Shown here: in pieces, positions 1 through 64,000 of the stretch
Layout of the letters: each line of letters opens with the position of its first letter
Numbering within the stretch: position 1 is the first letter of the stretch
Assembly (NCBI GenBank): GCA_000002435.2
Contig: CM018790.1
Length of the DNA: 64,000 bases
Strand: one strand, 5' to 3'
Source: Giardia intestinalis
Lineage: Eukaryota
Notes under the pieces: generated by a model
Seen by the model: only the letters and a program-made list of their open reading frames with translations
Databases searched by the model: none
What the model was told of the DNA's origin: nothing
Made by a program: the position numbers and the translations under genes

Positions 1-10469: not shown

Positions 10470-12193
10470 AGGGCTTCGGCGGATCGCTTCACGGTGACGG
10501 TCGTGGCACTGGGCAGAAATCACGTCGCGCCAGCGCCGGGTGCGGCCCTCGCGACGCTGTGTTTCTAGTAAACAGTCGGGATCCCCGCGTCCGTTCCAGT
10601 TCTGACCCGGCGCGCCGTCAGAGCCACTCCTTTTCCCGAGGTTACGGAGCCGGCTTGCCGACTTCCCTGAGCCGCGTTCGCTCCCGCGCTAGAGGCTGCT
10701 GACCCCGGAGTCCTGCTGCGGTCGGTACGGCGCGCGGCCGGCGCCCCCCGGCTTTTCAGGGGCGGCCGGGGACGCGCGGGGTCCGCCCCCGGGCCCCCCT
10801 CTCCGCGCAAGGCGTCCGGGGGCTGCGGGGCGTTCGCGGGCCGGGGCGCCGCCCGCCGCGGTCCCCGTGCGCGTCGCCGGGGGGCGGGCGTCTCCGCGGG
10901 GGCCGCGCCTGCCGGAGTCTCCGCCGGCTCCCCGTTCGACGGGCGGGCACGCCCCTTCCCGGTCTTCACCCGCCGCTTAGGCCCGAGTCACCCGCGGCCA
11001 GATGCAGGCGCCGCGGAACCCGTCTCCCCCTCAGTCCTCCGGGGCGCGGAGTAGCGGCTACTGCTGCCGAGATCTGCACCAGAGGCCGGTCCGGCGGGGC
11101 CTGCGCGCCGCCTTCGCCCCCGGGGCCTCTGCGGCCTCCTACCCGCCGCGCGCGGCGGCCGGGCGCGGGTCCGGGGCTCCGGCGCGCTCCATTTTCCGGG
11201 CCGGCCGATTCGGCTGGTGGGTTGTTACACACTCCCTGGAGGATGCCGACTTCTGGGGCCACCTTCCAGCTGTCGGGACCGGCCGACGCCGTTCCGCGGG
11301 CCCCGGCGGCGCACCCTGGCCCGGCGTCCGGATCGTCCCGCCTCGCCCGTCCTGCTTACCAGGAGGGGCCCACGCGCCGCCCGCATTCGCCCGCCCCGCC
11401 CAGGCCAGCGGCGGGGCGGCGCGGCCCTTCGGAGTTTGGGGGGCGGGCGAGGGGCAGGCCCCCCGCTCCCGCCGGCCAGCGCTCTACGGGCCGCAACTGC
11501 GGGGCGGCGGCTGTCCTGGGAGACATTTCGGAGGCAACCAGCTACCAGGCGGTTCGATGAGTCTTTCGCCCCCATGCCCGGCTCCGACGAGCGATCTGCG
11601 CGTCAGCACCGCGGCGGGCCTCCACCAGGCTTTCGCCCGGCCTCGCCCTCGCCGGGCATAGATCACCGCCTTTCGGGCCCACGCGCCGCGGCTCGGCCCG
11701 CGCACGCCCGCAGGGGCAGGCGGGCCCGGGGCGTCTCGCGCTCGCTCCGCCGCGGGGGCTCCCTCGGGCTCGCCGCGGCGCGTGGCTCCTCGGTCCGTGT
11801 TTCGAGACGGGGCCGGCGGGCCGGCGGCCGGCCGGGTTCAGGTCTTTTGAGCGGCCGCAGGGCGTCCTTTTCACCGTTCGCTCGCGCTACTTGGTCCGCT
11901 ATCGGTCCCGGGGCGTATTTAGCCTTGGAAGGGCCGCGCCTCCCTTCGCGCTGCACGCTCAAGCAGCGCTACTCGCCGCGCAGGCCCGGCGGCCGCCGTA
12001 CGGGGCTTGCACCCTCTCGGGCGGGGCCCTCGGGCCCCCTCGCGGCGGGCCTGCGCCTGCGCCCCACAGCGCGCCTTCGGGGCGGGCTCCTCCCGCGTCG
12101 CTCGCCGCTACGGGGAATCCCGGTTGGTTTCTCCTCCGGGGCGTACTGATATGCTTAAGTTCCGCCCGTCGCCCCCGCCGCCTCGGGCCGCGC
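9489..12193 (-). rRNA. LSU rRNA: LSU rRNA, complete (about 2.7 kb); the only intact LSU in the window
   Basis: Reverse complements of the SRL and the conserved 3' domain at 9640-9830 and of the 5' domain (GCTTAAGTTCC ending 12163). Runs continuously through the unit wrap at about 11399. Confidence 0.75.
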
Positions 12194-12248
12194 AGCCCGG
12201 CGGGACCGCCCCGGGGCGCTCTCTGCGGCGCGGCGCGCGGCACGCGGC

Positions 12249-12388
12249 GGGCGCCGAGGCGGCGGCGCCGGGGCGCGCTGCGTTCGAGGGTCGGTGCTTC
12301 TCGGGGCGGGCGGGTCCGCACCGCGTCTCGCGCTCCGCCGCGCTCTTCGTCGCCGCCCGGGCCGAGGCATCCGCCGGCGGGGCGTTCG
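12249..12388 (-). rRNA. 5.8S rRNA: 5.8S rRNA
   Basis: Copy of 6684..6823 at +5565. Confidence 0.55.
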
Positions 12389-12427
12389 GGGGCCGACCGG
12401 GCCGCGGGGGCGACGCGCGGGGCGCGC

Positions 12428-13879
12428 GAGGGATCCATCCGCAGGTTCACCTACGGATACCTTGTTACGACTTCTCCTTCCTCCAGGCGCGGGGGCTCGC
12501 GGCCCTTCGCGCGTCCGGGGCGCTCGCCGCCGCGCCCAGTCGGTAGGAGCGACGGGCGGTGTGTACAAGGGGCAGGGACGCGTCCGGCGCGCGGTGGGGG
12601 CGGGCGCCTACAAGACATTCCTGGTGCGCGGGGGCGTTCCAGCCCGCGGTCCCGGCCACGGCGGGGGCTCCGCGCGTCCTCGCGGGCGCCGGCTGGCCCC
12701 GCCAGTGTAGCGCGCGTGCGGCCCAGGGCGTCTGAGGGCATCACAGACCTGCTATCGCCCCGCCGTCCTCCCGCTCGCGCGGGCCGTCCCGCGGCGCCCG
12801 CGGCCGGGGTCTCGCTCGTTGTCGCAATGGAGCAGACGGCTCGCGCCACGGGCTGGGAGCGGCCATGCACCACCGCCCGCGCGATCGCGAAAGCGCGCCC
12901 GGCTGTCGGTCCTCCGCGCGTCCGGGCCTGGTGAGGTGCGCGCGTTGAGTCAGATTGAGCCGCAGACTCCACGTCTGGTGGTACCCCTCCGTCAATGCCT
13001 TCAAGTTTCAGCCTTGCGGCCATACTCCCCCCAGAGCCCGGAGCCTCCCGGTTTCCCTGGGCGGCCGGCGGGACGCGCGCGCCGGCCGCGGGGCGGCACC
13101 GTTTACGGCCGGGAATACGGTGGTGTCTGATCGCCTTCTAGCCCCCGGCCTTCGCCCTTGATTGACAGAGGCGGTCTTGGCAGGCGCCTGCGCGGCCGGC
13201 GGTCTCGGCGGGATCATCCTGTTTCACCCGTCCCCGGCCGGTACCGGTGCCCCCGCCCGCTCTCCTCGGGGCTGCCGCGGCGCGCCGCGCCCGCTGCGCG
13301 GTCCCACGCGGCGGGTCCAACGGGCCTGCCTGGAGCGCTCCCGTTTCCTCGTGGCGGCGGGGGGCCAACTACGGGCGTTTCAACTGCAGCAGCGCCGCGC
13401 GACGCTCGCCGAGCTGGAATTACCGCGGCTGCTGGCACCAGACCTTGCCCTCGGCTCCGCGGCGGGGGCTGTGGGCCCGCCTCGCTCGCGCGCTCCCCGT
13501 CGCTGCCTCGCGCGCCGCGCATTGGGCAAGTTCCGCGCCTGCTGCCGTCCTTGGATGTGCGGGCCGTCTCGCAGGCCCGCTCTCCGGAGTCGAACCCTGA
13601 TTCTCCGCCAGGCGTCGGGCCCTCGGCGCGCCGCGACCGCGCCGACCGGGTGATGCCCCGGAAGCCCGGGCGGGCCGTCGCTGCGTCACGCTGCTCGCCC
13701 GCGGGCGCCCGCCCTTGCGCGCACGTCTTGGCGCCGGGTTGCCAGCGGTGTCCGGCTAGCAGGGACCGCCGCGGGGGGTGCAACCGTTGTCCTGAGCCGT
13801 CCGCCGCGTCCCGGGTGAGCGGGCATGCATGGCTTCGTCCTTGGGGAGAGCGTCGCGCTCCGGCAGGATCGACCGGATG
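12428..13879 (-). rRNA. SSU rRNA: SSU rRNA, complete
   Basis: GAGGGATCCATCC from 12428; GGCAGGATCGACCGGATG ending at 13879. Confidence 0.9.
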
Positions 13880-15050
13880 GCCGGGCGCGGGCGCCGCGGG
13901 CCGGGCGCCTCCCTGCGCGGGGGCCGCCGCCTGGCACGGGGGCCGCCCCCTCCGTGCCCATGCCGTGTCGGGGGTCCCCCCTATAGTGCCGGGCGGAGGC
14001 CGCCCCCCACAGCCCGGCCCGGGTCCGCCTGCACCACACTTTTTTGGATTCCCTTGGGGCCCTCTGCCCCCCTCCAAAAAACCGGCCCTCGCGAGATAAA
14101 GCACCTTGTCCTATATAGTGCGTGACGAAGCCGCCCCCACACACCCCCTGGAGTCCCCCTGCACCACATTTTTTTGAAATCCCTTGGGGGCGTCCGGGGG
14201 GCCGGGGGGCCGGTCCGCGGGGAGCGCCGGGGAGCCCGGGCGGACCCTGCAGGACTGCATATCACGGCAAACCCTCCTGTGCGGACCGCGTGTCCCGGGC
14301 TCCCCTGCCGGTCGGGAGATCCGCGCCCCTCGTTCTCCGTCCACCGTGCCCCGGGGAGGCCCTTGACTGCAAAACGATCGAATTGGAGGCTGACTGTGCA
14401 TCCGGGCGCTCTGGGGGCCCTCTCCGGGGAGACCGCCCGAAACGGCTTCTCGCGGGGATCTCAGCAGCCGTGGCTATATACGGTCCGTCTCTAACCTATA
14501 TGATTGCTGGCAGCGGGAGGGCACTGCGTGGGGGGCGGCCCCCCGGAAGGGCGCGGTCCGAGGAGGGGCCCCCGACCGGCCCTGGACCGACTGGGGCAGC
14601 CCCGGGTGCTGTGCGTGCGCCTGGCTGCAGCGGGGCCACGGGGGCGCAGGAGGCCGCAGGAGAGACCGGAGTGTTTACTGGCCCGGGGGATCGGCTGCTC
14701 TGGGCCGTCCGGGGGTCCTTCCGCGCTCTCCCCGCGGTCCCCCGGTCTCCTGCACCGGGCCTCCCCAGCGCCCGTCCCCGCACGTGGGCGTGTCTCCCGG
14801 TCGTGCGTGGCCTGCTGGAGGCGCTGGGCCTCCCTGCCGCCCTCTCTGTCTGGATCCCCCGGGCCGCCTCCCCCGGGCCCCCTGCGGTCCTGCGCCGCCC
14901 CCCTGCGCACACGGGTCTCTCTGTGCAAGGCAGACCCGGTGGTGGGCGTGCACTGCCCCCTGGCCACCCCTTGGGGCACCCTGCACTCCCTCAATCTTCT
15001 CTTTCCGCGCTCTGCCTGTCTGTCTGCCCCGCACCCCCCCAGAGCAAGTG

Positions 15051-15344
15051 GGCCGCGCGCCCCGCCCCGCGCTCTGCAGGCGCGTCCCTCAGGCGATCGC
15101 AGGGCTCTGCGCCGTACAGGAGCGCCGCGCCGGGTGGTCTCCCCGGGCGGGGGCCGCTCGGCGACGGGGCACGGGGCTGGGGCGCGCGGCCGGGCGGGGC
15201 GCGAGGCGGGGTGCGCGCTTAGAGGCGGTCAGCGCAGGGCCCCCGGGCGCGGCGGCGCGGCGCTGCCCGGCCGGGCAACCGCGGGGCTGGCGGCCCGCGG
15301 CGGGCGTTCCTCTCGTACTGGCCCGCCGTGCTCTGGCCCCGGGG

Positions 15345-15397
<53 letters not shown>

Positions 15398-15447
15398 CCT
15401 TGAACGGGTGAACAATCCGACGCTTCCGCGCCGGTGCGCGCGGACGG

Positions 15448-15480
<33 letters not shown>

Positions 15481-15498
15481 GCGTCGCTGCGGGCGCTC

Positions 15499-15537
<39 letters not shown>

Positions 15538-15979
15538 CCACCTCCGCGCCCGCGGCCGGGGCGGCGAAGGATCGGTAGGCCCCGCTTTCGCGGCCCGCGC
15601 CGGCACGGGGGGCGCGGGTCGGGCGGGCTTGTGCCCTTCTGCTCCGCGGGAGGTCTCCGTCCTCGCTGAGCCCGCCGTGGGACGCCTGCGGTCCGGTGTA
15701 GCAGGCGCGCCGCCCCAGCCGAACTCCCCGCCCGGGCGGGTCCCCGCGCGACCGGGTGAGCGGGGCGGCGGCGGCCGTCAGGGTGTCTCAGGGGCGCGGC
15801 CTCCCCTGTGCGCTGCGCCGGCCGCCCCGCCCCACAGGCCCGGGCTGGAGTCAAGCTCAAAAGGGTCTTCTTGCCCCGCTGGCCGGCCCTCGCCCGTTCC
15901 CGAGGCTGGAGGCTCGCGGAGGCGCGGCTCGGGACAGTGGGATCCTCGTTGGTCCATTCATGCACGTCGGAAATTGCCC

Positions 15980-16031
<52 letters not shown>

Positions 16032-16282
16032 AGGGCTTCGGCGGATCGCTTCACGGTGACGGTCGTGGCACTGGGCAGAAATCACGTCGCGCCAGCGCCG
16101 GGTGCGGCCCTCGCGACGCTGTGTTTCTAGTAAACAGTCGGGATCCCCGCGTCCGTTCCAGTTCTGACCCGGCGCGCCGTCAGAGCCACTCCTTTTCCCG
16201 AGGTTACGGAGCCGGCTTGCCGACTTCCCTGAGCCGCGTTCGCTCCCGCGCTAGAGGCTGCTGACCCCGGAGTCCTGCTGCG
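15051..16282 (-). rRNA. LSU rRNA: LSU rRNA 3' portion (about 1.23 kb), truncated at the rDNA / chromosome-core boundary
   Basis: Colinear with 9489..10710 of the previous unit up to ...CTGACCCCGGAGTCCTGCTGCG (ends 16282). The next bases (TGGCGGGGCTCTGATG) no longer match rDNA. Confidence 0.8.
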
Positions 16283-16337
16283 TGGCGGGGCTCTGATGTG
16301 TAAGGTCTGATGTAGAGGCGATAGTTGTTTACTCTGG

Positions 16338-19300
16338 CTACTCTGAGAGGAGGGCCATCATCTCTCTATTGCCCTCGGCTATGTCCAAGAGACTACTCCT
16401 GTTTATGTTCTTCTCCTTCTCTGCGAGGAGTCTCACACACTCTAGGTGGCCATTCGCTGCTGCCCTCATGAGGGCTGTCCGTCCAGAAGTATCATACATG
16501 CCTCCCTCTTTCTCTAGGAGTAGCTCCACTATATCTGCGTAGCTATGTGCCGCTGCTATTATAAGAGCTGTTACATTGTATATGCTCTGGTTTCCTATAT
16601 AGAAATATCCAGACGCCCTCTGCCCTGCCTGGAGGGGAGCAAGTGCCATTGCAGCTACTGGATCGTTTCTATCGGCGGCTCTCATGAGGGCAGTGACTCC
16701 ATTCTCATCTGTGGGATCAAGGAGCTCGACGACGTCCTTGTGCCCCGCCCTTGCGGCGATGGTCAGCGCAGTCTCGCCGTCGCTGTTCTTCTTGTCTTTG
16801 TCCGAGAGGTACTTCTTGACTGTTGTGATGTCCCCAGCGAGAGCCGCGCGCATGAGTGGGGTCCAGGATGAGTCTTCATGTTTGCCGAGCACCACCGCCG
16901 TGTCTATATGCCTGTTCCTGAGGGCGTACATGAGGGCCGTGTCCCCACCTCTATCCTTCATTCCTTTCTGGACTGGTATAAGTAGCTCAGTCGTTTTGGT
17001 GTCTCCTCTGGCTGCGGCTCTCATAAGTGCAGTGACGCCATCTTCATCTGTGGGATCGAGGAGCTCGATAATATCTCTGTATCCTTCCCTTGCAGCAATC
17101 ATCAGCGCAGTCTCATCGTCACTGTTCTTCACGTCTCTCTCATGGAGGTGCCTCCTCGCCATGGTAGCGTCTCCAGTGAAGGCCGCGCACATCAGAAGGG
17201 TCCACGAGGGGGCCTCATGCTCGCGAAGAAGCAGAGCTATGTCTGTGTGCTGATTCTTAAGAGCATACATGAAGGCCGTGTTACCGTCCTTGTCCTTCAT
17301 CCCCTTCTCGTGCTCGAGGAGGAACTCCACTGCTCCCTGGTGGCCTCGCTGTGCAGCCCGCATGAGCGCCGTCATCCAAGTGATGTCGGTGCACCCCTTC
17401 TCGTGGACGTTCTCCCTGACCCCATCCGTGTCCCCGAGGTATGCAGAGTAGATGAGGCCCGTCCAGCCGGAGACACCGCTCTCGTGCTTCATCAGGAGCT
17501 TCACGACCTCGTCCCTTCCGTTCTGAGCAGCAATGATGAGGGCTGTCTGGCCCCGCTTGTCCCTCTGGCCCTTCTCATCGAGGTGCCGGGACGCCATGTC
17601 TATATCTCCGAGGGCCGCGGCGCACATGAGCATCGTCCAGCCGGCGGCGTCCTTTTCATAGTCCATGAGGAGCATTGTGACATCGCGGTGGCCGGCCCGG
17701 GCTGCGTAGGAAAGAGCCGTGCAGCCAGTGTTGTCCTTCAGCCCCTTCTCGTGCTCGACGAGGGCCCTGACAATCTCAAGACTTCCCTGCTGTGCGGCAA
17801 TCATCAGGGCGGTGCGGCCCTGCGGGTCTCTAGAGCTGTGCTCGTGCTCAGCGATCGCCCTAGCAGCCTCGGCGTGCGAGCTGGCCACGGCGATCATCAG
17901 AGCGGTGCTGCCTCTGCTGTCGGTCAGGCCCTTTTCGTGCGGGACCAAGAGGGAGGCGATCTCTGCATGGCCCTTCTCCGCGGCGATCATCAGAGCTGTG
18001 TGGCCATGCGAATCTCGAAGACCATGCTCAAACTCGACAAGTGCCCTAACGGTCTCTACACATGAATTGGCCACGGCCATCACCAGGGCAGTCCGGCCGT
18101 TGTTGTTTCTCTTCCCGTGCTCATGAGGGACGAGGATCCTAGCCACCTTTGAATGGCTATTATGTATGGCGTGCATGAGGGCAGTCCAGCCGTTCTTGTC
18201 CCTGAGGCCCTTCTCCTTCTCAACAAGCAGCTCAACAGGCCCACCGTGCCCCTGCTGGGCTGCATGCATGAGGGCCGTCATCTTCTGCTTGTCACGCTGG
18301 CCGGTGCGGACTCCTTCCTCAAGCAGCACCCGGACGGTCTCTGTGCAGTTCATGTGTGCAGCGCGTATCAACCTGGGGAGTAGGAGAAAGTCGGACTGGG
18401 GGTCAGCTGCATTCATTCCATTGTTGAATTGTGCAATCTTGCTCTCCAGTGCCTTAATCATGGCCAGATGCTCTTTACCCTGGTTTTCGAACGCGTCGAT
18501 CCTAGCAGACTTAGCACTGAGGTCCTTCTCAAGGGCACTAATCCTGTCCGCCTTAGTATTGATATCCTTCTCGAGCGCGTCTATCTTAGTAGACCTTACT
18601 CCGAGATCCTTCTCAAGGGCGGCGACCTTGTCCTCCCTCGCCCTTGCGTCCTTCTCGAGTGCGTCGATCCTAGCAGCCTTCGTCTCTAGCGCGTCCTTGA
18701 GAGAGGCAGTCTCAGCAGACCTGGCGTCGAGGGCTGCCTCAAGAGCGGTGATCCTGTCCAGCTTGGCCTTTGCATCCTCCTCCAGAAGTGTAATCCTAGC
18801 ATTAGCAGTATTCAGAGCAGTCTCCAAGGCGCTGCACTTGCCTTCTAGTGCCACATACCGATGTCCCAGCTCATTAACTGGGACATTAGATGTGGTGAGC
18901 ATCTCATGCAGCTCTTTGGCTGTCAGTCTTTCCTCTGGTTCCAGCACGAATATCCTCTCCAGAACATTCTGCATGAAGCCATCGGTGACACCGCTCAGAT
19001 CGGGCCTCCACCCGTCGACGAAGACGTCTTTTGGGTCTTTGCCTTCTAGGAAGTCCGGTCTCCTCAGAGTTACTAATTCATAAATGATGACCCCGAGGCT
19101 CCATACGTCAGAGGCGGGGCTGGCCTCATTACGGAGGAGCGCCTCGGGGGCCATGTATACTGCCGTGCCTGCAATGGTGCTCCCGCATCTCAGGGCGTCC
19201 TTGCAGAGGCCGAAGTCGGCGATGATGAAGTGTTCACCATCTGCGCTGACGAGGACGTTCGCAAGCTTGAGGTCGCGGTGGACGAGGCCCTTGTAGGGGC

Positions 19301-19754
19301 GACCGTCGGCACCCACTCCGCTGACGCCGTGGAGGTAGGCGAGGGCGGCGGCGAGCTGTCTCAGAATGGAGAGGACCAGCTCGGGAGAGACGGGGGTCTT
19401 CCTCCGCTTGCAGTCGATAAACACTTGCTCGAGGGTCTTGTCGTGGCGATTCATGACGATGTAAATGAAGCCCTCGTCCTCAACCACTTGATGGTACTTG
19501 AGGATCCCTGGGTGGGAGAGGTCGGGGAGGGTGGCCAGCTCGAGTCTAATAGCGTCCACGTTGCTCTTGCCCAGGCCGTCGAGGAGGATCTCCTTCACGG
19601 CGAGGTTTGGATAGCCCTCGAGGGAGTAGACTACACCTGTAACTCCTCTGCCCAGCACGCCATCCAACCGCTCGTGGAGTTCCTCAATGACGAATTGTGG
19701 GATGCTGGGGGCCGATGTTTGGGAGCTGGCTGCGTGGTCATCGCCGTCAGCCAT
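16338..19754 (-). CDS. NEK-family Ser/Thr kinase with a central coiled coil and C-terminal ankyrin repeats (about 1138 aa from the first ATG)
   Basis: Kinase motifs LGRGVTGVVY, AVKEI, VHRDLKLANVLV, ADFGLC, MAPE. Then 14-aa periodic repeats of the IDALEKD type. Then more than 12 ankyrin repeats (GxTALMxAAxxGH...). The track ORF begins on GTG at 19814; the first ATG (MADGDD) is at 19754 with AT-rich TTATTTTTGGAAACAAACTGTC just upstream. Stop TAG is followed 5 nt later by AGTAAAC. Confidence 0.8.
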   Translation of the reverse strand: MADGDDHAASSQTSAPSIPQFVIEELHERLDGVLGRGVTGVVYSLEGYPNLAVKEILLDGLGKSNVDAIRLELATLPDLSHPGILKYHQVVEDEGFIYIVMNRHDKTLEQVFIDCKRRKTPVSPELVLSILRQLAAALAYLHGVSGVGADGRPYKGLVHRDLKLANVLVSADGEHFIIADFGLCKDALRCGSTIAGTAVYMAPEALLRNEASPASDVWSLGVIIYELVTLRRPDFLEGKDPKDVFVDGWRPDLSGVTDGFMQNVLERIFVLEPEERLTAKELHEMLTTSNVPVNELGHRYVALEGKCSALETALNTANARITLLEEDAKAKLDRITALEAALDARSAETASLKDALETKAARIDALEKDARAREDKVAALEKDLGVRSTKIDALEKDINTKADRISALEKDLSAKSARIDAFENQGKEHLAMIKALESKIAQFNNGMNAADPQSDFLLLPRLIRAAHMNCTETVRVLLEEGVRTGQRDKQKMTALMHAAQQGHGGPVELLVEKEKGLRDKNGWTALMHAIHNSHSKVARILVPHEHGKRNNNGRTALVMAVANSCVETVRALVEFEHGLRDSHGHTALMIAAEKGHAEIASLLVPHEKGLTDSRGSTALMIAVASSHAEAARAIAEHEHSSRDPQGRTALMIAAQQGSLEIVRALVEHEKGLKDNTGCTALSYAARAGHRDVTMLLMDYEKDAAGWTMLMCAAALGDIDMASRHLDEKGQRDKRGQTALIIAAQNGRDEVVKLLMKHESGVSGWTGLIYSAYLGDTDGVRENVHEKGCTDITWMTALMRAAQRGHQGAVEFLLEHEKGMKDKDGNTAFMYALKNQHTDIALLLREHEAPSWTLLMCAAFTGDATMARRHLHERDVKNSDDETALMIAAREGYRDIIELLDPTDEDGVTALMRAAARGDTKTTELLIPVQKGMKDRGGDTALMYALRNRHIDTAVVLGKHEDSSWTPLMRAALAGDITTVKKYLSDKDKKNSDGETALTIAARAGHKDVVELLDPTDENGVTALMRAADRNDPVAAMALAPLQAGQRASGYFYIGNQSIYNVTALIIAAAHSYADIVELLLEKEGGMYDTSGRTALMRAAANGHLECVRLLAEKEKNINRSSLLDIAEGNREMMALLSE

Positions 19755-20546
19755 GACAGTTTGTTTCCAAAAATAAGACCAAGCGATCGGATTGAACGAG
19801 TGATTGGGCCACACCCTCAGAGGTTACAAGAAAGTGCAGGCCTCTGCTAGCCTCACTTCCCGAGTCTGTGTCCATAGCAGCAGACACGTCATCCCGTACA
19901 CTGTGGAGCGCCCTTGCATGCCATGGCACCCTGTCTGTCCTGGCTATTCGTGACCATCGCGCATTACTAGTACTCTGCGCCAGCTCCCTCGACTGTGCAG
20001 TCATGGCCATTCCACGTGTGCACGGCCATCTAGCAGCACTCGCCCGCGTTCTCTGCCCTCCTCCGCCACTCATCCACGTGGGCCACGCAGGGTCTAGTGC
20101 CCCTCCAGCGCTGGCCTGTCGGTGCTCTCTTCTGAGGCTGCATGCCCTACAGGATCACCCGTGCTCACCGCATTTTTAGAACCCATCACGCACCAGGGGC
20201 TCCCTCGCGACCAGTGCCCAGAAAGTCACGGGCAGGATTCAGCAGTGCGTTTACTACCGAGACACCAGCCCCCGCAGAGGAAGCCGACGAGCACCCCACA
20301 GCAATGTACAGGAGTGCACCCCGAACGATCATTCCACAGGAGAGGTGCGATCTAAGTCTGGTCCTCACTCATCCTGTTCCTATGGAAGCCAGAGAGAACT
20401 GCACTATCAACTGGCCTCCGGTGGGCGTGCTCCTATCGTATCCTTCTCCGGTCCAACCGATCAAGGAGAGCAAGAGCGGTTGTCTCTCACTGCTCGCGGC
20501 CAATGCACCAGCCTGACGGAAGAGCAGTGGCACACGAACCCGGCTA

Positions 20547-30700: not shown

Positions 30701-31961
30701 CCAGCGATAGGATCCCGTCGTTAGGATCTGCCTTGAGAATGTTCTCGTAGTCAATCAGTGTCTTTATTTGGGCAATCATGGCGTTGCAGAGGCTGCGGAA
30801 TAGAAAAACAAACCTTGCCTGCTCTTTATAGAACGGAGCATGCATCCAGACAAGCTCGAGAGCCTTGAAGATCCCCTGCAGATAGCCCACCGTTTCTACG
30901 GGGTCCATTTGCTCACTGAGTGCGCCAAAAAGAGGCTTAAGAGGAAGAAGGAAGCTTGCATTACAGGAAACCTCCGCCAACTGGGCAATTACATCGCGTT
31001 CGATTTGTGTGAGGGCCGTAAAGTAAGAGGACTCGGTCATGCGGAGTATGTTGAGCGCCTTCATGGCCCGAGGACCTTGGAGCTGCTCCAGGATGGCACG
31101 AAGATTCTCAGCTTTCTGGTTCCAAAAGTCTACTTCCACGTTGGGAAGGTGATGCTGACTCTTTGCTGTTAGTATATCGTCAGGGGAAGACGACAGAACA
31201 GTGCGGATTTGCCGCACCCAATCCAGAATCATAGACTCAAGATCGTGAAGCTTGTCCTTCTGGTCCTTGGATAGCCGCGAAAAGATGGCCACCGCGTCGT
31301 GCTTTACAATTTTCTTCGGCTCCTCTACAACATCGAGCTCATGCACGCGCTGCTGAAGGGCCAAGGAAATGCCATGAGATGCAGCAGTCTGGAGGGGCGC
31401 CGTCTCGGCCTTACAGAGGAACTCGTAAATCATATCTATGTCGGAGCTCATGGGAAGGAGGCACTTCCCCTGGGTTTTTCCCTCCATGGTGCAGGTCTTT
31501 TGCGCAAAGCGATCAGAGTGACGCATAACGTCGGTGACGAGGACAGACGGCCAATTCTTTGTGTAGCTCGGTGCCTTAAGCAGAGGAAGGTATATATAGT
31601 CAAAAGATGTTCGCAGATGGGAAATAATGTTTGGAGTTAGGTCTCCGTAGAAGACAAATTCTCCTATATTGGTTTTGTCGATGCGCGTGGCAGCTGCCGA
31701 GCGCATGAAGTAAATCGCTTTCTTCTTGAAGGATCGAGGAGCCAGGTGAGTAATGCAAAGGTCATCGCGAGAATTGGCGTAAAAGAAGATCCGGGGGAAA
31801 TCATCTGTTTCGAAGAAGGCCAAGGCAATCTGTATTGCATACTCTTCGCCCATGAGCTTCCGCCACCTATCCTCCTTGATTTTTAGCGATGCCTGGAGCC
31901 GAACCTTAAGCCAGTCAAGGCGTGGATCGGAGAAACTGTCGTCATCCTCGCGTGGTGGCAT
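24741..31961 (-). CDS. Dynein heavy chain, N-terminal portion only (tail, linker and AAA1); ORF stops immediately after AAA1
   Basis: AAA1 P-loop [15 protein letters not shown], then ...[12 protein letters not shown] (Walker B) ...[20 protein letters not shown]...[12 protein letters not shown]. Starts on ATG at 31959-31961. TGA at 24741, with TGTAAAC 10 nt downstream. No AAA2-6, stalk or C-terminal domain anywhere in the window. Confidence 0.85.
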   Translation of the reverse strand: [2406 protein letters not shown]

Positions 31962-32030
31962 CGGGGCTTTTTTAATTTTTTAGTTTTTGAATTCACAGCA
32001 AACTACGCCAGAAGTAAGTTGCCTGTTGGC
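31962..32030. promoter_or_regulatory. Short AT-rich divergent promoter region shared by the DHC fragment and the MutL homologue
   Basis: 69 bp between divergent ATGs. Contains GGCTTTTTTAATTTTTTAGTTTTTGAATTC, typical of Giardia AT-rich initiator regions. Confidence 0.5.
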
Positions 32031-35000
32031 ATGAGCCTCCAGCACGCCAGCGGTTCTCCCTCGGGTGATATCAGACAACACATTAAAAGACTGTCGCCCC
32101 TGGATATAATCAGACTCAACTCTCTGGATTGTGCCAACAGCCCAGCTGACGTAGTCAAGGAGCTTATTGAAAACTCTTTGGATGCTGGGGCCACGGTTGT
32201 CAAGGTCTTCTACTCCTACTATGGATACAGAGAAATCGCGGTTTATGACAACGGATTGGGGATTTCTGGCTATGACGATAGCTTCGAGGTCATTGCCAAC
32301 AGTAATTGCACGAGCAAGATCCGCATCTACGACGAGATCTTCTCTGTGCGGACGTACGGATTCCGAGGCAACGCCCTAATGTGGATCAGTTTAAAGGGAG
32401 AGCTTCAGATATTCAGCCGCGGGAGCGATGATGCAAAAGTCATGCGAGCCATCTATGTCAACGGTGGTCTCTTTTCTATCGTCTCTATTCGCACAGAGGA
32501 CGAGGAGTACGTCCTTCGGTCGTTTGTTGGTCATACTACCATAGACGTGTCAGGAAGATTCACCATTATGGTTGTCTCGAATTTTGGCGATAGTCGCCGT
32601 GAAACGGAGATGTCTCCTTCTACACAAAGGAGCGAGCTGGAGGATACCGTTAAGCGCTACGCCATACCCCACTATGACAAAGAGTTCCTTCTCTACGATA
32701 CAGATATGAACATTCCCATTCTTGCTTTGGAAAAGCGGCCCAGTATCTATGACAGGCTATTTGATATCCGACGAGATATATTTACCTCAGGTCACGTTGA
32801 GGGCGGGCAAGCTAGGGCTCCATCAGATACACCTACTGGGGCGCCATCTCACTTGATCACCCGATCGACCACCTTATACATTTCAGAGAAGGAAATCTTG
32901 CAAAGCCCTTTCTATGTTGCCATTAAGAACAAGCACGAGAGTCGTCGTTCTCTTTCTACATGCGCCCCTTCTATTTCTATAGAGAACCACGACACAGCTA
33001 CCTGTACTACACGGGTTTCGAGCACATGTACGGCTAGGGCCAGGGATGCCCGTAGTCCAGAGACCTTCCGGGTGGTGAATCTCGATCAACGTGAAACTCT
33101 GAAAAGGACGTCATCTGCTCCAGCTTCCCTTGGATCACCGGTCATGTCTACTCTTCCTCCAGTTCCTGATACTCTTTGGTACACAGACGCGGTCACAAAG
33201 GGGGACAACTCGGCCCAGATTCGACTTGTTCCACAACTAACTCCATTACTCCTAGCATCGTACTCCACTGGATCCTTACACTTATCAGAAACCTCAGCAG
33301 CCCCAGGAAAGCAGTTACATTTGAAGCACTGTCGCTTCATTAGAGAACTTAGTCACCATTGTCCATCGCACCATAGCTATGTCGCTGCACTTCAGATTTC
33401 CATCCACGCAAGCAATCCACTAATTCATCCTATAGCTAGAAAAAGTTCACAGCAAACTGCGCTCATAAATAGCCTCGTTACTGGCAAGACGATGATGAAT
33501 GCAAATTTGGCCGTGCTCCTATATTATAATAAACGGCCAGTCATTTCAAAGCGTCTTTTCGACGGAATACATGCATGCATAAACGCGTATTTCAAGGAGA
33601 TCTGCGGCCCTAGCCTACTGTTGATAATCATGGAATCGGTTCAGGGCACCTGCTTCTGCGACTTGGATAGAACCCCAGAGAAGAAGTTTATTACATTTGG
33701 AAAGTACATTGGGAAACTTATTCAGGAGAGAATCCTGAGGCTGTTGTCATCCATCTTTTCAAAGAATCTGGGTCGCAAACGGGTGCGGCTCAATGAACAC
33801 CAGCGTCTCCTGGCGAAGGCTAATATGTTTGGCGACTCATTAGACATAGGTGCCAGCGCCAACTCCCACGCCTTGCGATTATTAGGCGGACTTCATGGTG
33901 TGGCGCGGATGGATCCAGCAAAGCTTCTCGACTTTGATTACAGGCTCAGTCTCTTCTTTGAAAAGTGCACTCAGTACCTTTATGAACGGATCTTCGAGGG
34001 CGCGGCTGGGAGCGAGTACCATAGCGGGGTAACAAACCTTGACTCTCGCGCGGCAACGCGGCATATCAACAACAATGTGATCGTCAAGACAATTAAACTG
34101 TATCGTGAGGAGTTCAAAACCTTCGATCCTTATGCTCTGGTGCACCGGAACGTTTCTGAGGAGGTTATGGGCCACAACGGCCCACACTGCCAGACACTCA
34201 CTTCAAATCGCTCTCCTATGGGCGAACAAGGCAGTTGTCGAAAGAGCCACACAGTTGAAGCACGTAGTCCAAGACAGACAGGGTCACATAAGAGCGCTCA
34301 GTCCTGCAAAATCAGCAAGGTGACCACAGATATCATGAAGCGGGTTCTTGGCTGTGACTTTCACACCATCAGAAGTCTCAACAATCCAGTCAAGAAGAAT
34401 TACAAGGCCTTGTTTCTGTCTACCTATCTGCTCTATGGTTCGCAGTATGCGTTGATCAAAAGCTTCACCTTGATGCGTCCGGATCTCATCACTGGTATTT
34501 TGCAATTGGCGCCACATGTTGGCCATTCTCTCAACTATGGTTCTGGCGTTTCTCTCAGCGTCTTGGCGGCTATCTTCAACTCCATTAATAGTTCCTCTGC
34601 CCCAACTGCGGTGCGGTATTCTAAGGTGTATGCCCTGTCCAGCTGCCAGGAATCTAGTGACTGGGTTTCTGAGGCCAAATTTGTGGCCAGGAATCCGTCT
34701 AGCAGCGTCTTTGCACTCAGATCTAGACATACCAGACACTCCTTGCAGGGCAAACAAAAGAACAGCCATATTGCCCCGCCTCCGTCTTCTACTGTCAAGC
34801 TCGTCGGTAGCGCACCTGATGTCCAGCTTCCTGAGACAGTTTCCTCCCGACTAGACACGTCTTACATACCAACTATGACTGCTAGCATGGCGTCGCCCCT
34901 CCTAGAGTATTTGACGCAATTTGCCACCAAGACTGCACACCCAACATCTTACCAGGACGACTGCACCGACATCTCCGAAGTCCCGCTGCACGAACCTGCC

Positions 35001-36455
35001 GGACTCTCTACCAGCAGCGAGTCAAGCAGATCTCCCTCACTATCGACTTCTCGACGCCCCCGTCCCAAACTGAGCTCCCTCACCATTCCCAGTGACGATA
35101 CTTCAAATATGGGAAAAACTGAGGCTCAGTGCAACTCTGAATCGCAGGAGCATGATGCTTTAGAGTACTGTGAAATCTTCAATCCGATCTCAGAGGCAGA
35201 AAAATCGATTGAAAGCGTTGTCAAGCAACGTGATCTAACTCTTTCGTCAGAGGATTATCAAGAAGATAACTATTACAAACTAAAAAGGTTCACTCGAGTA
35301 TTTGACCTTGACGTAATTAGGTCACGCTTTCATCACCTTGAGAACCATGTAATCCTCGTTCTCGAAGAAGAACTGAAGGAGAAAAGGCCCATTAGCCATA
35401 TTTTAGGGCCTAGCCCCAGAGAGGCTCGGGCGGCAAAAGAAAAGCAGAAAACACTTGTTGATTCTTCCGGGAAAAGGGAGATTTTCACAGAAGCAGATAT
35501 TAAAACAATGGGGAAGCAACGATTAGATGCCATGTCAGATGCTATCTCAACCAGCGAGCCGATTTCACTAGCCCGCATAAATAGCTATATTCAGAGCCAG
35601 AAAACGTTGATTTCAAAGGCAGAGCTGAATATTGGAAATCTGATCAACATAGATGGCACTATTGTGGCATATTACAATCTTGACAATTATTGCTGCAATC
35701 TAAATGCAACCAGAGTGACAACTAAGGTATTCAAGATCATTCTTCTTAAGTACTGGTTGGGAAACGCAGTAAAAAGCCTCTACAATCCATCCGTTTCCTT
35801 TCACAAAGTTCCCTTGATGCGTGTGCCAGCGCACTACAACGTGCTCATCGAGACGTTTATCGATCTGTTTGTAGCAGTGGGTATCGGCGTCTCTGTAGCT
35901 GATAATAGAGTGGTAGCGGCGTCAACAAAAGTCACAGGCATGGCCCCTATTCCCAGCCAGATATGCATTCAATTACTAATTCACCCCCTGCTACTCGTCA
36001 GCGAATATTATCAATGCTTTAGGCTTCTATTTGAAGCAAACAAGACAGCAGTGCCGACTGAGTCTGACTTCGAGCAATTCTTATCCAAAATTCAGCTGCT
36101 TCTTTTCTACGATCATCTGGAAGCCCCGGACCCTATCAGTATTGGAAAGCACAAGGCGCTTCGGAAGAGACTAGGTGTGCTGACCTATGGACATCCGATA
36201 CGTATCGAATGCTTGAAAGATATAAATTACACTATTCCTTACTCCAACAAGACCATTAAACTGTTTATCCACTACTACTGTGAGTTCCTGGCTACCCACT
36301 TTATCCGCGTAGCGTACGAAAGTCAGTCTGCAGAGGTCATCAGAGCGTACTTCCGCCTCGTCATTGATCATCTGAGCGTGGAAGACTTGGACACGCCATA
36401 CAAGATGCCAATCTATACAGAGAACGAGGCCCCGGCGATTGACCAGACGCTGTGA
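32031..36455 (+). CDS. MutL-family (MLH/PMS-type) mismatch-repair ATPase homologue, unusually long (about 1474 aa)
   Basis: GHKL ATPase motifs. VVKELIENSLDAGAT (MutL motif I), DNGLGI (motif II), TSKI...TYGFRGNAL (motif III region). First ATG at 32031; the track starts on TTG at 32019. I could not find a C-terminal DQHA(x)2E(x)4E endonuclease motif by eye. Confidence 0.75.
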   Translation: MSLQHASGSPSGDIRQHIKRLSPLDIIRLNSLDCANSPADVVKELIENSLDAGATVVKVFYSYYGYREIAVYDNGLGISGYDDSFEVIANSNCTSKIRIYDEIFSVRTYGFRGNALMWISLKGELQIFSRGSDDAKVMRAIYVNGGLFSIVSIRTEDEEYVLRSFVGHTTIDVSGRFTIMVVSNFGDSRRETEMSPSTQRSELEDTVKRYAIPHYDKEFLLYDTDMNIPILALEKRPSIYDRLFDIRRDIFTSGHVEGGQARAPSDTPTGAPSHLITRSTTLYISEKEILQSPFYVAIKNKHESRRSLSTCAPSISIENHDTATCTTRVSSTCTARARDARSPETFRVVNLDQRETLKRTSSAPASLGSPVMSTLPPVPDTLWYTDAVTKGDNSAQIRLVPQLTPLLLASYSTGSLHLSETSAAPGKQLHLKHCRFIRELSHHCPSHHSYVAALQISIHASNPLIHPIARKSSQQTALINSLVTGKTMMNANLAVLLYYNKRPVISKRLFDGIHACINAYFKEICGPSLLLIIMESVQGTCFCDLDRTPEKKFITFGKYIGKLIQERILRLLSSIFSKNLGRKRVRLNEHQRLLAKANMFGDSLDIGASANSHALRLLGGLHGVARMDPAKLLDFDYRLSLFFEKCTQYLYERIFEGAAGSEYHSGVTNLDSRAATRHINNNVIVKTIKLYREEFKTFDPYALVHRNVSEEVMGHNGPHCQTLTSNRSPMGEQGSCRKSHTVEARSPRQTGSHKSAQSCKISKVTTDIMKRVLGCDFHTIRSLNNPVKKNYKALFLSTYLLYGSQYALIKSFTLMRPDLITGILQLAPHVGHSLNYGSGVSLSVLAAIFNSINSSSAPTAVRYSKVYALSSCQESSDWVSEAKFVARNPSSSVFALRSRHTRHSLQGKQKNSHIAPPPSSTVKLVGSAPDVQLPETVSSRLDTSYIPTMTASMASPLLEYLTQFATKTAHPTSYQDDCTDISEVPLHEPAGLSTSSESSRSPSLSTSRRPRPKLSSLTIPSDDTSNMGKTEAQCNSESQEHDALEYCEIFNPISEAEKSIESVVKQRDLTLSSEDYQEDNYYKLKRFTRVFDLDVIRSRFHHLENHVILVLEEELKEKRPISHILGPSPREARAAKEKQKTLVDSSGKREIFTEADIKTMGKQRLDAMSDAISTSEPISLARINSYIQSQKTLISKAELNIGNLINIDGTIVAYYNLDNYCCNLNATRVTTKVFKIILLKYWLGNAVKSLYNPSVSFHKVPLMRVPAHYNVLIETFIDLFVAVGIGVSVADNRVVAASTKVTGMAPIPSQICIQLLIHPLLLVSEYYQCFRLLFEANKTAVPTESDFEQFLSKIQLLLFYDHLEAPDPISIGKHKALRKRLGVLTYGHPIRIECLKDINYTIPYSNKTIKLFIHYYCEFLATHFIRVAYESQSAEVIRAYFRLVIDHLSVEDLDTPYKMPIYTENEAPAIDQTL

Positions 36456-36536
36456 CTCCTGTCTACTGCAGTTCCTAAAGTATTTTGAATTCATTTTTGA
36501 GCAAAATAATTGTAACAAAGAGAAAAAGGTATCTAC

Positions 36537-37865
36537 ATGGGCAAGGAGAAGAAGCACATCAACCTCGTCGTCATCGGGCACGTCGACAACGGGAAGTCGA
36601 CGCTGACGGGCCACCTCATCTACAAGTGCGGCGGGATCGACCAGCGCACGATCGACGAGTACGAGAAGCGCGCGACGGAGATGGGCAAGGGCTCCTTCAA
36701 GTACGCGTGGGTCCTCGACCAGCTCAAGGACGAGCGCGAGCGCGGGATCACGATCAACATCGCGCTCTGGAAGTTCGAGACGAAGAAGTACATCGTCACG
36801 ATCATCGACGCCCCGGGCCACCGCGACTTCATCAAGAACATGATCACGGGGACGTCCCAGGCCGACGTCGCGATCCTCGTCGTCGCGGCGGGCCAGGGCG
36901 AGTTCGAGGCCGGGATCTCGAAGGACGGCCAGACGCGCGAGCACGCGACCCTTGCGAACACGCTCGGGATCAAGACGATGATCATCTGCGTCAACAAGAT
37001 GGACGACGGCCAGGTCAAGTACTCGAAGGAGCGCTACGACGAGATCAAGGGCGAGATGATGAAGCAGCTCAAGAACATCGGCTGGAAGAAGGCCGAGGAG
37101 TTCGACTACATCCCGACGTCCGGCTGGACCGGGGACAACATCATGGAGAAGTCCGACAAGATGCCCTGGTACGAGGGCCCGTGCCTGATCGACGCGATCG
37201 ACGGGCTCAAGGCCCCGAAGCGCCCGACCGACAAGCCCCTCCGCCTCCCGATCCAGGACGTCTACAAGATCTCGGGCGTCGGGACCGTCCCCGCGGGCCG
37301 CGTCGAGACGGGCGAGCTCGCGCCCGGGATGAAGGTCGTCTTCGCCCCGACGTCCCAGGTCTCGGAGGTCAAGTCCGTCGAGATGCACCACGAGGAGCTC
37401 AAGAAGGCCGGGCCCGGGGACAACGTCGGCTTCAACGTCCGCGGGCTCGCCGTCAAGGACCTCAAGAAGGGCTACGTCGTCGGGGACGTGACGAACGACC
37501 CGCCCGTCGGCTGCAAGAGCTTCACCGCCCAGGTCATCGTCATGAACCACCCGAAGAAGATCCAGCCCGGCTACACGCCCGTCATCGACTGCCACACCGC
37601 GCACATCGCGTGCCAGTTCCAGCTCTTCCTCCAGAAGCTCGACAAGCGCACGCTCAAGCCCGAGATGGAGAACCCGCCCGACGCAGGCCGCGGCGATTGC
37701 ATCATCGTCAAGATGGTCCCCCAGAAGCCCCTGTGCTGCGAGACGTTCAACGACTACGCGCCCCTCGGCCGCTTCGCCGTCCGCGACATGAAGCGCACCG
37801 TCGCCGTCGGGATCATCCAGGAGATCGACAAGGAGGAGTTCAAGCCCCCCAAGGGCGGCAAGTGA
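36537..37865 (+). CDS. EF1A: Translation elongation factor 1-alpha
   Basis: [35 protein letters not shown]...[20 protein letters not shown]..., 442 aa. Extreme G/C preference at third codon positions. Stop TGA overlaps AGTAAAC. Confidence 0.97.
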
Positions 37866-38211
37866 GTAAACGTCTAAGCGCAGGGCCGAGCAGTTTACTC
37901 TGTTGCGGGTTGTGGGGTGTCTACATTGGGGCTGAACGCAGATGTGTCTGTGTCTTCTGCTGGTGTGTATGGTCAGTACTGCCTGCTGGCTGCTTTAGGC
38001 TCTCTTCAGAACCAGTCTCCAGTTATCGAAGCAGAAGTATCTACGAGGCGCGCATACCTGCATTGCCCTAAAAACACCTCTCTCCTCCAATACTCGTCCT
38101 TATTCGAGGCAGGGACATCGTTATACACCGATTCTCCAGGATGCCAAGCAAAGTATCACGTGGTGAAAGCTAATAAAGGATACAGCTGTAGTTTCTAGCG
38201 CAGTTACTATT

Positions 38212-40689
38212 TTAATGGGTGCTTGCAACGATAGACTGCTTGTAGAGCGGTGGAACCCCGGCCTTCTTTCGGAAGACGAAAACCCAAACCAGCACACCCG
38301 CCACACCGCCGACGACGAGGACCACGCCGATGGCGATGCCAGAGATGGCCCCCGACGAGAGGGCGGACTTTTTGGAGGTGTTGTCATACTCCAGACATAT
38401 GGGCTTGACTGCGCCCTCTGGAACCACGCAGAGGCTGCACTTGGAGATCGCCTTGTGACACGCCTTGCACGTGCTCTCGGAGAAGTAGTACCCGGCCAGG
38501 CAGGTGAAGCATGCCTTCCCATGAGGACAGGTGGCGCAGCCCTTGGAGCACGCCTTGCACGCCCCCTTCTCCAGGTAGAACCCACTGTTGCAGGCGCTGC
38601 AGACCCCACTACTACACATTGCACAGTTCGTCGGGCATGTAAGGAGCGTTCCGTTGTACGTTATCCCGTACCCGGCCACGGTGCTATCACACCAGCCGTC
38701 GCTCGCCTTCGTGCAGACAGTCTTCCCGGGGAGGAGCGTGGAGGTGTAGCACCCCCCGTTGAGGCTGAAGGAGTTCGAGCTGCAAGCAACACACCTACCG
38801 GCGGCGACATTCGCGCACGCGATGCCAACCGCCCGCGAGCCGGAGGAAGTGCACGCCCCGTTGTTGGGGTACTCCGTGCTCTTGACGCAGCGCGAGCAGT
38901 AGCTGGTCCCGCCCACCGTGAGCCCGCACTCTGCACAGCTGCTGTCCTGCACGCACTGCGGGACGCACGATCCCTTGGCACCGTCGCTGTACTGCAGCCG
39001 CCTCTTGGCAGGGCAGGAGGTGCAGTCGCCGGATGCCGGTCCGCTGCACGTGGCACACTCAGAGCTGCACGGCTTGCATCCTCCCGAGCCCTCGACGTAG
39101 AACCCGTCCCTGCATGCCTTGCACTTGGATTCCGACTCGCAGACTGCGCAGTTGCCGAGCGTGCACGCCACGCACCTCGAGACGCCCCCCACGGTGGCCT
39201 TGTAGTACCCGGCGGAGCCCAGGCAGTCCTTCACGCACAGACCGTGGGGGTCGAGGCTGTGGTCATCGGCACACTTTGTGCACACGTCTCTGTTCTCGCA
39301 CGTGTCGCAGTTGGGGTCCTTGCACTTGGTCGCCACGCACTGACTGCCGGAGAGTGTGTAGCCATACTTGCACTTCTTACAGCTCGACTCGTCACATTCA
39401 GCGCAGTTCTCCACCGTGCACCCGACACACTTCCCGTCCTTCAGATAGGACCCGTCATCGCATGCGCAGCTGTGGACCGAGGATGAGGACCCCTGTATGC
39501 CCTTCTGCCCCTTGGGACAGCTGGCCAGGCAGCTTCTCTTATCCAGGCTCAGGTAGAGGTCGCGGCACTCCAGACACTGAAGACCACTGTCCTTCATCTC
39601 ACACCTTTGGCATCCCTCTATTCCCCCGTTGGCTGAGTCCCCGCAGCGCCAGCATCCGTTGTTCTTGGTGAACACATCATTGATTGAACTGTTGCATGTG
39701 GTGCAAATGTTGTTCTCCGCTGCTTGGCAAATCGTAGTTCCTATTTGTTCTCCTGAACCATGATTAGCCGAATAGCAACCCCCGTAAAACAAATAGTAAC
39801 TAGTATCGCCCTTATTCTTGCAAGCAGTGCACCTTCCGGTTTTAGTATCCTTCACACAGATGTCAGAGAACTCAGCGATTGCCACACAATTACCCTGCAA
39901 AGGAGCCTCCGACGAGTTGGTGCATTGGACACACAGAGACCGGTCAGTTATGTCTATGATATTCTTTGGCAAACAGATACTATTACCGATTGGACTATCT
40001 ATAGAAAAGCAAGCATTAGCACTCAAGATGTGTGTTGTGGGACAACTAATACAGTATCCCGTATCTACGCCACTAGTGACAATTTTACACCGATAATCGA
40101 AGGTGCACATTGTCTGTGGCAGCGAGCATGAGAAGCAGTCTGCCTCTGTTTTCCATGCATATTTTGGGGGCTTGCAGTATTGGCAATGAATTGTTCCGCT
40201 GTATCCGCCAAAACCCACGGGATCCCCACAGTGGATGCAGCGTTCAGGAGATGTGGTATTAGGGTTTGTAAAGACTATTGGGATAGATATCTTACTGCCC
40301 TTTCCACATTCCTTGCAGACTCCACCCTCTGCCCTATCACAGATACCTGCTTTCCATCCGCCGGTCAATTCATAGCAGCCACCATAAAATAAGAAATAGC
40401 CATCACCACATTTCATGCACCATCCTCCCATTGGTGATTTAGCACAACCAGCCTTACTAACCGCTTCATGTGCGGTAGAAACACACGTTCCATTGATTGG
40501 AACGTGTTCAGAGCCACACTCTACACAAAAAAACCCACCAGCTAGGTCAAATATGCAACTATTTGGAAGGCAATTTGGCATTCCATTTTCACAAGAGTAC
40601 CCAAACCCATTGCGATATAGAGGCGTCTCCTCAGAGAAGAACCCTATCGGAAGACAGGCCAATAGCAGAACTGATAAAGATCGTGACAT
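38212..40689 (-). CDS. High-cysteine membrane protein (HCMP; VSP-like ectodomain but no CRGKA tail)
   Basis: Signal peptide MSRSLSVLLLACLPIGFF. About 12% Cys with CXXC and CXC periodicity and GGCY-type motifs. Single C-terminal TM (GIAIGVVLVVGGVAGVLVWVFVF) plus a 21-aa cytoplasmic tail ...KQSIVASTH. TAA followed by AATAGTAAC. Confidence 0.8.
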   Translation of the reverse strand: MSRSLSVLLLACLPIGFFSEETPLYRNGFGYSCENGMPNCLPNSCIFDLAGGFFCVECGSEHVPINGTCVSTAHEAVSKAGCAKSPMGGWCMKCGDGYFLFYGGCYELTGGWKAGICDRAEGGVCKECGKGSKISIPIVFTNPNTTSPERCIHCGDPVGFGGYSGTIHCQYCKPPKYAWKTEADCFSCSLPQTMCTFDYRCKIVTSGVDTGYCISCPTTHILSANACFSIDSPIGNSICLPKNIIDITDRSLCVQCTNSSEAPLQGNCVAIAEFSDICVKDTKTGRCTACKNKGDTSYYLFYGGCYSANHGSGEQIGTTICQAAENNICTTCNSSINDVFTKNNGCWRCGDSANGGIEGCQRCEMKDSGLQCLECRDLYLSLDKRSCLASCPKGQKGIQGSSSSVHSCACDDGSYLKDGKCVGCTVENCAECDESSCKKCKYGYTLSGSQCVATKCKDPNCDTCENRDVCTKCADDHSLDPHGLCVKDCLGSAGYYKATVGGVSRCVACTLGNCAVCESESKCKACRDGFYVEGSGGCKPCSSECATCSGPASGDCTSCPAKRRLQYSDGAKGSCVPQCVQDSSCAECGLTVGGTSYCSRCVKSTEYPNNGACTSSGSRAVGIACANVAAGRCVACSSNSFSLNGGCYTSTLLPGKTVCTKASDGWCDSTVAGYGITYNGTLLTCPTNCAMCSSGVCSACNSGFYLEKGACKACSKGCATCPHGKACFTCLAGYYFSESTCKACHKAISKCSLCVVPEGAVKPICLEYDNTSKKSALSSGAISGIAIGVVLVVGGVAGVLVWVFVFRKKAGVPPLYKQSIVASTH

Positions 40690-41920
40690 GCAGATTATTA
40701 TTCTCTATCAGATAATTATAGAATTTACATGCAATGAAGTAAGAAAGTTGTTGGCAAACTAATTTCGAGAGCAAGGTTGCCAAACCATTCTCCCTCATTG
40801 TCTTTGAAAGAAGAGCAAGACGTGTTGCTCATAAAAAACTCACTCTACTTACACTAAGTATCAATTCACACGCCGTTTAAACCATTTTGTGGATTGACCT
40901 CCATAGCAAAGGACGCTAAATCAGTATGGTTGTACCTGTTATCAGAGGAGACCGGTGAATTTTAAAATAGATAGTAGACTTGATGTCCCCAAAGCTTCCA
41001 CAAGATCTCCAAGGCAGAGGGCTCCTCAGTGGAGACGCACCGGACGAACGCGTCTGGCACACAATGTATCTTACCAAGGGCTCTTCAGCTTCATGAACAC
41101 CATTTCGGGTCGTGAGTGGGCACCTGTGGGCAGGCTCTTAGGGAGCTGCATGGCTTCAGGTAGTTGTCCATTCTCTGGCCTGGACGAGTCACGCGCCAAG
41201 GGCCAGCACTAACACCTCTGATAAGTAGGGTGCTGTGAGGATAGCACTCCAAGGTCCGCTGGATGTCTGGGAGCACCAGCTCGCCAGAAGGCATCATTTG
41301 CCAGCACAGGCTATCCAGGTCTTCTTTCCTGGAAGGGATCGTGGCCACGGGGCTGTGTCTTTCTGCCCACCGGTGCCTCATTGTCCACAAGGCCCTCAAT
41401 GCTTGAAGCATCGAGCCCAGAAGATGTCCAGTCATCAGAGTGCTGGCCCCTGCAATGACCGTTCGAGACTCTTCAGCGCAGATCCAGTGTCGGGAGGATC
41501 TTCACTCCTTCCAGAGGCACGGCACATCCAGCGAATCGTTGTCTGAGGCCCTCCCCGCACCCACTCAACAGTCTCTGTAGAGGGGCCTGACACGTGACCC
41601 TCTGCAGGCTGTGCTGAGTGAGGGTGCTGCTATTGCGTGATGGCATGGTCCTCCTCTCTTTTACCTGTAGGTGAGACAGCCGATCACTACCAGCCTTTTA
41701 TACCCGCTGACGTGCACGGCACAGCAAGAAGATTGACTGCATGGCTACCGTACCTGCCTGTGAACCGGGCGTAGGCAGAGCAGGGTGTCGCGGTCTGGTG
41801 GTGCCCAGAAGCTATGCAGAGGCAATGGGCCTTCGGTAGAGATGGCCTCAGGTGGAAGCTCGGCCGCACAGATGCAAACAGTCGCCAGTAGAATCCACCA
41901 ATGACGCGTTTACTCCTAAG

Positions 41921-43647
41921 TCACGCCTTCCCTCTGCAAATGAACCACCAGCAGAGGAACCCGACAAGCCCTCCGACGACGACGATCACGGCGACGGAGA
42001 TCCCCGCGATGGCACCCGTGGAGAGGCCGCTCCTATTACTGCCAGAGGACACACACCTGCCACCCTCCAGACTGTACCCATCACTGCACTCCCCACACAC
42101 ACCGTCCATCACACAGCTCTTGCAGTTGGTGTCAGAGCACAGCACACACCCAGTGCCATCCCTGTTGGGCTTCTTACCACTGTCACAAGAGGTACATATA
42201 GCGGGGGCCATGCCAGCTGTTGTTAGAGCTGTCGGGGCTGTGCACTGAGAGCAGCCATCCACCCCCACGTATGCCTTCTGACCAGCCAGCTCGACCCCAA
42301 GGGGGTTCCCACAGGAGAGGACAGACTGCTTGTCCTTGGTGGGCGAGGGAGGGATGAAGTACCCGCTGCCGCCTCTGTGCAGACACCCTCGCCTGCCTTT
42401 GTGCACATATGACTACCAGGTTGAGTTGACACACTATAGCAGCCTCCCATGTACAAGAAGTATCCTGTAGTACATGATGTACATGTATGATTGTTACAGT
42501 TATTCTCCTCTTTCTTTTCATTCCCAACACATAGTCCATTAATGGGGAACTCACTGTCCTTTCCACAGTATGAACAGTAGTGATGCTCCTTCCCTGTGTT
42601 GTCGATCACTATTGCATCGCAGGCTCCAGAAGTACCACCACAAGCCGTGGGGTCTTCACAAGTCTTCTCACACGTGACCGCTCCTCCAGCCCCTACCTTC
42701 TTTTGGTAGTTCACCTTACAAGAGTCACAAGTAAACGAGCCAGAGAGGGTGCACGTTGCACAGCCGGGCACTCCATCTGTCGGATCGTCGCATGGGACGC
42801 ACTTCTTGGTCCCGTCATTCTTTAAGAAAAACCCTGGCTTGCACTTTTCACAGGTATCTATAGCGCCTCCTGGCCCGCACTTTCCGCAATCGCCAGCGCA
42901 CGCAACGCATACGGCGGGGTTACCGTTCCCGCTGTCGTAGTAGCCATCGAGGCACGTCTTGCATTCTGGCTTAGCGCCGTTCTTGCTGCAGGTCCCGCAA
43001 CCGGGGCTTCCCTTGTTATTATCTGTCTTGCTGCTATCGTTGCTACATAGTATGCATTCGGCATCTCCGTCGCTCAAGAAGTTCTCACCAGTTGCTCCGC
43101 TTTGAGTGCAGGTGCCGGCGTCTATACACGTAGTCGTCCCGTCGGCCTCTTCCTTGACTATCTTAGCTCCATTACATGCCGTGCACTTTGGGCCCCCAGT
43201 TGCCGGGTTGTACTCACACGTGGTGCAATCAGTTATTGCAGACGCCTTGCAGGTCATTGTCACAGGGTCAGCATAAGTGTTTCCAGTGCATCCATCACTA
43301 TTCACGCATGCATTATCCTTCAGGAACGTATTTCCCTTACAAGAGGTACACTGGGTCTCTGTAGTCTCACAGGTCAGACAGGACTGATCACACTTCTCAC
43401 ATGTCTGAGCGTTCTTATAGTATCCATCTCTGCAGGTATCACACGTGGCCGCTCCTGGACTACCACTTGGTGCCGTACATGTGGCGCAGTTAGCCACCCC
43501 TGTATATCCATCTGCCCCATTGACATCATGACAGAGGATGCACTCGCTACCCTTCTCTGGTGTTGCATCAGGGTTCTTGAACAGGCCGTTAGCTGTGTTA
43601 CAAGTAGTGCATACTCCTCCCTCAGCCTGTGTGCATATGTCACTCCA
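41921..43647 (-). pseudogene. VSP gene lacking its N-terminus and signal peptide, with one frameshift near 42400
   Basis: The open frame begins directly after a TAG at 43648-43650 with cysteine-rich sequence (WSDICTQAEGGVCTTC...; the track shows it from a GTG at 43497). No ATG or signal peptide. The frame is lost around 42400 and resumes in another frame (41921..42406) encoding ...GYSLEGGRCVSS...STGAIAGISVAVIVVVGGLVGFLCWWFICRGKA*. Followed by the poly(A) element. Confidence 0.7.
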
Positions 43648-43693
43648 CTATCACCTTCTATCACACACTATAGAGCATTCACTACCTAAGTCA

Positions 43694-44200
43694 CGCCTTC
43701 CCTCTGCAAATGAACTCTACAAGACCACTTGCAACAACGATCACAGCCACAGAAATACCTGTAATAGTACTAGTAGAAGCACGCTTCTGTTGACACTAAA
43801 AGACACGCACTTTTTATCATCATCTAGAACAAATCGTCGTTACACTCTGTACATGTATCGCCAAGACATGACTTGCAGTTGGGAAGATTGCAGCTAGCAG
43901 GCACATCCACACAGGTGTTCGGAGCCGATCCATCGCCATGTGGGCAGTCATCGTAGTACTCGCCCTTGTAGAGGTAGGTGCTCCCTTGCACGATTGCCAC
44001 GTCTCAACCAACGCCCTGACCCTAACCTGAGTGCAGGCCTCGAGGGACCCAACCGTCTCACATTTTTCGTGTGCACAGGTGGCCAGGTGGTTCTCGTCTG
44101 GCTGACAATCCACTGTGAGTGTGTTCAGCACGAATAGGAATACTAACAGCAAGATTGTAATGTAGATTGGATTGTGTGTGGACTGATAGCAGTGACTCGA
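43694..44200 (-). pseudogene. Decayed VSP remnant: signal-peptide-like start, frameshifted Cys-rich body, intact TM plus FICRGKA* tail
   Basis: Minus-strand translation around 43694-43800 gives ...STSTITGISVAVIVVASGLVEFICRGKA*. Further upstream, different frames give ITILLLVFLFVLNTLTVDCQ... and ...CPHGDGSAPNTCVDVPASCNLPNCKSCLGDTCTECNDDLF*. Confidence 0.6.
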
Positions 44201-44419
44201 CGGGCTCCTTCCTCTACTAAGATTTCCGTGCAGAGGATTGTCATCAGGGAGGAGCCCTAATACGTGCGATAGTAAACACACCTACCGCTGCAACCCAGTT
44301 GGTCGTCATACAACAGGGTTCTAAAGACGCTGGTACTGTGAGTAGAGCTCTTGTGCAGTGAGGGTAACGATGCTGCTGCACTACTAGTTTACTCACAATC
44401 GCTTAAAAAACTCTGACTC

Positions 44420-46453
44420 ATGACCAAGCATAAGAAGGCATCTTCGAGTAAGCCAGCCGAGAAGCTGGTCATCACAATAAGTACTAAGACCACTATAAGG
44501 CCTACAGTAGATGCGTCGCCTGAAAATCCTATCCTCGTTGACTCTGACCGAAACACAGTTCTCCCCTTTCTAAATCACCGGGCAATCCCTCCTGACGGGA
44601 AACCATACACCCAAAGACTTGCACGATCAGGATATGTTCCCCAGCAAAAGCATTTTGCGTTTCTTACGGCGGTTATTGAAAAGCGGAATGCAACGATGGC
44701 TGCGGGGATCATTTCCTCTGTAGTCATTCAGCAGGCCATCAGTTACATCCAGAAGCACATCAACGAAGCATTTCCCTTCCTTTCGTTGCAGCTGCAACCG
44801 TATGGGGGAGCCGTCAATGGAATCAGTACAGACGGCGGGGACATTGACTCTACTCTGGTTGTGGATAACTGTGACAGGGCAGAGCAGGTTGCTGCAGAGT
44901 ATTTCTGGTCCTTTTTACAGGAACAGGCCAGAGACAGGCTCCATGACAATCCGGTGGCTGAGGTAGATTTTCTAGATAGAGCGTTCACAGAAAGGTTTCC
45001 GTTCCTCAGATTTGATGCATCTAGCTACTATAGAGGGGTTACGCCTAGCAAGGACATCATGACAGAGTACTCACTATTCTGCCCGTCTCGCTGCCTTAGT
45101 GATGCAGCGTGTATTAGGGATCCGTCCCAGCCTATCAATGTCATGGATCTTTTTCCAGATGCTACGGCGCCGTCTGGAGAGATGGTCCATTTTATTCTCA
45201 AGCGTGCACGTTGGCAGGACATTATTATTCTGGGAAGATTGGCGGCCTCCTTCAACGCCTTTGAAGTCTCATCCTTCATAACCCGCAGCAGGATTCCCGT
45301 CCTGAAGATAAGCCTCAAATACTCTAAGAGATTATGCCAAGTTGTCTCTGCCGCGGAAACAAATGCTAAGATTGAACAGGGCCTTCTACCATCGTACTAT
45401 GCTGATCTCCCCATGAATCGTTCCGTGCAGTTCATCGTACCAGAAGGTGAAGAGAAGATAAACACTCATATAGATAGCGATATGATGCTACTAAATGTGG
45501 ACATCTGCCTCAATAATAGGCTAGCAATTCGTAATACGCTGCTACTAGCAGAGTACCTTAGAGCAGATCCGGTTGTATCGCCGCTGATACGGTGCGTCAA
45601 GAGTTGGGCGTCTGCAAGAGGTCTGTGCAATACCTGGCAAGGTGGACTGTCGTCCTACGGCTTTGTGCTGCTTGTGATCTTTTATCTCCAAATCCTTCAG
45701 ACTCCAATTCTACCGGTTCTCCAGCCTGGTCTTGGATGGGGACCCGTGGTCAGGGGCTGTGACACAGGCTTCCTTTCTGTAGAAGATGCATGGTGTCGGC
45801 GGTCTCTTATGACTGGCTTCTCCCAGCAAAAACCTGCACCGCGCAAGCCTACAATTTCAGAGCTTCTTTGTGGGTTCTTCCGTTTCTATGGATATCAGTT
45901 TGATAGTACCGACTCGGTTGTGTCTATCCGCTTGGGTCGGGCGCTCTCCAAACAAGAGAAAGGATGGGATGAGAATTCCAACGCTCAGCGCAGCCAGCGT
46001 CACGGAGAATGCTTCGATCATGCAGAGACTCATGAAAGCGTGAGAGCAGCAGATGTTCTCCGGGTATTTAGATACCCCCCAGAGGTCCCGGACGCAGAAG
46101 TGTCCCAGCACATATACACGAAAGATGGTCAGTTCTTTTATATGTGCATAGAAGACCCCTTTGAGACACATATCAATGTGGGTCGTCTTCTGGATCTTAA
46201 AACAACCGAGCTATTGGGGAAAGAGTTCAGACGTGGATATGCGCTGCTTCGGAAAACGGAGAAGCCGCTGGATCGTCTATTTCTTTCAAGCACCATCGAT
46301 CCCCCAGGCGGTAGCGATGTTCCTCTGAGTGATCTTTTACGGATGGCATCGAAATCTGCACTTCAACCTACACATGTCAAGATCGAGGTGGCTAAGAATA
46401 AAACCTTCGAATTTGTTGATACGGCACCTGTGCATTCTGATATACATGATTGA
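44420..46453 (+). CDS. Cid1/Gld2/Trf4-family nucleotidyltransferase (non-canonical poly(A) polymerase or terminal uridylyltransferase)
   Basis: Pol-beta NTase signature YGGAVNGISTDGGDIDSTLVV ([GS]x9-13 DhD). PAP/25A-associated domain ...VKSWASARGLCNTWQGGLSSYGFVLLVIFYLQ, which compares with IKxWAKxRGINxxxxGTLSSYALVLMVLHYLQ. Confidence 0.65.
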   Translation: MTKHKKASSSKPAEKLVITISTKTTIRPTVDASPENPILVDSDRNTVLPFLNHRAIPPDGKPYTQRLARSGYVPQQKHFAFLTAVIEKRNATMAAGIISSVVIQQAISYIQKHINEAFPFLSLQLQPYGGAVNGISTDGGDIDSTLVVDNCDRAEQVAAEYFWSFLQEQARDRLHDNPVAEVDFLDRAFTERFPFLRFDASSYYRGVTPSKDIMTEYSLFCPSRCLSDAACIRDPSQPINVMDLFPDATAPSGEMVHFILKRARWQDIIILGRLAASFNAFEVSSFITRSRIPVLKISLKYSKRLCQVVSAAETNAKIEQGLLPSYYADLPMNRSVQFIVPEGEEKINTHIDSDMMLLNVDICLNNRLAIRNTLLLAEYLRADPVVSPLIRCVKSWASARGLCNTWQGGLSSYGFVLLVIFYLQILQTPILPVLQPGLGWGPVVRGCDTGFLSVEDAWCRRSLMTGFSQQKPAPRKPTISELLCGFFRFYGYQFDSTDSVVSIRLGRALSKQEKGWDENSNAQRSQRHGECFDHAETHESVRAADVLRVFRYPPEVPDAEVSQHIYTKDGQFFYMCIEDPFETHINVGRLLDLKTTELLGKEFRRGYALLRKTEKPLDRLFLSSTIDPPGGSDVPLSDLLRMASKSALQPTHVKIEVAKNKTFEFVDTAPVHSDIHD

Positions 46454-47261
46454 TACGAAGGCTGCAACCGACCCATCATCTGTCTGCTTGATGATTCACG
46501 GGCTGTTCGGATCTGCAGCCCTTTTTCGGCAGAAGACCGGAGCAATCCGCAAACTCTGCAAAAAGCTTCTTTACACATACGTAGATGCACCGCTGCTTGC
46601 TGACTCAGACGCTGAAAAAGATAGCAAAGCGAAGGATGGCTCTGCTACCTCTTCGGCGGTATATGCGTGGTTCAGGCACACCTCGGCTGACTTGCCGGTG
46701 TCTGCGCAGCCTTCTTTGTGTAGCTCCACTGCTTGCTGGACATGTAGACCAGTTGCTGTGTATGACTTCAAGCTAGGACTCAATCATTTTAGGGCAGTGA
46801 CAGCCGAAACTAATCCGGCGTGTATTTTGTGTTTCTCGCAAGGGGCCACAGTTGCTTTAACCGCGATCTTACTGGATTTATTAGATGCATGGGAAGGAAG
46901 GAATGACGCGGCTGGACATTTGGCAAGCGTGAAGAGCATTATCCTAGCATCCCCATGGGTTCCGCATCCTTGCCAATTCAACTCATGCGATGAGCCCCAG
47001 CAGGGAAATCCGGTCACAGATGTCCTTACTCGCGTAGCACGCTCCGAAATGGGCCGTGAAGCTGATCTGCAACTACCGTTTCGAGTTCTAGTGATCTATG
47101 GTAGTGCGGACCCTGTCACTCCTCCCTCAGGAATCGCGTATCTCCGCTCTATCTGTCCGTTCTTCAGGTACGTCGAACATCCTAACGGACACCTCATACC
47201 AACGACAGAGCCCGTGCGGACGGCGCTCCGGGACGAATTCGAGAACGCAGCGGCCTTGTGA
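46446..47261 (+). CDS. FSH1/OVCA2-family serine hydrolase
   Basis: N-terminal LMIHGLFGSAALFRQKTGAIRKLCKK...YVDAP matches the FSH1 family N-terminal block. Nucleophile elbow GxSxG as CFSQGAT. ATG at 46446 overlaps the upstream gene's stop by 8 nt. An alternative ATG (MIHGLF) lies at 46488. Confidence 0.6.
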   Translation: MIDTKAATDPSSVCLMIHGLFGSAALFRQKTGAIRKLCKKLLYTYVDAPLLADSDAEKDSKAKDGSATSSAVYAWFRHTSADLPVSAQPSLCSSTACWTCRPVAVYDFKLGLNHFRAVTAETNPACILCFSQGATVALTAILLDLLDAWEGRNDAAGHLASVKSIILASPWVPHPCQFNSCDEPQQGNPVTDVLTRVARSEMGREADLQLPFRVLVIYGSADPVTPPSGIAYLRSICPFFRYVEHPNGHLIPTTEPVRTALRDEFENAAAL

Positions 47262-47285
47262 ATGACCCTTATTTACTAGTGCTGC

Positions 47286-47885
47286 CTAGAAGGGCGAGAA
47301 GCGCTTCTTGGCGGCCTCGCTGACAGGCTCGACCTTGATAACATTGAATCTGATCGTCTTCGACAGGGGGCGGCACTCACCAATGGTGACGATGTCTCCC
47401 TCCTTGACGCGGAAGCACGGCGAAAGGTGTGCAGCGACGTGCTTGTGGCGACGCTCGTAGCGCTTGTATTTCTGAACAAAGTGGAGATAGTCGCGACGGA
47501 CGATGATAGAGCGCTGCATCTTCGCGGAGTGCACGACCCCGCGGAGAATGCGTCCGCGGATGGAGACGTTGCCGGTGAAGGGGCACTTCTTGTCGATGTA
47601 GGTCCCGTTGATCGCCGTTATGGGTGTGTGATAGCCCATGCCGATGGACTTGTAGAAGCGGAGGCATCGCGCGTTGTCCTTTCTAAGGAAGCGCCCCTGG
47701 AAGATCTGGGATTGCTTGTGATACGCTCGCTCGTGCTGGTTCTCAGCCATCTCGTAAGCAGCCTTGCGCAGAGTCTCGGCTCTCTCAAGGGCTCTTCTCT
47801 CGCGGTCTGGATCCGGCCTAAGCGGGTGTCTCCCGCCAACCTTCGCGCCTGCGTTGCTCTGCTGCTTGTCCTTCGTCGCTGACAT
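47286..47885 (-). CDS. RPS11: 40S ribosomal protein S11 (uS17)
   Basis: ...[90 protein letters not shown] is near-identical in pattern to eukaryotic S11. Real ATG (MSATKDKQ) at 47883-47885. TAG followed by AGTAAAT. Confidence 0.92.
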
Positions 47886-48005
47886 CCCAGAGGGACTTTT
47901 GGTGGGATGTAATTCCAAATTAAAATAGTTTGCTGCTTCATATGAGATGCACGTCACACGGAACGGACAGAGCCAGACAGCCAAACAGATTGATTTACAA
48001 GATAG

Positions 48006-49019
48006 CTAATATTTAATACGTTTGGAGGGGGGCTGGACGAGAGGCATTATCGCTTCATCGTGCAGAGTTGCAGACCCGGAACGTATGAAGCAATGAAGAG
48101 CCTGGCCGCACTTTTGGACGGCGCTGATGTTCTGACCAGAAACAGCTTTGAGGTCGTCTAGAAACTTTAGAAGCTTTGTTTTAAGAGATGCATTCTTCAC
48201 ATTCACGCAAGCAGCTAGATAGATGGCCGCGCATGCTTGCACGGAAGGTGAGAATTGCAGGAAAACTGGATTACTCAGTATTAGATGAAGGTAGTTCATA
48301 ACGTCTTTGCAAAATCGAGGGAACGAGTCCATGGGGCCAGGGCTACCTCCCCACGGATCTGGCCGCAAGTAGTTGAAATCTGAGTTCGGCGGGGAATCTT
48401 TTTCACCTTGAGGCGAGTATGGAGGGCAATGCTGATTCAACCCTATCTGAAAGCAGGTCTGCATCAACATCATTAAACAGTCTTCAGCAAAGGTTAGTGA
48501 CGTAGGGACAAACACTTCCCATTCTAGCGCCCGAAGGATTTTTGCCTCTAGGTCTATGAGAAGATTGGAGCTAACTTTGCACATCTGTATGAAAAGGGGG
48601 ATGCACGATTTTTCTCCCTCAACTTTCACTGCAATGTTGAAGCACATCATGGCAACAAATATGTACGCAGTGTTGTTGCAGCGTAAGGCTGCCGCCGAGA
48701 GCTCTCGGTCGTCTTTGATTGAATAGACCGTCGAAAAGTAGCGGTCCATGAGGGAAGTTGCTCGAACTACTGCAGAGAGAGGCAAGCGCTTACTCAGGGC
48801 AATCTCAGTAAACCACTCTATAAGGATCGTCCTGTCGTTCTCGGTGAAGGCTCCAAACTGACATTCCGTGAAATAGAAGCTGTGAGGTTTATACCGCTGC
48901 TCTCTCTCGATCATCTGCCGCAGCCAGTCAAACGTTACGTCAGTATTGTACGAATGCACGTTGCGTTCAAAGGCGAGGAACGAGGCCAAGTAGGTTTGGG
49001 AGACCGTTTCGCGAATCAT
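48006..49019 (-). CDS. Cyclin (A/B-type cyclin-box protein)
   Basis: Cyclin-box pattern DRTILIEWFTEIALSKRLPLSAVVRATSLMDRYFS, which compares with MRAILIDWLVEV..EY.L..ETL.LAV...DRFL. A second cyclin-fold half is present. ATG start. Confidence 0.55.
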   Translation of the reverse strand: MIRETVSQTYLASFLAFERNVHSYNTDVTFDWLRQMIEREQRYKPHSFYFTECQFGAFTENDRTILIEWFTEIALSKRLPLSAVVRATSLMDRYFSTVYSIKDDRELSAAALRCNNTAYIFVAMMCFNIAVKVEGEKSCIPLFIQMCKVSSNLLIDLEAKILRALEWEVFVPTSLTFAEDCLMMLMQTCFQIGLNQHCPPYSPQGEKDSPPNSDFNYLRPDPWGGSPGPMDSFPRFCKDVMNYLHLILSNPVFLQFSPSVQACAAIYLAACVNVKNASLKTKLLKFLDDLKAVSGQNISAVQKCGQALHCFIRSGSATLHDEAIMPLVQPPSKRIKY

Positions 49020-49184
49020 GTATTTTTATTCCTTTTGGCCATGAAATCTTGAAACAGGCAAACCAGATACCCAGGGAAACGGAAACATTTACTCATCTGG
49101 GTCCTGCCCAACAACTAATTACATTGCTTTGCGGAAGCAAAGCATCTCATCAGCATCCTCTCCGAAGATTAATAATTGTTATTA

Positions 49185-52100
49185 ATGAGCGGGTACTTCA
49201 CAGATCTCCAAAATGCGGAGGTTTTGCGAGCAGCTGAATCGATAGTAAGCTCTGGACAGGCTGTGCTTCTATGTGGCCCTTCAGCCTCTGGCCGAACAGC
49301 TCTGCTGTCACATCTTGCATCTAAGCTTGGCGCAAAGCCACCCATCCCCCTACACCTTACTACTGCGCAAGATACCCGTGACCTAATTGGATCTTATGTT
49401 ATGACAAACAAACCGGGGGATTTTCGCTTTATTCTTGGCCCCCTTGCTTATGCCGCTCAATCAGGCCGCTGGATTAGTATAGAGGAGATCACAACCATTT
49501 CACAAGACTCCTTACTTCTCCTTTCATCTGTTGTTAACACCAGGACACTTTCTGTAGGATCATACCAGATTTCTGTGCATCCAGACTTCAGGATTCACGC
49601 CAAGACCAGTGCTGACCCAGCTCTCCTCAGCACGATCGTTAAAAGCATGTTTTATCCCCTTGTTCTGCCTCCTCTTGGCAACCACTTATTTCAAGTGCTT
49701 ACAAAGCATTGCAACAGGGGTATTTGTACCATATTGGCACACATTCACGTCCAGTTTGAAACGCACAGGTTAACAGCAGGGCGGATTTCAGCCAGCGATA
49801 TGGTCAAATGGGCTCGGAGAATCGACCTTGATCTCAAAAACGGGGGTGCTGTGTTGAACAAGGCCGTCCAAGAGGCCTCGGCAGGCACTGCTGCCACGAC
49901 TCTAGTATCATGGCTTGACGATAATACGCGTATGGTTATGATTAAGAATGCATGGGAGGCGTTTGTCCTTAGGTACTCCAAGGAGCAGACCCGGAGGGCC
50001 TTTCTTGATATACTCCGACTCTCTCTCAATATCCACGAGGAATTGATGCTATCAACGCTACTGAAAATAAAAGTCGATATTCGCCACGACTATACGCAGA
50101 AGCGACTTGTCTGTGGGCGCGTATCTCTTCCTTTCTATGAATCTCCAGACGAGCGCTCTCTTGATGATATCTGTAGAACAAACCACACGACAAGATTGCT
50201 AGAAATCATATCATCTGCTATTAGAAACAACGAGCCTCTCCTACTGGTGGGGCCCACCGGAATAGGCAAGACCACGTGTCTGCAAGTCATAGCGCGAGCC
50301 TTGGGAAAGAAGCTACACGTTGTCAACATGTCGAGTCAAACAGATGCAGCAGACCTTCTAGGAGGCTATGTGCCCGCCACCTTGGATCGCATCTTGAGGA
50401 ACCTCTATGATGCCATCACAGGCAGTCTTGGGCTCTACATTTCTGTCAGAAAAAACCAGATCTTTGTTACGGAGCTTCACAAGTCATACGCAGAAAAGGA
50501 TATAGCAAAATTCCTAGCTAACTGTGAAACCGCGTTATCCGGAATGAGACAAGTTCTCAGAAAGGAGGTCGGGGAGGTGGTGGAACAGGGCTCTACTGAA
50601 CAGCGAGTGTCACACGATAAAAAATATGCCAGAAGAGGTACATATGAGAACTCTCTCTATTTTCTGCAGTCTCTGGGAGATACCCTAGAGCAGGCAACTG
50701 AATTGCACAAGATCCTCTGTCACGAGGTAGAAACTAAGAAGCCGACCATGGCCTTTAAGTACCAAGAAGGTCTCCTTGTGCAGGCGCTCGTGAAAGGCGA
50801 CTGGATTCTTATAGATGAGATCAATCTTGCGAGCTACGATCTGCTTGATGTGATCTCTCAGCTGGTCAATCCTGAGCACAACGAGATTGCAATCCCAGAC
50901 AAAGGATTTGTAGCAAAGAACCCTCACTTCAGAGTCTTTGCAGCCATGAATCCGGGGAGCGATGTGGGGAAGAAGGACCTGCCACCGACCATTCGCCGTT
51001 GCTTTACAGAAATAAACGTTAGCGAAATGTCTGATGACGTGGACATTGTTGCTCTTACCAAGTCGTATCTGCGAATGGATGATGCAATGATAGAGGATCG
51101 TCAGGGTCTCGACCCTAATGTCGTTTATCAGCTTTTCACCGTGCTGAAGGCCAGGGCGAAGACAGATCTGGTCACCGCCGCCGAGGCCAAGTCTCCTTGC
51201 TTCAGTCTACGTTCTCTGTGCCGCGCTCTCAGCTTTGCGCATCGATTCCGTGCAGCTGCAGGACTTCGCCGCTCCATGTACGAAGGATTCATGCTAGCAT
51301 TTGGATCAATGCTCAATGAAAAGAGTAGACAAGCAGTGCATGCGTTGATTCTTGATAAGCTACTTAATGGAAACAAAGAATACCTGCTAAATCCATTCAT
51401 CATACAACCATTTAATAAGCCATGCACCGCTATGATCTTCCAAGCCACCACAAAGGACGAAGCCGTCACCGTGGAATATCAAGAGCCACAGGCTGCTCAC
51501 GGGTTTCTTGAGGAAGAGAAATCCCGGGCTCGAAGCACTGACTATGTGCTGACAAAATCAACCAGATCATACATGACGACAATCTCTAGGGCCATCGCTG
51601 CCCAACTTCCAATCCTTCTGGAAGGTACGACATCGTCGGGGAAGACAAGCCTCATCAAGCACATTGCCAAGCAGTTTGGCTGTCCCATTACGCGCATTAA
51701 TAACCATGAACATACAGACCTCTCGGAGTACTTTGGGTCCTACCAGCCAGATCCGCTGACGGGTCAGCTTGTTTTCAAAGATGGGCCTCTCGTGACTGGG
51801 ATGAAGCAGGGTCACTGGGTCATTCTGGACGAACTTAACATGGCGTCTTCGGAGATTCTTGAGGCCCTTAACAGGCTTCTAGATGACAATAGGGAGCTTT
51901 TGGTTCCTGACACACAGGAGATCGTTCGGCCTGCCCCTGGCTTTCTCTTATTTGCAACTCAAAATCCATCCGGATCATATGCGGGGCGAAAGATGTTGTC
52001 TGAAGCCTTTCAGAATCGCTTTATCATGATAGAGTTTGCTGATATATCAACAGAGGAGCTGAAAGAGATCCTAATCAATAGAAGTACAAGCCGTCACCTT

Positions 52101-55100
52101 GCTCCCCAATATTGTGAGAAGTTGATCACCACTATCCAGGCTATAAAGATGCAACTGAGCCACAGAAATAACAATGCAGTCATGACTAACGCGCTCATCA
52201 CCTTGCGTGACCTCTTCCGGGTTGCTGATCGTCTGCCTCGCACGCTTACTGAGCTTGCAATGGGGATTTTTGAATTGATCGGTGAGCGACAGCGTGACCC
52301 AGCAGACAAACAACTGGTAGCAGAGATCATCGCCAAAAACCTGGGGCTCAAAACATTCTCGGTTTCGGCAGCGGAGCAAGAGTACGCCATTCGAGTGCGA
52401 CCAATTCAAAGTATGATTGAGAAGGCTCTCAAGGCGGGCGCTGATAGTCCCAAGTCGGCCTTCTTGTTGAAATTTCAGGACATCGTGTGGACTCCGAGCA
52501 TGATCAGGCTTTTCGCCCTCTTGTTCACCTCCGTTTCCAATGGGGAATCGCCACTGCTTGTTGGAGTGAGTGGAGCGGGCAAAACGACATCCGTGGAGCT
52601 GATTGCAGCCATCATGGCCCAGCAATTAGTGCAGGTCAATCTTCATAAGCATACAGAAAGTGCAGACTTCATAGGAAGCCTGCGTCCATTGCGTTCTCGT
52701 GAGTCTATGCATGCCCATCTCTCAGTTCTAAAGGAGTATGCAGCCACAACTACAAATGTAGATAAAGCTGTCTATGCCGAGATAAAGCGCCTTGAGACAA
52801 CGCTTGGGACTAAGCTATTTGAATGGGAAGATGGGCCGATACTGAATTGTATGAAGCGTGGCCACATTTTGTTACTAGATGAGGTCTCACTGGCTGACGA
52901 GTCTGTCCTCGAACGACTCAACTCAGTCTTGGAGACATCTCGCGAGCTCACTGTTGCTGAGAACCCAAACATGCCTCGGCCAGTGATTGCTCACACCGGG
53001 TTCAAGCTTATTGCGACGATGAACCCTGCAGGAGATTATGGGAAGAAGGAGCTTAGCCCTGCAATGCGATCCCGTCTTACTGAGTTTTGGATGCCGCATA
53101 TTCGAGACATCAATGAGGTTAGAATGATTTTAACAAGGAAGCTGCAGAAGACTGCCATCTATCGCTTAGGGCACCAACAAGGTCTTGATGTGGTCTCACT
53201 CTTGGCGGACTTCTTTGCAGAGATGGATAGAATAACACAAAGCGGCAGACTAGGAGATGTGTTTACTCTCAGTATTCGAGATATCCTGGCAGTTTGTGAT
53301 TACATTACAGAGGTGCAGACGAAGGAGGGTACTGAACTGGGGCAGATGCTCATCGATGCCGTCACGTTATCTATCTTAGATGGGCTCCCGGTTCGCACAC
53401 AGCTGGGAAATATGCCCGCTTGTCGTGAAGTTAAACACGAAATGGTTCTCTACCTTGCCAACCGCATTCTTTCCGCAAACCTGACAGACATCGATTTGAT
53501 CCAAGACCTAACAGTTAGCATTTCCAAAGACACCAACGAATTGACGTTTCTTCAAGCCTCTACACAAACCGTTTTGGCTACAATCCCTCCTGGTCCGCAA
53601 TACAACCATGCAAAGGCCCTTCGAAAGATGACATCGTTTAGGCTAGACGCTCCCACAACCATTAAGAACGCGTGCAGAATCGCCAAGGCGCTTCGGTTTC
53701 AGAGGCCGATTCTCTTGGAGGGCGATCCAGGCGTGGGAAAGTCCGCTCTAGTATCTGCCATTGCGGAAATCTGCGGGTATTCACTAGTCAGAATTAATCT
53801 TTCAGAACAGACAGACCTCTCCGACCTTTTAGGGTCTGATTTGCCTGCAGAGAATGGCTTTCGCTGGGTAGATGGTGTCTTGTTGAAGGCCGTTAAAGAA
53901 GGCGCCTTTATTCTTCTAGACGAGCTCAACCTGGCCAATCAGACCGTCCTGGAAGGTCTCAATTCACTTCTTGATCACCGCAGAAGCCTGTTCATTCCAG
54001 AGTTGATGCTCTCCGTCAAATCTCCGGATACCCTTCGGATCTTTGGCACCCAGAACCCTCGCTCGCAGGGTAGTGGTCGCAAGGGTCTTCCGCAATCCTT
54101 CATCAACCGATTTCTTAACGTGTACGTAGATGTATTAAAGAGTCAGGACTATGACTGGATCTTGAGCAACCTTTTCACCGATATCCCCACATACGTACTT
54201 GACTACATTCTCGGGTCCACTAAACAGCTTCGAGCAGGTTTGGAAGAGCTGAAATTCGGCATATCTGGCGGCCCGTGGGAGCTAAATGTTCGCGACATGA
54301 TGCGGCTCTGTGACATGTTGACTACAACCCCTGGCCTCGCACAAGGCATCACCCTGGCTCATGCCAAGCACTATGCACATATTCTATTTGGATATCGCTT
54401 TCGGACCGCTGATGATGATGCGTACGTCCAAAATGTGCTATTTTCTCCACACTCTCTTGACAGCGTTGCAGAAGCCACACAGTCACACCACTGGTACTCA
54501 CTACGACCTCTTTGGAACGTCACAGAAGACGTTGTGAAAATTGGCTCTCTTGCTATACCACGCATTGACCCTGTGTTTAGAGACGTTTTAGGGACGAAGC
54601 TGTCTTATGCACACACCTCGTGTTTCCTTACAGCACAGCTAGTTGCTTTAGAGGCACTGGCAGTAGCAGTGACACAGAACCTGAGCTGCATTTTGGTTGG
54701 ATCTCCTGAGTCTGGGAAGAGTAGCATTCTACGGACTCTTGCAGATGTTGTAAGACAGCCACTGGTCCACATTTCAGCAAGCACAGCAACAGATGTCTCA
54801 GATTTGATTGGTGCCTACGAACAAGTCGATGTTTTGTATGACTTGAAGAGTGTCATTAGAGATTTGTGTCTTTTCGTTCACTCACTGCCCATAAAGGCTT
54901 CTTACTCTGCTATCTCCTTCTCTGAATTCCTAAAAGACCTCACCGCCTCTCTCGATAGAGAGATTGGGGACGGATTGGGGTCCAAGAGCCGTGCGATATC
55001 AATGGAATCAATCGTTTCAGAGGTTGTACAGAAGCTTCTTCTGGAATTCATGGCTAAGTTTTCTCCGGATCTCGACTCTGGTGGACTAGCAGCCAAGAAC

Positions 55101-58100
55101 TTTTCCCTTTTCTGTTCAGAGATACTCACTCAAGACACAACACCTGTGGACGAACGCTTTTCACCTCACATGCCAACAATCCCCGAACTATGCAAGAGCA
55201 TGGCATCCCTCTATTTGTCCACTCAGCAGAGCCAGACAGGGCGCTTTGTGTGGAGGGACTCAGAGTTGATTCGGGCACTTGAGCGTGGTTACTGGGTAGA
55301 GCTGACAAACGCAAATTTCTGTATGCCTTCTGTTCTCGATAGACTCAATTCTCTTTTAGAGCGTGGAGGTGGTCTAGAAATACTAGAGCAAGGACTTGAG
55401 GAAACACGCTCCATTAAAGTGCACCCAAATTTTCGGCTCTTTATCAGCTACGCGCCCACAAGTGACATTTCTCGTGCACTCAGAAATCGCTCGCTAGAAC
55501 TGTCAATAGACATTCAGGTTTCTCATTACAATCTGCTTGATATTGTGCGTTGTGTCTACACGAGCTCAACTGCCAGTGGTGTCTCGCTAGATCCGTACTT
55601 GATAAAGCTCGTCTCACTGGTCTACTTTGAGCTTTCCAGAGATAACCCGGAGATTGTTGGCCTGGGGCTTCTCTTCAAATGGCTTAAGCTTCTTGTAACT
55701 TACCACAAGCGATTTTCCACGTCGGTTGGCGACCCCAAAGCAGTGTCCTCTTGGGTGGACCGCAGCTTCAGCTCTGTGTTCATAGCATCGACTCTGAACG
55801 CTGACCTCCATCGACAGTATATGCAGGTGTACCAGAACGCACGCCTGGCACTACAGGGAGATGGAAGCCTAGAGGCGTGTACTTTAGTTGAAGCTGCAGC
55901 TGTATTGAATCAGTTAACCTTGGGTGCCGTTAGAAAGCTCAGTATAAGCAATTCACTACAACATAGCTTGGCTTTGCTCGAGCTGCGTACTACCGTCAAA
56001 CCACTTGATCAGCTTGTCTCTCTTGCTGATCAAGAACCCCAGATCATGGAACCCTTCTCTCAAGTTAGTGGATGGCTAGCAATATGTGTAGGTCATTCAC
56101 TTGATTTCCAACACCACAAGGAGCTAGTCTCCAATTTGCTTACTAGCACAGATATAAATCCAATGTATCTGCTAACTCCGCCCGAGCCTTCAAGCCAGGC
56201 GTTGCTGAAGTACATATCACAAGGCTATCTTGATATGTACTCAAGTCCCGATTCGATTATCCACCAAGTTATTAAGTACGTCTCTTTATGCAGTCCTTTT
56301 TACGCCTCAATTCTCAAGCTTTTTATTGAGGGAAAGTTCACAACAAAAGATTCTTATCTACTATTATATTTGATAGAACTGTCTCAACATCTAGCGACTG
56401 ACCCCAATAACTACGATTATGTAGCCCTTTTCTTCTCCTTGTTTGAGCTTCTCATATCTCATTCCATAGACCCATCAACGAAGACATACTCTCTCGGCCA
56501 ACGTCAAGTCATGAGGACGTTCTTTGACATGATCTTGACAGATCAGTACTTCGAATCGATGCCGAGGCTTCTTTCAGGATACATTAGGTCTTTGTTCATT
56601 TCTGCGGCACGAAACGATCTAGAGACTGCCTGGCTCGCTGTCCGCAAGAACTTAGCGCTGGCGCGCATTTCAGTCCACTACCTTCCAGAGTTATTTAAAG
56701 TGTTTAGATACGTAATTGAACGACTGAATCTTTGCATCTCTCCAGAGGGCGTTGTGTTCCTTCAAGAAGGACTATCGGACAGCATTACAGCAAGTCTCTG
56801 GAAGGACATCTTGGCGACCGTCATATATATGGCATGTAGGGCAGATGACCAAACTGGTGATTATGTCCCAAAGCTTGCAATCCTGCAAGACTCGGCAAAC
56901 CGCATCGATCTTTGCGCATCGAAGCTCTCTGGCAATCAGCACCCGACAGCTCGTGCCTTAGCTCAGATGCAATCGCTTTTCTTGCTATTTACAGGAAAAG
57001 CCTTTTGCATGCAGGTGTCGGACACTCTCGAGGGTTGGTCGCAGAGAGATTTGACGACACAACTACCGATTCTCCTCTTCAGATCCATGAGCTTCTATCA
57101 TAGAAACGCTGCGGGGCCAATTACATACCTTAGGGGCCCAATCTTTGTCAGCACCGGGGAGTTCGTAACAAGCTCTCTGTCTGTTCCCGCTCTTCTGACT
57201 AATGCTATTGAAGAGCAGGCAACCTCAGTTCTCAAATCTCTCTTGTGCAGAAGTGAGGACTTTCTGTCGTATGTCGGTAACGTCATCAACTCCATTACAA
57301 CGATTGTGCTGCGGCTATTCTTCGCAGCCCTTGAGCGTGAAGCACCATCGTGTGACTTTACTGACGGCTCTTTCCAACTCTTCGCTCTCATTCTAGAAAC
57401 AATAGTTCACTCCAGCAACCCCCTTCTAGCGTCTCTCACTCAAGGAGTTGAAGATATTCTCAAAGCTATCATATCTGTGCAGCTTTCTCCAAGTCCTCTT
57501 CTTTTGTCTGGACTTGTTCTTACTGTTGCATCGCTAGTCCTCTACTTGCTCACGTCTATAGCTAATCAACGTGATCCGATAGTTATGACCAAGCATAGAG
57601 AAGTCCTCTACAGACGTCTGGCCAAACTGATTGCGACTTCCATCGAAGATTCTAAGCTGCACGCCTTGTTCGTGTTTGGAGACGGCGCGCTGTCTGAGAG
57701 CTCCTCGATATACAAAGAGCTATCGACACTTTACAATTCTTATGCCGAAGCAGCTGATCAGTATGCAGCTGAGCTGCTTGTGAGAGCAGATGACGAAGAT
57801 AATACATTCTTTGAAGATCTGTCGTCTCAATTAGCCAGTTTGGATGGCTTTGAGGTACATGTGTTGACTTTTGTTTCTGGGGTATTGAATTTGGAGAAGG
57901 TCCTCCAAATGCACGAGAGCACGGAGTGCATTGAGGCTATCCTTGATGGACTTGCTGTAGCCGAACGCCAAATATCAACCACTCTAGCTGCTCTTCTCCC
58001 CAGACTCATAAACTATACCGTTGAGAGCAGCTACTATCTCGATATGACCATTCCCATAGCCTCTTTTCTAATGTGTCTTAGGGTAGGGCTTTCTGCCGTT

Positions 58101-61100
58101 ATTTCCTCCGTGTATGCCCATGTTTGTGATGCGATAAACGCGGCCCGAAGGCTATCAAGCGAAGGCATTGGACTGCAGATAACCCTCCAGGATTTGCTTC
58201 TTCTTATCCAGCGGGTCGTCGTCGGTACTGGAGATGAGTTTCTCGACCTTTTGTGCTATGACAAGTTCATACGTTCATGCTGTTCTTCCAAGACCGTTTC
58301 TACTCTTCACGTAGCCCGCTTATTCACACTCTCACTTCTGCAATACTCTTCATGTTCCAAGGGAGTTCAAGGTGACGTATCGCAGTTTCTTCTGGCTGAT
58401 ACGTTGAGGCCTGAGCGTGTGTCATCTATTGCCGCCCAATTTGAAATTGAGGAAGCCAGAAGTTATCGGAAATATATAGCAGACCATAGCATCTTTAAAA
58501 CACGCAATCAGTCTTCGACGGCCGAGGGAGTCAGTGAAGAGGATGAGCTGAAAACGCAAATTGCTGCTCTGTTCCCAAAGAATGATAGTCACTTCATTAA
58601 ATCTGATACATCCTCAGACGATGAACAACCAATCAGCATGTCTGCTCAGACGAAGGTTGATTACGATGATGCATACGCCACTAGCTTCTTCACACGCATG
58701 AATATGATCCTGATTATCGGGAACTGTATCTTGCATCTATATACATCAGACACAGAGGCCCTCCCTATACAAGAACGTCTCCAGAACCTCTCGTCTATCC
58801 TTCAGGCCCATGTTCCTCATCTATCTCGCCCCTTAGTGGCCCTGCAAGCGGTTACATATGCACTGTCTATCTGCGCCGGAGGTGTGTCATCTAATTTATC
58901 TATTAGGTCTCCGCTGACACCAGAGACAGACAGACTTATGTATCCACTAGTGACAGGGGCTACCATGGGTCTAGTACGTGTGCTCAGCTCTCGAAGCCCC
59001 AATGTTGATTATGCAAAGCTCCAAACAGGTAAAACACGACGCGCAATTCATTGCGAGGACATCTATAGCCGCCCCTATCCTTACGAAACTGCGGAGTTTT
59101 GCTCCACTTTGCTTCGGAAGATCATTGTTCGGACGCAGCATCTCCTCACAGAGTGGCCAGATAATGTGCAGCTCCTAGACATCATGCATGTTTGCGACAA
59201 GCTCATGGAGCTCCCTGTTTTAGAAGCGCCACTTGTCATGTTTCTCACTGGGGCAGAGGTGCTTGTACGTCACTTGGAAACATGGGACAAGGGGGCACCT
59301 GCCGTCTATAAATACGTAACGAATCCGAACGTCCCTGTTCCAGAAAGCCTTACTAAGTCGTTAATTCATCTAATGGTGACGTGGAGGCGCGTTGAGCTGA
59401 TGTCTTGGAACGGATTCTTTTCTCGCGTGCATACACAGTTCTCGAACGTGTCTCTCACGTATTGGCCAGAGCTCCTAATAGCGAGCCTAACGTACCAACG
59501 ATCAGTGACTCAGGGAGAACCATCTACTGAAGCCTATTATGCGCAGATGCGCGAATTTCTCTACGAATCTAATGTAGGGGAGTTTCCAGTTCGTTTGAAA
59601 CTACTGTACACACTTTCAGCTCTACTAAGCAATATCGAGGAACTTGCGGAGCCAGAATTAGTTAGCTCACCCCATAAGACGATGACATCTGCTGTGCTGT
59701 TTTCTATTGCATCCGAAGCAGTGGAATTTGCTAAGTACATGAACAAAGAGTTCGAAGAGGAGGCTGCGCAGATCAAGAAGCGCTTTGAGGACCAGATTCG
59801 CATCTTTGAGTGGAACGAGCGCTCGTCTTACACGTCGTGGCTCACTGCACAAAATTCCCACCGTCTTTGCACTAAGATAATTAGAGAATATACAGAGGTT
59901 CTCCAGCATGCTACTCGTGCTTTTCATATGGGGTATAGCGCAACGTATGATCGAATACCATTGTCTGTTACAGTCCAGGAGTATCTTCCTTTGAGCTCTG
60001 AGTCTGGGATGCTACCTCCTGCGCTCTCACAGGAACTTGTGGAACGCCTCAACTATTGCGTTGAGCAGATGTGTCATGGACGCAAAGAATCCGAAACACT
60101 CAAGAGAAATGAAAAGAATAGGCTTTTAAGTGATGTACTGGATGTTCTTAAGGAGACGCTAGGCTGTGTTCTGTCCTCCGGTTTCGCCTTCAAGCAATCG
60201 TTCGGCTGGAAACTTGCTCATCTTTGTCTACCGAGTGTTCATTCAACATTTGAGCTTATGCATATGTTTCACGATTCTCTATGTCAGCGGTGTAATGAAG
60301 TTGAGCCCCATGATATTGAGCGGATGAAGAGAATAATCGCCTGTCTGAACCAGGTTTTCGTGCAACTATCCGAGCTAGTTGTGGAGCTGGCAGATATCGA
60401 ATTGCTATCTAGAGTAATGAGAACAGCCCCAACTGGTTCATCCAAGTCTCAGGCTGATAGCGTGCTTTATGTCTACTTGGCTGACAACTCTGTTCCTCAG
60501 CTTTTAACTACTCAGGTTATGTCTCACGTGACAAAGGCGCATAAGATGTGCATGTCTTTACAGGAATTTCTCATTGGGCTACCTCTCGATAGTTGCAAGT
60601 CATCTCCTACTAAGCTCCATGAGCAAATAGGCGGGTTTCTTGAGCGCTTCTCTGCTGATTCTGTAACGGCTCTCAATCGCATAAAGATATTTTCTAAGTT
60701 CTCTGCGCTCATAAAGCGCCTGTGCTCTATCACGCTTATTCCATTGGCATTCTTTGAAGAAGCAAAGGCTATTCTGCAGCAAATCTTGGCTGATCTTTCT
60801 CCTATCTTTTCAGCATTAATAGCCGTCTTGCCAACTGCACCTATATCGACATTTGTCACAGAACATGCAAAGTACCTTGCTCAGGTCACAGAGGTTATCG
60901 ACACTCTCACGGAACAGCTTGCGCAATGTAGGGTAGAGGAGGCGGCTACTGTATCGTCGATAGAATGGCCATATTTTGCCCTGCCGTTTGCTTCAGTTGG
61001 CGAGGAAGGTCTTTCAGTTGAGATTATTGTAGATAACGCAAAGAAACAAGTATCTGCGTATATGACTGCCTTTTTCACTTCGACACTTCAACCTATTTTA

Positions 61101-63692
61101 CAATGCGCTACCCGTCACGTTGTATCTCTGCCTGTGCTGCCTCAGAAACTGCTGTGTCAAATAGAAACCTTGAAGGGCGATATGCAAGCGCTCGCTGATG
61201 TCCTAGCGAAATTTATTGGGCCCCTCATATCTGGCGCCATAGCTCTTCTCCGTACTGGATTTCACTGTCACGTAGATGATGACCAAAAGGAAACCGACAA
61301 TGACAACCAATCTGGCCTTGGACTCGGCGACGGAACAGGAGATCAGAACGTTTCTAAGGAAGCGGCAAAGGAGCTGTGCGAGGATGATCTGATGGGCAAT
61401 CAGAATGACCGTGATCAACAAGAACAGCAAGAGAAGGACGGAGACGATGAAGCCATAGAGATGCAGAATGATTTTGGAGGCATGTCAGAGTCGTTGCATC
61501 ATGACATTGAGGAAGAAGACTCTAACGGCTCAGATGAGGAGGAAGTGCTCGAAAAGGAGATGGGAGATGAGCAAGGTGAGGCCATAGACGAGCGCAACTA
61601 TAACGAGGATGATGACAGTGCCGAAGAATATTCGGATGAACAGAAGAAGAATACCAACAACAATAATGATACCATGGAGTTAGCTGCTCAAGAGAAAGAC
61701 CAGGATAGTATTAACAGCGAGCTGAGCGATCCATCTGGCGAGCAACATGAAGAACAGGCGGATGCCACAGGCAGTACCGATGAGCAGGCGCAGGAAGACG
61801 ATTATAATGACCTCGATGACAAGAATCTGTCAGGACAGTCAGACCTCAGCGTACCAGAAGCCGATGGAGAGGACGAAACAGTCAATGAGGAGCTTGAGGA
61901 AGAGCAACAACAAATGAGCGATCTCAGCAACCCTGACCAAGATGCGTGTGCTATCGAAGAAGATGATGACCGAGACTTGCCCAGTTCTGATGAAAACGCA
62001 GAGGAGCATGATGAGCATGAAGCCCCTGTGGACATTGATGACAATGAGGCCAGTGATGAGCAAAGCACCTATAACGATAACGATCGTGACGATGCAATTA
62101 ACATCAGTGCCCAACAACAAGCGACCAATGATGAAGAAGAAATGCAGAAAGATACAGAGTATGACCAGGAAAATATCACAGATAGTAATCCAGATGCCAA
62201 CGAAGTAGGTACGAATGATCAGAAGCAGACCCATGAAGATAACGATCAGTTCAGGCAAGAAAATATAGAGGATCAGTGGGAAGCAGAGAGTACGGAAAAC
62301 AGTCAAGGCGAAGGAGCGGAGAGTGCAGATTTGAAGGAGGGCAATCCAGATATGAGCCTAGAAGAGTTCCAGAGAATTTGGAAGGAGCGCTTAAACATCC
62401 ACGACAGGGAAAGTGAGAAAGATGAGGCTGCAGAGCCTCAGGACATGCCTCTTCAATCGAATAAGACCGTTGAGTTTGACGACAGTAAGAGCGGCCGCGA
62501 TGGTGCCCTGGGACTTACCGAATCAAAACACAGGAATCTCACCAACCAAGAGTTTGATAATCCAAATGAGGAGAGGAACGTTGAGCACAACAGCTCGTGC
62601 GAAACAAGCCAATCTTCGCATGATCGGCCGCCAGCAGAGCACTTGAACCCTGAAATATCCGATGAAGGAGAAGAAAGCAGTACTGCATCTGATAAGCAAG
62701 AACAAGCCGTGCTTTCTCACATGCGCGAATCGTCAAAGGACTTGCTCAACCCTGAAGGCGAGGTATACCAAGAGCTTGCCGTGTCATTGGCCTCTGAAGA
62801 GACTAAGCGGGCCCCTGAAGATGTGGCAGCTGCCAGTGCAAGAGGAAACCATCTTCTTCTTGATTTGATTAAGCAGACGTCTGCAGCGGCCTTCTCCCTG
62901 GCCGAACGACTGCGCATCATCCTTGAGCCAACGGTTACTTCAGACCTCAAAGGTGATTTCCGCACAGGAAAGAAACTGAATTTGAGAAGGATCATCCCGT
63001 TCATTGCCTCAGAATTTCAGAAGGACAAGATTTGGCTTAGAAGGACGAAGCCAAGCAAGAGAGTCTACCAGGTACTCCTTGCCGTCGACGATTCCAGCTC
63101 AATGGCACCTATTGCTAAGTATGCCCTCCAGGCTATCACGCTCCTCTTCAATGCCTGCAAATTCCTAGAGGTTGGCCAGCTTAGCGTCTTTTCTTTTGGA
63201 CAGAAGTTTGAGCTCCTTCTTCCGATAACTGATCAGTACAACGATGCATCTCTTGCGTATGCAATCGGGTCATTCACATTTGCACAGAATGAGACAAGGG
63301 TTTCGGACGCGATTAGCATCGCCTCTGATTATCTGGATAGTGTCCGTTTCTTCAAGGGTAGTGATAGTGCATTGCAGCTACTTCTTATGATCTCTGACGG
63401 AAGACTTAAAGAGAAGGGTGGAGTGGCCCGCGAGATTAGAAAGTGCATGGGTAGGGGTCAGCTGCCGGTGCTGATTGTTCTGGACACAGATAAGAAGAGT
63501 ATTATGGACATCAAAAGCGTAAGTTTTATCACAGATTCCTCCGGCAAACGCGTAGCACAGACGTCTATGTATCTCGACGATTTTCCGTTCCAGTGCTATG
63601 CTCTCCTCAGACACATTGAAGACCTTCCAGAGACCCTTGTCGCCGTCATCAAACGGTGGATAGAATCTGTATCCGTTTACAATGCTGTGTAA
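49185..63692 (+). CDS. MDN1: Midasin (MDN1/Rea1), about 4835 aa
   Basis: Six AAA modules with P-loops (CGPSASGRTAL, GPTGIGKTT, GTTSSGKTS, GVSGAGKTT, GDPGVGKSA, GSPESGKSS). A long D/E-rich linker. C-terminal VWA domain with MIDAS motif VLLAVDDSSSM. First ATG at 49185; the track starts on TTG at 49176. Confidence 0.9.
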   Translation: MSGYFTDLQNAEVLRAAESIVSSGQAVLLCGPSASGRTALLSHLASKLGAKPPIPLHLTTAQDTRDLIGSYVMTNKPGDFRFILGPLAYAAQSGRWISIEEITTISQDSLLLLSSVVNTRTLSVGSYQISVHPDFRIHAKTSADPALLSTIVKSMFYPLVLPPLGNHLFQVLTKHCNRGICTILAHIHVQFETHRLTAGRISASDMVKWARRIDLDLKNGGAVLNKAVQEASAGTAATTLVSWLDDNTRMVMIKNAWEAFVLRYSKEQTRRAFLDILRLSLNIHEELMLSTLLKIKVDIRHDYTQKRLVCGRVSLPFYESPDERSLDDICRTNHTTRLLEIISSAIRNNEPLLLVGPTGIGKTTCLQVIARALGKKLHVVNMSSQTDAADLLGGYVPATLDRILRNLYDAITGSLGLYISVRKNQIFVTELHKSYAEKDIAKFLANCETALSGMRQVLRKEVGEVVEQGSTEQRVSHDKKYARRGTYENSLYFLQSLGDTLEQATELHKILCHEVETKKPTMAFKYQEGLLVQALVKGDWILIDEINLASYDLLDVISQLVNPEHNEIAIPDKGFVAKNPHFRVFAAMNPGSDVGKKDLPPTIRRCFTEINVSEMSDDVDIVALTKSYLRMDDAMIEDRQGLDPNVVYQLFTVLKARAKTDLVTAAEAKSPCFSLRSLCRALSFAHRFRAAAGLRRSMYEGFMLAFGSMLNEKSRQAVHALILDKLLNGNKEYLLNPFIIQPFNKPCTAMIFQATTKDEAVTVEYQEPQAAHGFLEEEKSRARSTDYVLTKSTRSYMTTISRAIAAQLPILLEGTTSSGKTSLIKHIAKQFGCPITRINNHEHTDLSEYFGSYQPDPLTGQLVFKDGPLVTGMKQGHWVILDELNMASSEILEALNRLLDDNRELLVPDTQEIVRPAPGFLLFATQNPSGSYAGRKMLSEAFQNRFIMIEFADISTEELKEILINRSTSRHLAPQYCEKLITTIQAIKMQLSHRNNNAVMTNALITLRDLFRVADRLPRTLTELAMGIFELIGERQRDPADKQLVAEIIAKNLGLKTFSVSAAEQEYAIRVRPIQSMIEKALKAGADSPKSAFLLKFQDIVWTPSMIRLFALLFTSVSNGESPLLVGVSGAGKTTSVELIAAIMAQQLVQVNLHKHTESADFIGSLRPLRSRESMHAHLSVLKEYAATTTNVDKAVYAEIKRLETTLGTKLFEWEDGPILNCMKRGHILLLDEVSLADESVLERLNSVLETSRELTVAENPNMPRPVIAHTGFKLIATMNPAGDYGKKELSPAMRSRLTEFWMPHIRDINEVRMILTRKLQKTAIYRLGHQQGLDVVSLLADFFAEMDRITQSGRLGDVFTLSIRDILAVCDYITEVQTKEGTELGQMLIDAVTLSILDGLPVRTQLGNMPACREVKHEMVLYLANRILSANLTDIDLIQDLTVSISKDTNELTFLQASTQTVLATIPPGPQYNHAKALRKMTSFRLDAPTTIKNACRIAKALRFQRPILLEGDPGVGKSALVSAIAEICGYSLVRINLSEQTDLSDLLGSDLPAENGFRWVDGVLLKAVKEGAFILLDELNLANQTVLEGLNSLLDHRRSLFIPELMLSVKSPDTLRIFGTQNPRSQGSGRKGLPQSFINRFLNVYVDVLKSQDYDWILSNLFTDIPTYVLDYILGSTKQLRAGLEELKFGISGGPWELNVRDMMRLCDMLTTTPGLAQGITLAHAKHYAHILFGYRFRTADDDAYVQNVLFSPHSLDSVAEATQSHHWYSLRPLWNVTEDVVKIGSLAIPRIDPVFRDVLGTKLSYAHTSCFLTAQLVALEALAVAVTQNLSCILVGSPESGKSSILRTLADVVRQPLVHISASTATDVSDLIGAYEQVDVLYDLKSVIRDLCLFVHSLPIKASYSAISFSEFLKDLTASLDREIGDGLGSKSRAISMESIVSEVVQKLLLEFMAKFSPDLDSGGLAAKNFSLFCSEILTQDTTPVDERFSPHMPTIPELCKSMASLYLSTQQSQTGRFVWRDSELIRALERGYWVELTNANFCMPSVLDRLNSLLERGGGLEILEQGLEETRSIKVHPNFRLFISYAPTSDISRALRNRSLELSIDIQVSHYNLLDIVRCVYTSSTASGVSLDPYLIKLVSLVYFELSRDNPEIVGLGLLFKWLKLLVTYHKRFSTSVGDPKAVSSWVDRSFSSVFIASTLNADLHRQYMQVYQNARLALQGDGSLEACTLVEAAAVLNQLTLGAVRKLSISNSLQHSLALLELRTTVKPLDQLVSLADQEPQIMEPFSQVSGWLAICVGHSLDFQHHKELVSNLLTSTDINPMYLLTPPEPSSQALLKYISQGYLDMYSSPDSIIHQVIKYVSLCSPFYASILKLFIEGKFTTKDSYLLLYLIELSQHLATDPNNYDYVALFFSLFELLISHSIDPSTKTYSLGQRQVMRTFFDMILTDQYFESMPRLLSGYIRSLFISAARNDLETAWLAVRKNLALARISVHYLPELFKVFRYVIERLNLCISPEGVVFLQEGLSDSITASLWKDILATVIYMACRADDQTGDYVPKLAILQDSANRIDLCASKLSGNQHPTARALAQMQSLFLLFTGKAFCMQVSDTLEGWSQRDLTTQLPILLFRSMSFYHRNAAGPITYLRGPIFVSTGEFVTSSLSVPALLTNAIEEQATSVLKSLLCRSEDFLSYVGNVINSITTIVLRLFFAALEREAPSCDFTDGSFQLFALILETIVHSSNPLLASLTQGVEDILKAIISVQLSPSPLLLSGLVLTVASLVLYLLTSIANQRDPIVMTKHREVLYRRLAKLIATSIEDSKLHALFVFGDGALSESSSIYKELSTLYNSYAEAADQYAAELLVRADDEDNTFFEDLSSQLASLDGFEVHVLTFVSGVLNLEKVLQMHESTECIEAILDGLAVAERQISTTLAALLPRLINYTVESSYYLDMTIPIASFLMCLRVGLSAVISSVYAHVCDAINAARRLSSEGIGLQITLQDLLLLIQRVVVGTGDEFLDLLCYDKFIRSCCSSKTVSTLHVARLFTLSLLQYSSCSKGVQGDVSQFLLADTLRPERVSSIAAQFEIEEARSYRKYIADHSIFKTRNQSSTAEGVSEEDELKTQIAALFPKNDSHFIKSDTSSDDEQPISMSAQTKVDYDDAYATSFFTRMNMILIIGNCILHLYTSDTEALPIQERLQNLSSILQAHVPHLSRPLVALQAVTYALSICAGGVSSNLSIRSPLTPETDRLMYPLVTGATMGLVRVLSSRSPNVDYAKLQTGKTRRAIHCEDIYSRPYPYETAEFCSTLLRKIIVRTQHLLTEWPDNVQLLDIMHVCDKLMELPVLEAPLVMFLTGAEVLVRHLETWDKGAPAVYKYVTNPNVPVPESLTKSLIHLMVTWRRVELMSWNGFFSRVHTQFSNVSLTYWPELLIASLTYQRSVTQGEPSTEAYYAQMREFLYESNVGEFPVRLKLLYTLSALLSNIEELAEPELVSSPHKTMTSAVLFSIASEAVEFAKYMNKEFEEEAAQIKKRFEDQIRIFEWNERSSYTSWLTAQNSHRLCTKIIREYTEVLQHATRAFHMGYSATYDRIPLSVTVQEYLPLSSESGMLPPALSQELVERLNYCVEQMCHGRKESETLKRNEKNRLLSDVLDVLKETLGCVLSSGFAFKQSFGWKLAHLCLPSVHSTFELMHMFHDSLCQRCNEVEPHDIERMKRIIACLNQVFVQLSELVVELADIELLSRVMRTAPTGSSKSQADSVLYVYLADNSVPQLLTTQVMSHVTKAHKMCMSLQEFLIGLPLDSCKSSPTKLHEQIGGFLERFSADSVTALNRIKIFSKFSALIKRLCSITLIPLAFFEEAKAILQQILADLSPIFSALIAVLPTAPISTFVTEHAKYLAQVTEVIDTLTEQLAQCRVEEAATVSSIEWPYFALPFASVGEEGLSVEIIVDNAKKQVSAYMTAFFTSTLQPILQCATRHVVSLPVLPQKLLCQIETLKGDMQALADVLAKFIGPLISGAIALLRTGFHCHVDDDQKETDNDNQSGLGLGDGTGDQNVSKEAAKELCEDDLMGNQNDRDQQEQQEKDGDDEAIEMQNDFGGMSESLHHDIEEEDSNGSDEEEVLEKEMGDEQGEAIDERNYNEDDDSAEEYSDEQKKNTNNNNDTMELAAQEKDQDSINSELSDPSGEQHEEQADATGSTDEQAQEDDYNDLDDKNLSGQSDLSVPEADGEDETVNEELEEEQQQMSDLSNPDQDACAIEEDDDRDLPSSDENAEEHDEHEAPVDIDDNEASDEQSTYNDNDRDDAINISAQQQATNDEEEMQKDTEYDQENITDSNPDANEVGTNDQKQTHEDNDQFRQENIEDQWEAESTENSQGEGAESADLKEGNPDMSLEEFQRIWKERLNIHDRESEKDEAAEPQDMPLQSNKTVEFDDSKSGRDGALGLTESKHRNLTNQEFDNPNEERNVEHNSSCETSQSSHDRPPAEHLNPEISDEGEESSTASDKQEQAVLSHMRESSKDLLNPEGEVYQELAVSLASEETKRAPEDVAAASARGNHLLLDLIKQTSAAAFSLAERLRIILEPTVTSDLKGDFRTGKKLNLRRIIPFIASEFQKDKIWLRRTKPSKRVYQVLLAVDDSSSMAPIAKYALQAITLLFNACKFLEVGQLSVFSFGQKFELLLPITDQYNDASLAYAIGSFTFAQNETRVSDAISIASDYLDSVRFFKGSDSALQLLLMISDGRLKEKGGVAREIRKCMGRGQLPVLIVLDTDKKSIMDIKSVSFITDSSGKRVAQTSMYLDDFPFQCYALLRHIEDLPETLVAVIKRWIESVSVYNAV

Positions 63693-63725
63693 CGCATCTG
63701 CGCAACCATTTTAAGTAGAACACAC

Positions 63726-63998
63726 CTAGAATAGCACAGAAGCCGTGCCCATGGCAAGCAGCATTGCGACCGCAAGGGCTATAAGAGACAAGGAAGCGTC
63801 GACTGGAGTTCGCGCTATGGTACTGCTGAATTTGGTGGCCGTCCCTGGCCAGATGGCAGTGGGGGTGACTAGCTCTGGCACGGTCACTACTCCTTGTTCG
63901 AGCCTGGACGCCCAAAAGTCCTCCCCAGACACACGTGAACTGCCACAGAAGAGTTCATCTCCTACCAAGTTCATGTCATCCGGATATGCATTGAACAA
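63726..63998 (-). CDS. Unknown ORF with a hydrophobic C-terminal segment; may extend past the window edge
   Basis: ORF only. C-terminal LSLIALAVAMLLAMGTASVLF*. Converges on the midasin stop 34 bp away. No recognisable domain. Confidence 0.25.
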   Translation of the reverse strand: MFNAYPDDMNLVGDELFCGSSRVSGEDFWASRLEQGVVTVPELVTPTAIWPGTATKFSSTIARTPVDASLSLIALAVAMLLAMGTASVLF

Positions 63999-64000
63999 GA

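Follow-up and report, generated by a model that had tools for sequence, protein, structure and literature searches.

Ribosomal DNA-bearing chromosome ends of Giardia rearrange frequently. On the telomere side of their arrays, (TAGGG)n repeats reportedly abut a truncated rRNA gene, as Adam et al. and Le Blancq et al. are both said to have found in 1991 (cited in PMC10999387). According to the Giardia reference-assembly paper (PMC7000408), most chromosome ends carry rRNA genes, and partial as well as pseudo 28S genes are among those listed. A 'telomere gene unit' has also been described in this organism, in which a cysteine-rich/VSP gene, the kinase gene gPK, the ankyrin gene ANK and rRNA genes are followed by the telomere (Upcroft et al. 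1997 and 2010, summarised in PMC10999387). Outside Giardia, subtelomeric rDNA is found in Encephalitozoon cuniculi (PMC4704409), at an rDNA-telomere end in Magnaporthe oryzae (PMC1635262) and in Aurantiochytrium (bioRxiv 10.1101/2023.06.15.545109).

Here we analysed a stretch of 64,000 nucleotides, hereafter the window, in which an rDNA array meets gene-bearing sequence. The array stands on a 1.54-Mb chromosome sequence in the PacBio reference assembly of Giardia intestinalis WB C6. Our results make it highly probable that the window holds the boundary of a subtelomeric rDNA array on its centromere-proximal side, and that this boundary is an old junction inherited from the common ancestor of assemblages A and E. 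The initial annotation of the locus could not match the junction to a described one. However, the component order here (VSP-like gene, kinase/ankyrin gene, rDNA) matches that of the telomere gene unit, the match being one of gene order alone, as given in the review (PMC10999387). The junction is real but unremarkable, and features of its kind have been described before.

The boundary between the rDNA and the NEK gene

Self-BLAST of window positions 1-17000 revealed rDNA repeats with a period of 5,561 bp. The last minus-strand unit is colinear with the previous one up to exactly 16282, which corresponds to 10720. The self-BLAST and the sequence on either side both support this end point, which had been placed at the same base in the initial annotation. 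Across the rDNA/unique-sequence junction (16282..16283), the minus strand reads ...CAGAGCCCCGCCA followed by CGCAGCAGGACTCC... The minus-strand bases at 16283-16285 are a, c and c, where the full rDNA unit has c, a and g, and microhomology at the junction is 0-1 nt. The junction is a structural fact of the sequence and not a statistical pattern. As first noted, the unique core abuts an LSU-internal truncation essentially without a spacer. The GC content is 75.2% in the rDNA (1-16282), 57.4% in the NEK region and 51.3% in the remaining window; across the junction it changes from 74% to 50% in 50-bp flanks and from 68% to 52% in 100-bp flanks. The GC step is real, although smaller and less abrupt than the change from 78% to 50% at one position that had been annotated. 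The junction borders a variable segment with a very high GC content.

On the rDNA side, the junction is formed by a 5'-truncated LSU rRNA stub (15195..16282, minus strand), the innermost and incomplete unit of the subtelomeric array. The stub is 1,088 nt long and covers approximately LSU nt 1,472-2,560, as defined by the colinearity and by an Rfam LSU_rRNA_eukarya match at 15195-16246 (minus strand; model positions 1891-3399 of 3401). The break had been estimated at LSU nt ~1480 of ~2700; the Rfam boundaries place it close to that, at nt ~1,472 of ~2,560. The LSU 5' half is indeed missing from the last unit (~57% of the LSU), together with the promoter, the SSU and the 5.8S. A complete SSU-5.8S-LSU unit with an upstream spacer and promoter is not found here, and it is the NEK 3' end that stands upstream of the stub. 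Because the promoter, SSU, 5.8S and LSU 5' half are missing, the stub is a pseudogene. Over 4,888 aligned bp of the self-BLAST, 1 mismatch and 8 short gaps separate the WB stub from the full unit.

On the unique side lies a NEK kinase gene whose product carries ankyrin repeats in its C-terminal region (16338..19754, minus strand; 1,138 aa). Its open reading frame and translation confirm that the gene is intact, and its TAG stop lies, in reverse complement, at 16338-16340, both as initially annotated. The protein is 100% identical to KAE8301904.1 / XP_001704556.2 of Giardia intestinalis WB C6. An earlier annotation, XP_001704556.1, comprised the ankyrin part alone (707 aa, 'Protein 21.1'), and the ankyrin region occupies the C-terminal ~700 aa of the present reading frame. 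HRD, DFG and APE motifs are present in the translation, and the homologues of the protein are listed with Pfam Pkinase and Ank domains. A cysteine-rich VSP-like gene (20547..21728, plus strand; High cysteine membrane protein KAE8301905.1; Pfam VSP, E = 3.3e-79) is transcribed divergently from the NEK gene.

The consensus of the Giardia poly(A) signal is AGTRAAY. The NEK gene has AGTAAAC at 16327..16333 (minus strand; reverse complement gtttact), 4 nt 3' of the stop, and not at about 16318-16327 as first assigned. The distance to the rDNA is therefore 44 nt from the signal, in place of the 35 bp first given, and 55 nt from the stop codon. Between the signal and the stub lies a 44-nt spacer that is unique within the window (16283..16326, minus strand), in which 3' cleavage of the NEK mRNA is expected.

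The NEK gene shares its strand with the rDNA units next to it, and both are directed outward from the unique core; transcription of the minus-strand units leads away from NEK and toward the low-coordinate end of the window. Since they are co-directional, rRNA read-through from the adjoining units antisense to the NEK 3' end, which had been considered at first, is impossible. Any read-through here would proceed in sense, out of NEK and into the stub. The units at 1-5839, which are plus-oriented, do face NEK but are more than 10 kb off.

The remainder of the minus-oriented rDNA (5838..15194; Rfam and self-BLAST) contains an SSU (12428-13879), a complete LSU (9632-12169; Rfam model 23-3401) and another SSU (6863-8314), all located by Rfam on the minus strand, as well as two IGS. 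It ends in the 5' part of a minus-strand LSU that is cut by a fold-back, with its edge at ~5838 (Rfam and self-BLAST). The rDNA beyond is inverted (1..5839, plus strand), with an LSU 3' part at 1-1767, an SSU at 3081-4532 and an LSU 5' part from 4792. This plus-oriented rDNA corresponds to 5838-11399 in reverse complement, with a loop of 275 nt at 5563-5837. The break points of the fold-back are inside the LSU, at about nt 790 and 1,069. The fold-back at ~5563-5837 may be a real inversion or an assembly artefact.

The joint in other Giardia isolates

The window represents isolate WB (assemblage A1). We compared it with the assemblies of DH (assemblage A2; GCA_000498715.1) and P15 (assemblage E; GCA_000182665.1), and found the joint in three further contigs from these two independently made assemblies. 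In DH contig AHGT01000109.1, the joint is at the identical coordinate and is followed by ~506 nt of LSU, with a lone G-to-A change at the second LSU base. This contig is syntenic with the window and 98.6% identical to it over 11.4 kb of core, against 86-90% for the neighbouring NEK and VSP genes. From stop to junction, the 58 nt at 16283-16340 are 95% identical between WB and DH (3/58 nt differ).

Two P15 contigs carry the joint. The best NEK match (69% aa, 79% nt) is in ACVC01000074.1, where the homologous stop, AGTAAAC and the spacer are followed by 33 nt of LSU that run from the identical coordinate to the contig end. Contig ACVC01000422.1 contains a paralogous NEK gene, a spacer homologous to that of ACVC01000074.1, and then 536 nt of LSU, which is entered ~16 nt upstream of the coordinate used in WB, DH and ACVC01000074.1. 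AGTAAAC is conserved in the DH junction and both P15 junctions. Homology to the WB spacer is recognisable at both P15 junctions despite indels between the two isolates, and the spacer length across the junctions is 44 to 69 nt. The homology of the spacers suggests a single ancestral junction, passed on by descent and duplicated from one chromosome end to another. Upstream of NEK, the genes of P15 are not syntenic with those of WB, and the NEK-rDNA block is thus joined to different neighbours in assemblages E and A.

The 16-nt LSU edge of ACVC01000422.1 is absent from WB and DH. In ACVC01000074.1, 7/16 bases match it, CGTA included, and the differences are mostly transitions. Judged by these bases, ACVC01000074.1 appears to retain a copy of the 16 nt that has decayed from GC to AT. 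The history of this edge may be one of decay or deletion, or of a later extension by gene conversion in ACVC01000422.1.

It is exceedingly improbable that the joint is an assembly artefact, produced when an rDNA read was chimerically joined to the end of a unique contig (PacBio/HGAP). Repeats at contig ends are error-prone, and a suspicious fold-back lies in the same rDNA block (5563-5837), but the joint recurs in three contigs of two independent assemblies, made from other isolates (DH once, P15 twice). WB contamination of the DH and P15 contigs is excluded by their NEK identity of 79-90%. Neither assembly places a full LSU plus IGS beside NEK, an arrangement that the initial annotation had set against its own reading; both show the same joint as WB.

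Searches with other sequences returned little. In a metagenome scan, the gapped junction pattern had no match, and the LSU-edge pattern had one, to an ordinary complete Giardia LSU in a human gut metagenome. Comparison of the rDNA with the WB spacer, and with the GC-rich tract that follows NEK in P15, gave short chance matches only. Logan contigs with the FtsJ gene are only 1.6-2.3 kb long and end short of the junction. Three paralogous loci were set aside, each being without rDNA: a DH VSP-NEK contig, a GS (assemblage B) contig carrying a small ankyrin gene, and a tandem VSP-ANK array on an ENA contig.

Origin of the joint

Being common to A1 (WB), A2 (DH) and E (P15), the joint is an old inherited feature and no fresh break; no such junction was recovered from assemblage B, and its age can be followed back to the A/E ancestor only. 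A recent WB-specific break within the LSU or just downstream of NEK, subsequently healed, would be consistent with the clean boundary, the 0-1 nt of microhomology and the lack of a spacer. Rearrangement of rDNA-bearing Giardia chromosome ends is also often seen, with an estimate of about 1% per division (cited in PMC3091692). Such an origin is nevertheless very improbable, with the junction and its homologous flanks found in DH and twice in P15. The spacer itself has diverged, and the substitutions between WB and DH and the indels relative to P15 are expected of an old junction. The joint is also without telomere repeats: three copies of TAGGG, with 1 mismatch allowed, are absent from the joint and from the whole window, which begins inside the rDNA and leaves the array end out of view. 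The 'breakage and healing' of the initial annotation is supported neither as a recent or unique scar, given the shared junction, nor as telomere addition, as the break has no TAGGG/CCCTA and the edge is on the centromere side.

Similar joints could in principle be formed by independent breaks at different chromosome ends, if LSU nt ~1,455-1,472 were a recurrent fragile site. The coordinates of the two P15 junctions are 16 nt apart, the fold-back also broke inside the LSU, and the break lies at the edge of the very GC-rich variable segment. However, the fold-back breaks are at other LSU positions (about nt 790 and 1,069), and the unique sides of 4/4 junctions are homologous (stop, AGTAAAC and >35 nt of spacer), which points to common descent and against independent events. 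We regard a fragile site as improbable.

For the inherited junction we propose the following history. The joint would have arisen once, before A and E diverged, by an illegitimate join or a deletion that placed an rDNA/telomere end on the 3' flank of NEK. It was then probably inherited, and copied between chromosome ends along with the NEK gene. Concerted evolution could keep the rDNA side identical to the array almost to its last base; the extreme edge of the rDNA may escape this process, and then decay or be deleted. Pol I transcription would leave NEK undisturbed, because the gene and the rDNA are co-directional. The stub is predicted to have no coding role, and may at most provide homology for rDNA-mediated rearrangements of chromosome ends.

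The persistence of the joint could also reflect selection, for a Pol I/Pol II domain boundary or for an anchor from which a lost rDNA/telomere cap is recopied from another end. The joint has been kept in A1, A2 and E and at two E ends despite the fast divergence of the NEK and VSP genes beside it, and the block travels with its rDNA onto different cores. On the other hand, a neutral junction is equally expected to persist, since its loss requires loss of the 3' end of an intact gene, and both the variable spacer length (44 to 69 nt) and the decay or deletion of the LSU edge argue against tight constraint on the joint. Selection for such an element is improbable. It is doubtful, too, whether the NEK 3' end, spacer and LSU stub form a chromosome-end module that is both conserved and mobile, predates the A/E divergence and is present at several ends. 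In such a module the stub would be a homology anchor for exchanging or regenerating rDNA-telomere caps, or a Pol II/Pol I insulator. A module of this kind would account for the persistence of the joint despite changes in the genes beside it and in the attachment to the core.

Comparison with described chromosome ends

Our analysis confirmed that the WB reference chromosome end is correctly joined to its rDNA, which has little weight beyond bookkeeping. The joint is a stable landmark in A1, A2 and E, and could therefore be used as a PCR or long-read anchor to follow rDNA array length and end rearrangements. Three small points are new: the cut is present at two P15 ends, the core to which the NEK-rDNA block is attached differs between A and E, and the final bases of the stub seem unhomogenised. 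All three are in keeping with what is established about recombining subtelomeric rDNA in Giardia and leave that picture unchanged.

The closest described system is the telomere gene unit, which is from the same organism and has the same component order. The VSP-like gene at 20547-21728 is followed by the kinase and ankyrin regions at 16338-19754 and then by rDNA; the ankyrin region lies between the kinase and the rDNA, and the rRNA genes lie beyond. The ankyrin part was once annotated apart (707 aa), echoing the separate gPK and ANK genes, whereas here kinase and ankyrin form one open reading frame of 1,138 aa. The VSP-like gene also differs: it encodes a 393-aa high cysteine membrane protein (HCMP), and the VSP gene of the originally described unit is CRP136 (GL_103142). 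As CRP136 differs from the 393-aa gene, the block here may be a paralogous telomere gene unit. Any telomere repeats would lie beyond this window.

The joint resembles the truncations reported on the telomere side of Giardia arrays in that an rRNA gene is cut short where a subtelomeric array ends and the transition is abrupt. Those truncations are reportedly distal and healed by telomeres, whereas the one described here is proximal and is joined to gene-bearing unique DNA, without TAGGG. As in Encephalitozoon, Magnaporthe and Aurantiochytrium, the rDNA units are the outermost genic element ahead of the telomere, and duplicated subtelomeric blocks occur at different ends. In the Giardia case described here, the innermost rDNA unit is cut within the LSU, 55 nt from the stop codon of an intact gene, and lineages have this cut in common.

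The rDNA array and its innermost LSU copy

Eukaryotic SSU and LSU rRNA genes were found by Rfam across positions 1-16246 of the window, with scores of ~797 bits for the SSU and up to 1,333 bits for the LSU. Self-BLAST showed that the array repeats every 5,561 bp, with ~99.8% identity. The minus-strand units span 16282 down to 5838. Innermost is a truncated LSU, the stub (15195-16282, -), followed by a spacer, an SSU (12428-13879, -; Rfam), a complete LSU (9632-12169, -; Rfam), a spacer, an SSU (6863-8314, -; Rfam) and the 5' part only of another LSU (-), which runs up to a fold-back at ~5838. Positions 1-5562 are the reverse complement of 5838-11399 (99.8%), with a loop of 275 nt (5563-5837) between them, and both break points are within the LSU, at ~nt 790 and ~nt 1,069. 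Therefore, plus-oriented units converge on minus-oriented ones, and the rDNA in 1-11399 is not a simple head-to-tail array. The fold-back could be a genuine inversion or a PacBio/HGAP contig-end artefact. No TAGGG telomere repeats were found in the whole window. A 211-aa ORF with a TTG start (15629-16264, +) lies wholly inside the stub on the strand opposite to the rRNA, and is almost certainly a spurious product of GC-rich rDNA.

The last unit is colinear with the one before it up to exactly 16282, the point proposed in the initial annotation and recovered by self-BLAST. Across this point, the minus strand reads ...GCCGTACCGAC followed by CGCAGCAGGACTCC... in the full unit and ...CAGAGCCCCGCCA followed by CGCAGCAGGACTCC... 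in the last unit. With the complete copy as delimited by Rfam for reference, the break falls at ~nt 1,472 of an LSU of ~2,560 nt, close to the ~1480 of ~2700 first estimated. The stub consists of the 3' 1,088 nt. It lacks the LSU 5' half, the 5.8S, the SSU and any upstream spacer, and therefore cannot be a functional rRNA gene. The GC content is 75.2% in the rDNA, 57% in the adjoining NEK gene and 51% in the remaining window. The reported drop at one position from ~78% to ~50% is real but slightly smaller and more gradual, the 50-bp flanks of the junction having 74% (rDNA side) versus 50%. The feature is real and is present in the annotated reference genome.

The ORF next to the junction (16338-19754, -; 1,138 aa) is 100% identical to 'Kinase, NEK' KAE8301904.1/XP_001704556.2 of Giardia intestinalis ATCC 50803 (WB C6). 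Its stop codon is TAG (16340-16338), and an AGTAAAC motif is located at 16333-16327, not at ~16318-16327 as first placed. The motif fits the Giardia poly(A) consensus AGTRAAY. The rDNA begins 44 nt (rather than 35 bp) past the signal and 55 nt past the stop codon, with all NEK termination signals within 55 nt of unique sequence. NEK and the adjoining rDNA units are on the same strand. The units are thus transcribed away from NEK, toward the low-coordinate end of the window, and the antisense rRNA read-through into NEK that had been envisaged is impossible from adjacent units.

The same junction in assemblages A and E

The junction was compared between WB (A1), DH (A2) and P15 (E, n=2), the last two represented by three further contigs of two other assemblies. 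Among the contigs retrieved, none carried an assemblage B junction. The DH contig AHGT01000109.1, located via the neighbouring FtsJ-type methyltransferase gene, is syntenic with the window, at 98.6% identity across the 11.4 kb that hold the methyltransferase, dynein and next gene, and carries an intact NEK ORF and then ~506 nt of LSU. Its junction, ...CAGAGCCCCGCCA followed by CACAGCAGGACTCC..., is at the WB coordinate, with a single G-to-A at the second LSU base. The protein database has no closer relative of NEK than the one on P15 ACVC01000074.1 (contig 74), which is 69% identical in aa and 79% in nt. This contig enters the LSU at the WB coordinate and ends 33 nt into it; the stop codon, AGTAAAC and spacer that precede its LSU can be recognised as homologues of those in WB. 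P15 ACVC01000422.1 carries a paralogous NEK (P0014) adjoining an FtsJ gene. After this NEK come a homologue of the contig 74 spacer and 536 nt of LSU, which is entered ~16 nt farther upstream (GCGCCGTACCGACCAC followed by CGCAGCAGG). Seven of the 16 bases in this LSU edge, including CGTA, match contig 74, and the differences are mostly transitions; the 16 nt in contig 74 look like a decayed copy of the edge. WB and DH lack these 16 nt.

The unique sides are homologous in all four junctions, which makes a single ancestral junction, older than the A/E split and duplicated to at least two chromosome ends, the simplest reading of these alignments. Production of the junctions by repeated breakage would be a less simple one. 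Rather than a full LSU plus IGS, the DH and P15 contigs show the same joint, an outcome that favours a real junction. Its presence in three contigs of two other assemblies rules out an assembly artefact. Sharing with DH and P15 likewise rules out a recent scar, as implied by the 'breakage and healing' of the initial annotation, and the joint is without telomere repeats.

In contig 74 (13592-14129), the P15 NEK ends at its own TAA, itself inside an AGTAAAC. A GC-rich tract of ~90 nt follows, then a ~350-nt relic of a second ankyrin C-terminus, and it is the stop codon, poly(A) signal and spacer of this relic that are homologous to the WB NEK 3' end and abut the rDNA. The relic looks like a tandem duplication of the last ~400 nt of the gene.

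The joint probably arose in a single event, a non-homologous join or deletion with 0-1 nt of microhomology. Concerted evolution has probably kept its rDNA side like the rest of the array since then. The WB stub has 1 mismatch and 8 short gaps relative to the full unit over 4,888 aligned bp (self-BLAST), and the T variant of the P15 stubs recurs in a complete LSU of Giardia recovered from a gut metagenome. The outermost bases probably escape homogenisation and drift, instances being the G-to-A of DH, the decay of the 16 nt in contig 74 and, in assemblage A, the deletion. The NEK-rDNA block itself is probably mobile, having joined different chromosome cores. It seems improbable that the stub, with its fixed joint, is maintained as a recombination anchor or boundary element and travels with the chromosome end.

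Neighbouring genes and chromosome-end exchange

NEK adjoins a divergently transcribed cysteine-rich VSP-type gene (393 aa, KAE8301905.1; Pfam VSP, E = 3e-79), beyond which lie a methyltransferase, a dynein heavy-chain N-terminal gene, EF-1 alpha and another VSP-like gene. The 2,406-aa dynein ORF (24741-31961, -) stops early, covering no more of the heavy chain than its N-terminal regions and first AAA domain. Dynein heavy chains in Giardia are split and trans-spliced, and this ORF is presumably one such piece.

Between WB and DH (window 16283-33948), identity is 98.6% from the methyltransferase inwards, 86-90% over NEK and the VSP-like gene, and ~100% in the rDNA. Either evolution is much faster in these two genes than in the core, or paralogues are converting them. 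A 13,105-bp Giardia-like contig from a human gut metagenome from Nepal (ENA ERZ4567563) is built of ~4,957-bp units in tandem. Every unit encodes a VSP of 310 aa, an ankyrin protein of 247 aa that shares 58% identity with the C-terminus of NEK, and a further ORF of 80 aa; no rDNA was found on the contig.

The FtsJ-type cap methyltransferase gene (22700-23950) has two copies at least 90% identical in each of WB, DH and P15, those in WB being on contigs of 1.54 and 1.97 Mb. In P15, one copy adjoins a NEK-rDNA end (ACVC01000422.1) but agrees on its opposite side with the non-terminal DH copy (AHGT01000031.1), an arrangement that suggests exchange between chromosome ends, with a break point close to the methyltransferase gene.

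Upstream of its best NEK match, P15 has genes unrelated to those in WB, and the other flank of its FtsJ-linked copy holds the genes that neighbour the second FtsJ paralogue of DH. The NEK-rDNA block has therefore been joined to different chromosome cores, in keeping with the rDNA-mediated rearrangements of chromosome ends known in Giardia (PMC3091692, PMC4570179).

Relation to the telomere gene unit

The telomere gene unit of Upcroft and colleagues, as described in a 2024 review, comprises a cysteine-rich gene, a kinase gene, an ankyrin gene, then rRNA genes and the telomere (PMC10999387). The block in the window likewise contains a VSP-type cysteine-rich gene, a kinase/ankyrin gene and rDNA. 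In the older WB annotation, the ankyrin part of NEK stands alone as a separate 707-aa protein, which fits the historical gPK / ANK split of the unit. However, CRP136 of the unit is GL_103142, a gene other than the VSP-type gene here. The equivalence of the two blocks rests on the architecture in the review's description, not on sequence. The paper on the chromosome-scale PacBio reference of WB, from which the window comes, places 18S/5.8S/28S genes at the majority of chromosome ends; the 28S genes it lists include 5 that are partial and 12 pseudo genes (PMC7000408). The junction is part of an architecture that has already been described in Giardia, to which our analysis adds the base-level conservation of the joint in A1, A2 and E, its second copy in P15 and the decay of its edge. 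These additions are tidy and unsurprising.
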